Shown in pieces: positions 1-64,000 of a stretch of 64,000 bases of DNA. The notes beneath the pieces were generated by a model. That model did no database searches, was not told the origin of the DNA, and worked only from the letters and a program-made list of their open reading frames with translations. This DNA comes from an uncultured virus (IMG/VR IMGVR_UViG_3300006409_000029) (lineage: Duplodnaviria; Heunggongvirae; Uroviricota; Caudoviricetes), in the IMG/VR virus record IMGVR_UViG_3300006409_000029. One strand, 5' to 3'. Numbering within the stretch: the first letter of the stretch is position 1; every line of letters starts with the position of its first letter. Both the position numbers and the translations under genes were made by a program.

Positions 1-1
1 C

Positions 2-604
2 CTCAGTGCAGACTTCAGTGCTGACAAGCATTATAAACATAGCGGCTTTTCAGCGACTATTGTTTCCAGCTATGCTTCGCCATCTAGTATCCCTACGGGG
101 CTCACCTGGGACGGCACGAATGTTCTCAGTGCAGATACCAACACTGATAAACATTATAAACATAGCGGCTTTTCAGCGACTATTGTTTCCAGCTATGCTT
201 CGCCATCTAGTAGCCCTAGAGGAATTACCTGGGACGGCACGAATGTTCTCAGTGCAGATAGCGACACTGATAAACATTATAAACATAGCGGCTTTTCAGC
301 GACTATTGTTTCCAGCTATGCTTCGCCATCCACCCTTCCTAAAGGAATTACCTGGGACGGCACGAATGTTATCAGTGCAGATGCCACCGCTGATAAACAT
401 TATAAACATAGCGGCTTTTCAGCGACTATTGTTTCCAGCTATGCTTCGCCATATAGTAGCCCTGAAGGAATTACCTGGGACGATACGAATGTTCTCAGTG
501 CAGATACCACCGCTGATAAACATTATAAACATAGCGGCTTTTCAGCGACTATTGTTTCCAGCTATGCTTCGCCATCTAGTATCCCTTCGGGGCTCACCTG
601 GGAT
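2..604 (+). repeat. Five tandem 123-bp coding repeats (propeller blades)
   Basis: Units start at 2, 125, 248, 371 and 494. A 63-nt core is identical in units 2-5. Confidence 0.95.
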
Positions 605-3600
605 GCGCGATATGCTAATCAAGCCCCCTCTGCTCCCACCTCCCTCCTCTGCGAGCAACAAACCAACCCCGTAAACGTCACCGACCCCACGCCGGAATTC
701 TCGGCCATCTATAACGACCCCGATACGGGAGACATCGCAAATAAATACCGCATTCAGGTAAGCACTGATTCCACTTTTTCCACAGTTACCCATTGGGACA
801 GCGGTGCCGCAGGCACCACTATGGCGGACACCTCGGAGGGCACCCGCTCCCCCGACATCGTCTACGCAGGGTCAACGCTCACCGAGGGCAATACATACTA
901 CTGGCGTATCAAGTTCTGGGACGACGATGGTGCCGAGGGAGCATGGTCTACCGAAGAGGCATATTTCTATGTACCTAATCAATTCCAAGTATCATTGGCG
1001 GATACAAGCACGACCTCCGATGCTGTCAAGAAACGCGCTTCCCTCAAAAGGACAGATAGCGCCACATTATCCGATGCCCCTAAGAAGACGGCCTCCCTCA
1101 AGAGAGCAGATAGCGCCGCTCTCTCCGATAGCGTGGAGAAAGCGCCTCGGCTCAAGAGGACGGATAGCGCCGCGCTCTCAGATGCTCTCAAGAAGAGAGC
1201 CCAACTCAAAAAGACGGATAGTGCCGCTTTGTCCGATGCTCTCAAAAAAGCGCCTCGCCTCAAGAGAGCAGACAGCGCCGCCCTCTCCGATAGCGTGGAG
1301 AAGGCGCCTCGGCTCAAGAGGACGGATGCCCTCGGCTTGAGCGAGACTCTATGGCGAGCCATGCAATCCAAGCTGGCCGATAGCGTGGGAGCCACGGAAT
1401 CGCTGTCCAAGGATTTCAGGCTCTCTCGCTCCGATACCCTTGCCCTGGCCGATGCCCTGAGCAAGACGCTTAAAATCCCCTTCAGCGAGGCCCTCTCGCT
1501 GGTGGATGCCCTCAAAAAGAGGCCATCGAAGAAACTGTCGGATACCGCCGCGCTCTCCGACGCCTTCGATTTAACAATCACCATAAAAGCCCTCGATAGC
1601 CTGGCCCTGAGCGAGGCGTCCTGGAGGGGAATCGGCCTCTCTCCCGCCGATACCCTCTCGTTAACTGAGGCTCTCAAGAAAGATATATCCACTTTCCCCA
1701 CCGATACTCTCGCCCTGACCGAGGCCCCGGAGAAGACAATCGGCCTCTCTTACACCGATACCTTGTCCTTAACTGAAGCCTTGGTTAAAGATGTTAGCTT
1801 GCTTCGTGCCGAGACGCTATCCCTCTCCGACCTCCTCAAGAAACGCGTCTCATTGCCGTTGGCGGAATCCATCGCCCTGACCGAGGCCCTGAGCAAGGGA
1901 GTGACGCTTCCCTTCGCCGAAAGCGTGGGCCTCACGGATGCCTCATGGCGAGGCATTGGCCTCGGCCCGACCGATACGCTGTCTCTGGCCGAAGCCCTTA
2001 AGCTGACGATAGACCTCTCCTACGCCGATACGGTATCTCTGGCTGAGGCCATAGCCAAGGATGTCACCCTGCCCCGTGACGATACCCTGACCCTTTCCGA
2101 CTTGCTCAAGAAGCGCGTCTCATTCCCTCTGGCCGATGCCCTCGCTTTAGCCGACAGCATAAGCAAGAGGCCAGGCCCAGAGCTGGCTGATACCCTCGCC
2201 CTGGCGGATGCGCTGACCAGGACAATCGGCCTGGGCCCCAGCGACGCCCTCGCTTTAGCAGATGCCCTCAAGAGGGACGCCCAGCTCCTTCGGGCCGACA
2301 GCCTGGCCCTGGCCGATACTGTATCAAAGCTCTCATCCCTCTTCCCGGCTGAAGCAGTATCCCTAACCGATACCCTTAGCAAGGGACTTACCCTGCCCTT
2401 CAGCGAGGCCCTCTCCCTCTCCGACTTGGCGAAATTGGGCATTGGCCTCTTCCCCGCCGAGGCGCTTGCCCTCACCGATGCCGTCGTCAGGGATATGGAG
2501 CTATCTCAGGCCGACTCCCTCGCCCTGGCGGAGGCCATAGCCAAGTCGTTCACATTGCCCACCGCCGATGCCCTGACCCTGGCCGACAGTATCAGCAAGG
2601 AGCCTCAGCCTGGCCTGAGCGATAGCCTGGCCCTGGCGGATGCGCTCATCCGAGCCATCGGCGTCGGCCCGACCGATGCCCTGGCTCTTGCCGATGCCCT
2701 CATCAAGGACATCGGCCTCTCTCAGGCGGAGACGGCCTCCCTCGCCGATACCCTGCTCAAAGATATAAGCTCCAAGCTGCCCGATTCCGTAACTCTCGCC
2801 GACGAGGAGACCAGAGATGTAGGTCTCTCTGCGACCGACACCATCTCCATCGCCGACGACATACTCAAAGCCTTCACTCTATCCGCCGCCGATACTCTCG
2901 CCCTGGCGGACGCCATCTCCAAGACCCTGCAACTGGCTCAGGCGGAGGCCCTGGCTCTCAGCGATGCCCTGAGTAAACTCCTCTCCCTTTCCTACGCCGA
3001 TAGCGTGGGCCTCAGCGACCTTTTGGAGTTGACCCTTGGCAAGGGCGTCGCCATCGCCGATAGCCTGGCCGTCAGCGAATCTCTCGTGAGGGACATCGGC
3101 CTCGGCCTTACGGCTCTGGTCTCTTTAGCCGAGGCGCTGCGCAGGGACGTTGACCTCTCGGTGCAGGATACCGCAGCCCTCGCTGATACTCTCTATAAAT
3201 ACCCCGCCAAAGCGCTGGCCGATACAGCCGCCCTCGCCGAGAGCCTGAGCAAGCTCCCCGGCGTCCAGCTATCGGATGTTACTACCCTGGCCGATGCCCT
3301 CGACAGGACAGCCGGACTTGGCCTGTCGGATGCCCTGGCTTTGATTGATGCGCTCATCAAAGCGCCCTCCCTGAGCAAGGCGGACTCCATAGCCCTCGAT
3401 GAGGCCCTCAGTAAGGATGCAGATGTAGCCTTATTCGATACTATGGCCCTGGTCGAGGCCCTGCGGACAACGACAGGGATTGGACTGGCCGACAGCCTTG
3501 CCCTCGCCGAGGCGCTGATTCAGGACATTGGCCTGCGCTCCACCGATACGATTGCGTTGACCGATGCCCTAGCCAAGGGAATCGAGCTATCCGCTGACGA

Positions 3601-4150
3601 TGCTCTCTCCATAAGCGAATTGCTCAGCAAGAAAGCCGAGGTGAGGGCCGAGGATGTCCTCGGCCTGGCGGATGAGCTTATCAGGGAGGCAGCCCTCTCC
3701 CTCGCCAGTGCGATAGCTCTCGCTGACGAGCTATCGAAGGCGATGGAGGTCTTCAGGGAGGATGTCGCTGGCCTGGCTGATGCCCTCGCTGCCGAGATAG
3801 GTTACATTCTCTCATTGGACGATACGGCGACGATTAGCGATGCGCCATCGTTGGGAGTGGCGCTATCCATCCTGGATTCTGCCTCCCTTGCCGATGTGCT
3901 ATCGCGAAGCATAAGTCTGTATGCCTCAGACCTGCTCTCCGTCCTGGATGCCATTATCGAATTCAGGTGGTATATCTATCTCCTCCAGGCGCTCACCCTC
4001 ACCGACAGCATATCCAAGCCCGTTCTCAAAGGGCCACAGGCGCCAGAGGAGAGGCACTTCGTCGTACCCGCCGAGGACAGAGCGCCAAAGGTGCCGGAGG
4101 ATACCCGCCTGTTTGTGGTACCCGCCGAGAACAGGGTCATCTATGCCTAG
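2..4150 (+). CDS. Giant virion fibre-like protein, 5' partial: 41-aa beta-propeller repeats, Fn3-like domain, long 18-aa repeat stalk
   Basis: Frame +2 is open from base 2 into the listed ORF 821-4150. It reads LSADxxxDKHYKHSGFSATIVSSYASPxxxPxG(L/I)TWDGTNV five times, then PTSLLCEQQTNP..PEFS..YRIQV..WDSG..YYWRIKFWD..WS (Fn3/rhamnosidase N-terminal-like), then xDxLxLxDxL repeats. It ends in two F-V-V-P-A-E-x-R motifs. Confidence 0.8.
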   Translation, partial: LSADFSADKHYKHSGFSATIVSSYASPSSIPTGLTWDGTNVLSADTNTDKHYKHSGFSATIVSSYASPSSSPRGITWDGTNVLSADSDTDKHYKHSGFSATIVSSYASPSTLPKGITWDGTNVISADATADKHYKHSGFSATIVSSYASPYSSPEGITWDDTNVLSADTTADKHYKHSGFSATIVSSYASPSSIPSGLTWDARYANQAPSAPTSLLCEQQTNPVNVTDPTPEFSAIYNDPDTGDIANKYRIQVSTDSTFSTVTHWDSGAAGTTMADTSEGTRSPDIVYAGSTLTEGNTYYWRIKFWDDDGAEGAWSTEEAYFYVPNQFQVSLADTSTTSDAVKKRASLKRTDSATLSDAPKKTASLKRADSAALSDSVEKAPRLKRTDSAALSDALKKRAQLKKTDSAALSDALKKAPRLKRADSAALSDSVEKAPRLKRTDALGLSETLWRAMQSKLADSVGATESLSKDFRLSRSDTLALADALSKTLKIPFSEALSLVDALKKRPSKKLSDTAALSDAFDLTITIKALDSLALSEASWRGIGLSPADTLSLTEALKKDISTFPTDTLALTEAPEKTIGLSYTDTLSLTEALVKDVSLLRAETLSLSDLLKKRVSLPLAESIALTEALSKGVTLPFAESVGLTDASWRGIGLGPTDTLSLAEALKLTIDLSYADTVSLAEAIAKDVTLPRDDTLTLSDLLKKRVSFPLADALALADSISKRPGPELADTLALADALTRTIGLGPSDALALADALKRDAQLLRADSLALADTVSKLSSLFPAEAVSLTDTLSKGLTLPFSEALSLSDLAKLGIGLFPAEALALTDAVVRDMELSQADSLALAEAIAKSFTLPTADALTLADSISKEPQPGLSDSLALADALIRAIGVGPTDALALADALIKDIGLSQAETASLADTLLKDISSKLPDSVTLADEETRDVGLSATDTISIADDILKAFTLSAADTLALADAISKTLQLAQAEALALSDALSKLLSLSYADSVGLSDLLELTLGKGVAIADSLAVSESLVRDIGLGLTALVSLAEALRRDVDLSVQDTAALADTLYKYPAKALADTAALAESLSKLPGVQLSDVTTLADALDRTAGLGLSDALALIDALIKAPSLSKADSIALDEALSKDADVALFDTMALVEALRTTTGIGLADSLALAEALIQDIGLRSTDTIALTDALAKGIELSADDALSISELLSKKAEVRAEDVLGLADELIREAALSLASAIALADELSKAMEVFREDVAGLADALAAEIGYILSLDDTATISDAPSLGVALSILDSASLADVLSRSISLYASDLLSVLDAIIEFRWYIYLLQALTLTDSISKPVLKGPQAPEERHFVVPAEDRAPKVPEDTRLFVVPAENRVIYA
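1000..3950 (+). repeat. Degenerate 54-bp (18-aa) coding repeats, roughly 50 copies
   Basis: Examples are LKRTDSATLSDAPKKTAS, LKRADSAALSDSVEKAPR and SDTLALADALSKTLKIPF. Confidence 0.9.
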
Positions 4151-4152
4151 AC

Positions 4153-4181
4153 TTGCCCTCTTCGCTCAATCGTGGTATAAT
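4153..4181 (+). promoter_or_regulatory. Sigma70-type promoter
   Basis: TTGCCC-17 nt-TATAAT, followed by the AAGGAGG RBS of ORF 4224. Confidence 0.7.
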
Positions 4182-4223
4182 CTCAACAAATATCTCAGCA
4201 AATCTTAAAAAAGGAGGAAGGAT

Positions 4224-4754
4224 ATGAATATACCCCCAGTACGGAAGACACAAATCCCTATTGTCATGAACGAATATCTCTCGGAGTGGGCCTCCCAAAT
4301 AGAGGAGAATACCTACCTCTACGTGATTGGGTGGGCATATCAGCCTGGCGATAACCCCAGCCTGGAGTGGTTTATCTCGTATAACGAGAAAGAGTGGCAA
4401 CGCCTCATCGAGGAGGAGCTTCGAGCGGAGCTTGAAACTCAAATCGCCAAGGGCTATACCTCCCTCCTCAAAGCGGCCATGAACGTGGGCGACATAAAGA
4501 CGGTCATAGTGACCATGCTTTACCCCAAGCCGATGGAGGTAAGGGAGGGCATGAATATCTACCTGGTCTCCTATCAGTATGTCTTCCCCCAGGAAGACAT
4601 ACAGGAGTTTTTCTCCCTCCCCGCCCATTCAAGCCCTCACGAGGCCGCTATGGATGTCGGGATTTTCTTTGGAAAGCACCTCAACATCCGTATGCAGGAG
4701 CTAATCCAGAAGTACGGTATAGCCATCTACCCGACCTCAATCACATGGTATTAA
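4224..4754 (+). CDS. Hypothetical protein with its own promoter (moron-like)
   Basis: 176-aa ORF with a strong RBS; no family recognised. Confidence 0.8.
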   Translation: MNIPPVRKTQIPIVMNEYLSEWASQIEENTYLYVIGWAYQPGDNPSLEWFISYNEKEWQRLIEEELRAELETQIAKGYTSLLKAAMNVGDIKTVIVTMLYPKPMEVREGMNIYLVSYQYVFPQEDIQEFFSLPAHSSPHEAAMDVGIFFGKHLNIRMQELIQKYGIAIYPTSITWY

Positions 4755-4763
4755 GGAGTAGCT

Positions 4764-5027
4764 ATGTTTACCAAAGACCCTGATGCCACGCTCGACTATA
4801 CAGTGGATTGGCAGTACTGGCTGCAAAGCGGCGAGAAGCTGATAGCCTCTAACTGGGATGTCCCCAGCGGTATCACGAAGGAAAAAGACTTCTTCGACGA
4901 TACCAGCGCCACCATCTGGCTATCCGGCGGCACCGTCGGCACCACCTACAGCCTGACCAATCAAATCGAGACCAATCACGGTCGAAAAGACGACCGCACC
5001 ATACGTATCAGGGTGATGGAACGCTAG
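4764..5027 (+). CDS. Phage fibre-tail adaptor-like small Ig-fold protein
   Basis: MFTKDPDATLDYTVDW..WL..ATIWLSGG..Y.LTN.IET..GR.DDRT matches a widespread family encoded next to fibre genes. Confidence 0.75.
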   Translation: MFTKDPDATLDYTVDWQYWLQSGEKLIASNWDVPSGITKEKDFFDDTSATIWLSGGTVGTTYSLTNQIETNHGRKDDRTIRIRVMER

Positions 5028-5113
5028 AGTACAACGCTAGAGTACTATGCCAGTTGGCATAAGAGCAGCGCTGCCTCCTCCTAAACAGATGCTCCCCCCA
5101 TGCAGCGCTGCGC

Positions 5114-5152
5114 AATAAAAAAGAGGGGCAAAGGTGCCCCTCTTTTTATTTT
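5114..5152. terminator. Bidirectional intrinsic terminator between convergent operons
   Basis: AATAAAAAAGAGGGGCA-AAGG-TGCCCCTCTTTTTATTTT. Confidence 0.9.
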
Positions 5153-5165
5153 GTCTATCTCTCTG

Positions 5166-6650
5166 CTAATCCTTTGGCTCCCATACGAGGGTGTAGAGAC
5201 CCTCCTCGCTTGGGGTGAGCGAGGGCTTCGGCCCCAGGTATATCGGGTAGAGGGCCGTCAGCCCATGCTCCGGATGGAGGAAGATGAGGTTTTGGGTTGG
5301 ACGGCTGGCCTCCTGGAGCTGGGCGATGGAGAACTTACTCGCCCCCATCCATGAGCCGTTCACCAGGAGGTTTCCATGCGCCACCTCTATCTTCGCCGCC
5401 TTGTGATGGTGGCCGATGTGCACCACGTCCCAGAAGACGCCTGAGAGCTGCACCATCTTGGCGGTGAAGGTCTCCAGCCCATAGTACGGCGTGCGATAGT
5501 ATCTCCGTATCTGGTCTCCATGCGCCAAGAGGTGGCGGTGCACCGCCCCGTTCTCCAGCCGCAGCTCATACCCCATGAAAGGCACCAGGCTCAGTCGAAA
5601 CTCTATATTCTCGTTCGCCTGGAGGAGTATCCTCAAGTTATGGTAGAAGAGGTAGTCGGCGTTCGACCTCATATGGTACGTGCCAGGCTTCCCCAGGCGA
5701 CCGTGGTTCCCCCAAACGGCGTGCACCGTCACTTTCTCCACGAAGGAGGCCAGCGGGACGAGTACCCGCTTCGACATCTCATACGACCCTTCGATTACCT
5801 GGTCGGCCAGTATCCGGTCGATGTCGCGAGCCTGGCCCTGATAGATGGATTCGTTCGTCACTATGTCCCCCAGGAAGTTGATGATGAGGGACTTGATGGG
5901 GATGCCAGCCGCTCTCCGCTCATTGATGATGGAGCACACTCTATCCCTCAACTCATCCATCCTGGTCATGGCCGTATCCCAGTCATACCCTCCGAGGCCC
6001 GGCGACCCCAAATCCGCAGGCAGCTCGCACTGGCCCAGGTGGGCGTCGCTTATGTCCAGCACGGCTATCTGGGGCCGCTTGTCCTGCTTGACCTTCGGGC
6101 GCGGATACCTCGGCATGGGAGGGAGTCGAGGGAGGAGGGACTCCAGATGTTGCACGAAGAGGCTGTCAATCGCCCTTATGTTCTCCAGCTCCCGCCGGAG
6201 CTTCTCGTTCTCCTTGATTACGATGACGAGCTGGCGATTCAGCCTCTCCTCCGTCTCCCGCGTCATCTCGAAGGGCAGCTCAAAGTCTTTGAGAGCCTTC
6301 AACCGCTTGAGCTGGCAATGGAAGGCGTCGTAAGACCTGTCGTGCCCCAGGGCGCGGAAGGCTTTATAGATGTCCTTCGCCGCCTTGAGGTTTCCCTCCT
6401 CGGTGAGGGCCCAGAGGTCTCTCAGCTCCTCGTCCGTCCACCGAGGGCTGACCTCCCTCGTCGCCTTGGGCGTCCCCTCCTGCATCTCCATCTTCAGCCT
6501 CTTCAGGCGAGCCCGCGTCGCCTCGAACGTCCGGGAATATCCCATCCCCAGGAATTCCCGGTAGAGCTGGCGGGTCAAGGGGCGCGTGCCCCCCTCTGTC
6601 AGCTCCCAGAGGTCGCGTATCTCCTGCTCCGTCCAGGGTTTTGTTGACAT
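5166..6650 (-). CDS. Calcineurin-like metallophosphoesterase/nuclease with two N-terminal Myb-like HTH repeats
   Basis: Motifs DAHLG, LGDIV, GNHG, AHGD and GHHH; two WTxEE.RDLW.LTE repeats followed by a coiled coil. Confidence 0.85.
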   Translation of the reverse strand: MSTKPWTEQEIRDLWELTEGGTRPLTRQLYREFLGMGYSRTFEATRARLKRLKMEMQEGTPKATREVSPRWTDEELRDLWALTEEGNLKAAKDIYKAFRALGHDRSYDAFHCQLKRLKALKDFELPFEMTRETEERLNRQLVIVIKENEKLRRELENIRAIDSLFVQHLESLLPRLPPMPRYPRPKVKQDKRPQIAVLDISDAHLGQCELPADLGSPGLGGYDWDTAMTRMDELRDRVCSIINERRAAGIPIKSLIINFLGDIVTNESIYQGQARDIDRILADQVIEGSYEMSKRVLVPLASFVEKVTVHAVWGNHGRLGKPGTYHMRSNADYLFYHNLRILLQANENIEFRLSLVPFMGYELRLENGAVHRHLLAHGDQIRRYYRTPYYGLETFTAKMVQLSGVFWDVVHIGHHHKAAKIEVAHGNLLVNGSWMGASKFSIAQLQEASRPTQNLIFLHPEHGLTALYPIYLGPKPSLTPSEEGLYTLVWEPKD

Positions 6651-6713
6651 TTTTTCCTCCTTTCCAAAGTGCCATATGGCACTTTACATATATTGATGGC
6701 TCCGCTTCGCCCC

Positions 6714-7337
6714 CTAGATGTCTCCGCAGCGGCTCTCCCTCAATACCCTGAGCCGCCCGATGAGCGAATCCAGGAGGCGGCATAGCCACGACTCCCCTAT
6801 CTGCGCTATATCCGTCTCCTTATAGTAATATGTGGCGATGGTGCGCCAGGGCCACCCCCAATCAGCATAGGTCTTCAGCCCCCACTGGCAGGCCCCGACC
6901 CCATGCCCGAATATCTCCTCAAACCCGCAAAAGCAAAGCCTGGCCCTGAGATATGGCCTCTCCTCTCCGAAGACCTCCTCGGAGTTCAGCGTCATGCCAT
7001 CGCAATGGCTGAAGTAGAGGGCCTCTATCGGGGCCAGGCCGGACGGATAGTGATAGAGATATAGGCCCCTCGTCCTCTCTATGGCCTCGTCCGTTCGGGC
7101 GTGGGTCTTATCGGGGGCCCACATCTGGCAGTGCGTGGTGTCGCAGACATGGCACCCCTCGTACTCATGGCGCGGGTGCTTAATCGCGTAGAACGCATAC
7201 GTGCGGGCGATGACCGCAAAGGCGGCCAGCGCCTCATCCGGCCAGCTCGCATATATCTCCGAGGGAAGCACCCCCCTGAGATATTCCTCCAGGTCGAGCT
7301 GAAATATCCCCCGCCGGCTGAATATCCTTATGTCCAT
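6714..7337 (-). CDS. SpoIID/LytB-domain peptidoglycan lytic transglycosylase
   Basis: LEEYLRGVLPSEI..SWP.EAL.A.AV.ARTYA, CDTTHCQ, YFSHCDG, GHGVG.CQWG. Confidence 0.9.
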   Translation of the reverse strand: MDIRIFSRRGIFQLDLEEYLRGVLPSEIYASWPDEALAAFAVIARTYAFYAIKHPRHEYEGCHVCDTTHCQMWAPDKTHARTDEAIERTRGLYLYHYPSGLAPIEALYFSHCDGMTLNSEEVFGEERPYLRARLCFCGFEEIFGHGVGACQWGLKTYADWGWPWRTIATYYYKETDIAQIGESWLCRLLDSLIGRLRVLRESRCGDI

Positions 7338-7341
7338 CTAC

Positions 7342-7590
7342 CTATATCCCTAACAACCTGATGATAATGCCGACCACCAGCGAGCCGATTATCAGTCCCA
7401 GGAGCATCTTATTGAGATGCTGCTCGTTTCGGGCTATATATCTCACCTCCGAGTTCAGCAGCGCTATCTGCTCACTGAGTCGGCTCTCTACCAGCGCAAG
7501 TTCCTGCCTCAAATCCTGGCGCAGCGCACCCATCGCCACCTCTAACTGCGTGAGGCGATGTTCAAGCTGTATGCGGTTTTCCTGTTCCAT
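7342..7590 (-). CDS. Coiled coil with C-terminal TM helix, XhlA/holin-like
   Basis: Architecture, and position beside the lytic enzyme. Confidence 0.55.
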   Translation of the reverse strand: MEQENRIQLEHRLTQLEVAMGALRQDLRQELALVESRLSEQIALLNSEVRYIARNEQHLNKMLLGLIIGSLVVGIIIRLLGI

Positions 7591-8124
7591 CTATATCCCC
7601 CTGAGAAGATTATACTTAGGAAGGTAGCTCACTCTCAGCCTCGTCGTGTAGCAGGCCGCGCCAAGATTCCTCTCCCTGTTTATGGCTCTAAAGCAATTCT
7701 CCAACCTCGTTGTGAGATATAGTCCATCTTCCAGCTCTTGCATGGATGGCACTCCCTGCGGGAAATAGTCCGGCACGGGAGCTATCTGGGAGACCTCTGG
7801 CCTGTCCTCAAGCATCCGGCAAAGCTCCTCCGCCCAGTTGGGCTTCCCTAAAGGAGGCAACCAGCAGTCGTCCGCCAGGATGACGTAATCGCTTTGGGCC
7901 ATCTCCAGCAGCACCCCCACAGGCAGCGCCTCGGCGGTGAACACCTCCGCAAACGCCAGGCCGTCGTTCACCAAATCCCCCATGAAGGCGGCCAGCAAGT
8001 CCCATGCCCTGGCCTCCTCCTTGGAGGCGTAGACGTAGAGCCTGGCGTTGGGAAGGGTGCACAGCTCAGGTATCACCTGGGCCGCCCTATCCCATCTGGT
8101 TATCCTCAGTATCAGGTCTATCAT
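7591..8124 (-). CDS. GT-A (GT2-like) glycosyltransferase-like protein
   Basis: AQSDYVILADDC..P..W.EEL..MLE.RPEV..IAP pattern. Confidence 0.55.
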   Translation of the reverse strand: MIDLILRITRWDRAAQVIPELCTLPNARLYVYASKEEARAWDLLAAFMGDLVNDGLAFAEVFTAEALPVGVLLEMAQSDYVILADDCWLPPLGKPNWAEELCRMLEDRPEVSQIAPVPDYFPQGVPSMQELEDGLYLTTRLENCFRAINRERNLGAACYTTRLRVSYLPKYNLLRGI

Positions 8125-8389
8125 CTTTACCCTCAGCGGAAGCCTTCGCCATGAGTAACGCCTGGCGCGTCAGCTCACGGGCCACCATCTGGCAGTTCTC
8201 CGCCGCCTCCAGGAAAGCCTCCGGCAATCTCGGTATCCCGATTAAGGAGAACTCCAGGTTTGTCCGCCTCCAGACGATGGTGATGGCGGAGGCCCTCTCC
8301 TGGAGGAGGGCAGCGATTCGCCCCAGCACCTCCTCCTCCTGGCATCCCAGGAGCTTTGTGACTTCCTGTAACACTTTTTTCTTAGCCAT
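8087..8389 (-). CDS. Hypothetical protein
   Basis: In operon, with AAGGAGG RBS. Confidence 0.7.
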   Translation of the reverse strand: MAKKKVLQEVTKLLGCQEEEVLGRIAALLQERASAITIVWRRTNLEFSLIGIPRLPEAFLEAAENCQMVARELTRQALLMAKASAEGKDDRPDTEDNQMG

Positions 8390-8401
8390 AATCCCTCCTT
8401 T

Positions 8402-9697
8402 CTAGGTAAAGTATCCCCATACCCTTATCCAGCACTGCATAGTCCCGGCGCCCGAAGCATTGATGGTATAGTAGACATCCCCCTGGAGGTCGGTATTCAC
8501 AATCCCCAACTGGCTCACCGTCACCGCCCCAGGGGGCCTGGCGACTATCTGATATGCGTTAGAAGACGAGGGCCCCATCGAAAACTCCAATCCCGCCGTG
8601 CCCCAGGCGGCGCTGTCCTTTGCGATTAGCTCTATCAGGTATGCCCTGATGTGGCTGGTATCGCTCGGCGCCCCGCTGAAGGTGGACATGTCGAGCTGGG
8701 TGGCCGCCGTATCCGAATAGGCATCCCCGTCCCAGCTCGTATGCGTCCAGGGGGCATCGAGGGGATGAAACCGCGCCCCGGCGGTCATGTAGCCCCAGAC
8801 CTCTATCCAGACATCCAGCGTGCCCGTGCCGGACGCATCTATCCTGTAGAACAAATCCCCCTCCGGGCTGGCCGGGCAGAGCAGCGACTTGTAGACCATC
8901 AAGTCCCCGCCTGGCGGCCTGACCGCCGCCGCATACCAATACGCCGAGGACGGCCCCAGGGCGAGATAGAGGCCATCCGTTCCGGCTGTTGCGCTGTCTC
9001 TCGCCGCCAGCTTCAGGAGATATGCCCTGATGTGACTGGTATCGCTCGGCGCCCCGCTAAAGGTGGACATGTCGAGCTTGGTGGATGTCAGCACGTCCGA
9101 CTTGGCATCCCCGTCCCAGCTCGTGTGCGTCCAGGGCGACTCCAGCGGGTGGAAGCATGGCGAATCATATGTAAAGTACCCCCAAATATAGATATGGGCA
9201 TCGAGGGTCAGCGAGCCGGAGGCGTTTATCGTGTAATACAAATCGCCGTCCTCGTTCGCCGACACGATGGCATCGTTCTCCGCCCATATATCTCCTCCCC
9301 AGGGCCTCACGAGGGCCTGGTCCCACTCGGCGCTGGATGGCCCCAGGGCGAGGTAAAGGCCATCCACAGGGAAGGTGGCGCTATCCCTGGCGACCATGCG
9401 CACGGCATATGCCCTGATGTGGCTGGTATCGCTCGGCGCCCCGGTGAAGGTGGATATGTCGAGCAGCGCCGGGGTCAGCACGTCCGACTTGGCATCCCCA
9501 TCCCAGCTCGCATGTGACCAGGGCGATGGCAGGGGATGGTAGTAGAGCAGCTCATCCCCCATGACCACCCGCTTATTGCCCTTCGCCGTGCCGAGATAGA
9601 ACTTAAGCGAGTCGGTGCAAAGGGCCGGCTCCCCCTCTTGCAGGGAGGGGAGGTTGGCCTCGACCCCCCGCTTAATCTTGAGAGATGCTACCGCCAT
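8402..9697 (-). CDS. Tail fibre/receptor-binding protein: Mtd-N/hyaluronidase-N-like anchor plus three ~128-aa repeated domains
   Basis: KIKRGVEANLPSLQEGEPALCTD; three copies of HPL..PW.H.SWDGDA..STF.GAPSDTSHIRAY..WGY. Confidence 0.8.
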   Translation of the reverse strand: MAVASLKIKRGVEANLPSLQEGEPALCTDSLKFYLGTAKGNKRVVMGDELLYYHPLPSPWSHASWDGDAKSDVLTPALLDISTFTGAPSDTSHIRAYAVRMVARDSATFPVDGLYLALGPSSAEWDQALVRPWGGDIWAENDAIVSANEDGDLYYTINASGSLTLDAHIYIWGYFTYDSPCFHPLESPWTHTSWDGDAKSDVLTSTKLDMSTFSGAPSDTSHIRAYLLKLAARDSATAGTDGLYLALGPSSAYWYAAAVRPPGGDLMVYKSLLCPASPEGDLFYRIDASGTGTLDVWIEVWGYMTAGARFHPLDAPWTHTSWDGDAYSDTAATQLDMSTFSGAPSDTSHIRAYLIELIAKDSAAWGTAGLEFSMGPSSSNAYQIVARPPGAVTVSQLGIVNTDLQGDVYYTINASGAGTMQCWIRVWGYFT

Positions 9698-10537
9698 CTA
9701 GAAAGTGCCTCCGTCAATTATGCAATCGCCCAGCTCCGACGTGGAGAGGATGCTCAGCATCACGGAGTTTCCGATGTAGAAGAGGTATTTGTTGTTGGTC
9801 TCATCCCACCGGATATAGTCTCCCGACGCAAACCTGATGTAATACCCCGGCACCTCCAGCGTCCCCTGGACGGTGAGGTTACTCGATATGCGGGCATCCC
9901 CTGAGATGTCGAGGTTATACGACGGGGATAGCCCCACGCCCAGCCGTTTGTTGAGCATATCAACGACGATTGTGGACGCGCCGCTATCGTCGTAGAGAAC
10001 CAGGGAGTATGGGATACTTCCCGTCGCCCCGGAACCTGGGACGAGCTTGAAGTACGGCTCCAGTACGGCCTCCTGGGCCAGGCTCGTATCCCACCCCGAA
10101 CCCTGGAATGTCAGGGCGTGGCTGGTATATTGCACGGTGGATGTAGCCGTTCCCTCCTTAACTATGGTCACGTTCTGCAAGTTGAGGGTCGGCTCCGCCT
10201 CTATAGCCCCTATCGCCTCGGTATCCGAATACCGCGTGTGGTGCTGGGATGAGGTGACGCCTCCCAGGTCATCGTGCTGGAGCTGCGCCCACGCGAAGGT
10301 TGTCGTGCCAGTGGCCCGAATCGTATACCCCACCGTCAGGCCGCTGGCGGAGTGCTGTGCCCCCACCAAGGCGTGGGTCGGCATACTGGTCACGTCATCT
10401 TTCATGGTGACTTGTTTGTTCGCCGTGCCAGTCCCCATGAAGAGCTTGTATGTATCCGTTGTCCAGGCGAATTCCCCGGAGGCAAGCGTCGGCAACCCCG
10501 CCTCCGCTCCCCTCTTCACCTTAATGGTAACTGCCAT
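9698..10537 (-). CDS. Tail fibre protein with Mtd-N-like anchor
   Basis: KVKRGAEAGLPTLASGEFAWTTD, QHHTRY, C-terminal IDGGTF. Confidence 0.8.
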   Translation of the reverse strand: MAVTIKVKRGAEAGLPTLASGEFAWTTDTYKLFMGTGTANKQVTMKDDVTSMPTHALVGAQHSASGLTVGYTIRATGTTTFAWAQLQHDDLGGVTSSQHHTRYSDTEAIGAIEAEPTLNLQNVTIVKEGTATSTVQYTSHALTFQGSGWDTSLAQEAVLEPYFKLVPGSGATGSIPYSLVLYDDSGASTIVVDMLNKRLGVGLSPSYNLDISGDARISSNLTVQGTLEVPGYYIRFASGDYIRWDETNNKYLFYIGNSVMLSILSTSELGDCIIDGGTF

Positions 10538-10962
10538 TAGAAGCTACCTCCATCTATTATATCGCCATCGCACAGGACGGCGGCCCCATCTCTCTGGATG
10601 ATGGCCTTTCCTGCGCCTATATTCGTCACGTTTAAGATACAGTCCGAAGCGTTGTTGAACTGCATCTTTTTCAGCGTTTGTTGAAAATGAAAATCTCCCT
10701 GTAAGTCCAGATGACAGATGCCGCCGCCGGAGTTCTTGATGTAGAGCGTGGTATCCACCGTATCGGTGGCATCAATGGTCATATCCCCGCCGTAGCTCCA
10801 GGTGGCTCCCCCGATGGTTCCCACCACGTCTACAGCGTGAATCTCCTTAAACCTCTTCGTGGAGGAGCCGAGCGATAGCTCGTTATCGTTCTCCGGTATC
10901 CAGCTCCTTCCCCTATCTACAAAGTATGGAATTAGCCTGTCCACTAAATCCGACAGCCTCAT
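10537..10962 (-). CDS. Tail tip/fibre-linker protein
   Basis: LSLGSSTKRFKEIH motif, C-terminal IDGGSF, synteny. Confidence 0.65.
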   Translation of the reverse strand: MRLSDLVDRLIPYFVDRGRSWIPENDNELSLGSSTKRFKEIHAVDVVGTIGGATWSYGGDMTIDATDTVDTTLYIKNSGGGICHLDLQGDFHFQQTLKKMQFNNASDCILNVTNIGAGKAIIQRDGAAVLCDGDIIDGGSF

Positions 10963-12099
10963 CTACCATCTCGCTCCCAAATCAGCCCTCGCCAGCATGA
11001 TGTCGGCGCTTCCGCCCGGCCAGTCCGGCACGACGGTGAGCCTCCATCGGGCGGCATCGAATTCGGTCTCTTTGATGTGAAAAATCCTTAACGTCTCCAA
11101 CTCCGGGTTTCTCACTATCTCCGGCTCAGGTATCAGGTCATCTATCTGTATCAAGTCCCCCGCCCTCACCTCCCAAAGGTGATGGGCAGCTCCGGCTTCG
11201 TCCTTGACGTTGCCGGTGATGACCAGCTCCCCCTCCTGCATCGGGGAGGAGTGGTCTCTCAGATATGCGTTCCTCACCCACCGGGCAGTATCAGTCCCCC
11301 CCTGTCCCATCGAGAAGACCCCACGGCGGGTGATGTTCCACTTCTCCTTGCTGTCGTCATCGCTCTTGAAGGGGGTGATGACCTGCATCCCATCGTATGT
11401 GGTATAGATGACGGCCACCTCGTTCCACATATCCCTGGCCGAGCGTCGGAGGTTAAAGCCCGCCTCCAAATCCAAATCCGCTTTCGAGACATGCCAGTCT
11501 GGGACGCCCACCTTCCTCCTCTGGAAATAGGGCATCCTGTTCTCCCAAACTGCGAAATACCAGGGGTGGGAGGTCTTCCCGTCCCCAATCTTCCCCAATC
11601 TCTTGAAATGGTCTCCAGGGAAGCCGTTATTGGTGAAGGTAATTGGCGCCAGGTTAAAGTTCGGCGATTCGATATATCTAAAGTCGGGATAGATTTGGTC
11701 GCAGGCGGCCCGAATGATGTCCTTGATTATCTCATCGGCGTAGTGCGTCCCGGAGGTATAGCTGGTGGTATCGTTAAACGGGATGTCATAGCAATTCCTG
11801 AAGTATCCGTAGAACGTCAAATCCACGCCCTCAGCTCGCAGCTCTACGTCCTCCAGCCGTCCCTCCCAGACCACCTTCTCCGCGTAGCTGACCACTATCC
11901 GATAGAAAAACCTCTCCGCATACCACCTCCAGGACTCGGTGAACGAGCACGGCCAGAAGAAGCTCAGGGTGGCGAAGCCCCCCGGCACCGTCGTCCCGAA
12001 GGTCAGCCCCTCCGCCTTGGCCTCCATGCCGGCCTCCACCAGCCGAGGGGTGAAGAGGTCATTGTTATAGAGCTGCAATCCCAATCCCCTATAAGCCAT
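10963..12099 (-). CDS. Baseplate hub/tail tip (Tal-like) protein
   Basis: Follows Dit; VVWEGRLED and VRAGDLIQI motifs. Confidence 0.65.
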   Translation of the reverse strand: MAYRGLGLQLYNNDLFTPRLVEAGMEAKAEGLTFGTTVPGGFATLSFFWPCSFTESWRWYAERFFYRIVVSYAEKVVWEGRLEDVELRAEGVDLTFYGYFRNCYDIPFNDTTSYTSGTHYADEIIKDIIRAACDQIYPDFRYIESPNFNLAPITFTNNGFPGDHFKRLGKIGDGKTSHPWYFAVWENRMPYFQRRKVGVPDWHVSKADLDLEAGFNLRRSARDMWNEVAVIYTTYDGMQVITPFKSDDDSKEKWNITRRGVFSMGQGGTDTARWVRNAYLRDHSSPMQEGELVITGNVKDEAGAAHHLWEVRAGDLIQIDDLIPEPEIVRNPELETLRIFHIKETEFDAARWRLTVVPDWPGGSADIMLARADLGARW

Positions 12100-12106
12100 C
12101 TCTATC

Positions 12107-14416
12107 TCACGGCACCAGGATGTATCTCGGCCTGTAGCGCACTATCGTCCCCATGCGGGCGTGGATGTCATGCCCTCCGTAACTGAATCTAAACAACCTA
12201 TCATACGTCCCAGGGGAGAACCACGTCGCACTGGTGTAATACGACCCATGATAGTCGTCCCACCAGTAGTACTCATCGTCGCTGGTCGTCCCCCACTGGA
12301 TGTAGTTATCCGGGTCCTCAGCGGTCTGGTCGCTCCAGAGCGTTATGTGATACCTCGTGCCGCCGGTGAGGCTGGGCGGCGTGGGGAAGCTGAAAGCGAC
12401 CCACTCCCAGTCGGTGTCAATGCCCGACATCGCCACCGAACTGCTCGTGCCGTTAGTCACCACCGTCCCGCTGGGGAGGCCAGCTCCATCGTCGGTCATT
12501 ATCTTCACGGTGAGATTGTTGGTCGGGCTTCCGACCCTCCGCAGGTAGAGCCAGACGACCTTCGGGGAGCAGTTAGCATCGCAGTGAAACGCCTGCCCCA
12601 GGCTCTCATCCCCCGGCCCAAACCACAAGTCCCCCGTAGCCTCGACGGCATCCTCGGCATCGAAATCCGGTAGCGGCTCCTCCTGGGCCTGTATCAGGAA
12701 GTGCCCCACCTCTCCAGGCTTCAGCCAGGCGTGGGTGCCGATATACTCCAGGCCCCTCACCCCCTCGACATACCTCGCCGCCGCCAGCGGCGACTCCTCC
12801 ACGAAGAGCGCCGGCGGGTCAACTATCGTCGAGATGGAGAGGTAATCCGAGAGGGCCTTCTCCTGAGAGAAATATGCCACCCCGCCGGTCTCCAGCGGGC
12901 AGAGGAAGAAGTAATCCATATCTAAAGTGCCAGTACCGGCCAGGGATTTGGCCTCGATGCCGACATACAGCTCCTCGGCGTAGAGGTCATCCGGGACGTT
13001 GAACGGCGGCAGCGTAATCGTCCCCAGCCGCACTATCCCCCACTCCCCCATCGGGAGTTTGGTGACGTAATCGCTCCAGTCCCCCAGCCAGGTCTTGACT
13101 ACCCCCGCCTCCGGCCTCACCCTCATCTTGAAGTTCTGGTCGGTGTCGTTCACCCTCACGCGGGCGTAGACGGTGTACTCCCCCTTATGGGTCTCAAATC
13201 CCTTGGAGTCCGCCGTCCCGACGACCAGGAACTTCCCGGTCGCCTTCTGCCCTCCGCCGGTCGGACTGAAGCGGGAGAACGCCCCCGCCGACGCCTCCGT
13301 ATCGCTTATATCGGTCACGTTGGTCATGAAGTCCTCGGCCTCGGCAAAGGTGTTCCACATGCGACCTATATCGGCATCTACCGATTTGAAGCCCCAGTAG
13401 ACCCAGCGCGGCGTCTGGCCGATGGGCCACATGGACAGCGCACAGGCGGCGGGGACATCCCCTGGCACTCCCGCCACCTCCAGCACGCCCGCGTGCTCTA
13501 TGTCGCTATCATCGTGGTTATAGAGATAGGCGTAGCTGCTCCACGCCTCTGGCGGCGTGGTGTTCTTGTCGCTGAGGTAGACGCCATCTATATACGCCGT
13601 CAGAGCGGTAGCCGTATCCTGGACGAACTCCACCTGCAAGTTTATCGAGCCGACGTTGTTCGTCCAGCTCAGGCTAATCTGCGTCCAGGAGGAAGCCGTC
13701 GAGGTAGTGCTGGCCCGCACGACGTTATTGGTGATGTCTTTTAATCTCATCCGGAGAACTCCAGAGCTTACCCATACCCACGCGCTCAGCACGATGGTAT
13801 CTCCAGACGAGGAATACCACCAGTTCAACGCCTGGGCCGCCCCATCCCCAGCCGCGCTCCCAGCTATCTGGAGGCAATATCTCCCATAGACCCCCGTCTC
13901 CCAGCGGCTTATGGTCGCCGTGCCGAGGGCCGACCAGCTATCCGGCGGGCTTCCCCTCTCGAAGTTGCCATTCAGGATTCGGTTGAACAGCACCACCTCA
14001 TCCCCACGGGCAAATGGCTTCGCCGGAAGGGTCACTACCACCCTCTCTACCAGGCGGGCCACCCACATCCCATCCGGGGCGGCGGCTACCTCCGCCGTGC
14101 CCGTGAATGTATCGAAATACAGGGATTTGGAAGACCCAGGCGGTCTGTATTCGAGGACGTTCGTCTCCTTGAGCACCTCATCGTAGAGGTCTCTTATGGC
14201 CGACCTGAGCTGCGCCTCGGTATCGCAGAGTATCGCCAGCGTGAGCTGGATGGTGCGATTCCCGAAGCGGTGCTCGGTCATCAGCTCCCCATCCCGAAAC
14301 ATGGTCTCGCCGGCCCACGACCTGGTGATGGGCGGCGGCGGGAGGCTTATATCCTGAATCGCATATGGCGAGCTATTAAGGTCGAGATTTCCCAGCTTAC
14401 AATATGTCTTCTCCAC
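12107..14416 (-). CDS. Distal tail (Dit) protein with inserted carbohydrate-binding modules
   Basis: Follows tape measure; NRTIQLTL and PFARG; NRILNGNFE CBM4/9-like module; C-terminal LGQAF..LYLRRVGSP module. Confidence 0.7.
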   Translation of the reverse strand: MEKTYCKLGNLDLNSSPYAIQDISLPPPPITRSWAGETMFRDGELMTEHRFGNRTIQLTLAILCDTEAQLRSAIRDLYDEVLKETNVLEYRPPGSSKSLYFDTFTGTAEVAAAPDGMWVARLVERVVVTLPAKPFARGDEVVLFNRILNGNFERGSPPDSWSALGTATISRWETGVYGRYCLQIAGSAAGDGAAQALNWWYSSSGDTIVLSAWVWVSSGVLRMRLKDITNNVVRASTTSTASSWTQISLSWTNNVGSINLQVEFVQDTATALTAYIDGVYLSDKNTTPPEAWSSYAYLYNHDDSDIEHAGVLEVAGVPGDVPAACALSMWPIGQTPRWVYWGFKSVDADIGRMWNTFAEAEDFMTNVTDISDTEASAGAFSRFSPTGGGQKATGKFLVVGTADSKGFETHKGEYTVYARVRVNDTDQNFKMRVRPEAGVVKTWLGDWSDYVTKLPMGEWGIVRLGTITLPPFNVPDDLYAEELYVGIEAKSLAGTGTLDMDYFFLCPLETGGVAYFSQEKALSDYLSISTIVDPPALFVEESPLAAARYVEGVRGLEYIGTHAWLKPGEVGHFLIQAQEEPLPDFDAEDAVEATGDLWFGPGDESLGQAFHCDANCSPKVVWLYLRRVGSPTNNLTVKIMTDDGAGLPSGTVVTNGTSSSVAMSGIDTDWEWVAFSFPTPPSLTGGTRYHITLWSDQTAEDPDNYIQWGTTSDDEYYWWDDYHGSYYTSATWFSPGTYDRLFRFSYGGHDIHARMGTIVRYRPRYILVP

Positions 14417-14417
14417 G

Positions 14418-17400
14418 TCACGCTCCTAAAGCTGCTCTCTGGCGGGCCCTTCTCCCGACGAGCCTCGCTATCTCGTTAGCCAGCCGATAGATGTCGGCCT
14501 CTTCTCTTATCACGGCCTGTTGAATGACGACCAAGGGGGCCTCTCTCCTGACCTCCCTTGCCGGAGATACCGGCAGGCGGGCCAGCGGGCGAAGCAAGCC
14601 CCTCCAGTCCCTCTCCGTCAGGACGAACTCCCCCCTATGGAGCCAGAACCGCCCCGTGAAGGGCACAAACCCACCCTTCTGGAATTCCACCGGCAGGTGG
14701 CGAGGCACGATGTAATCCGGCTCCGCAGGCTTCGGCTCGACTATATCCTTCCAGATGGGAGGCATGTATGGCGCCTCTGGCGCCTCCGGCTCCTCCGGCA
14801 CCTCTGGCTCAGGAGGAGGAGGCGGCGGATGGGGAATGGGAACTGCCCCCAACCCCGGAATTAACATTATCTCCGGATGGGACGCTATCCAGTCCCGAAT
14901 CTCCTTAAACACCTGCAATACGCTTTTCAGGGCGTTTTTGAGGTTTCGGAGGGCATCCACCAGCATATCAATCACAAGAACGGCCCTGAGCCAGGGGTCA
15001 TCCGTCTCCAGAATCAAATGCAGCTCTTCCCAACGGCTCTTGGCGTCCTTGGCGAACTGCTTGAAGCGGTTGGCTATGGCCTCTCTTCTCTTCCATATCT
15101 CCCAGACGCCCCAGATTGCCAGGCCGACGAGACCCAGCACGAGTATCAGCTTGCCGAGCCAGAAGAGCAAACCTAACGCCCCGCCGATTCCCACCCCGGC
15201 CAGTATCGCCTTGAGGATGAGGAAGGCTGTGCCTAGATTGATAAAGCCCTTCACCACCGGCATGATGACCTTCTGGAGGGGCGTGATGACCTCCAAGAGG
15301 GCCACAAACTTCCCGGCAGCCCTTCCGAGCCTCTGTATGTCCTCCTCGCTGAACTGGTCGAAGAATTCCTTTATCTTCTCGACCAGAGGCTCCGCCTCCT
15401 CACGGAGTTTCTCCATGCGCGTCCTCAGCTCATCGAGGGTCTGGCGAAGCATCATGCCTCGCCTGAACGCCTCCGGCATAGGTTCCCTCCCCAGCCAGGG
15501 CTCCCCCCTGAACCCTCTCATGAACAACTCTATATCTCTCCTGAGCTGCTTAAAGCGCTCGGAGAACTCCACCATCGGAGGCTTGAGCTTCTCAAAGCGC
15601 TCCTTGAAGGCATCGAGGACGCTCTTGCCGGTCTCGCCGAGCTTCGCCAGGCCCAAGTCCATCCCGCTCAGGAGGTCTTCCATCGCCTCGCCCACCTGTC
15701 TCGCCCTGCGCTCCAGGGACTCTAAGATGGCCTCCTGGCGGGCCCAGATGTCGAAGCCCCTCTGTATCTGGGTGGAGAGCGCCCTCTGCTGCTGGGCCTC
15801 CTCCTCGGCGGCCCTCAGCTCCAGGCGGGCCTTCCTCATCTTCGTCGCCATCTCCTCGGTGACGAAGCCCTTTTCCGCCTCTTTGTTATACTCCTCCTGG
15901 ACTTCGGTCATCCTGGCCTGGGCAGCCGATAGTCTCGCCAGGGCCCTGACGTAATCGAGGACATCCTCCCCGGCCCCCTCCATCAGCTCGCCCAGCTCGG
16001 TCAACGTCTCCTCGCTGAGCTTGCCCTGCTCCTGAAGCTCCTTACCCAGGCGGGCCACAAGCTCCTGCGCCCTCAGCATGACCTCGGCATACCTCGTCTC
16101 ATCGAGATAGCCGATGTCGAAGAGCGTCCTGAGCCTTTCCTCCACCGGCCTGAGAGCCTGCTCCATGAAGTCGAACGAGGCCAGGGTGAAGCCATAGAAG
16201 TACTGCTCTATCAGCCTGCGGCCCCACTCGATTATCTTCCGCAGGGGCCCCACTCTGGGAGGCGAGCTGGCCCCTATCCACATTTTGATGAGGTTCCCGA
16301 CGAACCCCAAAGCACTCACCAATACCGAGCTGGCCCCCTCGACGAATCCACGGGCGAAGTTCGCGATGAGGTTAAAGCCCCAGGAGAGGAACCCACCGCT
16401 CCACTCGTCGAATTTCTGATATACCCTGGTGGCCCAATCCCCCAGCACCATCAGGCTATAGGTGAGGCCGAGTTTCGCAGCCTCGCCGAGATTGAGCCAG
16501 AAGTCCTCCCAGTCGCCCTGCATGGCTTTGAGGGCCGCCGAGAGCACCAGCCTCAACGTCGAGAGGCCCGTGGCAGCGGCGTCGCTCAGCCACGTCCATT
16601 TCTTGCTGCCCTCCAGCAGCCTCAGCCCCAGGGTGTCGAGATAGGCCAGGATGCGGGGCATATTTCTATCCACCTCGGCCACAAACCATCCCAGCGTCTC
16701 CCCTATCCCCCTGAGCGTCCTGGCTATTATCCTGAACGGCGTACTGCGGGAGATGACCTGGGCCAGCCTCCTCACTATCCTGGTGAAGTGCTCCAGGAGA
16801 GCTGCCGATACCGCCAGGCCAAATCGCAGCTTCGGCCCCGCTGCCTCCACCAGCCGCCCCAATCCCAGGGCTATCCCCTTGAGCACCGGCATGAAGACCT
16901 GGAACCCTATCGCCGCCAAGTCCTTGAACTGCGCCCGCAGCATGGCGAGAGCGTCCTTGGCGGTAATCGAGACCTCTCCCACAGCGCGGGCCTGCATCCT
17001 CAAGAACGCCAGCGTCGCCTCCAGAAAGGCGGCCTTTCGCTCGGCCTCCGTCAGCTCCGCCGCCGTCTTGCCCAGTCTCGCGGCGAAGGCCCGATACGCG
17101 GCGTTGGCGTTGAAGACTATTCCTATGTTATCGAGTATCTTCTTGGATGTGCGGGCCAGGCCGTTAATCAGCGACTCATAGGCGTAGGCCATATTCACGC
17201 CGAGAATCTTGCTGGCCCGCCTGGCCCCAGCTATCAGCTCCGGCAGATATTGGACGATGTTCTTGCCGTAGACCAGGACGGCGTAATTGGCCTTCTGCAT
17301 CAAGTCGAGGTGGGAGAGCGTGCCAGCCGCCGCCTCCCTCATGGCTTCGAGCAGTTTCCTCCCGGCCACCCCCGCCGCGCTCGCCAGGGCGTGGAACGAC

Positions 17401-17999
17401 CGCTGAATCTCCTCGAAAGCGGGAGCCGTCTGCATGAGCGCCCGCGTCATCCCGGTCACAAACTCAAGCACCTGGTCTAAGACGCGATACAAGACATACC
17501 GCACCGTGACCACCCTGAACGTCCTCCAGACGGCCCGTGCGGTATCTCTCAGCGCGTTAAGAGGATTGATGGCCGCCATAGCCCGTCGGCCCAGATTGAG
17601 GAGCGCCCTCCCCATCCTCCAGGTGACGGGGGTGATGCGGAATCCCAATAGCCTGCTCAGCCCTGCCCCCACAGCTCTCAGGATTCCCACCTGCACCGCC
17701 GCCCTGCCCAGGGCAGTGCCCCACCGCCTCCACTGAAGCTCCTGCTCCCGAATCTGGCTGGTCAGCTTCGCCTCCAGCCAGGAGAGGTTGGAAATCTCAT
17801 GGCGAAGCTGCCCCAGCCTGGTGAGCGTGCCGCTCACCATCTGCTGGCGGTAGCGCTCTGCGGAAGCCTGGCGGCGCAGCTCCGCCCTCATCCGGCGGAG
17901 TTCCTCGCGAGCGGAGCGCAAATCCCTCTCCGCCCTGCGGGCGCCCTCCCTCTTGAATTCGCTTATCAGCCTGATGAATACGTTTCTTACCTGTTCCAT
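14418..17999 (-). CDS. Tail tape measure protein
   Basis: 1193 aa, helical; KILDNIGI, SSPPRVGPL and FQKGG..LHRGEFVL motifs; hydrophobic segment. Confidence 0.9.
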   Translation of the reverse strand: MEQVRNVFIRLISEFKREGARRAERDLRSAREELRRMRAELRRQASAERYRQQMVSGTLTRLGQLRHEISNLSWLEAKLTSQIREQELQWRRWGTALGRAAVQVGILRAVGAGLSRLLGFRITPVTWRMGRALLNLGRRAMAAINPLNALRDTARAVWRTFRVVTVRYVLYRVLDQVLEFVTGMTRALMQTAPAFEEIQRSFHALASAAGVAGRKLLEAMREAAAGTLSHLDLMQKANYAVLVYGKNIVQYLPELIAGARRASKILGVNMAYAYESLINGLARTSKKILDNIGIVFNANAAYRAFAARLGKTAAELTEAERKAAFLEATLAFLRMQARAVGEVSITAKDALAMLRAQFKDLAAIGFQVFMPVLKGIALGLGRLVEAAGPKLRFGLAVSAALLEHFTRIVRRLAQVISRSTPFRIIARTLRGIGETLGWFVAEVDRNMPRILAYLDTLGLRLLEGSKKWTWLSDAAATGLSTLRLVLSAALKAMQGDWEDFWLNLGEAAKLGLTYSLMVLGDWATRVYQKFDEWSGGFLSWGFNLIANFARGFVEGASSVLVSALGFVGNLIKMWIGASSPPRVGPLRKIIEWGRRLIEQYFYGFTLASFDFMEQALRPVEERLRTLFDIGYLDETRYAEVMLRAQELVARLGKELQEQGKLSEETLTELGELMEGAGEDVLDYVRALARLSAAQARMTEVQEEYNKEAEKGFVTEEMATKMRKARLELRAAEEEAQQQRALSTQIQRGFDIWARQEAILESLERRARQVGEAMEDLLSGMDLGLAKLGETGKSVLDAFKERFEKLKPPMVEFSERFKQLRRDIELFMRGFRGEPWLGREPMPEAFRRGMMLRQTLDELRTRMEKLREEAEPLVEKIKEFFDQFSEEDIQRLGRAAGKFVALLEVITPLQKVIMPVVKGFINLGTAFLILKAILAGVGIGGALGLLFWLGKLILVLGLVGLAIWGVWEIWKRREAIANRFKQFAKDAKSRWEELHLILETDDPWLRAVLVIDMLVDALRNLKNALKSVLQVFKEIRDWIASHPEIMLIPGLGAVPIPHPPPPPPEPEVPEEPEAPEAPYMPPIWKDIVEPKPAEPDYIVPRHLPVEFQKGGFVPFTGRFWLHRGEFVLTERDWRGLLRPLARLPVSPAREVRREAPLVVIQQAVIREEADIYRLANEIARLVGRRARQRAALGA

Positions 18000-18028
18000 A
18001 AAGTGCCACCTGACACTTCCGGGAAACT

Positions 18029-18057
18029 AAAAGGGGAATGGGCCAGGCCCATTCCCC
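18029..18057 (-). terminator. Intrinsic terminator before the tape measure gene
   Basis: 11-bp stem GGGGAATGGGC/GCCCATTCCCC followed by TTTT on the minus strand. Confidence 0.7.
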
Positions 18058-18073
18058 AGTTGCGCATACATGT

Positions 18074-18455
18074 CTACTCTTGCTGCTGGCGAGCCTTCCG
18101 GAGAAGGTCGCCGAAGGTTTGTGGCCGACGGCCCGGCTCTCTTCTACAGAAGTCCTGAATCGCAGCGGCGGCCTCCTTACTTCCCATCCCCGCTGCCACC
18201 GCCACGCTCACGGACTCCAGCTCCCAGGCTTTCTCCGCGTGCTGCCATTCCCTCGTGAGGATGGCGGCATGGAGGGCCTGGGGCAGTGTAAGTTTGTCCA
18301 GCGTATAATCTGGTGCAAAGAAAAACGGTGGCCCCGCCAGGAGCAATATCAGCTCGTCGAGGTCGTCTCCCCAGCCGAGGTCTCTCCAGCCCTCGCGAGG
18401 ATGCCCTGCGCCAGGACGCTTTGCAGCGCTGGCATCAGAGGGGCGAAAAAATTTT
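18074..18455 (-). CDS. Tail assembly chaperone, -1 frameshift extension (gpGT-like)
   Basis: Lies in the -1 frame of ORF 18349-18804 and is entered at GAA AAT TTT TTC. Confidence 0.7.
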
Positions 18456-18804
18456 CTATCAGCGCCTTGGCCCACTTGCCCCCGTTGATGTCTATGCATA
18501 CTTTGAGGGCGTGTTCTATCTCCGGCTCAGGCGCGTCGAGAAGGTGCTCCCTCTCTAAGTCGGGGATGACGAGATTGAGTATCCTGTAGAGGATGTCAAA
18601 CCCGACCCCCAGGACGGACGCACCCTCATCCATCCAATCCGGCTTTGGAGCATCCGACTCGGCGAAGTAATCCACTATGCTCTTCAGCTCCTCCTCGAAC
18701 TCCAAATACCGGCGGAGGGGCTGGGGCCTGACCTCATATTCGACGCCCCCGACGGTAATTATCACCGTTTCGGGTCGCCATATCTTCTTGCGCTTTTGGG
18801 CCAT
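18349..18804 (-). CDS. Tail assembly chaperone (gpG-like)
   Basis: Between tube and tape measure genes; ITVGGVEYEVRP. Confidence 0.8.
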   Translation of the reverse strand: MAQKRKKIWRPETVIITVGGVEYEVRPQPLRRYLEFEEELKSIVDYFAESDAPKPDWMDEGASVLGVGFDILYRILNLVIPDLEREHLLDAPEPEIEHALKVCIDINGGKWAKALIENFFAPLMPALQSVLAQGILARAGETSAGETTSTS

Positions 18805-19823
18805 TAAACCTCCATATTGACCCGTCTTACCATAAGTTGGCTACTTATCCAGGCGGGCTGTTTAGTTTGACGCAACTTGCCATAGACATTTCGGTATCTA
18901 TAAGAATTCCTATATTTTCCGCATAATTGTCCTATATCGCCGTCCGGGGAGCCAATCAGGATGCCTTTCCTTAAGCCGAAAACTATACCTCCGCCATAAG
19001 GTTTTCTTATGCCGCCCTTGTCAGGGGATGCACGTTGAAGTTGCCGTCTGACCGCACGGTAAGAATCATCAACCACCAAAAAGACACCCGGCTCCACTTT
19101 AAGCCCCATCCCCACTTCACAAGCCAAGGCTAATGCATCAGAGCAATGGGACTCAAAAGCATCAATAGACTTATCACTAACCTTGGGATAGCAATACTTT
19201 TCACGAAATGCTGCTGTCTCCCAACCGCGAAATTCATGCAAAGTAACGCCACGCTCGGCAAAGAAACAGCGCAATTTTTTCTTTCCAACCTCTGCCGTAG
19301 TAACATCTACGTTCCGGTATTGTTTCATAAAGCTAAAACGAACGTCCTCTAATCCCACTATATGAATTGGATACAGATAAAATAACTCACGTAAAATCTT
19401 CAAGCGTGAGTTGACGATTACCAATTGCGATGGTGTTATTCCCTCCTTATATTTACGATTTCGATAGCGATGCTTCCGGCGACGACATTTACGTTTGCGT
19501 CGTGTTCTGCGCAATTTATGCCGTTTCTTTATCTTGCGAGCAATCTCCTTTTTGTTGGGTAGATTTAGTTTGATTGCTAGATTATTTTCATTTCCACAAA
19601 CCACTGCATAGCCTTCATATTTTGAACCAGGGTCTATACCTAGGGTAGTTTGTGGAGTTTCCCGACGGGTCTCAACCAGCAATTGAATACCAAAGGTGCC
19701 AAACTTACTCCAAGTGGGCTTGGCAACGCCGCCCTTTAGCAACTTACGTGCTTTAGCTGGAGTCGTAGGCGTCAATGGTGTTCCATCTTTCGCCAAAACG
19801 AAGACGGTGTGCTTTGCCGACAT
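18804..19823 (-). CDS. isrB: IsrB-like OMEGA RNA-guided nickase (IS200/IS605 family, RRXRR domain, no HNH)
   Basis: PLMP-type N-terminus (VFVL..DG.PLTPT), RuvC-I GIDPGSK, Arg-rich bridge helix, RuvC-II GLEDV, RuvC-III SHCSD; no HNH; 339 aa from the AGGAGG-preceded ATG; lower GC than flanks. Confidence 0.85.
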   Translation of the reverse strand: MSAKHTVFVLAKDGTPLTPTTPAKARKLLKGGVAKPTWSKFGTFGIQLLVETRRETPQTTLGIDPGSKYEGYAVVCGNENNLAIKLNLPNKKEIARKIKKRHKLRRTRRKRKCRRRKHRYRNRKYKEGITPSQLVIVNSRLKILRELFYLYPIHIVGLEDVRFSFMKQYRNVDVTTAEVGKKKLRCFFAERGVTLHEFRGWETAAFREKYCYPKVSDKSIDAFESHCSDALALACEVGMGLKVEPGVFLVVDDSYRAVRRQLQRASPDKGGIRKPYGGGIVFGLRKGILIGSPDGDIGQLCGKYRNSYRYRNVYGKLRQTKQPAWISSQLMVRRVNMEV

Positions 19824-19834
19824 TCGGCCTCCTA

Positions 19835-20078
19835 TTTGGAGTATTCTCTCCTCGACAATGCCAACAAGAGGCGTGTCGCCCACCATGCAGAGGCGGGCCT
19901 CCCAGGGCGAGGCTGGGCGCCTTCAGAGCTTGGAGCTGGAGAAGCACCCCAAGGTGAATATCCTCTTGTGGCGTAGTGCCCAAAGCACTTAGTCTAGTCA
20001 CCTCTTAACGGAGCCTCGCCTCTCCGCGCCGCCTGTTTAAGCAGCGGCAGGTAACTCATAGCAATACAGTCCACCTCA
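19835..20078 (-). ncRNA. omega RNA (HEARO-like) upstream of isrB, with predicted 5' guide at about 20059-20078
   Basis: Minus strand AGTTACCT..AGGTGACTAGACT..CACTACG..ACCTTGGGGTGCTTCTCCAGCTCCAAGCTCTG..GCATTGTCGAGGAGAG resembles HEARO/omega scaffold hallmarks; boundaries approximate. Confidence 0.8.
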
Positions 20079-20083
20079 TGTTA

Positions 20084-20704
20084 TTATTGTTCGATGTCAT
20101 ACGCATACACATACTCGCCCGTCTCCGGGTCCTGGATTGCCTCATCCGGGTAGACGTTCCACTCCACAGGGAATCCCTGTGGGTTGTCCCTGTCCCAGGC
20201 GATGGCGCTATCCGACCCAGAGCGTCGCACCTTCGGGAAGACCGTCATTATCAGCTTGAACGGCGTCGGCGCCGTCTCGTCCAGGTGAAGCACCGCCAGC
20301 CGTCGGTCGCCCATCTGCTTGGTGACGGTGTAGTACGTGACGGTCTCGGCAGCGGCATTGGTCTTGGTGGTCAAATCCACTCCCGCCACTGCCTCTTTCA
20401 CATCCTTGGTGCGCTCAGCGAGCGTGGTGGCTACTCTGATATTGTAATCGCCCACATAGTCCGCCACCCGACCGTGTTGCTGCGTCCGAACCGGGATGGC
20501 ATCCCAGCCATGCGTCATGGTGACGGCCTCGATGGTATCGCCCAGGCTCGTCCATCCGGTGGCAGCGTTATATGTGGCGAGGTTCACCACGTCGCTGATT
20601 TGCGTGGGCGGCTCTGTGGTATCGAAATCGGCTATAAAGATTCGGGCAGGCCCGATTTTTATAGCTTCGGGATTGTACTTGTAAACGGTTTCTCTTGTAG
20701 GCAT
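20084..20704 (-). CDS. Major tail tube protein
   Basis: IKIGPARIFIA..WTSLGDT..; size and synteny. Confidence 0.85.
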   Translation of the reverse strand: MPTRETVYKYNPEAIKIGPARIFIADFDTTEPPTQISDVVNLATYNAATGWTSLGDTIEAVTMTHGWDAIPVRTQQHGRVADYVGDYNIRVATTLAERTKDVKEAVAGVDLTTKTNAAAETVTYYTVTKQMGDRRLAVLHLDETAPTPFKLIMTVFPKVRRSGSDSAIAWDRDNPQGFPVEWNVYPDEAIQDPETGEYVYAYDIEQ

Positions 20705-20723
20705 ATTATTCCTCCACTGAGTA

Positions 20724-21239
20724 CTATCCTTGAGCGATGATGATTGTCATTTCCGTAGCCAGGCCACGAAACTTCGCATCAATCTCATCGCTCATAAGCT
20801 CAAGGGCTTTGAGATGAGTCTCCGCACCGGGCATCGAGGGATGTACCACCTGACGCGCTCCATACACCCAATCCCAGTCTATGGCCTCCCAGGGGAAGCT
20901 CATCCCCTTGGGGGTCTTGGCCTGTATCAGCCAGGGGTCTTCGCGTCCGAAGACGATGGCCTTGGCGGCCGGGTGGGTGTTTATCAGCTCCCCGATGACC
21001 CGTCCCCGCTGCCTGGTCACTTCCGCCTCCCAGAGCGTGTAGAACTGCGGGCCGGTGCGTCGAGGGTCGTGTTCCCTCCACTTGTCGCCACGAGGCGACT
21101 CCTCGGCTGCCTTCTCGACGAACTCATCCATCAGCTCCTCCATGACAGCCTGCATTTTGGACTCGACCCACCTCACGCTCTTGCCTATCGCGGCGATGGC
21201 CCTGTCCAGGTCAACGGATTCTATTCGCCACTCTTCCAT
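20724..21239 (-). CDS. Neck/tail completion protein (HK97 gp10-like)
   Basis: Synteny; HPAAKAIVFG..I.AK..K..VVHP motif. Confidence 0.65.
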   Translation of the reverse strand: MEEWRIESVDLDRAIAAIGKSVRWVESKMQAVMEELMDEFVEKAAEESPRGDKWREHDPRRTGPQFYTLWEAEVTRQRGRVIGELINTHPAAKAIVFGREDPWLIQAKTPKGMSFPWEAIDWDWVYGARQVVHPSMPGAETHLKALELMSDEIDAKFRGLATEMTIIIAQG

Positions 21240-21734
21240 TTACTCAGATTGTATCGGTATGGTAAAAACCGCTGGTACGGCTATCTGAAACATGCTCTGC
21301 CGCAGTATCACTCCCCGGCTCCTCCCCCAGGCGAACTCCGCTATCGGGCCAGCGGCCTCGCCCTCCAGGGTCTCGTAAGCCCTGAGAAACTCCCAGATGG
21401 CCTCTCGGTATCGAGACATCATCTTCGATAATGTCTCCGGCTCGCTGTGTCTCAGTTCAAGCACTAATACCAGCTCCAGAAGCCATCGCTCCCTCCGGCC
21501 CTGGGCGAAGGACATCCTCTCCATCGCCCCATCGAGGATGAAGAGGGCCGGAAAGCGACGTGCCTGGACGTGCTGATACTGTCCCGTCGAGAGGAGGTGA
21601 TACTCCTCTATATCATATAGCTTGAACTTATCGCTGGCGTAGACCGCTTTGTTCTCGACGGTATCGAGGTAGTCCTTGAAGTGAGTTTGAAACAGCGTCT
21701 TCAGCTTTTTCTTGATGGTCTCAGGAGTCGCCAT
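21240..21734 (-). CDS. Tail terminator/head-tail joining protein
   Basis: Synteny; FPALFI motif. Confidence 0.6.
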   Translation of the reverse strand: MATPETIKKKLKTLFQTHFKDYLDTVENKAVYASDKFKLYDIEEYHLLSTGQYQHVQARRFPALFILDGAMERMSFAQGRRERWLLELVLVLELRHSEPETLSKMMSRYREAIWEFLRAYETLEGEAAGPIAEFAWGRSRGVILRQSMFQIAVPAVFTIPIQSE

Positions 21735-21737
21735 TCG

Positions 21738-22265
21738 CTAGACCCTTTGGGCCGCGGCCTTCCAGGAGGCAATTATCTCCTTGAAGTCGGTATCATCCTC
21801 GTATTGCCACTTGGCGGCCAATCGCCTGGGCGAGAGCCGCTGCTCCATAGACTCGTAGCGGCTGTCGCCGAAGAGCGTGGGCAGCATGTTGATGCGCGGC
21901 GACGTTTCCCTGTCGGCGTCGTACAGGTGCTCCCCTCCGTGCGCCAGAAGAAGCCCCACGCTCCTCTCAAACATATCCCACCATCTCCTGAGCCTAGCGT
22001 TATCGGACTCGGTGGGAGCCTGAGAGGTGAGGGCCTCCAGCGCCAAGGCGCTGGCGCCCCAAAGCACCGCCCCCTGCACCAGTTTCTTCGAGGCCGTATC
22101 ATCCACCGGCGTCTTGATACCCAAACGCCTGAGCCGAGCCTCTATCTCAGCCTCGACCCACTGGATGAATTGCTCGACCTCAGCATCCGTCGGGCTGGTG
22201 GCGGAGCTGAAGATTATATCACCCAGCATGGCCTCAATATCGGCCACGGAGATATACGTCGCCAT
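21738..22265 (-). CDS. Head-tail adaptor protein
   Basis: YISVADIEA..EVEQFI..EAEIEARL; follows the capsid gene. Confidence 0.75.
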   Translation of the reverse strand: MATYISVADIEAMLGDIIFSSATSPTDAEVEQFIQWVEAEIEARLRRLGIKTPVDDTASKKLVQGAVLWGASALALEALTSQAPTESDNARLRRWWDMFERSVGLLLAHGGEHLYDADRETSPRINMLPTLFGDSRYESMEQRLSPRRLAAKWQYEDDTDFKEIIASWKAAAQRV

Positions 22266-22287
22266 ATATATCGCTGTCCCTTTCCCT

Positions 22288-22317
22288 GAAGGGGGCGGCG
22301 TAGCGCCGCCCCCTCCC
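22288..22317 (-). terminator. GC-rich hairpin after the capsid gene (terminator or stabiliser)
   Basis: AGGGGGCGGCG-TAG-CGCCGCCCCCT; weak U tract. Confidence 0.6.
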
Positions 22318-22330
22318 TAGCTGCTATCTA

Positions 22331-23374
22331 TTAGGTGGCGCTGGCGAAGACTTTGCACACTGCCCAGCGGTTCAGGTCTTCGATGGCTGGGAAAGCGTAG
22401 ATACCCACGCCCGTCTCAACCGTCCACGGGTCAATGGTCTCCTTATTCCAGGTGAACTTGCCCGTGCGCAGCCCATCCGGCCCTGGAGCAGTCTTCATTG
22501 AGCCAACCGCCCCCTGCGGCAACAGCAGGACTAAGTTGTTGGGCAGGAAGCGATAGGTCTTGCGAGTGACTTTGCCCGTGCTGGTGTTGTATGTCCGCGT
22601 GGTGTATTTGGCGTCGTAGACGATGACCTCAGTCAGACCCGTCATCTTAATGGATTGGATGACGAACTGAGGCGGCAGGCTGGTCTGAGCAGCGCCAAAT
22701 TGCCCGGTGACCCAGAGGTTTTGCACCTCGGTCAGGTCGGCAATCTCCCGCAGCACCCTTCGGGAGCAGACCATCACTTTCGGGTCCTCGCCGCAGTGGT
22801 CTCCCACCTCCTCAATCCACTTCAGAAGGTCGGTGATGGGCTTGGCGGTGGATTGGTCCCAATAGGTGCTGGCAACTCTCTGGTTGGTGCCGATGAACGG
22901 GCCAGGATATTTGACGCTTATCTTGACCCCGCCATCGTCCACTGTGATTGAACCCCGAAGGGCATTGATGGCAAGCCACTCCAAACGTGCATCCACGGCC
23001 TGATTTAGCTTGTTGACGGCTTTCAGAATTTGCTGCCTGCGCTCGAACTGCATCCTGGCGATTTCGCTGTTTTGGGAGCGGGCAATCTCGTCGAAGATTC
23101 TCAGGTCGCTTGACTTAAAGACCCGCTTATAGCGGATATAAGCCACGCTCGCAGAGAGCCGTGAGTAGATGTCCCCGCTCATCTTCGGCGTCTCGCCATC
23201 CACTGAGACGAAAGGCGCCAGTGGGTTCTCGTCCAGCTCGACCCAGGTCAGAAATTCATCCGTCGAGGTATCCTCGAAGGGAAACAGGCGCGGGAAGAGA
23301 TAATTTCTGTTGATGGGTGCAATACGTACCAGGCCCGTGAGGGCTGGTTCCCTCATCCAGGTAGGTAATGCCAT
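22331..23374 (-). CDS. Major capsid protein (lambda gpE-like family)
   Basis: LFP, LAPFVS.DGE, ARLEWLAINAL.G, AKPITDL, YDAKY, FLPNN motifs. Confidence 0.9.
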   Translation of the reverse strand: MALPTWMREPALTGLVRIAPINRNYLFPRLFPFEDTSTDEFLTWVELDENPLAPFVSVDGETPKMSGDIYSRLSASVAYIRYKRVFKSSDLRIFDEIARSQNSEIARMQFERRQQILKAVNKLNQAVDARLEWLAINALRGSITVDDGGVKISVKYPGPFIGTNQRVASTYWDQSTAKPITDLLKWIEEVGDHCGEDPKVMVCSRRVLREIADLTEVQNLWVTGQFGAAQTSLPPQFVIQSIKMTGLTEVIVYDAKYTTRTYNTSTGKVTRKTYRFLPNNLVLLLPQGAVGSMKTAPGPDGLRTGKFTWNKETIDPWTVETGVGIYAFPAIEDLNRWAVCKVFASAT

Positions 23375-23397
23375 TGTAACCTCCCTATGCTATTAGA

Positions 23398-23805
23398 TTA
23401 GATGCGCTTGGCGAAAACGATTCTCTTGTCCAACGCGCTTATGGTGGTTGAAGTGACCGTACCGAACGTGCCGTTGTCGAAGATGAGGTCGCTGTCGAGC
23501 CAGGCATTGTCCACTACGATGCCCACAATCTCGTCGTGCGTCCCCTCCTCGTTCTCCAGGCTGACCGGCCCAGGCAGAACCCCAATCACGCCGAACCCAT
23601 AACTGGTGTAGTGAGGCACGATTTTCTCGGTGCTGGGGTCTAGGGCCATGACCCAGCCCTCCTTCAGCCACTTCCGCCCATTGCGGTCTGTCGTGGAGAC
23701 GTAGTCCTTGTCAATGGTGTAGGTGGCGAAGACGGCATGTTCCGGGTCGGTCAGGAATATGTCGTTTACCACATCGTATGTGGAGATTGCTGTGTAATAA
23801 GCCAT
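23398..23805 (-). CDS. Head decoration protein
   Basis: NGRKWLKEG.VMA motif; directly before the capsid gene. Confidence 0.75.
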   Translation of the reverse strand: MAYYTAISTYDVVNDIFLTDPEHAVFATYTIDKDYVSTTDRNGRKWLKEGWVMALDPSTEKIVPHYTSYGFGVIGVLPGPVSLENEEGTHDEIVGIVVDNAWLDSDLIFDNGTFGTVTSTTISALDKRIVFAKRI

Positions 23806-23836
23806 TTTCTAACCTCCGTTTAGGTTTCTAGGACTC

Positions 23837-25549
23837 TTAATCCACGGGGAAGAGTCCATGTTCCTTGGCAAGTTTCTTAGCCAGCTCCTCGCCCTCCTTC
23901 AGCTCCTCCAGGCGATTATCCTCCTTGCTCTCCGCCCTGGGGGACTCCTTCGGAGGCTCGGTGATGGCTCCCAACTTACCAGGACAATCCTCAAGGAGCT
24001 TTACAAGCGCCTCGAAGATATTGACCTTCTCCTTGCCCTCCTCCAGCTCGATTGTCCTCTCCGCCTCCGGATTGAGCGCCAGGAGGATGGGCTTCAGGGC
24101 ATTCACGATGACGGGCGGCACACCACGCTCGGTGGCAGCCTCAAGGTGTCGCCCCACGAGAAGCTCATGGTGCTTGCGAAGCAGCTCCTTGTATTGCCCC
24201 TCAAGGGCGCTATACTTCTCCTGATATTCTTGTAGCTTGGAATCCATTGGTTCCGCCTCCTGTTTCATTTTTTGCTTGGCCTGTTCCGGTCGCTTGAGCA
24301 CGTCCTCATGCTTCCGCAGGTGGGCCCAGGCCCGCCGCCTTAGCTCCTCCGTCGAGATGGAGTCGGTGACCGGCTTGATTTGGTTGGCCCTGGCCCTGGC
24401 GTTTCGATAGTGGGTGATGTCCACAGACTTATCCTCGTTCGGGTCTTTGACGTTCTTGTTGTGATGCGGAAGATGTCGGGCGTTTTTGTTCTCAGTCTTG
24501 CCCTGCTTATAGGCAGGCTCGATGACTGCAAACGCAGCGTCCGGCAGAGTGTTGATGAACGCCCTCGTCCACTTGGCAAGCTCCACCAGGGACTCAGGCA
24601 AATCATCCTCGAAGGCCAAAGCATAATATAGGTTTATCTTCTGATTTGGAGAAAGCTCCCCAAAAGTCTCCTCAGTTAGTTGAATCATAGCTCGCTCCTT
24701 GTCGTCTTTATTGTCATCCCCCTCCAGCTTCACGACGGTGCTGGTGGTGAGGGGAGTTACCGAGATTTGCCAAACACTGTTGCCCGGCGATGTGAAGTGC
24801 GTATCGGTGCCATCGCTGTCATACGGCGGGCGGAAGGTCGTCCAAAAGCTGAGATTGCGAAACTCCTCGACGGGCGGCATTCTCAGGAAATCCCTGTTGG
24901 TGAGGGCCACCTCCTTGATGATGACATCATCATCCCTCTCCACATAGGCCGGACTGATGAAGCGATAGTATCGCTCCTTGATGAGTTTCTTCCCCAGGCT
25001 AGTCCAGTTCACCTTGGCGACGAGATAATCCCCCTCCAACCTCATCATCTCCAGCCAGCCGCACGCCTCATCCCCGCGATGGCGGGTATCCACCGGCACC
25101 TGCGCCTCCAATGGGGCGCGGGGGCGGTTGCGGCAGGAGTAGAAGTTGGCGATGGCGTTCATGGCCTTTTCCTCGGTGAAGGTGAACTTTCCATACCAGG
25201 GGTGCTTGTACTCCCCCAGCATGTGTACCGGAATCCACGCCGGCATGTCGGGGTCGTAGTCCCGGCCCTCCTCCAGCTCGAAGCTCAGCTCAAACTCCAG
25301 CTCCAGCGGGATGGATGTCCCCAGGAACGACGCCTGGCCCTGGAGGTCTTCCTCCTGATTCTTCTGCCGCTTGAGGTAGTTATTCACGGCGTGCCAGGCG
25401 ATGGCATAGGCGTTCCCCGCCGGGCCATCATCCTTGTTCCCGTTCCGCCGATACACGTTATTGAAAGTCCGCACCCAAATCTCACGGGCGCGTTTTGGCA
25501 AAGCCTTGACTTTTTCCGGTAGCTCCGGCGAATTGACCGTATACATCAT
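23837..25549 (-). CDS. ChaB-domain / Mu gpI-like prohead protease / scaffold fusion
   Basis: ELPEKVKALP..AREIW..TFN..AW.AV (ChaB); VDTRH..EACGW..VNWT..G..YRFISP..VALTN (protease); INTLPDAAFA..RHLPHH domain; coiled-coil tail. Confidence 0.85.
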   Translation of the reverse strand: MMYTVNSPELPEKVKALPKRAREIWVRTFNNVYRRNGNKDDGPAGNAYAIAWHAVNNYLKRQKNQEEDLQGQASFLGTSIPLELEFELSFELEEGRDYDPDMPAWIPVHMLGEYKHPWYGKFTFTEEKAMNAIANFYSCRNRPRAPLEAQVPVDTRHRGDEACGWLEMMRLEGDYLVAKVNWTSLGKKLIKERYYRFISPAYVERDDDVIIKEVALTNRDFLRMPPVEEFRNLSFWTTFRPPYDSDGTDTHFTSPGNSVWQISVTPLTTSTVVKLEGDDNKDDKERAMIQLTEETFGELSPNQKINLYYALAFEDDLPESLVELAKWTRAFINTLPDAAFAVIEPAYKQGKTENKNARHLPHHNKNVKDPNEDKSVDITHYRNARARANQIKPVTDSISTEELRRRAWAHLRKHEDVLKRPEQAKQKMKQEAEPMDSKLQEYQEKYSALEGQYKELLRKHHELLVGRHLEAATERGVPPVIVNALKPILLALNPEAERTIELEEGKEKVNIFEALVKLLEDCPGKLGAITEPPKESPRAESKEDNRLEELKEGEELAKKLAKEHGLFPVD

Positions 25550-25559
25550 CACCCTCCAC

Positions 25560-25586
25560 AAAAAGAGCGCCTCACAAGAGGCGCTC
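25560..25586 (-). terminator. Intrinsic terminator immediately upstream of the protease RBS
   Basis: GAGCGCCTC-TTGT-GAGGCGCTC-TTTTT. Confidence 0.8.
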
Positions 25587-25634
25587 AGGACGCTCTAAAA
25601 GTTGAGAGTATTCGTTTGTCCGAGCCTTTTAAGG

Positions 25635-25973
25635 CTACTTCACTTCCCAGCTCAGGATGGTGGCCTGTTGCACCGCAAAGATGGAGTTCCACAATTCCCA
25701 GGCCAAGTCTTGCACGTGTTTCTTGGGTAGCAGGAATTCGAGTATCAGCCTCAATAGCGAGGGAACATGGGACATGGCGATGTCATAGAAATAGCCCACG
25801 ACGTTATCCACATCCTCCCTGCTGATGTCGGCTATCTCATCGCGAATCCAGCGCTCCATCCACTGGAACGCATTGTGGATGATTTGGTTCAGCGTCCGGG
25901 TTCTCCAGGCATATATGAACAAGGCCAACCCGGCCGCGAATACGAGCCAGTACTCCAGCACAAAGTCTACCAT
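25635..25973 (-). CDS. Membrane-anchored protein (possibly holin-like)
   Basis: N-terminal TM helix; AGGAGG RBS. Confidence 0.6.
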   Translation of the reverse strand: MVDFVLEYWLVFAAGLALFIYAWRTRTLNQIIHNAFQWMERWIRDEIADISREDVDNVVGYFYDIAMSHVPSLLRLILEFLLPKKHVQDLAWELWNSIFAVQQATILSWEVK

Positions 25974-25994
25974 CGTACCTCCTGTTCAAGCCAT

Positions 25995-26126
25995 TCAAGG
26001 AATTCCAAACGCTCCCCAATGCCAGTATTCCATGAGCAGGTCATGGGTAGCCTCCGGGCCGAGGAGCAACGCAAGCAGCGTTATCAGAATAACGAGAATG
26101 GCAAATATTCTGAATGTCCACTCCAT
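25995..26126 (-). CDS. 43-aa membrane peptide
   Basis: MEWTFRIFAILVILITLLALLLGPE...; first ORF after the promoter, not in the ORF track. Confidence 0.5.
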   Translation of the reverse strand: MEWTFRIFAILVILITLLALLLGPEATHDLLMEYWHWGAFGIP

Positions 26127-26147
26127 AACTTGAGGCAACTTGTCCAT

Positions 26148-26176
26148 AATATAGCATCACTTTCGCTTTTTGTCAA
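26148..26176 (-). promoter_or_regulatory. Sigma70-type promoter for the head-tail operon
   Basis: TTGACA-17 nt-TATATT with TG extension. Confidence 0.75.
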
Positions 26177-26186
26177 GTCAAGTATA

Positions 26187-27383
26187 TCACCTTCTCGCCA
26201 GTTTGTCAAATAGGGAAAGCCAGTAGTACGCCCCGGACTGCCTCAGCCCAGGCCCAAACCAGTCCGCCACCCACACCTGATGCCACCTCTGCCACAGGCA
26301 GAAGGCGAAACCCTGAGCATAAGCCTGATATATCACCCTATGCCCCTCCCACTCGATAATCGTCTCGTTACAGAGGGGGAAGCCCAGCCGGGCGGCGCGG
26401 GCCGCCTTGAACAGGGCCGCGTCGGGATTCCAGGCCACCAATTCCGATATGCGCCGCCGATTTGTCCATAGCTGCGGGCGCAGCCAGTTGGCGAACTCAT
26501 CGGCGTTAAAGGGCTTCGTCTCCTCCTCCGGGGGCGGCGGGGGAGGCGGCGGGGGCGGCTCATCCTCATCTATGTCCCCCTGTTCGACGATATAGTCTCC
26601 CAATCGGGTAGCTAACCACCTGGATAGCTCGAAGGTCGGCCAGCCCCCATACTGGCCGTAGGCGAAGATGGTGGCGCCGAAGATGGTATTGTCCTTCATG
26701 AACTCGCTATCGGCGTCCTTGAGCTGTTGGAGGTACTTTCTCTCGGTCGTATACGTCCTCCAGCCGTGCCCCTTGGCGCCGCAGTCAATCCCGAACTCCG
26801 TGAGTATCGTCGGGCGATAGACTCCCGCCGCCTGAATCATCTTCCGATAGCGCAGGGTGTACCACTCGGCATCGGAGAGCACCTCCGGGCAGCCGTAGCC
26901 ATGATAGGCCAGGTAGTCCGCCACCTTCAGAGCTGGAGCAAAGTATTTCATCAGGGATATATCGGCGGGGTTTCCCACCGAGAAGCTCCCCACCAATACA
27001 TCAAGCTCCGGGCACTTGGCCTTCAGCTCCAGCGCCCATACGCGGTTGAACTCCGCCAGCTTCTGCATCTCCAGCGGCGTATGGACGATTGGCTCGTTGA
27101 TGCACTCGAAGGCATCGAACCTCTCGCCATTGGCCTTGTGGATGTCGTAATGTATCGCCGCCAGGTGCTTGGCGTTGGATACAGACCACTCCCACAGGTC
27201 TACCTGTTGCCCCAGGTAGCGAGCGATGAGGTAAACATCTCCCGGAATCTCCGGCATCCACTTGGCATAATCGCCATAATTGACGATGACCAGCTTCGCT
27301 ACCCTGGGGCGATACTCCACTATCCAGTCCTTGCCATAGTCAGCCGGATTGAGGCATTGAATGCCCAGTTTCGATTTTCTCAT
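26187..27383 (-). CDS. Clan GH-A-like glycoside hydrolase with poly-Pro linker and C-terminal putative wall-binding domain
   Basis: INEP acid/base, FSVGNP, AYHGY, LRYRK, LTEFG nucleophile; C-terminal NPDAAL.KAA..LG.PL.NE..YQAY. Confidence 0.75.
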   Translation of the reverse strand: MRKSKLGIQCLNPADYGKDWIVEYRPRVAKLVIVNYGDYAKWMPEIPGDVYLIARYLGQQVDLWEWSVSNAKHLAAIHYDIHKANGERFDAFECINEPIVHTPLEMQKLAEFNRVWALELKAKCPELDVLVGSFSVGNPADISLMKYFAPALKVADYLAYHGYGCPEVLSDAEWYTLRYRKMIQAAGVYRPTILTEFGIDCGAKGHGWRTYTTERKYLQQLKDADSEFMKDNTIFGATIFAYGQYGGWPTFELSRWLATRLGDYIVEQGDIDEDEPPPPPPPPPPEEETKPFNADEFANWLRPQLWTNRRRISELVAWNPDAALFKAARAARLGFPLCNETIIEWEGHRVIYQAYAQGFAFCLWQRWHQVWVADWFGPGLRQSGAYYWLSLFDKLARR

Positions 27384-27392
27384 CTCGTCCTC

Positions 27393-28394
27393 CTATCTCT
27401 CCTGTACTTGCCATAGATAGCCCATATAGTCCACTGTAGTTATCTCAGCCACTTCGACTGTATAAGACTCAACTTCAGCGAAATCCCATCTCAGCCTTTG
27501 AATGGCCTCCTCCGCCATGAGATTGGCGTAGGATATGAGGCCGTTCCTGACGACAATCGCCAGCATCTCCGGCTCAGGGAACTCAGCGCCATATTGCTCC
27601 TCAAGCCCTATCCTCAACTGATGGACGACCCCCGACCAGGCATTGTGGAGCGAGGCCCTCAAATCCACCTCCCTCCTCTCCACCGGGTCGAGGATTTCCA
27701 CCCTGGCCGTGAGCTTCAGCACCTCGATTATCTCATCCCCCTCGCTATAGCTGAGATAGGCATAGACGATGACAGTCTCCATCCTCTGTATCGGCTCGAT
27801 ATAGCTCAGCGGGAGGATATTGCCGCGCTGGACGTATCTCGCCTTTCCCCAGAGAGGATAGGCGATGGCCTCCCCATAGGGGACGACGCTGGAGGCGACA
27901 ATGGCTATCAGAGACAAGCTCACCAGCCATTGCGGAATGGAAATCCTCTTCTTCGGGGGAAAGATGGTCAAAGGCACCGGGCGAATCGGCCCGGCCAGGA
28001 GCCTGAAATTCCTCAAATCTATCTCGAACCTCCTGGTCTTCCACCAGAAGATACCCTTGATGAGGGCGGCCACCATGGGCCCGATGGCAAACCACCCCAG
28101 GATGGCGGCCATCAGCAGATAGCCCTCCCTGCCCAGGTTTCGGGTCAGAACTCGATACGGCGCAAATCTCACCAGGGCGAAGAGGACAGCGATATAGACG
28201 ATGCCCTTCTTGAAGCTCTCCAGGGCCGAGCGGGCCCTGGCCGAGGCAATCCTGTCCCTGGCTGCGATGAGGGCCTTCTTCAGCTCCTCAGCCGTGGGGA
28301 GGAAACCGAAGCATATAATGTCCGTTCCCCCGGCGAGCAGTGCCCCTCCGTCGCACCAGACCTCCTTGCCCTTTCGATAGCACTCAATCCTCAT
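27393..28394 (-). CDS. Multi-pass membrane protein
   Basis: Three hydrophobic segments. Confidence 0.7.
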   Translation of the reverse strand: MRIECYRKGKEVWCDGGALLAGGTDIICFGFLPTAEELKKALIAARDRIASARARSALESFKKGIVYIAVLFALVRFAPYRVLTRNLGREGYLLMAAILGWFAIGPMVAALIKGIFWWKTRRFEIDLRNFRLLAGPIRPVPLTIFPPKKRISIPQWLVSLSLIAIVASSVVPYGEAIAYPLWGKARYVQRGNILPLSYIEPIQRMETVIVYAYLSYSEGDEIIEVLKLTARVEILDPVERREVDLRASLHNAWSGVVHQLRIGLEEQYGAEFPEPEMLAIVVRNGLISYANLMAEEAIQRLRWDFAEVESYTVEVAEITTVDYMGYLWQVQER

Positions 28395-29403
28395 CAGCCA
28401 GCTCCTCTATAATAGCTTTGAGAAACAGATAGGTCTGCTCCGCCCTCTCATCCAATCCCCAGGTGCTGCGGCCTGGGGGGAAAGTCTCGGTGGTGACTGC
28501 AATGCACCCGAACTTCCAAACGGCCCATTCCGAGGCGGTCAGCCAGTCGCACATGGTGGGCCGGACGATGTCCAGCAATCTCCCCTGGCCGACCATCAGC
28601 CCGCCGTATTCGTTCTCCAGGCGGCGCTGCCAGGGCGCCTGAAGGAGTTGCCCTCCCGCCTTTTTATACCGCCTGATGACCTTCCCCACCAGCGAGAAGC
28701 CAGGATGGTCTCTGAGATGCCTCCTGGCCCTCCACGAGCGAAAGGCCCCAAACATCCCGCAGGCCCAGTCCTCGATGACCCTGCGGAACCACCTGTCCGG
28801 CTCAAGCAGGGCCAGGCCAGCCCCAAGCCCGCTGGGTAGCATGGGCCCTCCAATTGCCCCAGGCAGGAGGTTGAGATAGCTCGGATGAATGGGATAGCAC
28901 TCTATGACCAGAATCCCCGCCCCATTCCAGAATATGGGCGAGGTGAGGGAAGTCGTCTCATGAGCGGCATGGACGAACGTGGGCGCAAATTTGGTCATGA
29001 GGGCCCTATTTCTCGCCGCCTGTATGCTGGGGATGGAGAGGGAAAACTCGCTGTTTCTGTCGAAATAGCACTGATAATAGGAGCCATCCACCCCATAGCC
29101 GCGCTGAGGTGGGTCGCTACATGGATTGCCGGAGAGGTCAACGAATCCATACCCCTCCTCGTCCAGCGCCTCCGGGTCTAATACCATCAGCCCCAGGGCA
29201 ATATCGTCGGGGAGCTTCATCCCCTCGATGGCCCACCGCATGGCTAACGCCGGCGCTGGCTCCAGGCCATGAGTGGAGGCGATGAATAGCACCCTGTGCC
29301 TCGCCTCAAGGCTTCCTAGCACGAACATCCTGGCATCGGGTTGCCACTCCTCTATTCCCCTCTTTTCGGCTGCTGCTTTTATGTCATCCCACGTGACTTT
29401 CAT
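28384..29403 (-). CDS. M14-like zinc carboxypeptidase
   Basis: HGLE (HxxE), DRN, AHE and terminal TTET motifs in M14 order. Confidence 0.65.
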   Translation of the reverse strand: MKVTWDDIKAAAEKRGIEEWQPDARMFVLGSLEARHRVLFIASTHGLEPAPALAMRWAIEGMKLPDDIALGLMVLDPEALDEEGYGFVDLSGNPCSDPPQRGYGVDGSYYQCYFDRNSEFSLSIPSIQAARNRALMTKFAPTFVHAAHETTSLTSPIFWNGAGILVIECYPIHPSYLNLLPGAIGGPMLPSGLGAGLALLEPDRWFRRVIEDWACGMFGAFRSWRARRHLRDHPGFSLVGKVIRRYKKAGGQLLQAPWQRRLENEYGGLMVGQGRLLDIVRPTMCDWLTASEWAVWKFGCIAVTTETFPPGRSTWGLDERAEQTYLFLKAIIEELADED

Positions 29404-30067
29404 AGTCCTCCAGCCATCCATAAGGACACGGAAGGCGAACCGTCCAGCGTCCAGCCTGTGCTGCCCTCCTGTAGAGGGGGACAAGCTCGTCAAGCGCCCA
29501 CCGGCGGGCGACGTGGAGGGCCTCGACGTAGGCCCTCTCCGGCGGCGCATTGTTAATCGTCTCCCGCAGGACGGCCAGGCCGGCGTGGACTTCGACCTTC
29601 ACATTATCGGGGTGAATGCTGTGATAGAGATTCCTGTATCCCGCCACCGTCTCGGCGATATGCCCACGAGCGAGGGCCTGCACCACGCTTGAGAAAAGTG
29701 GCAGGAAGAGAAGCAGATATAGCCCCGTCCAAATCTCCGAGAATCTGCCCTGGGCATTGATGATGGATAATAAGCCATAGAATTGCAACAGATAATAGAG
29801 CCTTCCCAGGATAAAGGTGCTCCAGATGAAGATAATGCTTCTCTGAGACATGGCCGAGCTGGAAGCCCTGACGAATCTCACGTCATGTATCAGCTCGATG
29901 AGCCGAATTATCTCGTGGTCGCGTAGTTGGCGCGGCGACAGTATCACCAGGTCTGGCTCCACGCGCTCCTTATAGGCCCAGTGAGCCAGTCCGGTGCAGT
30001 CGTGCGGAAAATGCAGCGCCAGTTTTCCTTTGAGCGGAACGAGATAAGCTAAATTCATACTAATCAT
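29384..30067 (-). CDS. Membrane protein
   Basis: Two central TM segments; ATGA overlap with the upstream gene. Confidence 0.65.
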   Translation of the reverse strand: MISMNLAYLVPLKGKLALHFPHDCTGLAHWAYKERVEPDLVILSPRQLRDHEIIRLIELIHDVRFVRASSSAMSQRSIIFIWSTFILGRLYYLLQFYGLLSIINAQGRFSEIWTGLYLLLFLPLFSSVVQALARGHIAETVAGYRNLYHSIHPDNVKVEVHAGLAVLRETINNAPPERAYVEALHVARRWALDELVPLYRRAAQAGRWTVRLPCPYGWLEDYESHVG

Positions 30068-30711
30068 GGCTGATAGACCGGGTAGCAAAAGAGTGGGACG
30101 CGTATGGGCACGCCCAGTATCATCAGCTTAATGTATTCCCAAAATCCCCTGGGTACGACATCCAGGGCAATGGGCGGCAGCCTTCTCAGCAGGCGCCGAT
30201 AGTACTTCCCAAAGTGCGGATGGCGAGAGTGTTTCTCTATCCACTCGTTCTCCGTCCCATCCCAATCGCAGATGGCGGCGGCCAGCTCCTTTAAGCGCTC
30301 ATCTATCTCCTGATGGATATAAGTGATGCGGCGGCAGTATCTATACTTCCACAGGAATCTCGCATAAAGGAGGAGCTGCAACAGCCTCCATATCCCATCG
30401 GCGAAGAACCAGAGCGTAATCCAGCCCCGCGTCAGGACGAACCACGACCCCCACTGGAAGAGCTGGGAGAAATCGAAATATATAGCCAGGGCTGAGTAGG
30501 CCGCCCAGATGGGAACTGCCGCAGCGATATGACGATAGATGTCCAGCTTCCAGTCGAAGTTCGCCAAATCCGAGAGGAATTTCCCCATGAGCTGAGCCAC
30601 CTCCGGCCCGGAGAGGAGGCGATAGCTCTTTATCACCACCTCACGGAAGTTCCCATCCGGGACAGCTACGGCCCACGATGTGTACTTGCATGGGAGGATA
30701 TAGATATTCAT
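30064..30711 (-). CDS. Membrane protein
   Basis: Two central TM segments. Confidence 0.65.
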   Translation of the reverse strand: MNIYILPCKYTSWAVAVPDGNFREVVIKSYRLLSGPEVAQLMGKFLSDLANFDWKLDIYRHIAAAVPIWAAYSALAIYFDFSQLFQWGSWFVLTRGWITLWFFADGIWRLLQLLLYARFLWKYRYCRRITYIHQEIDERLKELAAAICDWDGTENEWIEKHSRHPHFGKYYRRLLRRLPPIALDVVPRGFWEYIKLMILGVPIRVPLFCYPVYQP

Positions 30712-30722
30712 CGCCCGGAGCG

Positions 30723-31187
30723 TTACAGGAAACTAAACGCGAAAACCAGCGAGTCCCTGCCGTAGACTATCAGGGCATTTGTGCCGCTCTCATCCTCGAA
30801 GGACACGAACCAGACCTCGATGGGATAGCCTTCATAATCCGTAGCGTCAATTTTAGCCACGACGTTAAAGTTCCAATATGAATAGTCAAGGTCTTCGAGG
30901 AGAGGAGTGCCCGGCACCCATCCCATCATCGTAAACCTGAGAGTAAGCTCCGGCGCTATGGCCTCTAGGAAAAGCTCCGTATCCTTGTGCTCGATGGCCT
31001 TGAGGAAATTCGTCAGATACACCGGTATCTCCTCAAAGCCCCGGAGCTTTCGCTCGTAGGTCAGGGCGGCCTGCCAGTCCTCGATGGCCTGCATGTGGTT
31101 ATAGAGGGACAGCAGGGAGGCGCACAGCCCTATTAGCAGCGCCAGGAATAGCGCCCCTGAGACCCAAAAGAGTTTGTTTTCTTTCAT
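30723..31187 (-). CDS. Membrane-anchored protein
   Basis: N-terminal TM helix. Confidence 0.7.
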   Translation of the reverse strand: MKENKLFWVSGALFLALLIGLCASLLSLYNHMQAIEDWQAALTYERKLRGFEEIPVYLTNFLKAIEHKDTELFLEAIAPELTLRFTMMGWVPGTPLLEDLDYSYWNFNVVAKIDATDYEGYPIEVWFVSFEDESGTNALIVYGRDSLVFAFSFL

Positions 31188-32269
31188 TCGTCACCTCCTA
31201 GATATAGATTTAGAAACTCACGGGCGTCATCAACTGTGACCTTCGGATAATAGTAATAAGGACGATATGCTCTCTCCTCGGCGTCGGGGAAACGACTGGA
31301 GGATGAACTGAGCGAGAATTCGTCTTTCCTGGCTCCCCGCAGGTAATAATAGGGCATGATGTAATATGTCAGCCTGACTCGCACGGAGGCGGGGAAAAGC
31401 CTGTCCGCCCTGTAGAGCGCCAGCCTGTCGTGGGCGCTGAAGGAGAGCTTTGCCCTGGTCAGCGCCCTCTCTCCCGCCTCTTTGCGCAGCCAGGCCAGCA
31501 GGTGGTTGACCCTCTCGTAGAGCCACCCGCAGGAGCGACACGTCGTATCTCCCCGACCAATCTCCCCATACTCGACCCTGTGCTCCAGATAGCGATATGC
31601 CCATCGCCTGAGCCTCAGAAGCGATGATTTAAGGAGCCTGTCATCGTGCGTCTCCAGCCAATACGCCAGCCCAATCTCCATAGAGTGCAGCTCGGTGGCC
31701 GTCTCGTTGTATTGCCCCTGGATATGCACAATCTCATGTATGAGCGTATGCCAGATGCCGCTGTCCTCCCTGAGATAGCGGGCATTGATATAGATATTAT
31801 TCCCGCCGTAATAGACATATCCCCCGACGCGCCAGTAATGCTCCACCTGGTGGGGGTACACATCCTGCCAGTCGAATGTATACACCTCCGCCGGTCGTTT
31901 GAGTTTATCGGCGGATGTTACCGATTCGCTCACATAATACGGAAGAATTAACTCTATAAACTCCTTGACCTCCTCCAGCGAGGGCGGCGGATATGAGGGC
32001 AGCGAGTATATCATCTGACTCAGCCTCACCACATCCTCCGCAGCCCTGGCGGGAGGGGTATCGCAAATTCGCTGCGAGACGAGCCTGATTCGGGCCGTCG
32101 CAGGAGCCCAATGCCATCCGGTATCCCACCACCGTGCGGTGGCATCCCCCCAGACGACGATGGCATCGTAGCACTCCTCCAAATAGAAAAACCCCTCCAC
32201 AAACCAAACGCAAACCGGCAGCGCCGCCAGCAGAATGCCCAAGACTATGAGTTTCCATGTTTTTATCAT
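31184..32269 (-). CDS. Membrane-anchored HEXXH zinc metallopeptidase-like protein
   Basis: N-terminal TM; IYIN..TLIHEIVH..ETATE. Confidence 0.7.
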   Translation of the reverse strand: MIKTWKLIVLGILLAALPVCVWFVEGFFYLEECYDAIVVWGDATARWWDTGWHWAPATARIRLVSQRICDTPPARAAEDVVRLSQMIYSLPSYPPPSLEEVKEFIELILPYYVSESVTSADKLKRPAEVYTFDWQDVYPHQVEHYWRVGGYVYYGGNNIYINARYLREDSGIWHTLIHEIVHIQGQYNETATELHSMEIGLAYWLETHDDRLLKSSLLRLRRWAYRYLEHRVEYGEIGRGDTTCRSCGWLYERVNHLLAWLRKEAGERALTRAKLSFSAHDRLALYRADRLFPASVRVRLTYYIMPYYYLRGARKDEFSLSSSSSRFPDAEERAYRPYYYYPKVTVDDAREFLNLYLGGDE

Positions 32270-32457
32270 CAGTTACCTTCTCTTTCGATAAGTTCCTTGA
32301 GTTCATTTACATTGAAGTATTCCAAAATCAGCCCTTTTTGGACTATTTCAACTACGTTCAAAACCTTGCACCGGGGACAGAGAAGCGATACCGTCCCGGC
32401 AGCTATCTTATAGAGCAACAAAACACGGCGGCATTTCCTACATCGAAGTTCCTCCAT
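32269..32457 (-). CDS. Mu Com-like zinc-finger regulator
   Basis: ELRCRKCRRVL..CPRCKVLN, 62 aa. Confidence 0.75.
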   Translation of the reverse strand: MEELRCRKCRRVLLLYKIAAGTVSLLCPRCKVLNVVEIVQKGLILEYFNVNELKELIEREGN

Positions 32458-32466
32458 TTTAGCCTC

Positions 32467-34758
32467 CTATCTCTGATTAAAGCGATTATGCCGGTAATAA
32501 ACCTGCTCGATGGCCTCGGCTATCACCCTGGCGCAATCCTCCCAGTTGAAATCTTCGGCCCTCTTGAGGCTGGCCTCGCTCATCTTAGCCAGTATATCAC
32601 CCTTTTCCCTTAAGCGCAAGAGGAGCTGCGCCAGGTCGGTATAGCTTATCTGAGCCAGCCTCACCCCGGTATGCCAGTGGGTGATGGCCGAAGGCTTGAG
32701 CAGGACGCCCACATCCGGGGTGACGATTTCATTGCGCACCCCATCGTAGGTAGCCACGATGGGGAGGCCGCAGGCCATCGCCTCCACCAGCGGCAGGCCG
32801 AAGCCCTCGACGCTCTCCGGCGCCACATAGAGGTCGGCGCAGTTATACCTCTCCACCAGGCCATAGCCAGCCATCGGATGGATGGCCCCCTCTATCACGC
32901 CGGCCTCCTTGACGCCATACTCTTGGGCGAAGAGCACTGGCGGAAATCTCACCATCCCCCGCAGGTTGTAGGACTCGGCCAGGTGGAGCAGGGGTATCGG
33001 CTGATAGCCGCTCTTCTCGATGGGATTGGTGTGGATGTAGAAGAGGAAATCGGTATGCCCTCGCGAGGCCAGCCAGCGGGCCGCCTCTATCAGGATGCCC
33101 TGGTTGGAGGTGCGCTTGTTACGCTTGACATTCATCACCACGAAGAACTTATCCAGCCCAGCCTGCTCCCGAAGCCTGCGGCGCTCCTCCTCCGGAAGCC
33201 TCCTGAAGACCTCCCTGTCCACGCCATGCCATGCCCACCGAAGGCGGATGGCCCCAAGGCCGAGGGCCTTCCCGGCCATCTCAAACATCTCCACGCCCCA
33301 CTGCGTGTAGGTGATACACTCTCCTCCCCGCGCCTTGATGCTGCTCGCCATCTCCAGGAAGATACGAGGAATCGGAATGCCCTCGATTGGAAAATAAACC
33401 ACCACCGGCCACTCGCTGATTCGCTGCCATATCTTCTGAACGGTGCCTGGGTCATAGTTGATATAGATTACATCTGGTTTGTAAAAGTCCAAGAATTGCT
33501 CCAGCATGTAGAGGCCGCTGGGGTCGTACTCGCATGGGCGCCAGACCGGGAAGGGGTCTTCCATCGGGCGCGGACATGTATCCAGCATCCCGATGGCCGC
33601 CAGCTCGAAGCCCCACTCCTGCCAGTACCGGGAGACGTTCTTCGTCACCACCCCGAAGCCCGTGGTGAGCGTGGGGGAATCGGACAGGATGGCGACCTTT
33701 ATCCTCTTCGGCTTGACGGCGGGCCAGATTTTCGCCCTGTCGCCTCCGATAATCACACGAGGCTCCTCCAAAACCTCGACGAGCTGGCGGCCAATCACCT
33801 TCAGGTCATACTCCTTGGCTTTCTGCCGGAGGGCGGCGGCATATTCCACCCTAAACGCATCATCGGTGCATAGCCTCCTTAGCCTCACTAACGCCTCCTC
33901 TTTTGTTCCCCAAGTCAAAGCGCCGCCCTCCGGCATCCCACCCGAATCGTGCACCAACGCGGCCACTCCAGCGGCCATCGCCTCCTCGACGATGATGCCC
34001 CTGTGCTCGGCCATGCTTATATCCTGGGCCTCGAAACCAGTGGCCGAGAAGAGGATGGAGGCCCTCTTCATGAGATTGATATAATCCTGGCGGCTCAAGT
34101 CGTGGTGGAAGTAGATGGGCTTCCTGATGGCCTCTGCCTGGCGCTTGATGCGCTTGAAATAGTCCTCATGCTGCACGCTGCCCACCAGGTGAAGCTCCCA
34201 GCCGGGGACATCTAGCTTCTCGAACAACTCCAAGGCCACATCGTGGCGCTTGTTGTTGCCGGATGGCACCTCGAAGAACCTCCCCACGACCAGGATGATT
34301 TTCTCTTTCTCGCCTGGAGGCTGAAATTCCCCCCAGTTGATGGGCGGATAGATTACGATGGCGTCATCTCTATTCCACCTCTTCGAGACCGCCCAGGCGC
34401 AGAACTTGCTGTTAGCGATGATGACCTGATAATCGCTCACATCCCAGCGATATTGCGGGAAGAAAGTGACCAGGACGTTCAGCCTGGCTAATCCCCCATA
34501 CTTGATAAAATGGGAGATATTGATAAAGACATCGAACTCCCTGGGGTCGTAGACGCCTGAATAGACCCAGCGGGTGTTGCTCAAGTCCAGGCCATAGTCC
34601 TCCCTGGCTTTGTCGAACATGGGCAGGACGCCACGCTCGACGACGGCCAGGACTTCGTAGTGCTCGTCAAGGGCCTTCAGGAAGGAGAAGGTGTGATATT
34701 CGCCTCCGCCATATCCTCCCTGAGCGCCTACATGCCCGCAATAGACCATCAGTTTCAT
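32467..34758 (-). CDS. Double GT-B (GT4) glycosyltransferase
   Basis: Two Ex7E motifs: EHRGIIVEEAMAAG and EGFGLPLVEAMACG. Confidence 0.9.
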   Translation of the reverse strand: MKLMVYCGHVGAQGGYGGGEYHTFSFLKALDEHYEVLAVVERGVLPMFDKAREDYGLDLSNTRWVYSGVYDPREFDVFINISHFIKYGGLARLNVLVTFFPQYRWDVSDYQVIIANSKFCAWAVSKRWNRDDAIVIYPPINWGEFQPPGEKEKIILVVGRFFEVPSGNNKRHDVALELFEKLDVPGWELHLVGSVQHEDYFKRIKRQAEAIRKPIYFHHDLSRQDYINLMKRASILFSATGFEAQDISMAEHRGIIVEEAMAAGVAALVHDSGGMPEGGALTWGTKEEALVRLRRLCTDDAFRVEYAAALRQKAKEYDLKVIGRQLVEVLEEPRVIIGGDRAKIWPAVKPKRIKVAILSDSPTLTTGFGVVTKNVSRYWQEWGFELAAIGMLDTCPRPMEDPFPVWRPCEYDPSGLYMLEQFLDFYKPDVIYINYDPGTVQKIWQRISEWPVVVYFPIEGIPIPRIFLEMASSIKARGGECITYTQWGVEMFEMAGKALGLGAIRLRWAWHGVDREVFRRLPEEERRRLREQAGLDKFFVVMNVKRNKRTSNQGILIEAARWLASRGHTDFLFYIHTNPIEKSGYQPIPLLHLAESYNLRGMVRFPPVLFAQEYGVKEAGVIEGAIHPMAGYGLVERYNCADLYVAPESVEGFGLPLVEAMACGLPIVATYDGVRNEIVTPDVGVLLKPSAITHWHTGVRLAQISYTDLAQLLLRLREKGDILAKMSEASLKRAEDFNWEDCARVIAEAIEQVYYRHNRFNQR

Positions 34759-34976
34759 GTTACTGTCTCCGGCTTGTATGGAGAGTAGGAGGCCCGCACG
34801 TGCACCTTCAGGGGCTCACGGGCCATCACCTCCAGTAGAGGCATCCGCCGCCCCTCCTTATCATAGATAACGATGCTGAACAGCTCCTCGGTATCCAGGG
34901 GCGTGAGGTCAACGTGATACTCCCACTCGCCGTGGGCCTGGTCGTATGAGTGCCACTCTCCGAGTTTTACTGCCAT
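34755..34976 (-). CDS. Small hypothetical protein
   Basis: Overlaps both neighbours in the operon. Confidence 0.6.
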   Translation of the reverse strand: MAVKLGEWHSYDQAHGEWEYHVDLTPLDTEELFSIVIYDKEGRRMPLLEVMAREPLKVHVRASYSPYKPETVT

Positions 34977-35677
34977 AACAATTCCTCTTCGACATAACAT
35001 GATGGAAGCCTGCGGACGGCATACTTCCGTCCGGTCAGGTCGCCCGGCTTCTCGAAGCCGGAGCCATACATGGATAGATATTGCGATTCCTTCTCGGCCA
35101 GCCGCTTCTCATCGAGCCAGCCGAGATGGAGGATTCCCACATTGAAATCGGCGATTTCATCGTCGAGAAACTCGATTAGCTGCCCGCCGGATAGCTTCAT
35201 CACGTGCTCGTGCACCTGTCCCACCCATCGCAGCCTCTCATCAGCCCTCCACACCCTCGGCCAGGTCTCCCATCCCCCGTGAGAGGCGGCGTAGTGAGAC
35301 TTGTCGCTGACAATATTGTATTGCTTGACCCTCACCGCCACAATCTCAGGCGGGAGATTTCGCAAAGCCTGCCTGAACCACGATTTGTACCGTGCGGGAA
35401 AAATCTCGTCGCTGTCAATCCTCATCCACCACCACTCCTCGCCACGCGGGGCGTGGTCAAATGAAACCTGTCTTTGCAACGCAAAGTGGCCTGGCCACTT
35501 GTGCTCAACGAGTTTGATGTTTAGGATGCCCTTTTGCCTATGGATGATATTCAGCGTCTCGTCCTGAGAACCGCCGTCCACAATGGTCACGTGATTTGCC
35601 AGGCCATGAAGCGACTTCAGACACGCCAGCAGGGTATCTTCGTTGTTCAGGACTATCATCGTGACAGCTAATTTCAT
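34967..35677 (-). CDS. GT2 glycosyltransferase (resembles protein/peptide-glycosylating type)
   Basis: IV.NNE..L..CL.S, VDGGSQD, F..QR, IDSDE, W.G.VHE. Confidence 0.85.
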   Translation of the reverse strand: MKLAVTMIVLNNEDTLLACLKSLHGLANHVTIVDGGSQDETLNIIHRQKGILNIKLVEHKWPGHFALQRQVSFDHAPRGEEWWWMRIDSDEIFPARYKSWFRQALRNLPPEIVAVRVKQYNIVSDKSHYAASHGGWETWPRVWRADERLRWVGQVHEHVMKLSGGQLIEFLDDEIADFNVGILHLGWLDEKRLAEKESQYLSMYGSGFEKPGDLTGRKYAVRRLPSCYVEEELLWQ

Positions 35678-36426
35678 TTGGCTAACTCCGGGTACTTCTT
35701 GATGAGCTTAAGCCAGTTGGGATGGGTCTGGCCCGGATGCTCCCTATCGAACCGCCTGAGCACCCTATCACGCCAGGAGCCCTGGCTCTCGCTATCGTCC
35801 ACCATCATCGGGATGCCGTTCGCCAGAACGACCTCCCCTCCTGCCTCGACAAGGCGGATGCCGAAATCCCTGTCGGCGAAGCCCATGCTTAAATCAAACT
35901 CCTCGTCAAAGCCGCCCACCTTCTCCACAAGCGAGCGAGGACACGACATCCCGGCGCTTGTGACCCAGGAGGCCGGCCCCTCCCGACGAATCTCAAACGG
36001 GATGAGGTAGTAATGCTTGGCGACCCTATTGGCGAGATGAGGAACCAATACACAATTCGGAATAAAGGCATGGTATAGCTGAATAAGGAAGAGCGCGTGG
36101 GGGTGGAATATCAAATCATCGTCGAGGAAGAGGATAACGTCGTTATGGGTATGGCGGATGGCTATATTGCGGGAGCTATAGACCCTGGGAAGGTCATCGG
36201 GGTGACGCTCGCGATAGATGTACTCGGCCTTGAAGGGGAGGGAGCCCCAGTCTATGGAGAAACCCACCTGGGGCTGCGAGCCATCGTCCACCACGCAGCA
36301 GTCCAAATGCTCGAATCTAAAGAAGAGCTGCTCCGAGAGCTGGCGGACGACCCTGGCGAGGGATTGAGGGCGATTATAGGTGGCTATCACGACGCTAATG
36401 CTCGGAAGCTCTAACGTATACGGCAT
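35674..36426 (-). CDS. GT2 glycosyltransferase
   Basis: SVVIATYNR, VDDGS, RN, FLDDD, GGFDE. Confidence 0.9.
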   Translation of the reverse strand: MPYTLELPSISVVIATYNRPQSLARVVRQLSEQLFFRFEHLDCCVVDDGSQPQVGFSIDWGSLPFKAEYIYRERHPDDLPRVYSSRNIAIRHTHNDVILFLDDDLIFHPHALFLIQLYHAFIPNCVLVPHLANRVAKHYYLIPFEIRREGPASWVTSAGMSCPRSLVEKVGGFDEEFDLSMGFADRDFGIRLVEAGGEVVLANGIPMMVDDSESQGSWRDRVLRRFDREHPGQTHPNWLKLIKKYPELAK

Positions 36427-37460
36427 CACTTCTCCTCCAGTAACGCTAAATACTGACTGGCTAATCGCCTCCCGGCCATCTCCGAGGACAGAAGATTTAC
36501 GGCCCGATGTCTGTTGAACACCCCCATCCTCTGCTGAAGGACGGGGTCTGAGAGGATGAGCTGGAGGCGCTCGTGTAGAATATCCCACCGCCTGCATGGG
36601 ATGATGAAGCCCCCCTCCGGCCTCACTATCTCGTGGAAGGCGCCGACGCCGGTGGTGATGACCGGCAGTCCCGAAGCCATAGCCTCGGTCACTGCCACCC
36701 CCCACTGCTCGACCCAGGCCCTCAGAGGGTCGTGGGAGAGGAGCGGGAGGCTCACCAGCACGAATACAGTGGCCTCCTGATAGATGCCCGGCAAATCCTC
36801 GTGGGGCACAGCCCCCAGGAAGCGGGCGCTCACCTCGTATTCCTCGGCCATCTGAGCGAAGACATCTATCCGCCCATCGCCGACGACCCAAAGCTCGGCA
36901 TCCAGCCCGGCCATCGCCCAAATCAGGTCTTGGATGCCCTTCTCCAGGGTCACGCGGGCCACGGTGAGCACTACCCTGGTATCGGGCACAAAGGGCAGTG
37001 GCGCAAACATGTCGGTATCCACCCCTGGGGAGATGACCCGGATTTTATCCTTCGGCACGCCCTCCAGCAGGAGGACGTTGGCGGCCATGCTGCTGCGGGC
37101 GATATAGAGGTCGAAGGCGCCCTGCCAGGCCAGCCCTCCCGTCTGCCTGTTCTTTCCGGGGAGGTTATCGAAGCAGGAGCACACCAGGCGCGTCCCCGGC
37201 TCGGCCCTGGACGCGCAGTACCGCGTCAGGGCATAGTGGAGGTCGGGCAGGTCTAGGATGGTCGGCTCAAGGGATAAGACCTCATCCGGGTGCTTCCAAT
37301 AGACCATCTCGGCACCCTCCATCCTCTCGCCGCCCCTCAGCTCCACGGCGATGATGACCTCGGCCTCGACGCCCTCCCGCTCCAAGGCGTCGGGTAGCGA
37401 TTGATAAGTCATAAGGTCATGCGGGCTAAACTTGTCAGGGCGAGCGATTACGATACGCAT
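36426..37460 (-). CDS. GT4 glycosyltransferase
   Basis: GVDT, VAR..EKG, EQWGVAVTEAMASG. Confidence 0.9.
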   Translation of the reverse strand: MRIVIARPDKFSPHDLMTYQSLPDALEREGVEAEVIIAVELRGGERMEGAEMVYWKHPDEVLSLEPTILDLPDLHYALTRYCASRAEPGTRLVCSCFDNLPGKNRQTGGLAWQGAFDLYIARSSMAANVLLLEGVPKDKIRVISPGVDTDMFAPLPFVPDTRVVLTVARVTLEKGIQDLIWAMAGLDAELWVVGDGRIDVFAQMAEEYEVSARFLGAVPHEDLPGIYQEATVFVLVSLPLLSHDPLRAWVEQWGVAVTEAMASGLPVITTGVGAFHEIVRPEGGFIIPCRRWDILHERLQLILSDPVLQQRMGVFNRHRAVNLLSSEMAGRRLASQYLALLEEK

Positions 37461-38161
37461 CAGGCTCCTTTCGTCCCGTTATGGCCCTCTTTGTCGGGCC
37501 GTAAGGTGAAATGATAGACGACGGCGGTGGAGTATCCCACCTTGAAGCCGGCCCGCTGGGCAGCTCGGCAATACTCACGGTCGCTGCCGATATGGGGATA
37601 ATTCTCCTCGTCCAGAAGGCCCACCTTCTCTAGCACGTCCTTGTGTATCCCCATCACGGCCCCGGTGACCCACTCATACCAGTTACGGCAGCGCCTCGGC
37701 TCGAAGTAGCTGATATTGGGCTGCCTCATCCCGTAGTGGAAGCCCTCCCCATAAGCTCCGGCGTGGTCAATCCTCCCATCGGCGGTGAGGGTCTTGCAGC
37801 CGACGATTCCCCACCTCAAGACCTCGGCCTGCCCCACCATAATCTCGGCCCATCCAGGCGTGACCTCGGTATCGGAATTGAGGAGGATAAACCAATCATA
37901 TCCCCCATCCTGCCGGGCCAATCTCAGGCCCTCGTTGCACGCCTGGGTGAACCAGAGACGCCTCTCCACGAGCCTTCCGGTGAGGCGATTGAAATTATCC
38001 CCTAACCAGCGGATGAGGCCCTCGGTCTCTGTATCCGTCTCCCCTGAGACGATGTAGGCGTGCCAGGGGAGACAGGTGTGGAGATAGAGGGATTCCACAC
38101 AGGCGGCCAGGTGCATGGCATCCTTATAACTGGGAATGATGATAGCGACATTTCTCACCAT
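37460..38161 (-). CDS. GT2 glycosyltransferase
   Basis: IIIPSY, ACNEG, LLNSD, VTGA, VGLLDE. Confidence 0.9.
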   Translation of the reverse strand: MVRNVAIIIPSYKDAMHLAACVESLYLHTCLPWHAYIVSGETDTETEGLIRWLGDNFNRLTGRLVERRLWFTQACNEGLRLARQDGGYDWFILLNSDTEVTPGWAEIMVGQAEVLRWGIVGCKTLTADGRIDHAGAYGEGFHYGMRQPNISYFEPRRCRNWYEWVTGAVMGIHKDVLEKVGLLDEENYPHIGSDREYCRAAQRAGFKVGYSTAVVYHFTLRPDKEGHNGTKGA

Positions 38162-39126
38162 ACGAGACCCGCCTTCACCTTCTCGGCCAGCTTGATGTAC
38201 TCCCCCGCCATGCGCCAGTGATTGAACCACGAGACGGAGCGGCGACACTCATAGGGATTTATCTCGTCAATGTGGCTCAGCGCATAGGCATAATCATCGA
38301 GGCTATAGCAGATGTAGCCATTGCGCCCGCTCTGGATGTACTCCGGGAGGCACCCATTATCGCTCGCGAGCACCGGCGTCCCGCAATGGAGTGCCTCCAG
38401 GACGATTATGGCCCCCGCCTCGACCCATCCGGTACCGCCCACCGGGTGGATTAAAGCCTTCGCCCTCATGATAAGCTCCAGCTTCTGCTGGCCGCCCACA
38501 TCCCCCATGTAGATTATCTTGTCGCTGTCGAGATGGGGCTTGATGGCGTTTCTGAAATACTCCGGCACCCAGGCAGGCCCGCAGATGATGAGCTTATGCC
38601 TGCACCTCTTCGCCACATCAATGGCGATATGGGCCTGCTTCTCCGGGATGACGCTCCCCATGTAGAGGAGATAGTCCTCCCTCTCGCCGAGGTAGAGAGG
38701 ATACTCCCCGGCGCGGATGCCATAGTAAATCACCTTCGCCTCCTCCATCTTGAGGTGGCGGCGCTGAGCATAGGAGATGCAGACGACGTTATGGGGCCAG
38801 GAGAGGCTCATGACCTGATAGACGTTTATCGAGGGGAAGTTGGGCCAGAGCCTCGGAATCACCTTGTCGTGGCTCATGTCAATCAGGGCATCGAGCCTCT
38901 TGTGCCACTCGCCCGCCGCAAAAGCGTGGGCGAACTGACGCTCCGATAGCGTGACGGCCTCCAGCTTCCCGCCAGGCGGGGCCTTGGAGCCCTCCTTGGC
39001 GAAGAGTGTAACATTATGTTGCATTTGGGAGAGGGCGCAGCAAAGCCACCAGGCTATCCGCTCAATCCCCCCATAACGCTCAGGCGGCGTGGGTATCGCC
39101 GCCGTGGAAATCACTCCTATTTTCAT
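38155..39126 (-). CDS. GT4 glycosyltransferase
   Basis: PP..YGGIER, EAGAIIVLEALHCGTP. Confidence 0.9.
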   Translation of the reverse strand: MKIGVISTAAIPTPPERYGGIERIAWWLCCALSQMQHNVTLFAKEGSKAPPGGKLEAVTLSERQFAHAFAAGEWHKRLDALIDMSHDKVIPRLWPNFPSINVYQVMSLSWPHNVVCISYAQRRHLKMEEAKVIYYGIRAGEYPLYLGEREDYLLYMGSVIPEKQAHIAIDVAKRCRHKLIICGPAWVPEYFRNAIKPHLDSDKIIYMGDVGGQQKLELIMRAKALIHPVGGTGWVEAGAIIVLEALHCGTPVLASDNGCLPEYIQSGRNGYICYSLDDYAYALSHIDEINPYECRRSVSWFNHWRMAGEYIKLAEKVKAGLVW

Positions 39127-39374
39127 CCTCCGCCCTCCCCTTTCGAGAAGGGCAGCAGTTGGTCTGCCCCCTCGTCCTCCTCGATGGCCTCGTCGCAATG
39201 GCCGGGGTCAATCAAGTCCAGCAGCCAGCAGAGCCACTGGTAAGGTGGAACTTTGTCCCTGAACTTCCCCAGCCGGGAGGAAATCGTCTCATCAGGGTCG
39301 CCGAGGAGGATTGCATTGAGAAGCTGGTCGAAAGCTGTGCATACATTTATGATATACTTCTTTATCTTACTCAT
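39123..39374 (-). CDS. Small conserved phage protein
   Basis: DQLLN..GDPDETISSR.GK..L..IDP.HC is a recurrent phage motif of unknown function. Confidence 0.75.
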   Translation of the reverse strand: MSKIKKYIINVCTAFDQLLNAILLGDPDETISSRLGKFRDKVPPYQWLCWLLDLIDPGHCDEAIEEDEGADQLLPFSKGEGGG

Positions 39375-39375
39375 C

Positions 39376-39795
39376 TCACCTCAGTATCTTTATACACCCT
39401 AAGAACTCTGTGCGGAAACCGAATTGACACACCAAATCTATCCTCCTGTGCCTGGTGAAGGTAATCAAAGGGCCGCGATGCCTGCCCACCACGAAGGTGA
39501 AAAACCAGGCATCGCATGGCACGTTCGGCCTATCCAGCTCTATCCGCAGCCAATACTCGCCGCTTCCCCGATAGACCCTCTCGGATAGCTTCCAGTAAAA
39601 CCTATACGTCGAGAGGAGCTTGCAGCCAGAGGCCACAAGCAGGGAAGCGATGAGCGCAATTAAGATTAGCCTTCTCACGGCGATTTGAGGCTCAAAAACA
39701 GGAGCACTATAAAGACTGCGAGCGAGCCTAAGCCCACTCCCAAGCCGAACGCCCCGATGACCACAAACCAACACGGAGCACCAAGCATATCTCAC
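39376..39795 (-). CDS. Hypothetical protein, possibly membrane-associated
   Basis: Fills the operon gap; hydrophobic segment; start uncertain. Confidence 0.45.
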   Translation of the reverse strand: MRYAWCSVLVCGHRGVRLGSGLRLARSLYSAPVFEPQIAVRRLILIALIASLLVASGCKLLSTYRFYWKLSERVYRGSGEYWLRIELDRPNVPCDAWFFTFVVGRHRGPLITFTRHRRIDLVCQFGFRTEFLGCIKILR

Positions 39796-40574
39796 CTCCC
39801 GTATTTTACTACTGGGTTGACCCAGCCCTCGTTGGGATTCTTTCCCACAATCTCGGCCAGCTCCATGTTCACCGAGGAGGTGAATCTCTTTAGCTCCTCG
39901 GTGGTCATGGCCGCAAGCTCGTAGACGGTGGGTATCCTCCTCTCCGGGGGAGCTTTCTTATTGTAAATCCCCAGGCCATACCACTTCTTCCGCCCGATTT
40001 CATGCCATTTCATATCTAAAAGGAGCTTATTTCGGGCGGAGTAGGCATGGTAAAAAGGAGGCTTCTTGCTGTAATCCCTCGGAGGATGGAATACGCTGAC
40101 ACGCGGGTCAACCAACACCCGATAACCACGCCACTCTATCTCATATCCCAAGTCCAAGTCAAACCACTGCGTAAAGATAAAATCCTCATCGCACAGCACC
40201 TCTGTCTCCAGGCGGATGACGCCGGCGATGCCATCAAACCACTTCGGAAAGGGGGAGGCCAACGGCTTCCGAGGCTCTCCCTCCCTGTTCGGCCTGATGA
40301 GGCCGACCTCCGGATGGCGGGAGATGTAGTTTAACATCGTCTCAAGATACTCCTGATGAACTATCTCCACATCGCAGTGGAGAAAGTGGACGAATGTGGC
40401 CTTCGTCATCTTGAGGACGGTGTTCCACACCCTCGGCTCGTGGTTCAGCTCCGGCCACCAATAAACCGGGAAGCCGGGGTAGAGAGACCGCAGGCGGTTC
40501 TCCAATCTCTGGGCCCTCTTCTTGTCCCATCCTAAGATGCATATAGAGCACAAAGGGCTAGGTCTCTCCGCCAT
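39792..40574 (-). CDS. GT2-like glycosyltransferase
   Basis: SICIL, WN, FLHCD, DEDF..D.D..GYRV..V.H pattern. Confidence 0.75.
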   Translation of the reverse strand: MAERPSPLCSICILGWDKKRAQRLENRLRSLYPGFPVYWWPELNHEPRVWNTVLKMTKATFVHFLHCDVEIVHQEYLETMLNYISRHPEVGLIRPNREGEPRKPLASPFPKWFDGIAGVIRLETEVLCDEDFIFTQWFDLDLGYEIEWRGYRVLVDPRVSVFHPPRDYSKKPPFYHAYSARNKLLLDMKWHEIGRKKWYGLGIYNKKAPPERRIPTVYELAAMTTEELKRFTSSVNMELAEIVGKNPNEGWVNPVVKYGR

Positions 40575-41146
40575 ACCTCCTCTTTAACTCCTCCAGGGCC
40601 AGGCGGCGATGCTGCTCCCTGGTGAGGTCGCGTATCTTCACGCCATGAGACTCGCCGAGGTTGTAGACGCAGCACCACACCGCGGAGCACAATCTGTATC
40701 GAATATCCATACATGCCAGGGGTATTGACCAATATCCACCCCGGCGGGGCGGAAAGTGCCACCAGGCACTTTTTCCCATCCGGGCTGAGATACTCGTTCC
40801 AGGGAAGGTCGGTGCGGATATTCGATACCACGAGGTGATTGTTGTACCAAAGCTCATAGATGCGGGGAACTCCGTCGTGCAGGAAGAAAAGCTCCCCACG
40901 CTCATCGGTATTGCCCGCCCAAATATCCACAGGGGCCAGGACACCCGGCCTGTGGCTCGTCTGAAGGACGAAGCGAATATTGATGGCGGGCTTCCCATCG
41001 GGCCAGGTGGCATAGATGCGAATGTATCTATTATGCCCCTGCCTGGATGTCTGAGCATTGTATCGTGTGATTTTGACTTCCTTCACGCCAGCGATGCCGT
41101 AGATATAGGGATTGAATTCGGGTTTATCGGTCTCGATTTTGTCCAT
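40532..41146 (-). CDS. Hypothetical beta-rich protein
   Basis: ORF with GAGG RBS, in operon. Confidence 0.6.
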   Translation of the reverse strand: MDKIETDKPEFNPYIYGIAGVKEVKITRYNAQTSRQGHNRYIRIYATWPDGKPAINIRFVLQTSHRPGVLAPVDIWAGNTDERGELFFLHDGVPRIYELWYNNHLVVSNIRTDLPWNEYLSPDGKKCLVALSAPPGWILVNTPGMYGYSIQIVLRGVVLRLQPRRVSWREDTRPHQGAASPPGPGGVKEEVWRRDLALCALYAS

Positions 41147-41239
41147 CGCAAACCTCGGCTATGAAGTGCTATGGGCATGGCATGGCAACAATCGCCTCTA
41201 TGCCATGCCCATAGCCTTTGCCTTTAAGCTACTTCTCGA

Positions 41240-41638
41240 TTTACTTCTCGATTAACTTCTGACTGGCCGCAGCCATCGTGTGGATTTCCTCGATGATGGT
41301 CGCCAGCACTTTCTCGGCGACTGCCGCAGCAATTGCCTCCGTAGCGGCCTTTGTGCCACTCTCCCACAGGTTGTCAGTCTCCACTCCCGTGCGGACGTGA
41401 AGTTGGCTGAGGAGTTGCATTGTGAGCTGATGAAGCTCCTCTGATTATTATTCGCCTGATGAAATCTCAGGCTATTAAAAGATATTGACATAGCCGCAAC
41501 CGCCCGCTCCGCCTTAATCTGCTCCGCCAGAGCGATTATGCGGTTGGCAGCTTCGTGCACATCATCGTCGGTGTGTAAGTTTGAGTAGCTATCGCCACAG
41601 AGCAGGCGATAGGCGATGAGTTCAGACCAGGTGAACAT
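41240..41638 (-). pseudogene. Hypothetical gene, apparently frameshifted near 41445
   Basis: After ..HQANN the protein-like sequence continues in the -1 frame (SEELHQLTMQLL..AVAEKVLATIIEEIH..KLIEK*). Confidence 0.45.
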
Positions 41639-41678
41639 AAACCTCCTAGTAGGTGATTTCTATTGTATCCGTATCGCT

Positions 41679-44600
41679 CTAATTTGGCTTTTTAATTATA
41701 ACTGGCTTATAGTTACCTGGCAAAAACATGAAATCGCTCCCCGACTCAAGCGAATAATCATCATAAGTTTCCCAATTGCCGGATGTTAAATCCGTATTGG
41801 GGTCATCCGGGTCTACACAATACCCATCCTTACCCACGCCATTCCTATAACACATTGCAAAGTCGGGCGGAGTAGCTCCCGCCGCTTTCGGGTTATGATA
41901 ATTGGCAAGACTTTTAGCTTCGTCAGCAGGTATTAACTCCACATAATCATTGGGCAACTTATCAGCTTCCCAGTAAATCTGCCCAGTATCTGTTGTCCAG
42001 ATGACAAACAAATCTTGTCCATTCACCGTTGCACTGTAAACCTTCCACGTGCCATATACTGCCGAAGCCCCCAACGCCTCGGCCTGATTGGAAGCTCCTG
42101 TAATCTCATTGATTTCAGGAGTACCATTCAAGTAGGAAAGTGCCCAAAATGCATAATAAGATATATGATTGGCTGTTTCACTAGGGCCTCCACACCTCAA
42201 CGAATATTTACACGCCCAATGGTCAATACTTGGGGCAGAAAAACTAAACCACCAAATAAATGGTACTTTATCCGCTCCTCTAGTAAGTGGAGGAATCAAT
42301 TGGCGGTATAACCAACGAGCCTGTTCTCGCTCCGTTATTGCATCAAGATTGTGATACCCCGCCTCACTTACTGCCACATATTTTATCCTATCATCTTTAT
42401 ATCCAATATAACCATTACTATACACTAAAGTCGATTCAGTATGATAATTAGCCAACAAAGCATCATATCCCCAAGCCTCAACAGAAGATTCCACAGGAGG
42501 AATTGCTTGACATTTCGACTCCAGTTGGTCTGGCCCCTCATTATAAAGATATGCTGTCATTTCCTCAAGGCAACCTTCCGCCCAACAAGAAATATTAGCA
42601 TAGTTGTGAATCTCCAAACCATCCATAAATGAACCCAATCCAAAATCCATAACCCGCTTTATAAATAATGGGTCAAAATAACTACCGGCGTGCGCCCAAT
42701 GCCCTCCCGTTGCAGGCAATGCCCCCTCAGAGGCAGCATACAATCCAATATAACCCCGCGCCACAAAATCCACATATTCTAGATGGTCAGGAATATTATC
42801 TGTACCACTGCCCACAACCTCACCGGGGTCATCGCAATTCCAATCTGTATTGGACTCCCCTGCCCATATATGTCCCTCATCCCGACTGCAATCCGGGTCG
42901 CCCACATAACCATCCTCCTCATTAGAAGGACTAATTCTAACCCAATCTATTTGGTCATAATTATCATACCACTCAAAAGCACCCGCATAACAATCATTAA
43001 GCCCTTCACCCAATGGCAATCCAGCCAAGTAGTCTTGAACTTTAGTATCATTACATATATTAGTCATATCAATACGCGCCCCGCTAACAGCAACTATATC
43101 TGGATGATTAGCCAGCCAAATATTCACATCATCAGGGCTTGTTGGTTCCCATAACCCAGTATCCAATGTGCCCGCACCAATAGCATAAATTTCATCATAG
43201 CCATCAGGGTCTCCCCAAAATCCTGAAAGCGCTCCGTAAGGCAACCTCTCTCCATAGCTCGTAGGCATTGACCACTTCTTCTTCACCCAACTTATCTCCA
43301 ACTTCGCCGCATCCTCTGGATACGCGTCATACGGCTCTACCACAGCATAATTCGATGCACTCCCAGGCTTCGGGCGGATTAGTATAACCAACGAGTCATA
43401 CTTATCCCAATCAGCCCGCCCAACGGCTTCCTGGATTATCACCGCTAAGTTAGGCGAAGTCACAACGCCAGTGCTATCTATCGTCCACTCCACCCATAGC
43501 CCGCAATAATCCTGAGAAGCCTCGGATAGGGCATCGCAATAGCCCGCTATATCGTCGGGATATTTGTCTATCAGCCTTTGAGCGATTGTATTTCCCGTGT
43601 TGAAGTCCTTAGTGCTTAGGGCATTGACCGAATCTTCCGTGAAGACTTCGACGGTTATTCCCTCAGTGGCATTGATATAGCTAACATCCAAAATCAGGCG
43701 GGCGTCTGTAATAACCGAGCCATACTCTAAGGGAACATAACGGAATAGGAAGCCTGCAAAGTACTCCCTTCCTTGATAATCAAAACCGAGGCGCACAGTG
43801 CTCGAATTATAGACATTTGCTCCATCCTCGTTTACGTGATAAGCATCATCCCAGCCCTGAATGCCATCCTTGTCGTAATAGTCGCCAACTTGCAGCCGCA
43901 AGGGGCGGTTGGGATTAACCTCACCCCAGCGAGCCGAGACCGTCATTATATCAATGACTGTAATGTCACAATCCCCATCGTAATCCGCATCCACATCATA
44001 CCCTGGGTCGCATTTCGTGCAATTTGGATATTCGCCTTCCTCACAGTCAAGATTCCATCTAGCGGCCACGCGCATAACGTCAAATACGTCAACCTCGCCA
44101 TCACATTCAGAGTATGGGTCAACCTCGCCAGAACTATTGTCCCAGGGGAAGTCGGGGTCACAGCGCACAAAGTCGCTGGTATGCCCCGCATCCATCTCCA
44201 CATCCAATAAGATGGGGGTAAAGTTTCCAGTTGTCTTGGCTGTTACCGTAAAGGTCGCGAGAGTGCCCCATCCAGTAACATCGGCTTGCGTCGAATAAGC
44301 GCCGAAGCTGCCATATCCCGCCGCATTATCTATATCCGTCCCTGCCTCAACGGCACTATTGATAAACCCTCCATCTGCAATATCATCAATCGTCACCTGG
44401 CTTGTATCTGCCCCAATCAATACCTCGTAGGCATCAATAGCATCCACCTGATTCTTTACTATTATATCGAAGGTATATGTATTGCCTGCCACCACATCCC
44501 GATTGGGGGGATATATCAAGACGAGCGATTCCTTCTCAGGGCCCACAGAGTAGAACCCCGAAGGATTAGCCATATTGTTGTATAGCATCTTGACTTTATC

Positions 44601-45707
44601 GCCGAAAATCACTCGATTCCAAATACGTATTTCATCAAGTCGCCCATCAAAGAAGTGTATCCATTCAAGGTCATAATACCTCCGATGAGCGGCTACCTCA
44701 ACTTCACGATTGTTCTGGATTGTTTTGACGACATCTCCCACACCCAAATCAACGAGGCTGCCATTAACGTAACAATACAATACATTTCCCCCCGCCTTGT
44801 CAGCAACAAGGTGAGAATAGGTACCCACAGAGATGCTTGAGCTGGCCTTGCAATAAACGTAATCGCTGCCATTTATTGCACTAAAACTTAACAGGCCATC
44901 CGGCACGCTGAAACTCCACCTAGCAGTATCCAAGTTCTCAATGCCTTTGCGCAACAAGGGGTCGCGTACGTCGCTGAAATTATCCGGGGAGGCCCATACC
45001 TCAACAGCGAAAGTATATGAGGAGACATTTAGGGAACTATCATGAGGAATAACTAAGTAATCATCTACCCCATCGAATTCCAGCCCGTAACCTACCTTGC
45101 CTGCAACTTGATACAATACTCCCCCGGAAGTCGAGGCGTGATTAGCATTGGCAGTACTGTCATACAATGTGCCTCCCGACTCCTCAAAGTGATATACCGC
45201 CTTATAGTAATCGGTCGGCCAAACGCCATTGACATTCTCCTGCGAGGAGGTAACTGTAGAATCCCCATAGCACAGGTAAATGGTTTTGCTCTTGCCATCC
45301 TCCAAAAATGGAATGCGAACATACGCCGTTAATGCGCCAGTCGTGGGGTCATACTGAGTTACCTCAAAATCGTATTTGCTGGTACAGTAGACATCGGGAG
45401 AGAAAATCAAGTCCGCCGGGACTGTCAAGTTGCCCGATACACCACCCAAGGCGGTATTCTCAACATGACCGCCATTAGCCACCGTGCGAAGCTCCGGCAA
45501 GGTGGACTTAAATAGCAATGGGAATTCATAGGTATTCATCAATACCCTACTTCCAGGTATAGTGATAGTTCTTACATACTTATACCCTATCGAGCTTGCC
45601 GCCATTGCCTCTGGAGAGGTCAATAATACAACAGTATAAGCTGCAAACAAGCCTGCAAGAATTGCTATTACAGGCATCCACCTTGAGTTCCAAACCTTTT
45701 TAATCAT
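41679..45707 (-). CDS. Secreted multidomain protein: DUF2341-like, LamG, cohesin, dockerin, DNRLRE-like and GH-A-like hydrolase domains
   Basis: Signal peptide ending AMA; YVRIP..IYL.YG; AVYHFEE..FDGVDDY..FDGRLDEIRI; GTLAT.T cohesin-like; two Ca-loop repeats (DGEVDVFDV..VA.RW, DYDGDCDITVIDI..V..RW); SNE, IHNY, VSEAGY; low GC. Confidence 0.8.
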   Translation of the reverse strand: MIKKVWNSRWMPVIAILAGLFAAYTVVLLTSPEAMAASSIGYKYVRTITIPGSRVLMNTYEFPLLFKSTLPELRTVANGGHVENTALGGVSGNLTVPADLIFSPDVYCTSKYDFEVTQYDPTTGALTAYVRIPFLEDGKSKTIYLCYGDSTVTSSQENVNGVWPTDYYKAVYHFEESGGTLYDSTANANHASTSGGVLYQVAGKVGYGLEFDGVDDYLVIPHDSSLNVSSYTFAVEVWASPDNFSDVRDPLLRKGIENLDTARWSFSVPDGLLSFSAINGSDYVYCKASSSISVGTYSHLVADKAGGNVLYCYVNGSLVDLGVGDVVKTIQNNREVEVAAHRRYYDLEWIHFFDGRLDEIRIWNRVIFGDKVKMLYNNMANPSGFYSVGPEKESLVLIYPPNRDVVAGNTYTFDIIVKNQVDAIDAYEVLIGADTSQVTIDDIADGGFINSAVEAGTDIDNAAGYGSFGAYSTQADVTGWGTLATFTVTAKTTGNFTPILLDVEMDAGHTSDFVRCDPDFPWDNSSGEVDPYSECDGEVDVFDVMRVAARWNLDCEEGEYPNCTKCDPGYDVDADYDGDCDITVIDIMTVSARWGEVNPNRPLRLQVGDYYDKDGIQGWDDAYHVNEDGANVYNSSTVRLGFDYQGREYFAGFLFRYVPLEYGSVITDARLILDVSYINATEGITVEVFTEDSVNALSTKDFNTGNTIAQRLIDKYPDDIAGYCDALSEASQDYCGLWVEWTIDSTGVVTSPNLAVIIQEAVGRADWDKYDSLVILIRPKPGSASNYAVVEPYDAYPEDAAKLEISWVKKKWSMPTSYGERLPYGALSGFWGDPDGYDEIYAIGAGTLDTGLWEPTSPDDVNIWLANHPDIVAVSGARIDMTNICNDTKVQDYLAGLPLGEGLNDCYAGAFEWYDNYDQIDWVRISPSNEEDGYVGDPDCSRDEGHIWAGESNTDWNCDDPGEVVGSGTDNIPDHLEYVDFVARGYIGLYAASEGALPATGGHWAHAGSYFDPLFIKRVMDFGLGSFMDGLEIHNYANISCWAEGCLEEMTAYLYNEGPDQLESKCQAIPPVESSVEAWGYDALLANYHTESTLVYSNGYIGYKDDRIKYVAVSEAGYHNLDAITEREQARWLYRQLIPPLTRGADKVPFIWWFSFSAPSIDHWACKYSLRCGGPSETANHISYYAFWALSYLNGTPEINEITGASNQAEALGASAVYGTWKVYSATVNGQDLFVIWTTDTGQIYWEADKLPNDYVELIPADEAKSLANYHNPKAAGATPPDFAMCYRNGVGKDGYCVDPDDPNTDLTSGNWETYDDYSLESGSDFMFLPGNYKPVIIKKPN

Positions 45708-45745
45708 ATTCTCCCTCCTTTTATTGTTTTTGTTTCTTAGATTCT

Positions 45746-46357
45746 TTAGAAAGGTATATACAGCTCCCATTCTCTACCTCCTTCTTTTTGTAATATTCCA
45801 AAGCCATAGGCCCAGGGAATCTCCAGCGACATGGAGACATCCTTCCGCGTCCTCCACTGCTCGAAGACCTCCCTGGGGCCGCCCGGCCCTGGTAGATAGA
45901 CTATATCGTGAAGCACGGCCCAGCCTCCATCCGAGAGCAAGTCCCAGGCCATAGTGAGTTCGAGCCTGACCCTATCGGCGTGATGGTCTCCGTCAATGTA
46001 GATGAGGTCAGCCCCGCCCTCCATGCAGGCCAGGAACTCCAGGCTATCCATGTGAAAAAACTTCCACCTGCTCTTCCAATTGAGCCGTAAAGAAGAAACG
46101 GCCTCGCTACAGTCCTCGATGTCGCAACTGTAGAGAAGGCCGTTTGTAGTCCGCAGTGCGGTCAAAAACATCAGTGTCGAGATACCTTCCCCGACACCAA
46201 TCTCATAAACAACTTTAGGGCGACAGGCCAGACAGAGTAGATAAATCGTCAGCGCATAGTCCAAGCCAGCGCCCCTTGCAACCACCTCGCTCAGCGAGCG
46301 AGCAAGAGGATATATTTGTCTTTGGCGCTCTTGTAGCTCAGTTAAGTCTACTACCAT
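45746..46357 (-). CDS. Class I SAM methyltransferase (Methyltransf_24-like)
   Basis: EIGV..G.ST, DS, DLIYIDGDH, GG..VLHD. Confidence 0.9.
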   Translation of the reverse strand: MVVDLTELQERQRQIYPLARSLSEVVARGAGLDYALTIYLLCLACRPKVVYEIGVGEGISTLMFLTALRTTNGLLYSCDIEDCSEAVSSLRLNWKSRWKFFHMDSLEFLACMEGGADLIYIDGDHHADRVRLELTMAWDLLSDGGWAVLHDIVYLPGPGGPREVFEQWRTRKDVSMSLEIPWAYGFGILQKEGGREWELYIPF

Positions 46358-46379
46358 AGGCGCTCCCAAGATGATATTC

Positions 46380-46526
46380 CAAGTGGGGCGGCGCCCGGCT
46401 CGCCGCCCCACTACCAGAAAGGAGGAGAAAGATGAACGGCGCGGCCCCCTGGAGGCTGCTCGCAACCTGCCTGCAACCAATATCCCTATCGCAAGGTGAA
46501 AATCGCAGCCCCTCCCTGGCGGCTGC
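46380..46526 (-). ncRNA. Candidate structured leader or small RNA with an anti-Shine-Dalgarno tract
   Basis: Starts at a consensus promoter; 5' GCAGCC/GGCTGC stem; TTCATCTTTCTCCTCCTTTCT tract; 12-bp 3' stem at 46382-46412. Confidence 0.4.
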
Positions 46527-46530
46527 TGTT

Positions 46531-46559
46531 ATTATATCACAAATCAGTAAAATTGTCAA
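46531..46559 (-). promoter_or_regulatory. Consensus sigma70 promoter for the glycosylation insert
   Basis: TTGACA-17 nt-TATAAT with TG extension. Confidence 0.9.
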
Positions 46560-46601
46560 ATCGGGCTTTTGAGGGCGTTTGACTTATAAATCATTTAACT
46601 T

Positions 46602-46633
46602 AAAAGCAGGGGGTTGACCTGCGCAACCCCCTG
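46602..46633 (-). terminator. Terminator of the packaging operon
   Basis: CAGGGGGTTG/CAACCCCCTG stem followed by CTTTT. Confidence 0.75.
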
Positions 46634-46686
46634 GAGGTAATCGCCCACCGTTGGCTTGGCAATGGTGGGGGGATAATTCGATATAC

Positions 46687-47682
46687 TTAGCCTATCCAGG
46701 CATCCCATTCGCCTCTCTCGAAGGGAAGCTCATACTCCGCCTCATCGTCAATGGGCGTCTCGTCGTCCCCAAGGGGAACGAGCCAGCAGCGGCAGTTGGA
46801 GAGGCAGGCCCTATTCCCAGGGCGAACGTCGAGCAGCTCTATCCCCCGATGGATGCGCCCTATCTCCTGAGCGCACCCATTCGGCCCCCGGCAGGTATGC
46901 CTGTCGAGCCAGCCGACCCAGAGGAAGAGCTTATCGGCGAAGGCCACTGGCGCGTCGGGATAGTCGGGCACGCCCCATTCCTCTGGCGGACGCCACATCT
47001 CGATATGCCAGGGGATGATGGCGGGAAAGGCCCACTTGACCTCCGGGAGCCCCCTGAACCTTTGAGCCTTCCTGCGCCGCTCCACAGGTGGCCTCCTGAG
47101 CACGGCCTGCTGAATGGCGGCCCAGAACGCGCCGCTGTACATGCCCGCCCGTGAGCGCAGGGCCAGCAGTCCCTCGGAGAGGGAGCGCCTTCCCCTGCGG
47201 GCCTCCATGATAATATCCCACAGGGCGTAGGAGAGGCCATCCGGACGCCGGAGATAGTAGCGATTATGGGCCACCTCCCATTGATGGGCCATGAAGTCCT
47301 CCCGGCTCCAGTGGACGCTGCCCTTGCCGAGCGTCCAGGCCAACGCCAGCCAGTACCAGGCGGCGCGGTCGAAGTAGCCAGCGAGGGCTTCGAGATAGTC
47401 CCTCAGCTCCGTCTCAGGCACAGCGCGGGCCGACTCCCCGGCGCGGGCCACCATCGCCCTGGAGAAGTCGTCATAGAGGCCCAGGAGAAGCTCCTTATAG
47501 CGCCTCTCGGCCATTGCCCAGTCCTCCCGCAGATAGCGGGCTGGCTCTGGCACCTGCCGCCGCTCCAGGAGGAGGGAAAGAAGTTGCTCAAGCGCCTCTT
47601 GGAGGCGTCGGGGAGCCTTTGGATAGAGACGTACCAGTCTCATCCAACGCTCCCTCTGCATGGAGAAGTCCGATGGCTTCAT
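46687..47682 (-). CDS. Head morphogenesis protein (Mu gpF/SPP1 gp7-like)
   Basis: Follows portal; W....D..TC..C..PG...CLSNCRCWL. Confidence 0.75.
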   Translation of the reverse strand: MKPSDFSMQRERWMRLVRLYPKAPRRLQEALEQLLSLLLERRQVPEPARYLREDWAMAERRYKELLLGLYDDFSRAMVARAGESARAVPETELRDYLEALAGYFDRAAWYWLALAWTLGKGSVHWSREDFMAHQWEVAHNRYYLRRPDGLSYALWDIIMEARRGRRSLSEGLLALRSRAGMYSGAFWAAIQQAVLRRPPVERRRKAQRFRGLPEVKWAFPAIIPWHIEMWRPPEEWGVPDYPDAPVAFADKLFLWVGWLDRHTCRGPNGCAQEIGRIHRGIELLDVRPGNRACLSNCRCWLVPLGDDETPIDDEAEYELPFERGEWDAWIG

Positions 47683-49105
47683 TTATCAACTCCCCTAAGA
47701 CTCCGGTGGCCCTGTCCAGGGCGCCCACCATATGCACCGGAATCTTCAGTATTTTCGCAAGCTCGGTGAGGGCTATCTCCCCCAGCTCTGGATGCTGGGC
47801 GTTAATGGCCGTCTGGAGGACGTTATAGAGGACTCTCCTCTTCAGGCTGAAGAGGGGGTTGTGTCGGACATAGCACTCCGGCGCCCTTTCCCCGAAGTGG
47901 TCTACCACGAGCTGCCTCACGGCGTATTGATTGACGTAGGAGAGAAAGTCCAGGGCGAGGGTATCGCAGGCCGTGAGGTATGCCTCCAGGCGTCCGAGGC
48001 CCTCGTAATACGTGCGAGCGCCGCCGCGCTCAGGAGGGGTCTCGACGCAGACGAGCCCCCGCAGGATTTCGTCGTTGAGAGCCTCGATGCCGCGAGCGTA
48101 GAGGTCGCCCCGCCCGGTCACGTCGAGCTGGGTGATGTCCCAGAGCTTGTTGCCCCGGTCATCCCTCACCATCGGCATGGCGAGGGTGGTGAATTCATCA
48201 GTCTTGTGGAGGCGGTCTCCAAGCCACTGGAGGTTATCCACCTCGTCGCCATCCTCGTTGGTGGAACGGCCCGGAGGGGCCCAGCCTATCTTCGTCGGGG
48301 CGGCGTGCTTGCTGTAGTAGAGCATCCTCATGACCCATAGCTTGCACTTGAAGAACCAGGGCGCGTAGACGTGATTGAGGGCCGGCTCGCCCCAGAAGCC
48401 AGCCCGCAGGAAGTTGTGGGGATAGAGCCAGGCTTTCCAGGCCGGGACGTGTACCTTGTCAAAGCCCTTCTTCTGATAATAACCATTGAAACTACCATCC
48501 TCTGTGAGGGGAAGGCTGGGCACAATCGTTGTAATCTTATTATACCTGAACTCCTTATAGACCAGGGCCGGCCCGTCCCAGACGACCTCTCCATCCCTCT
48601 CGACGTGGATGTCCCTCACCTCCCATATCTTCTCGGCGAAGGCGGCGCCATCCACGAGCGCCTGCATCGCAATCTCCGTCAGCCGCCAGAGGTGCGGCTT
48701 GACGAAGACCTGCTTGACGAACTCAGCGATATTCGGGTCGCTGCATTCTACGAACGCCTCCTCCATCGCCGCCTTCACCGGCGCTGTCTTGATGGTGAGG
48801 CCATAATGGACGATGGGGTCTTTCCTCATCCTTTCGAGCGTCTCGTAGTCAATATCCTTGGCCTGATACTCCTCGGCCAGGATATTAAAGAGGGCCCTGT
48901 CGCCCCGGTAGGTGAGGGTAGCCAGGCGAGCGTCCTCCCGCCCCTTGATGGCGTCCCAGGCTTTCTGAAGGCGTCGCCTCCATGTATCGGGCTCGGCACT
49001 CAGCCTGGCGAGGTCGCTCCTCACAGCCCTCGTCAGCACGGGCCCCAGCGCCCTTGCCACGTCCTCCGGTATCTCCACAGTCACGGTTCTGTTTCTCATG
49101 CCCAT
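47588..49105 (-). CDS. Portal protein (Mu gp29/DUF935-like)
   Basis: M.KDP.V, AL..G.AFAE.IW, G...L..VY.PW..K, VRQLV..HFG. Confidence 0.85.
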   Translation of the reverse strand: MGMRNRTVTVEIPEDVARALGPVLTRAVRSDLARLSAEPDTWRRRLQKAWDAIKGREDARLATLTYRGDRALFNILAEEYQAKDIDYETLERMRKDPIVHYGLTIKTAPVKAAMEEAFVECSDPNIAEFVKQVFVKPHLWRLTEIAMQALVDGAAFAEKIWEVRDIHVERDGEVVWDGPALVYKEFRYNKITTIVPSLPLTEDGSFNGYYQKKGFDKVHVPAWKAWLYPHNFLRAGFWGEPALNHVYAPWFFKCKLWVMRMLYYSKHAAPTKIGWAPPGRSTNEDGDEVDNLQWLGDRLHKTDEFTTLAMPMVRDDRGNKLWDITQLDVTGRGDLYARGIEALNDEILRGLVCVETPPERGGARTYYEGLGRLEAYLTACDTLALDFLSYVNQYAVRQLVVDHFGERAPECYVRHNPLFSLKRRVLYNVLQTAINAQHPELGEIALTELAKILKIPVHMVGALDRATGVLGELINEAIGLLHAEGALDETGTSLSKGSPTPPRGA

Positions 49106-50778
49106 TTCAGCTCCTTAGCTCTATTAGTTGACGAGCGAATACTCATCGGCAGCCCCCAGTTCATCTCGCTCCTCTCCAATCGCCTCTTGTTGAGCATAAA
49201 GGCCCCGAAGCCTATATCCCTCGGCCCCCTCACCTCTATCTCCTGGAGGGTGAAATTGAAAAAGCGATTTTTGAGAATTTGCCTCAGACGCGTCACGGCC
49301 AGCCAGTAGGCCATGAGCACGTCATCCGTCTCGCCACGAGGCCACATGTGCATCTCGTAGATGAGCAGGTCGGTCAACTTGCGCGAGCGCTCATCTCCTC
49401 TGGGGATGACGTTGCGCTGCTGCTCCGTCAGCGTCGAGAGGGCAGGGATGCCGGTCTCAAAGCTGCGATTCACGTCCTGGCCCGTCCAGTGGGGAACGAT
49501 TATCATTCCGCTCTCCTTCGGCAGACTCTCGATGAAGTAGCCCTGGAGGGCATTCTGCTCGATGACGATTTCGCTGTCATAGCGCCTCCAGATGTCCACG
49601 ATTTTCTCCCACTGCTCCAGAAAGCGGGCCCCCTGCTTGCGGTAGATGTCGAGCCAGTAAATCTTCCCGTCTCTATCCACACCTAACGTCACGGCGGCGA
49701 AGTAGCTCTTGCCCTTCCCCTTGAGAGCGAGAGCCGGGTCTACCCCCGTGACCTTCACCAGCTCCGAGGTGTGGTGTTCAATGGGCAGCACCATCGTCTC
49801 CCGGAACTGACGCTTGATGAAGTCCATCGGGAAGTGGCTCTCCTCCTCGGACATGGGTCGGAGGAGATAATTGAGGTTGAACTGGACGAAGCCCTGGTCT
49901 CGCCTCATCTTCATCAGTCGCTCCCAGCTCCAGCGCTCCGGCCAGAGGACTATCTTCTTCTCGAAATTGAGGATGGCGGGGCTCTCGAAGACCTTGAAGT
50001 CCTCCCGTTTGACCAGCTCCGAGTATGGGTCGAAGAGGGCCTTGCGGGTGCCGACGATTATCTTCTGACCCTGTGGCTCGACCATCGAGAAGCTATCCTC
50101 TATCCAGCGGAGGGTTTTGTTGGCCCGGTAGCGAGTGGCGCAGTTATCGGGATTGCAGACATCATCGTAGATGACATATTCGGCGTGAGGGCCCACATTG
50201 CTGGAGCCGACTCCCAGCGTCAAGACGGTCTTGTCCTTCTCGATGAGGATACGGCCCGTGTGGTCTGTGGGCCTCCTCCTCACGGTGATGTGGTCGGTTC
50301 CCCATCCCCTATCTTGAGGGAGCTTGAAACCTTCGTAGCCCTCCCGAAAGGCGTCGCGATGGCTGAACCCCTCGACGATATAGGGATTGAACTCCAGATG
50401 GGCTTTAATGGCCGAGAGGAAGGACTGGGCCTGCTCCGCCACGCTGCTCAGGATGATGAAGCGGGAATTGCGGTCGCAGCATATCCTCCACGTCGGGTAG
50501 AAGATGGAATGTACCGAGGATTTCCCGTGGCCGCGAGCCGTGAGGTTGATATATGTCGGCTCGGCCACCAGTAGCCAATACCACCCATCCGGCACCTTCT
50601 TGTGGAAATCCGGGATGGGAAGAGGGGGCCTGATGAAGCGCTCCACAAACATAAGCAAACTCTTATGATGCCAGATGGCCCGGTCGTGGCTCCAGGCCGG
50701 ATATTCCAGCCCCTTCTTGTAGAGGGCTAAGACCAACTCGGCCCAGAGGGCCACCTTGTCCTTATCGTAGTTTGTCAT
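49096..50778 (-). CDS. terL: Terminase large subunit
   Basis: ARGHGKS Walker A, IYDD Walker B, VGTR, LWPE, GVDPA nuclease, IEQN, DD.LMA. Confidence 0.95.
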   Translation of the reverse strand: MTNYDKDKVALWAELVLALYKKGLEYPAWSHDRAIWHHKSLLMFVERFIRPPLPIPDFHKKVPDGWYWLLVAEPTYINLTARGHGKSSVHSIFYPTWRICCDRNSRFIILSSVAEQAQSFLSAIKAHLEFNPYIVEGFSHRDAFREGYEGFKLPQDRGWGTDHITVRRRPTDHTGRILIEKDKTVLTLGVGSSNVGPHAEYVIYDDVCNPDNCATRYRANKTLRWIEDSFSMVEPQGQKIIVGTRKALFDPYSELVKREDFKVFESPAILNFEKKIVLWPERWSWERLMKMRRDQGFVQFNLNYLLRPMSEEESHFPMDFIKRQFRETMVLPIEHHTSELVKVTGVDPALALKGKGKSYFAAVTLGVDRDGKIYWLDIYRKQGARFLEQWEKIVDIWRRYDSEIVIEQNALQGYFIESLPKESGMIIVPHWTGQDVNRSFETGIPALSTLTEQQRNVIPRGDERSRKLTDLLIYEMHMWPRGETDDVLMAYWLAVTRLRQILKNRFFNFTLQEIEVRGPRDIGFGAFMLNKRRLERSEMNWGLPMSIRSSTNRAKELKWA

Positions 50779-51238
50779 CGGTCGCCTCGACTGTCACCAT
50801 CTCTCCGCCAATGGCCTCGATATAGGTCTCAAGCTGGTCGATGAACTTATCGGCCTGCTCTATATCGACCTTGGAAAGTATCTCGCCCAGGTCGGGCCTG
50901 CCGGCGGTGGCGCCGGCGGTAGGCTCCTGCCCTAGATAGATACCACAGAGACCTATCCAGTCCGACTTCAGCTCCCTCATGGCCCTTATCAGCGAGGCTA
51001 AGCTCGCAGGGCTGCATTCGGGAGGCTCCTGCTGCCAGCGGGCCAGAATCCGCCCGATGACCGTAGTCAACTGCTGGGATAGCTTGCGCCACTCCAGGAT
51101 AGTCTCTGCGGCGAGGGCCAACTGCTGGCGGCGAAACTCTAGATATTTCGCCTCCAATTCAGCATGATGTGATATAAGCTCGTGCCTTCCCTCTCCGGCC
51201 ACCTGGATAGTGACCGGTTTTTTATCAAGAATTGCCAT
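50762..51238 (-). CDS. Probable terminase small subunit
   Basis: Helical 158-aa ORF overlapping the terL start. Confidence 0.6.
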   Translation of the reverse strand: MAILDKKPVTIQVAGEGRHELISHHAELEAKYLEFRRQQLALAAETILEWRKLSQQLTTVIGRILARWQQEPPECSPASLASLIRAMRELKSDWIGLCGIYLGQEPTAGATAGRPDLGEILSKVDIEQADKFIDQLETYIEAIGGEMVTVEATDDKLR

Positions 51239-51267
51239 TTGACAAATTTAGCAAAATATAGTATAAT
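51239..51267 (+). promoter_or_regulatory. Consensus sigma70 promoter (rightward)
   Basis: TTGACA-17 nt-TATAAT. Confidence 0.9.
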
Positions 51268-51286
51268 AGAGGCAGGTGGTAATCTA

Positions 51287-51315
51287 ATTATACCTCAAAA
51301 GGGAGGTTTGGGCAA
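51287..51315 (-). promoter_or_regulatory. Leftward promoter for the terminase operon
   Basis: TTGCCC-17 nt-TATAAT. Confidence 0.7.
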
Positions 51316-51513
51316 ATGGAGAAAAGTTTGGACTTTGAGGTAGGCCAGATAGTGAGGCACCGACTCCATCCTGGTCTTCGTGGCCGTATCATCGAAATGG
51401 AAGGGAGATGGGCCTTTTTGGAGTTACTTACGTATCCGAGCCATTTCTTCCACATGTGGTTTGCAAACAGGCCCATGCCCGTCCTCCTGGAGAACCTGGA
51501 GAGGGTGGAATGA
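51316..51513 (+). CDS. Small SH3-barrel protein (YccV/HspQ-like N-terminus)
   Basis: FEVGQIVRHRL..RGRII. Confidence 0.55.
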   Translation: MEKSLDFEVGQIVRHRLHPGLRGRIIEMEGRWAFLELLTYPSHFFHMWFANRPMPVLLENLERVE

Positions 51514-51851
51514 AGGTGGTTGGGTTCGACACCGGCACCCGCTATTGTGGGTGGGCCATCCTGGAGGATGGGAGGCTGTGCGATGCCGGTCGCTGGCATC
51601 TCACGGGCAGATTCCTCAAGAGGCTGGAGTTCCTGGCCTCAGAAGCCAGGAGGCTTCTCAGGGAGGAGCTGCCGGATGGAGTGGCTGTGGAGACGCCTTT
51701 CGTCCGCTATCCGATGGCCGCGATACAATTGGGAAAGGCCGTCGGGATAATCCTGGCGGCGGGGTTCGAGCTGGGGATTCAGGTGATAGAGGTCTCCCCC
51801 GCCGAGGGAAAGAAGGCCCTCACGGGGAGCGGCCTGGCTATCAGAGTTTAG
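51510..51851 (+). pseudogene. ruvC: C-terminally truncated RuvC-family resolvase
   Basis: VGFDTG, VAVE and SP..KKALTGSG.A present; stops before the final D..D helix. Confidence 0.75.
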
Positions 51852-52069
51852 TGATTCGGGACGCCCTCCGCCTCATGGCGGCGAAGAACCCTCCCGATAG
51901 GAAGGATGAGGTCTTGGAGACCCTCAAGAGGATTGAGAAGCTGCTCATCCAACAGAGCGAGCTTCTCAAGAAGGCAGCCTTTGCCGTCGAGGAGGGCGAG
52001 GAGCTGATTGAACTCGCCGAGGTGGGAGGCAAGTTTGAGATTGAGCCAGAGGAGTTCTACTTTGAATAA
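51836..52069 (+). pseudogene. Orphan 3' part of a gene (ribbon-helix-helix-like helix plus coiled coil)
   Basis: GYQSLVIRDAL..EVLETLKRIEKLL in another frame, with no clear start. Confidence 0.45.
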
Positions 52070-52089
52070 ATAGAGAAAGGAGGGGAAAG

Positions 52090-52869
52090 ATGAAAAGAGA
52101 CTATCTATCGAAGAGGTTTTCCATCCCGCTGTGGGCGCTCCTTGCGATTCTTGCCGTCTGCATCGTCACCCTGACGATACCGGATGAGGGGTCGTATTAC
52201 CACAAGCGGGAGCTGGAGGAGGCCACTCCTCCCCCGGCTTTCCTGGAAGTCGAGGCCCCTGGGGAGGTAGAGTCTCGCCTGATTGGTATTGACGTGAGCC
52301 AGTATCAGGGCGAGATAGATTGGGAGAAGGTGGCGGCCAGCGGAGTGCGCTTCGTCATCATCAGGGCCACGATGGGGCTGGGCGGCACCGACCCCAACTT
52401 CATCTCAAACTGGGAGGGGGCTAAGAAGGCGGGTCTCCTGGTGAGCGCTTATCACATTTTTTTCCATGATGAATCGCCCGTAAAGCAGGCACTCGCCTTC
52501 GTCCAGGCCCTCGATGGGAGGGAGCCGGATTTCCCCCTGGCGCTGGATGTGGAGATTCCGGCGCGGGGGAACTACGGCGCCCAGCTAGAGGATATGTGCC
52601 TTACAATGGAGATACTCACGGGCCAGAGACCCATGATATACACCGCCCAGTATATTTGGAACACTAACGTGGGCTGGGGCCCGAAGTGGCATCTCTACCC
52701 GCTATGGGTGGCGGACTACGATGCCGCCGCTCCCGCCATGCCCGATGGCTGGGAGAGGTGGAGCATCTGGCAATACTCCAATAAGGGCCGCATCTCCGGG
52801 ATAGAGGGCCACGTAGACCTCAACCTCTTCGAGGGAACTGAGGAGGAGCTGAAGAGGCTCGGAGAATGA
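52090..52869 (+). CDS. GH25 lysozyme with N-terminal TM/signal
   Basis: GIDVSQYQG.IDW, AYH, LDVE, LWVADY, WQY, VDLN. Confidence 0.95.
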   Translation: MKRDYLSKRFSIPLWALLAILAVCIVTLTIPDEGSYYHKRELEEATPPPAFLEVEAPGEVESRLIGIDVSQYQGEIDWEKVAASGVRFVIIRATMGLGGTDPNFISNWEGAKKAGLLVSAYHIFFHDESPVKQALAFVQALDGREPDFPLALDVEIPARGNYGAQLEDMCLTMEILTGQRPMIYTAQYIWNTNVGWGPKWHLYPLWVADYDAAAPAMPDGWERWSIWQYSNKGRISGIEGHVDLNLFEGTEEELKRLGE

Positions 52870-53405
52870 AACGGGCTTATCTGGTCTTTGGGCCCGAATC
52901 CAGCGGCACAAGGCTTATGACGCGCATCCTGATTCTGGCAGGATGTCAGGGGTCATGGGGGCACTATCAGCATTATGACCACCATTTCCCAAAGGACAGC
53001 CCGATAGTCTGGCGGCGCAGTGTCCCCCACGCAAGGCAATGGCCGGATATAGTGGACATGGTGACGAGCCTGCGCAATGCGGGCTATTCGGTAAAGGCTG
53101 TCGTTACCACCAGGCATTGGTGGCCCATGATTTGCTCCCAGGTAAAGGCCGGCTATGTCCCATGCTTAGATACTGCTCGCAAAAATGTCAGAAGGGCATA
53201 CCGTCACATCTTCAGCTCATTGGAGCAGGCCAATGTAGAGTACGTTATCGTCAGCTATGAGGCATTGGTGGAAGAGAGGGGGCCAGCAATAAAGGCTATA
53301 CTTAATGAATTGCAACTGCCCTCTTCTGCCGACATTGAGGTCGTAACAGAAAGGATTTTGAAAGAGATAAATCTGATAAATGCAAATCAAAAGCATTACC
53401 GCTAA
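52866..53405 (+). CDS. Sulfotransferase-like P-loop protein
   Basis: VFGPESSGT (5'-PSB-like), TTR....SQ (3'-PB-like), SYEAL; low GC. Confidence 0.65.
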   Translation: MKRAYLVFGPESSGTRLMTRILILAGCQGSWGHYQHYDHHFPKDSPIVWRRSVPHARQWPDIVDMVTSLRNAGYSVKAVVTTRHWWPMICSQVKAGYVPCLDTARKNVRRAYRHIFSSLEQANVEYVIVSYEALVEERGPAIKAILNELQLPSSADIEVVTERILKEINLINANQKHYR

Positions 53406-53431
53406 TTATCAATAGAAAGGAGGAGAGAACT

Positions 53432-53764
53432 ATGCAGACTTTGGAGAGAATCACCGATAGTTGGCAGGCAACTCGTCAATCCCCCGTCGTCGAGGTGGAG
53501 GTACACCTCAAGGACGATGAGGTGTTCGCCGTCTTTATTGATGGCGAGCCGATGGTGCTGAGGGAGGCTGGCTTCGCCACCGTCGGCCTCATCGCCGGCA
53601 CCGAGGTGGCGCTAAAGGCGAGGGGGTGGCCGGACTGGGCTATCTCCCAGGTGAGGCGGCTCCACCTGAAGGGAGTCTTGCCCTCGCTGAAGGGCAAGCT
53701 CCCGAAGTGGGAGGAGGCCCGTGAGGAGTGGGAAAGGGCATTTGAATACCTATCTCAGGAGTAG
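53432..53764 (+). CDS. Hypothetical protein
   Basis: AGAAAGGAGG RBS. Confidence 0.75.
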   Translation: MQTLERITDSWQATRQSPVVEVEVHLKDDEVFAVFIDGEPMVLREAGFATVGLIAGTEVALKARGWPDWAISQVRRLHLKGVLPSLKGKLPKWEEAREEWERAFEYLSQE

Positions 53765-53770
53765 AGCAGG

Positions 53771-54109
53771 ATGGATAAAAGGTTGCCCATCACATTTCTC
53801 ATCCCCGGCGTGGTGAGGACGCCCGGCATGGCAGGTTATATCGCCTATCGCCCAAAGCTACGGGGCTACCTCCATGACCAGATGGAGGCCCTGGCCTGTC
53901 TCCACATCGGAGGCCCCATCTCCATCGAGATGGAGGCCAACGAGCAACCCGGCTCCCTCGTGGGGCTTATAAACGCCTTCGTGGACGCGAGCAAGGGCGT
54001 CGTATGGGGGCAGGTGGTGACTGTGATGGAGATTAAGGCCAGGGTCATCCATCGGGGGAATGCCCCGTATCTCAAGGTGGTGATTAACAAATGGCAAAGG
54101 TCTCGATAA
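53771..54109 (+). CDS. RusA-fold protein lacking catalytic aspartates
   Basis: GPISIE..PGSLVGLINAFVDASKGVVWGQ..V.EI.AR parallels RusA PDxDNLxKxxxDxLxGxxWxDD. Confidence 0.5.
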   Translation: MDKRLPITFLIPGVVRTPGMAGYIAYRPKLRGYLHDQMEALACLHIGGPISIEMEANEQPGSLVGLINAFVDASKGVVWGQVVTVMEIKARVIHRGNAPYLKVVINKWQRSR

Positions 54110-54318
54110 ATCTGGACGAGATAAGCTCCATCCTCAAGCAAATGAAGGTCGTGCGGGGCGCTCCTTACTACGACCACGGCAAGCGCTCCCGTGAGGAGCA
54201 GAAGGAGTACCTCCGGAGGAAGGGCGCAGCCATCAAGAATATAGACCAGTGGAGATTGCGCCTCCAGAAGAAGGAGGAACGCCGCAGGGCGCGGAAGCGC
54301 AAATTTAAGATGAGGTAG
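54091..54318 (+). CDS. Small basic hypothetical protein
   Basis: In operon. Confidence 0.6.
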   Translation: MAKVSINLDEISSILKQMKVVRGAPYYDHGKRSREEQKEYLRRKGAAIKNIDQWRLRLQKKEERRRARKRKFKMR

Positions 54319-54319
54319 G

Positions 54320-54550
54320 ATGAGGAGGACGGCTATGGGATACCTTGTGGAGCCCACCTATTGGGAATACTGCCGTAAATGCGGAGCGCTGCTTGTCACA
54401 GTGCCGGAGAGCTTGTGCGGCTATTGCTCCGAGGAGTGTGGCGGCAACGCATACCTCCAGGCCGTCGAACGACATCATACCACCCTTGTCAGGCTTCTCC
54501 AAAACAGCTCCGACGGCTACATCCTTATCCCAATAGAAGAACCTGGATGA
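54320..54550 (+). CDS. Small Cys-rich zinc-finger protein
   Basis: CRKCG..YCSEEC. Confidence 0.65.
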   Translation: MRRTAMGYLVEPTYWEYCRKCGALLVTVPESLCGYCSEECGGNAYLQAVERHHTTLVRLLQNSSDGYILIPIEEPG

Positions 54551-54556
54551 GAGGGG

Positions 54557-55864
54557 ATGAGAGCAAAAGTTAACATCATAATCGGAGATTGCCGGCAGGT
54601 GCTCAGGAGTTTCCCCGATGGGTACTTCCACTGCTGTGTGACCTCCCCTCCCTACTGGGGGCTGAGACATTATAGGCTCCCCCCGCTGATTTGGGGCGGG
54701 GAGGGGGATTGCGAGCATGAGTGGGGAGACACCCTTAAACGCCGGCAGGTAGGAGGTCAGCTCAAGGGCTATTCCTCTCAATGGCAGCTCCCCAGCAGGG
54801 AAGCCCATCATGGCGGTACCGCCGGCCAGTTCTGCCAGAAGTGCGGGGCCTGGCGGGGGCAGCTTGGCCTGGAGCCCTCCCCGGAGCTGTATGTGGAGCA
54901 CCTCGTGGAGGTCTTCCGGGAGGTACACCGAGTGCTCCATCCGTCAGGCACCCTCTGGCTGAACCTCGGCCATACCTACATGGGTTCCGGCCAGGGGTGG
55001 CAGAAGGAGGACTCGTCGAGCTGGAGGAGGCAGTGGCTCGATGAGTTCGAGGAGGCCAGGAGGCAGGCCCCTACCCTTATACGCCACAGCCACTTCAAGC
55101 CGAAAGACCTGGTGCCCATCCCCTGGATGGTGGGGATGGCGCTTCAGAGGGAGGGGTGGTGGCTGCGGAGCGACATCATCTGGTTAAAGATTAACGCCTT
55201 ACCAGAGAGCGTCAAAGACCGCCCGACGCTGGCTCACGAGTATTTGCTCCTCCTCTCGAAGAGCCGAAGGTATTACTATGATAGCGTAGCCATCCGTGAG
55301 CCGGCGAAGGAGGTCAGCATCGAGCGCTTGAAGCGAGGGGTGGGGGTGCACAAGTACACCGAGGGCGCCCCCGGCCAGAAGCCTCACACGATACACAGGC
55401 CGAGGAAGAAAAATCCAGCCAGGCTCGTGCCCACCATGCGCAACAAGCGCACCGTCTGGTCGCTGGCCGTGCAACCTTTCAAGGGGGCCCACTTCGCAGT
55501 ATTCCCAGCGTCGCTCGTCCGCCCTCCCATCCTGGCCGGCACCAGCGAGAGGGGTTGCTGCCCGAAGTGCGGCTCCCCCTGGGAGCGTCTCGTGCGCAAG
55601 GCTTATAGCCAATACGAGGAGACCGTCACCATCGGCTGGAGTCCCACCTGCGATTGCGGGGAAGAGCCCGTGCCCTGTCGCGTCCTCGACCCCTTCGCCG
55701 GCACGGGCACGACCGGCCTGGTGGCCGCCAAGCTCTTTCGGGATAGCGTCCTGATTGAGCTGAGCCCCGAATATGGGCGCATGGCGGAGGAGAGGCTCCG
55801 CCGGGAACTCGGCGGCCTCTTCACGGAAATCGAGATAAAAACTTTTAGAAAGGAGGAGATATGA
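54557..55864 (+). CDS. N4-C/N6-A DNA methyltransferase (beta class) with zinc-ribbon inserts
   Basis: TSPPYW, HFAVFP, VLDPFAGTGTT. Confidence 0.95.
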   Translation: MRAKVNIIIGDCRQVLRSFPDGYFHCCVTSPPYWGLRHYRLPPLIWGGEGDCEHEWGDTLKRRQVGGQLKGYSSQWQLPSREAHHGGTAGQFCQKCGAWRGQLGLEPSPELYVEHLVEVFREVHRVLHPSGTLWLNLGHTYMGSGQGWQKEDSSSWRRQWLDEFEEARRQAPTLIRHSHFKPKDLVPIPWMVGMALQREGWWLRSDIIWLKINALPESVKDRPTLAHEYLLLLSKSRRYYYDSVAIREPAKEVSIERLKRGVGVHKYTEGAPGQKPHTIHRPRKKNPARLVPTMRNKRTVWSLAVQPFKGAHFAVFPASLVRPPILAGTSERGCCPKCGSPWERLVRKAYSQYEETVTIGWSPTCDCGEEPVPCRVLDPFAGTGTTGLVAAKLFRDSVLIELSPEYGRMAEERLRRELGGLFTEIEIKTFRKEEI

Positions 55865-56220
55865 AAGATAGCAGCGAGTTAATCTACATCACAATCCTAC
55901 TCCTGGTCTTCGTCATCATAGTGATAATCGTGGTAGGGCCGGCATCCTCGCCCGCGCCCGATACAAGTTCCCTCATCGAGTGTCTCCAGAGCGTGGGCCT
56001 CGACATGCGCGGCTCAGGGCGCCGTGAACTCCCCTCCGGGTGGGAGTGCAACGTCATCCTCGACCGTTACCAGGTCACGCGGGATGAGGCCCTCCAAATG
56101 GCGAGGATGGCGAAGCTCTGCGAACCCCGATGCCGTTATATCATCGTTGAATCGTACTGGTATACGAATGTTCGTTTTACCTTCGATGCGGAGGACGATT
56201 TCAAAGAAATAACGAAATAA
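55861..56220 (+). CDS. Membrane-anchored protein
   Basis: N-terminal TM, four Cys, RBS. Confidence 0.7.
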   Translation: MKDSSELIYITILLLVFVIIVIIVVGPASSPAPDTSSLIECLQSVGLDMRGSGRRELPSGWECNVILDRYQVTRDEALQMARMAKLCEPRCRYIIVESYWYTNVRFTFDAEDDFKEITK

Positions 56221-56252
56221 GAATTAGGAATTAAGAAAAGAAAGGAGGCGCT

Positions 56253-56453
56253 ATGAAAAACAGACTTCTAGAAATCGAGGCTATCTGGCGGGAGGACGCC
56301 AAGACGGGCGAGGGGGCCGTCACCGAGGTGGTCTTCCGGAGGGAGCGCTCCATCAGGCGTTACAAGCTCACCCCCTCCTCGCTGGTGCGCCTGATGAACA
56401 TAGTCCCCAGGGCCGATGTCTCCCTCTGGCTCACCCATGAGGACGAGCTATGA
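56253..56453 (+). CDS. Hypothetical protein
   Basis: AGAAAGGAGG RBS. Confidence 0.7.
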   Translation: MKNRLLEIEAIWREDAKTGEGAVTEVVFRRERSIRRYKLTPSSLVRLMNIVPRADVSLWLTHEDEL

Positions 56454-56740
56454 CGAACGACATCCTCTCCTACGGCGACCTTCGGGGGGAGGAGGCCCTC
56501 ACCGCCTTTGTAAGCGAGCGTGGCCTGGATGCTTTTCTCGCCGAGTTTCTATATCCATACGTCAGGAGGCTCTATCTCCATCTAAGCGAGGAGTTAGGGC
56601 GGGCCATCCAGCTCTGCTATCCCGACGGCGCCCCCGATGGCCTGGCCTATCTCGCCGTGCTCGACCTCTCCGAGCGTTGCAGGAGGTATGAGTCCCTCAT
56701 CCAGGCCCTCGAAGACTATCTCAAGGAGGAGGCCCCATGA
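56450..56740 (+). CDS. Hypothetical protein
   Basis: ATGA overlaps on both sides. Confidence 0.7.
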   Translation: MTNDILSYGDLRGEEALTAFVSERGLDAFLAEFLYPYVRRLYLHLSEELGRAIQLCYPDGAPDGLAYLAVLDLSERCRRYESLIQALEDYLKEEAP

Positions 56741-56940
56741 AGAGACTCACTTTCGCCCACTATCTCGACTTCGAGTATTACATCAAAAGGCATCACCCAG
56801 ACCTCTATCTCCGGTGGCAGCTAGATGCCCCTACCTATGTTTCCCTCATCGAGTGGATATGCATAGACTCCCCCTGCATTCTGGAGAGCTGGCTCGCCAG
56901 TTGCGAGGGGCTGGAGGACAATGACCGCTTCATAGAATAA
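56737..56940 (+). CDS. Hypothetical protein
   Basis: GGAGG RBS, ATGA overlap. Confidence 0.7.
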   Translation: MKRLTFAHYLDFEYYIKRHHPDLYLRWQLDAPTYVSLIEWICIDSPCILESWLASCEGLEDNDRFIE

Positions 56941-56958
56941 AATAGAAAGGAGGAAGCT

Positions 56959-57057
56959 ATGGAAACTCTATTCGCCATCGCCCTGGTCATTGCACCACTG
57001 GCGATGTTCTTGCTCGTCGTGACGCTGATAGTGTCCGTCCTAGAGCACACCAAATAG
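56959..57057 (+). CDS. 32-aa single-TM peptide
   Basis: AGAAAGGAGG RBS; METLFAIALVIAPLAMFLLVVTLIVSVLEHTK. Confidence 0.65.
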   Translation: METLFAIALVIAPLAMFLLVVTLIVSVLEHTK

Positions 57058-57078
57058 AATCAAAGAAAGGAGGCTGCT

Positions 57079-57402
57079 ATGCACTCTCTCACTCACCCCA
57101 TTTCCCTCATCTTAGCCGTCTGTTTCGCCACGGGCCTGGCGGTATGTCTCCTGAGCCTCGCCAGCCTCCTCGACGACCTGCGTCGGGAGAGGAAGCCCAT
57201 CCTGTGGGAGACGACCCGCGCAGTCAAATGGGCGGGCCATAGCGCCTGGGAGCTGCAATTCACCAGAGGGCGCTTCACCCTCGCCCTCGCCCTCAACTTC
57301 CACTACTGGGTCATCGGCCTCGCATTGCGAGGGGGCGAAGATTCCCGCCTGGCCTTCTACCTCGGCCCACTGGGCCTCACTCTCATGCTGGATAGGAGGT
57401 GA
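57079..57402 (+). CDS. Membrane protein
   Basis: RBS, N-terminal TM. Confidence 0.7.
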   Translation: MHSLTHPISLILAVCFATGLAVCLLSLASLLDDLRRERKPILWETTRAVKWAGHSAWELQFTRGRFTLALALNFHYWVIGLALRGGEDSRLAFYLGPLGLTLMLDRR

Positions 57403-57406
57403 GAGA

Positions 57407-57631
57407 ATGCCCACAGTGATATTCCACGCCGAGTATGCCGACGGCATACACGTATATAACACATACACCCACTCCTACCCCCTCTGTCCAGATTGCCGCC
57501 ATCCACTCGACCTCCACGACCGCTGGAACATCTGCCACGCCGAAGGGTGCGGCTACGCCCCCTGCTCCAGGGAATTTCCAGCAGACGAGGAGACAGGTGA
57601 TACAGAGACCATAAAAGGAGATACCCCATGA
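57407..57631 (+). CDS. Zinc-ribbon protein
   Basis: CPDC..C...CGY. Confidence 0.65.
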   Translation: MPTVIFHAEYADGIHVYNTYTHSYPLCPDCRHPLDLHDRWNICHAEGCGYAPCSREFPADEETGDTETIKGDTP

Positions 57632-57999
57632 AAGCAATGGCATGGCTCTTGAGCGCCACCAGCGCCCTCATGCTCTACCTCATGGGCAATAAAAGCAAAT
57701 GGGGGCCACGCCTGGGCCTCCTCAACCAGGCCCTCTGGATTATATACGCCATCGGCCTGGAACAATACGGCCTCCTGCCAGGCATCGCCCTCTACACCAT
57801 CGTCCACCTGCGTAACCTCTACCACTGGGAGGCCAGGAGGCCCCTCTCCTCTTCCCTCCCAACCCTCATCACCCACACCATCGCCAATATATTGCTAAAC
57901 AAATCCCTGTGGCACGATGAATATGGCCGCCCCATCACCTGGCGCCAGGCACTCCGCCTGACCCGCCATAAGCCTATAAATAAGGAGGAAGAAGTATGA
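57628..57999 (+). CDS. Small multi-TM protein (PnuC-like half repeat)
   Basis: L.GNK..WG..GL.NQ.LWI.YA..QYGL..RN..W. Confidence 0.65.
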   Translation: MKAMAWLLSATSALMLYLMGNKSKWGPRLGLLNQALWIIYAIGLEQYGLLPGIALYTIVHLRNLYHWEARRPLSSSLPTLITHTIANILLNKSLWHDEYGRPITWRQALRLTRHKPINKEEEV

Positions 58000-58321
58000 A
58001 CACAAAAAGAGAAGTCCTCACCGACTGGACTGCCAGCAGCGTCATCGCCACCGGGCGCCTGGAATGGAAACGGGCGTGGTTCATCGGCAGCAAAGACCGC
58101 TACAACGAATACGCCCGCTGGCCCCAAAAGGTAGACCTCGGCGATACCGCCATCATCTGCCGCCGAGGCGTCACATGGGGCCAGACGGCCACGCCCATGA
58201 CCCCAAACCCGTCTACGAAGTCCCCATCACCGAAGCGCTGCTGCGCTTCCTGGAACAGTACAAAGAAGGCGTCCCCATCCACCTCCTCGCCAGGAAAGGA
58301 TACGCCGCCAGGATACGATAA
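57996..58321 (+). pseudogene. Hypothetical gene split by a frameshift at the G run near 58177
   Basis: ..RRGVTWG joins PDGHAHDPKPVYEVPITEALLRFL.. in the -1 frame. Confidence 0.5.
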
Positions 58322-58712
58322 GGCGATAAGGCAGGCAACAAGGGCAGAGAGAGGGGATACACATGGATTGTCCTTTGGGGACACTCAGGTGGTTTTGGAG
58401 GCTTTACAGTGATAGGGTGGAGTAAAGCATGGCGGGGGGCGATTCGACCGGGAAAAAACGGCTCCCCGGTCTTCCAAAACAGCATGGTTAGCCAGGCAAA
58501 TGGCCTTTCCAGACCACCCAATCAGCTTTTTCTAGACATAAGAGTAATAGTCTGAAGTTTGGTGGGAGACCAGGGAGAAAGACATACAAACGCTAACAGC
58601 AAAAAGCGCTTAGTCCCGAATTTACAGTTTATTCCCCCCCCTCTCCCGTCCAGTCCCAAATCGCTCATATGCTGCTATTGCTCATACGATTACGATAGCA
58701 CAGACCTGCAAA

Positions 58713-58748
58713 CAAAAAAGCCAGGCTCCACTTGAGCCTGGCTTTTTC
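58713..58748. terminator. Bidirectional intrinsic terminator
   Basis: AAAAAAAGCCAGGCTC-CACTT-GAGCCTGGCTTTTT. Confidence 0.9.
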
Positions 58749-58760
58749 CTTGACCTGCTG

Positions 58761-60182
58761 CTATCGTTTTTTCTGCATCATATCTATTTGAGCAATAATG
58801 CTCAGCGCTTGTTTTGCAATCCGGGACATAATCTCCATCCGCCGGGACTCATATTCCTGCCCATGCCCCGGATTGGTAACGTGAGACAGTTCATGGACAA
58901 CCGTCTCAAGCACCAGGAAAGCATGTTTGTTCAGCACCCGGTTCGGTTTTACTGCTATGATAATATCGGAGATACTTCCGATGTTCAAACAGATAGCATT
59001 GGCATCTTCTGTGTCCAGTAATAGTCCGGCCGTTATGTTGTAGTGCTTTATCTCCGGGTCTAGCATTTTTACCATCTGCAAAGCATAGCTAATTATCCCT
59101 AATGGTTTGCGATACTTCTTTTTTAATCTCCTTTCATGGAATAGCCTAGATTTTATTGACCGGTTGTGGACTATCGCGTAATCTCCGATATTATCGTTTG
59201 TCCGCATATAGTGCAATATCTTAACAGTATCATCTTCTCCTATGGCTGTTTCAGTCCAATCGCGATTAAAATTGTGTGAACAGACCGTTATGTGTGTTAT
59301 CTTTGCTTTTTTGTCCAACCTACCTTTCTTTATCTGTTCTAATTCATACTTATCTATCACGTCACAAACTTCTCTTTTGACGTGATACAGAAGATAATCG
59401 CGATTCTCTGAAAGTATTTTATTGCTTACCTGCTCAAGCTCAAGGTAATAGCAGTATTCGGATTGAACATGGTCTATTGCTGTGAATAGACCTTTTACGC
59501 GTATGTACAATTCGCCGGGCCATTCGTTTTGTCTGAATTTCTTTCCCCGGTAGACATACAGCCTACCGTCACCTGCAATGCTATTTGATAGCAGTTTGAG
59601 ATTCGATAGTGTTCTACCTTGTTTGACTGTCTCCCCATTCAATTTTATCTGCATTGGGATATTACTCAAGGACATTATGTGAGCAAGGTGTTTGCCTACC
59701 TGTATACTGTTGAACAGCCGTGCACTCTCCTGCTTTTCGGATTCGTCATATATAACGGTAAAACCGTTTTTTCTCCCCGGCTGTTCAATACTTACAATAT
59801 CTGCTGCACCTTGCCCGGTGCAGACAAAATCCAAACTCCGAATCTCCCAATGCGCCATTGCGAATGTGAGTTCTTTTGCTGCACCAAAGCAGCCGAGGGA
59901 GCCGGGTGGTTTTTTGGAGCCGCCCAAGGCAAGATAATACTTTCTAAACTCTTCCAAACTCATACCACAGCCGTTGTCGCTGGCAATCAACTTGTGTGTG
60001 TCTGGCGTTGAAAAGTGCAATGTTGTTGCGCCAGCATCCATAGAGTTTTGTATCAATTCCCGGATTAAGGCTCTACAGACATTGTTGTACTGTTGCCTTA
60101 CACGTTTTGCGAAGTGGAAAGTTGGCAATACGATACTTTCCTTGTGCACTGTGTTGTGCTCATTCGTCTTTGTGCTGTTCAT
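58761..60182 (-). CDS. GHKL (Hsp90/MORC-like) ATPase with C-terminal HEXXH motif
   Basis: RELIQNSMDA, DNGCGM, GGSKK..G.FG; VVHELSH....HGQEY; low GC. Confidence 0.85.
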   Translation of the reverse strand: MNSTKTNEHNTVHKESIVLPTFHFAKRVRQQYNNVCRALIRELIQNSMDAGATTLHFSTPDTHKLIASDNGCGMSLEEFRKYYLALGGSKKPPGSLGCFGAAKELTFAMAHWEIRSLDFVCTGQGAADIVSIEQPGRKNGFTVIYDESEKQESARLFNSIQVGKHLAHIMSLSNIPMQIKLNGETVKQGRTLSNLKLLSNSIAGDGRLYVYRGKKFRQNEWPGELYIRVKGLFTAIDHVQSEYCYYLELEQVSNKILSENRDYLLYHVKREVCDVIDKYELEQIKKGRLDKKAKITHITVCSHNFNRDWTETAIGEDDTVKILHYMRTNDNIGDYAIVHNRSIKSRLFHERRLKKKYRKPLGIISYALQMVKMLDPEIKHYNITAGLLLDTEDANAICLNIGSISDIIIAVKPNRVLNKHAFLVLETVVHELSHVTNPGHGQEYESRRMEIMSRIAKQALSIIAQIDMMQKKR

Positions 60183-60236
60183 TTTATCTTTCTCCTTTCT
60201 GGCTATATAATGAAAAGACAGCATGATAGAAAAGTG

Positions 60237-60776
60237 TCATGTTGCACTTTTTACCATGCTGTTTATGCGCTTTTGCAGTTCGGAGATTTGTTTATTCAAG
60301 CCAATCAATTGCTGTTCCAATTGCGTCTTTTGAATTATCAAATCGCTGTGCTTCTCCATAAGTGCTTTCAAATCATTACTTTCGCTGCTATTATTCAGCA
60401 TAGCTTGAGCAAACTCTTTGAGTTCCACAAGAGTATGTTCCTGTGCAAACTCAAACAAATCATAGAGTTGACTCATACTTAGCGTATGCTGTTTATGTAG
60501 TTGCATGATGTATGCTGTTTTTGCTATGCCAATACTGTCAATCCAATCCCAGGATATGTCTAGCAAGACAGCAAAGTTGTAGATGTTCGCTAATCTGTAG
60601 AGCTGCTGACGTGACATTCCACATTGTTGAGCAAAACGCTCTACAGTGCAATATGCCCTCTCGCTCGCTATCCCTATCAGCGACCGGGCGGCTGTGGCCC
60701 GTTCGCTGATAGGTCTGTTTTTATCAGAAGCTATAGCGATAATCTCTATAGTTGATAATGTCTTATCGCTGTTCAT
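60237..60776 (-). CDS. Putative HTH plus coiled-coil protein
   Basis: VERFAQQCGMSRQQLYRL; C-terminal heptads; low GC. Confidence 0.65.
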   Translation of the reverse strand: MNSDKTLSTIEIIAIASDKNRPISERATAARSLIGIASERAYCTVERFAQQCGMSRQQLYRLANIYNFAVLLDISWDWIDSIGIAKTAYIMQLHKQHTLSMSQLYDLFEFAQEHTLVELKEFAQAMLNNSSESNDLKALMEKHSDLIIQKTQLEQQLIGLNKQISELQKRINSMVKSAT

Positions 60777-60799
60777 TCTACTCTCCTTTTCTGGCTTTT

Positions 60800-60814
60800 G
60801 TCTCATAATGTTAC
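60800..60814. promoter_or_regulatory. Operator-like palindrome GTnnCATnATGnnAC, copy 1
   Basis: GTCTCATAATGTTAC just downstream of the leftward -10; other copies at 61112, 62084 and 63146. Confidence 0.6.
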
Positions 60815-60820
60815 ATATAT

Positions 60821-60850
60821 ATTATACCAAATTTGACCTACAAATGTCAA
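60821..60850 (-). promoter_or_regulatory. Sigma70 promoter (leftward)
   Basis: TTGACA-18 nt-TATAAT with TG extension. Confidence 0.8.
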
Positions 60851-60979
60851 CCCTTTGCACAATATTTGTCAAAATTTGTCAGTGTTGCACAGTTCAGCGG
60901 CCCGGAGTGCGCGATGTTGCGCGATTTACGTCGAAAACCATGCGCGTTTCTGCTCATTTTTGTCCAAATAATGCAGTGA

Positions 60980-61440
60980 GAATTTGACATTGATTTGACG
61001 CAAATTTGAGCACAGTTTGAGCACAGTTTGAGCATAAGCTAAGAGCACAATACAGCATGTTTTGAGCATGATAGCAGCACCAAAAGAGCATGTTGATTGT
61101 GCCGGCCGGGTGTAACATGATGTTACAGTGCAAACCGAACAGCGCCCGCCGGCCCGCCTGGCCTTCCCTCCTCCGCGGCCCCGGCGGCCTGGCCGCCGGA
61201 CTAGACGACAAACTAGAGTGCAAACTAGAGTGCAAACTAGAGACCAAACTAGAGCACAACTTGCGCTCTAGACTAGCGCTCAAATGAATGTCAAATCGCA
61301 GCGAAACTAGAGCGAAAACTAGAGACCGAAAACGCGCAAGAGTGCGCAAAAAACCGCGCAATATCACGCACCCCCGAAGCCTAAACGCGCAAAACTAGAC
61401 AGCGAAAACTCGCCAAACGCGCAAAAGTGCGCAGCAATGA
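60980..61440. repeat. Non-coding short-repeat region
   Basis: TTTGAGCA three times at an 11-bp period (61006-61035); CAAACTAGAG four times at a 12-bp period (61209-61254); further AAACTAGA and AAACGCGCAA copies. Confidence 0.9.
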
Positions 61441-61469
61441 CAAATTTTGTGCAAAACACAAATTGGGTC

Positions 61470-61498
61470 TTGACATTTGTCAATTTTTTTGATATAAT
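61470..61498 (+). promoter_or_regulatory. Consensus sigma70 promoter (rightward)
   Basis: TTGACA-17 nt-TATAAT; the -35 lies within the inverted repeat TTGACA-TT-TGTCAA. Confidence 0.9.
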
Positions 61499-61659
61499 GG
61501 TATAAAATCATATAAGGAGGGGAAAGGTGAACAGCAACAAAAAGAAGTCAAATTATTACCCGCTCCGCCGGCTGGAGGCCCGCCTAGCGCGGAGGGAGGC
61601 CCGCCGGCGCAACCGCCGGGGGGATGCCCCCCGGAGGGAAAAGGAATGGAGGTGAGAAT

Positions 61660-61872
61660 ATGTATCGACAATTGCCCGTATTGTGGCGGGCGGCGCTTGC
61701 GCATTCCAAACGGTTCAACCCTCCACACCTTTCAATCATTATCGGCGCTAACTTCGTCGAATGTCTGGAATGCGGGGCCCACGCCCATGTGGAGGAATGG
61801 ACAGAAGACACGATGTTAATTACCCACAACGGCGGCAATGAACAAAAGAGAATCAGTCCGGAAGAGTTCTAA
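61660..61872 (+). CDS. Small hypothetical protein (CxxC)
   Basis: GGAGGTG RBS. Confidence 0.65.
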   Translation: MYRQLPVLWRAALAHSKRFNPPHLSIIIGANFVECLECGAHAHVEEWTEDTMLITHNGGNEQKRISPEEF

Positions 61873-61882
61873 GGAGGTGAAA

Positions 61883-62092
61883 ATGGCAACGATAAAATCT
61901 ATCGAAAAGAGCACAACGTGGGACTTAAACTTGAAGTGTCCCCGGCATATCGGAAACAACGTCGTCTCCGTCGTCGTATTTGACGACGGGGATGAAGATG
62001 TTTACTGCTGGTGTGGAGTGCTCCTGGCGTTTCGGCGCAATGGAGTGCTCTACACCCACCCCACCACAGACCCCCGAAAAACAGTCACATAA
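61883..62092 (+). CDS. Small Cys/His protein
   Basis: AAGGAGGTG RBS; CPRH..CWCG. Confidence 0.65.
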   Translation: MATIKSIEKSTTWDLNLKCPRHIGNNVVSVVVFDDGDEDVYCWCGVLLAFRRNGVLYTHPTTDPRKTVT

Positions 62093-62407
62093 TGCGACAA
62101 AGGAGGTGGCGGCATGATATATAGTCTGACCTGCCCCGCCGGCCTGGATGATGCACAGGCGGCCCTGTGGCCGGCTGTGCTGGACTACCTCTTAGACGGG
62201 CAGGACTGGGAAGAATTATCAGAAGAAGAACAAAACAGAATAATAACCGAGGCCCTGAACATGATTCAGGCAGCCTAACGGCGGCTTGCCCGCCGCCGTC
62301 TGGGGGGAAGGCGCTTACCCCCAGGCGATGGCGGGCAAGCGCTTTTTCCGCCGTCAACCGCCACGCCCGCCTGATGGCGGCTGACTAGACAAACTAGGAG
62401 GTGGAAG

Positions 62408-63136
62408 ATGGAGAAAAATTTGACGAAAGAGATAATCGCTGAGATGCTGGTGGAGCCGGTACCTCATAGCTTTTTGGACTCCGGCTATGCTTACGGCTAC
62501 AATCACGAAAGAAACCTGTTTCGTGAATTTGAGAAAGAGCCAGAGGTCAAGCTAGAGGTCTGGGAAGATGAGTTCATTGCGCGGGTGCCGCTATATCACT
62601 TTCTGACCGCTAACCTGGAGTATGACCGGTTAGCGGACGAGTTGACCGCCGATTTGTGGCGGTTCGCCGAGGAGGATAACTGGAGCCGAGAGCCGTGGCA
62701 TATCGTGATTGAAGAATGGGCCGCCGCGCGGGGCCACGGCCTACTCCGAGGGGGAAACACCTACAACTTTGATTGTGTACTAGACCAGGATTTTACGTGG
62801 TACGAGTTATTTCCGGATGAGCCGGATGCCCTGGACGCGTTTGAGGCAGAGTACCTAATTATCCGGGTCCACGGCGGATGCGATATTCGCGGTGGGTATA
62901 CAGCGCCGCGGATATTCCGGGTCTATGATTTGTATGAGTTCTTTGCGGGAATGGTAGACCTGGGGGCCATTTGCCAATGCAGCCAGTTTTTTAGTGATGA
63001 TGCGGGATGGCACTGGTACCCCAACGCCACGACGGAGGACAAAAAGCCGTCCTGGAGGCTTGACCCGGACAATCAGAAAGTTTTTTGCCGCAAGTGCAAC
63101 GGGGAGGTGACGTTTGGAGCATATTTGAGCTATTAG
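62408..63136 (+). CDS. Conserved-looking phage hypothetical protein
   Basis: FLDSG.AYG.N.ERN, NTYN and HGGCDIRGGYT.P motifs; strong RBS. Confidence 0.8.
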   Translation: MEKNLTKEIIAEMLVEPVPHSFLDSGYAYGYNHERNLFREFEKEPEVKLEVWEDEFIARVPLYHFLTANLEYDRLADELTADLWRFAEEDNWSREPWHIVIEEWAAARGHGLLRGGNTYNFDCVLDQDFTWYELFPDEPDALDAFEAEYLIIRVHGGCDIRGGYTAPRIFRVYDLYEFFAGMVDLGAICQCSQFFSDDAGWHWYPNATTEDKKPSWRLDPDNQKVFCRKCNGEVTFGAYLSY

Positions 63137-63334
63137 TCACATTTAGTCGCATAATGTTACACGCTGGCAACCCAGATGCAGGCGCGGCTTGCCCCGCGCC
63201 GCCAGGGGGGAGCGCGGCGCTCCCCTGGCGGGGCCGGGCAAGCGGCATAGCGCCGAGGGGTAGTATCCGCGTCGGGCCGCCGCCCGGCCCCGGCGGCCCG
63301 ACTAGATAACTAGACCATGAAAGGAGGTGAGGGT

Positions 63335-63625
63335 ATGGACAAGCTGGATAACAAACTAGAGCTGAGTTTTAAGGATGACGCCGAGTATTTGGCGGCAATC
63401 CTTAAGGATGCGGGGGTGCCCGTTGAGGTCGAAGGCAGCAAGGTGGTCTTCCCATCGGCCCAGGCGTTGGAAGACTACCTAGAGTTTTGTACAACTATGG
63501 GCATAGACGCCTATAGTTATGAGTTCCTCTATGACAATGTGGAAGGCTGCTATACTTGCCCGCTGGAAAATAATTGTCCGGTAGACCTCTACGGGCCAGG
63601 TTTCTGCCCGTTTGAGGTTGGATAA
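63335..63625 (+). CDS. Acidic hypothetical protein with Cys cluster
   Basis: AAGGAGGTG RBS; CYTCPL..C..C. Confidence 0.7.
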   Translation: MDKLDNKLELSFKDDAEYLAAILKDAGVPVEVEGSKVVFPSAQALEDYLEFCTTMGIDAYSYEFLYDNVEGCYTCPLENNCPVDLYGPGFCPFEVG

Positions 63626-63646
63626 AAACCAAAAGGAGGTGGAAAG

Positions 63647-64000
63647 ATGAATAATAGAATTGAGATTCCCGACTCACTGGGTATCAGCCTGGAGGCTGAT
63701 GGCGCCGACCTGGACATTTTATTTGACTTTGGCCCCTGGGTTGGGGTTAGAATAATCTCAAATCCAGACGCCACTGTAGTTCATGACTACGGCTGGCGCG
63801 ACGGGCCGGAGGAGATTATTGTATACCCCTCCCTGGAGGAGGCAATCGCCGAAGAGATAGACGTTTTCGCGGAGAGCTGGCCGTTGGAAGACTGGCCGGA
63901 GACGCCGCGAGAATACGTTGACCTCCTGCTGGATTACATCAAGGAGCTAACGCAACGCGGCTGTGTGGACGGCCTCGGCCAGGAACGCGGCGGCGCCTTG
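63647..64000 (+). CDS. Acidic hypothetical protein, 3' partial
   Basis: AAGGAGGT RBS; open to the window end. Confidence 0.7.
   Translation, partial: MNNRIEIPDSLGISLEADGADLDILFDFGPWVGVRIISNPDATVVHDYGWRDGPEEIIVYPSLEEAIAEEIDVFAESWPLEDWPETPREYVDLLLDYIKELTQRGCVDGLGQERGGAL

Follow-up and report, generated by a model that had tools for sequence, protein, structure and literature searches.

The stretch of DNA analysed here (64,000 nucleotides, referred to as the window) carries an isrB gene, from a group of small RNA-guided DNA nickases related to Cas9, and its omega RNA inside the tail operon of a phage, lodged between the tail tube gene and the tail assembly chaperone gene. The explanation to which we give about half of our belief is that of a stranded, probably target-impaired passenger: a non-autonomous IsrB element of the IS200/IS605 family (20055..18816, 1240 bp) would once have been inserted by a transposase acting in trans, and would since have lost the recognition ends by which that transposase could move it.

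The IsrB gene, its omega RNA and their phage setting

The window covers the majority of a phage genome, with terminase, Mu-like portal, protease, capsid, neck, tail and tail-fibre genes all encoded on the minus strand. A further record, G002, is identical across the overlap and contributes 11,170 further bases, giving a total of 75,170, near the longest contig on record (75,810); the nearest record, G001, shares its length and match coordinates with G002 and is thus not independent evidence. Upstream of the element lies a 206-residue gene (20084..20704, minus strand; stop codon 20086-20084) that probably encodes the tail tube (major tail) protein, as suggested by its position between the neck genes and the chaperone gene and by a PHROG match (2175/21417, E 1.3e-11), and whose transcript would carry the guide. 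Downstream, the 151-residue tail assembly chaperone gene (18349..18804, minus strand) has a weak match to PHROG 1442 (E 0.0043) and a homolog after the tube gene in the related phage L020, and the tape measure gene is located farther downstream. The chaperone ORF and an overlapping 141-residue ORF in the -1 frame (18074-18804, minus strand) resemble a G/GT frameshift pair that L020 conserves, with slippery heptamers at 18454 and 18451; a strong terminator-like hairpin (18033-18057, minus strand; 11 pairs and a U tail) separates the GT ORF from the tape measure gene. A promoter scan returned three sites against 1.9 expected, none of them inside the spacer. Several repeats of about 120-190 bp, 83-91% identical, occupy the window start (1-603), and the phage also encodes at least six glycosyltransferase-like genes, methyltransferases, a large lectin-domain protein and two Mtd_N tail-fibre genes (window 32467-41146 and L056 14378-15523).

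The gene of the element (18804..19823, minus strand) encodes a 339-residue protein that is an IsrB by its architecture, comprising PLMP, a split RuvC, a bridge helix and a TI domain. Pfam RRXRR matches it (PF14239, E 1e-35) and no HNH family does, in agreement with the original prediction of an HNH-less IsrB with its RuvC D/E/H/D residues intact. Indeed, D64, E159, H226 and D229, which we take to be the RuvC catalytic residues, are all present and are conserved in 118, 119, 119 and 119 of 119 relatives, respectively, so that the inactivated RuvC of TldR type is absent here. The bridge-helix arginines, which bind RNA, are intact as well. The base composition of isrB (GC 0.45, GC3 0.41) stands apart from that of six neighbouring phage genes (GC3 0.70-0.81), and the nearest relative of the protein is 65% identical. 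The closest solved relative is DtIsrB (8dmb; sequence E 5.6e-42, fold E 1.9e-19 with a predicted model of pLDDT 60.9), with which the window protein is colinear across residues 7-289, having no insertion between RuvC II and RuvC III. As reported for this OMEGA nickase, the two systems are alike in size, in the PLMP-RuvC-BH-TI layout without HNH, in the upstream omega RNA with a Shine-Dalgarno sequence (SD) at its 3' end, in the guide predicted from the 5' flank and in the putative NTG-type motif at the 3' flank (PMC9581776).

The omega RNA scaffold that had been proposed between the tube and chaperone genes is borne out by its covariance model: Rfam HEARO (RF02033) matches 20055..19841 on the minus strand over the full model with 89.8 bits (gathering score 83; E 6.9e-17), and it is the sole Rfam match within the window. 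The scaffold region (19824..20055, minus strand), whose stems were traced pair by pair, is at the same time a degenerate transposon end, and its 3' part holds the SD of isrB itself. Pairing is complete in the S1 stem (20055-19997, 7 pairs), the SL2 stem (20027-20008, 6 pairs) and the kissing loop (20020-19906, 7 bp), and double changes relative to L011 preserve the pairing of the scaffold stems. In the omega RNA alignment, 91% of the cells of the S1 helix are paired; the scaffold fold has a z of -2.15, with 4 of 200 shuffles equally good. The scaffold start at 20055 was set by position 1 of the Rfam model and by alignment with eight relatives, and therefore the predicted guide, its length of 20 nt being borrowed from DtIsrB (PMC9581776), would be phage intergenic DNA immediately 5' of the element (20056..20075, minus strand). 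The original prediction likewise placed the guide in the DNA after the tube gene, and its register moves by 2 nt, from 20077..20058 to 20075..20056.

Loss of the two transposon ends

The element was compared with seven genome loci and nine viral loci, eight close ones among them having a full 3' end (L010, L012 and L014-L019, without a usable or close 3' end, were left out of the 3' counts). In all eight, the ORF enters a C-rich hairpin with TAA or TGA in its loop, followed by a T-x-y-C guide and then by an ATG motif 18-21 nt past the hairpin foot (ATGGA in six, ATGAA in one and ATGTC in one). Base y of the guide covaries with the fourth base of the motif (C with G, T with A, A with T), the pattern expected if TnpA pairs guide and cleavage bases (PMC3201880); the register of this pairing was fitted on these same loci, and for some of them the pattern gave more than one candidate. 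Alignment to the eight relatives places a gap in the window element where the end hairpin and guide bases would be; coding homology ends near codon 333, and a short stretch at 18816..18830 (minus strand) is probably the remnant of the 3' transposon end. A profile of this end scored 8.3-39.4 bits in 23 of 26 relatives, against a background maximum of 3.4 over 71 tiles, and had no match in the window element, although it also missed three relatives whose hairpins are plain by eye. Alignment and profile thus agree with the earlier claim that a right-end hairpin is absent. The argument given for it, that there is no room for one, falls away, since in the relatives the hairpin overlaps the ORF end or directly follows it.

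At the 5' end, all eight resolved relatives (L005 was left out of the count, as its 5' end could not be resolved) start with GTCA, have CTTG or CATG after SL1 and, under the same fitted register, form three of three guide pairs. The window element starts with GTTA and has CGCG after SL1, and only one of the three guide pairs is Watson-Crick, two having been lost. No other GTTA-type omega RNA with an IscB or IsrB gene was found among 42 motif matches in viral contigs, 40 of which also lack an Rfam match. S1, SL2 and the kissing loop still pair in the window element, so that the substitutions which removed the DNA signals of the transposase left the RNA fold in place.

Comparison with relatives therefore shows that both transposase recognition ends are lost, neither end having the features of a mobile IS200/IS605 element. 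The transpososome is reported to need both guide and cleavage sequences (PMC3201880), and excision to be ablated by a scrambled end or by a mutated TAM or guide (10.1101/2023.03.14.532601). Because excision needs both ends as well as TAM and guide, and both ends are degenerate here, the element is very probably immobile, as the original prediction had also held; TnpA could then neither excise nor copy it. As had been noted, there is no sign of tnpA: a six-frame search of G002 found none, and neither did Pfam among 94 ORFs of the window and 13 from the added stretch. In lacking tnpA, in bearing its omega RNA at one end and the putative TAM beside the other, and in its co-orientation with the upstream gene, the element is like the non-autonomous IS200/IS605 elements described for iscB and isrB (10.1101/2023.03.14.532601); unlike them, it has its 3' hairpin and guide deleted and its 5' guide/cleavage pairing broken, and it is present as a single copy in the 75-kb phage. 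If the element is a passenger, it offers a snapshot of an OMEGA system after end loss, in which the DNA signals for the transposase decay and the RNA pairing survives.

The chaperone junction and insertion at start codons

The isrB stop codon (18806..18804) and the chaperone ATG have base 18804 in common, the overlap that was originally described, and GGAGG, the chaperone SD, lies at 18813..18809 within the final isrB codons. The likeliest TAM and insertion motif, positioned by inspection, is the ATGGA at 18811..18815 (minus strand), which would lie outside the element and overlap GGAGG, and which fits the motif of six of the eight close relatives. We favour this TAM at 18815, with a native GGAGG, with fair confidence, because the empty site would otherwise be without an SD near the chaperone start. 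GGAGG is where the original prediction put it, and is more likely to be native phage DNA now read by the isrB frame than a site supplied by isrB: deletion of the 3' hairpin would have let the frame run on into native DNA and stop at the chaperone start. In the alternative, the TAM would be the chaperone ATG itself at 18804 and the SD would derive from the element end, as in L004 and L006. Both junction readings yield the guide followed by ATGG as the target. An ATG at 20059 would likewise be in frame with the chaperone gene.

Embedding in the tail operon and coupling to it had been described in the original prediction; the arrangement is confirmed, and comparison with the family shows nothing special in it. 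Twenty-six relatives have a complete ORF, namely the eight close ones and 18 from a viral motif scan (123 loci, 113 distinct, 22 with an IscB or IsrB start, 18 with a complete ORF), a set chosen for an intact 5' end. In 19 of these 26 intact relatives, an ORF of 99 or more codons starts with the ATG of the target motif, and in seven the element's own stop overlaps that ATG. Co-orientation of iscB with the upstream gene is published and has been attributed to the need to transcribe the guide (10.1101/2023.03.14.532601). Operon coupling is thus a common habit of intact family members and no sign of domestication. Start-codon insertion of this kind explains how iscB and isrB elements are tolerated inside operons; we did not find it stated in the paper texts searched, and supplementary lists of ends or TAMs may bear on it. 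Among the 113 distinct viral loci with an omega-type 5' end (L099-L221), those other than the 22 with an IscB or IsrB start may be gene-less, of tnpB type or without stored DNA. SD-like sequences are visible within the guides of many relatives (L004-L013, L100-L174).

By the same family logic, the window element would have been inserted beside ATGG(A) in the spacer that separates the tube and chaperone genes, in the orientation of the operon, and late transcription would yield the guide together with the omega RNA. Tail expression need not be disturbed, because the element is co-oriented, its frame is open and the downstream SD is intact.

Changes in target-facing residues and possible roles of the element

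The window IsrB differs from its relatives at 15 of 127 near-invariant positions, compared with a mean of 4.5 across 119 relatives that were selected by likeness to the window protein, only one of which reaches so high a number (16); the excess has a z of 4.3 once divergence at variable sites is allowed for. Seven of the 15 changes fall in residues 164-179, the HNH linker (N164S, H165F, W170R, G171N, F174V, S175T and I179V), a clustering matched by none of 5000 shuffles and by no relative, whose maximum is four. The codons show separate substitutions, and a frameshift as the origin of the linker changes was rejected. All 119 close and all 43 distant proteins have phenylalanine at position 174. 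OgeuIscB, the IscB of the solved structure 7xht, shares RFSFM at residues 162-166 with the window protein, which speaks against reading too much into the linker changes. Position 317 is an arginine in every one of the 119 close proteins and in 35 of the 43 distant ones, and a leucine in the window IsrB; it aligns with R323 of DtIsrB, the TAM-reading arginine, and either R323A or deletion of the HNH linker abolishes nicking by DtIsrB (PMC9581776). The linker is reported to bind the guide-target duplex and to be the sole region of IsrB without scaffold contact (PMC9581776). Relative to DtIsrB, then, the window protein has Leu at R323, a remodelled linker (equivalent to V161-F174), Tyr at the positions of F119 and R124 and Ser at that of N265, differences known here from sequence. 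R318, adjoining L317, could take over TAM reading.

Several points count against the passenger reading: the protein has otherwise kept 112 of the 127 conserved positions and an open frame, its changes are clustered, unlike the scatter of pure decay, and the scaffold has gone on pairing through double changes. Its root-to-tip distance (1.97) is not raised, lying inside the range of 1.78-2.54, and it branches early, so that lineage difference may explain part of the residue excess. As judged from these alignments, the window IsrB is altered where it meets its target, in both the HNH linker and the TAM reader, and has probably lost efficient TAM-dependent DNA targeting. On the passenger reading, the ribonucleoprotein (RNP) probably still assembles, because scaffold pairing and RNA-binding residues are kept, TAM-dependent targeting would be inefficient or lost, and the element would persist as a tolerated passenger.

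A tentative alternative, which we think unlikely yet worth weighing, is that the element is an active RNA-guided nickase behaving as a free-standing homing endonuclease: in a mixed infection, it would nick element-free relatives at the guide plus ATGG(A), and recombination would copy the element in without any transposon ends. The original prediction had named such homing, or interference, as a role. The intact catalytic residues and bridge-helix arginines are in its favour, as are the fully paired S1, SL2 and kissing loop, given that the IsrB pseudoknot pairs are required for nicking (PMC9581776). The probable target motif still adjoins the element, and ATGG is accepted as a substrate TAM by DsIsrB and BbIsrB (PMC9581776). 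There is also a precedent in T4 MobE, a nicking, free-standing phage homing endonuclease whose promoterless gene lies inside a conserved phage operon, and in whose manner a nick could drive inheritance without transposase (PMC2790892); the window element differs in having an RNA-guided RuvC instead of HNH and in that its target would be its own empty site. The leucine at the R323 equivalent and the changes at F174 and six further linker sites count against nicking.

The distribution of sites weakens the homing nickase further. An element-free relative does exist, in that L020 (tube 71% identical) has the tube and chaperone genes without isrB, but its 255-bp tube-chaperone spacer is unrelated to that of the window and lacks the guide. 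No empty site, joint or variant was seen in contigs of four of the nine DNA runs containing the stretch, contigs being prone to drop rare variants and so no proof of absence, and both element junctions are bridged in runs X1 (possibly the source itself), X3 and X4. Neither an empty site nor a guide-bearing element-free site was found among viral contigs, and the guide region gave matches of E about 4 at best against GenBank phages, again with no empty site; the search of related phages that had been suggested for it thus came back empty in L020, viral contigs and GenBank phages alike. Searches of viral contigs with the tube and chaperone genes returned this phage and L020 only, no tube relative was found among GenBank phages, and 22 metagenome loci from a tube-alignment scan were set aside as short matches of 36-40%. 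An unrelated viral contig of 172 kb (L043) has 19 nt identical to the guide within its gene for a family B DNA polymerase (1501-1519). This match was likewise set aside: it is followed by AAGCC, not NTG, and does not extend, and about 0.3 such matches are expected in the viral contig collection, presumably some 50 Gb in size, so that it is taken as chance. Were the element still nicking, it would be an RNA-guided, transposase-free phage homing nickase, and would test whether a single nick suffices for OMEGA spread.

Less probable is a repurposed RNP, in which selection would have preserved the RuvC site together with the omega fold and RNA binding, and remodelled just the contacts to a double-stranded target. 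The product would either bind single strands independently of a TAM or, bound to its scaffold, regulate the tail mRNA that carries the omega RNA, acting on its processing, stability or downstream translation. It would account for the changed TAM reader, for the clustering of changes in the linker, the only region off the scaffold (PMC9581776), and for the loss of transposase guide bases through changes that preserve RNA pairing; moreover, IscB without its TAM-interacting domain is reported to become RNA-targeting (PMC13284715). The parallel would be TldR, domesticated TnpB repressors in prophages that are likewise phage-borne, have lost their transposon ends and kept the RNA scaffold (10.1101/2023.11.30.569447). 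The window protein is, however, an IsrB and not a TnpB, with an intact and not a dead RuvC; it has no accessory gene, belongs to no conserved clade with sister loci, and its guide is not aimed at a promoter elsewhere but merely equals its flank. A single lineage is seen, with no sister element having the same ends among the 42 motif matches and none in L020, and operon coupling is a family habit. The best second guide site in the 75-kb genome (L056:9651) agrees with the guide at 10 of 12 seed bases and has ATGGG next to it, with one mismatch adjoining the motif; 2% of shuffled controls and 1.7% of natural ones contain a comparable site, with cut-offs chosen afterwards, and as a second target it is not convincing. 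The regulation of tail expression offered in the original prediction is unsupported here.

We regard as rather improbable, too, that this is an IsrB in the course of domestication, one that still has its omega fold, a surface for binding RNA and its RuvC site, and that has discarded its ends and remodelled the TAM reader and the duplex-gripping linker on the way to a TAM-independent single-strand-targeting or mRNA-embedded regulatory RNP of the tail operon. No domesticated or phage-retained IsrB was found in the literature searched, most subscription papers being outside its reach. If repurposed, the element would be to IsrB what domesticated TldR is to TnpB, and would offer a naturally occurring variant of the TAM reader. 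Finally, it is very improbable, and largely refuted, that the element is a recent IS of ordinary kind whose ends work but have an unusual sequence and which a host TnpA mobilises. In favour of such an IS, GC3 is low (0.41) with no amelioration, most iscB elements lack tnpA and about 1.5% have one (10.1101/2023.03.14.532601), and an imperfect hairpin of 13 pairs can form at about 18821-18857. Against it, that hairpin is at chance level (12 of 200 shuffles), falls within conserved coding sequence and breaks the guide rule, the nearest relative is only 65% identical, no GTTA-type omega RNA with IscB or IsrB is seen elsewhere in viral contigs, and no second copy was found, the identical intact copies that the original prediction had named as evidence for such an IS being absent.

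Several further observations concern these loci. A junction-like motif has four matches in the window against 1.47 expected, one of them being the locus itself. The site at L056 9651-9675 (in G002, beyond the window) lies 54 nt into a 177-residue ORF, with a consensus-like promoter about 290 nt upstream (9345-9375). A 79-residue truncated IsrB occurs on a 70.8-kb contig, its tail corresponding to the gene read in a shifted frame at base 677, and two IsrB variants differ at 4 of 339 and at 3 of 213 residues. These forms are weak evidence for the passenger reading: chimeras occur in these data, a fused tube protein being on record too, and the truncated form may be an assembly chimera. In L020, the spacer (3625-3879) is GC-rich and hairpin-rich, occupies the same tube-chaperone position and has no Rfam match; the tube-chaperone site may be an insertion hot spot. 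Two further stretches of L020 (1-1315 and 1846-2946) hold a reverse transcriptase gene (RVT_1, E 4.6e-18), preceded by a repeat-like stretch reminiscent of a diversity-generating retroelement, and a gene for a zinc-finger/Vsr-like nuclease, which directly precedes the tube gene on the opposite strand.
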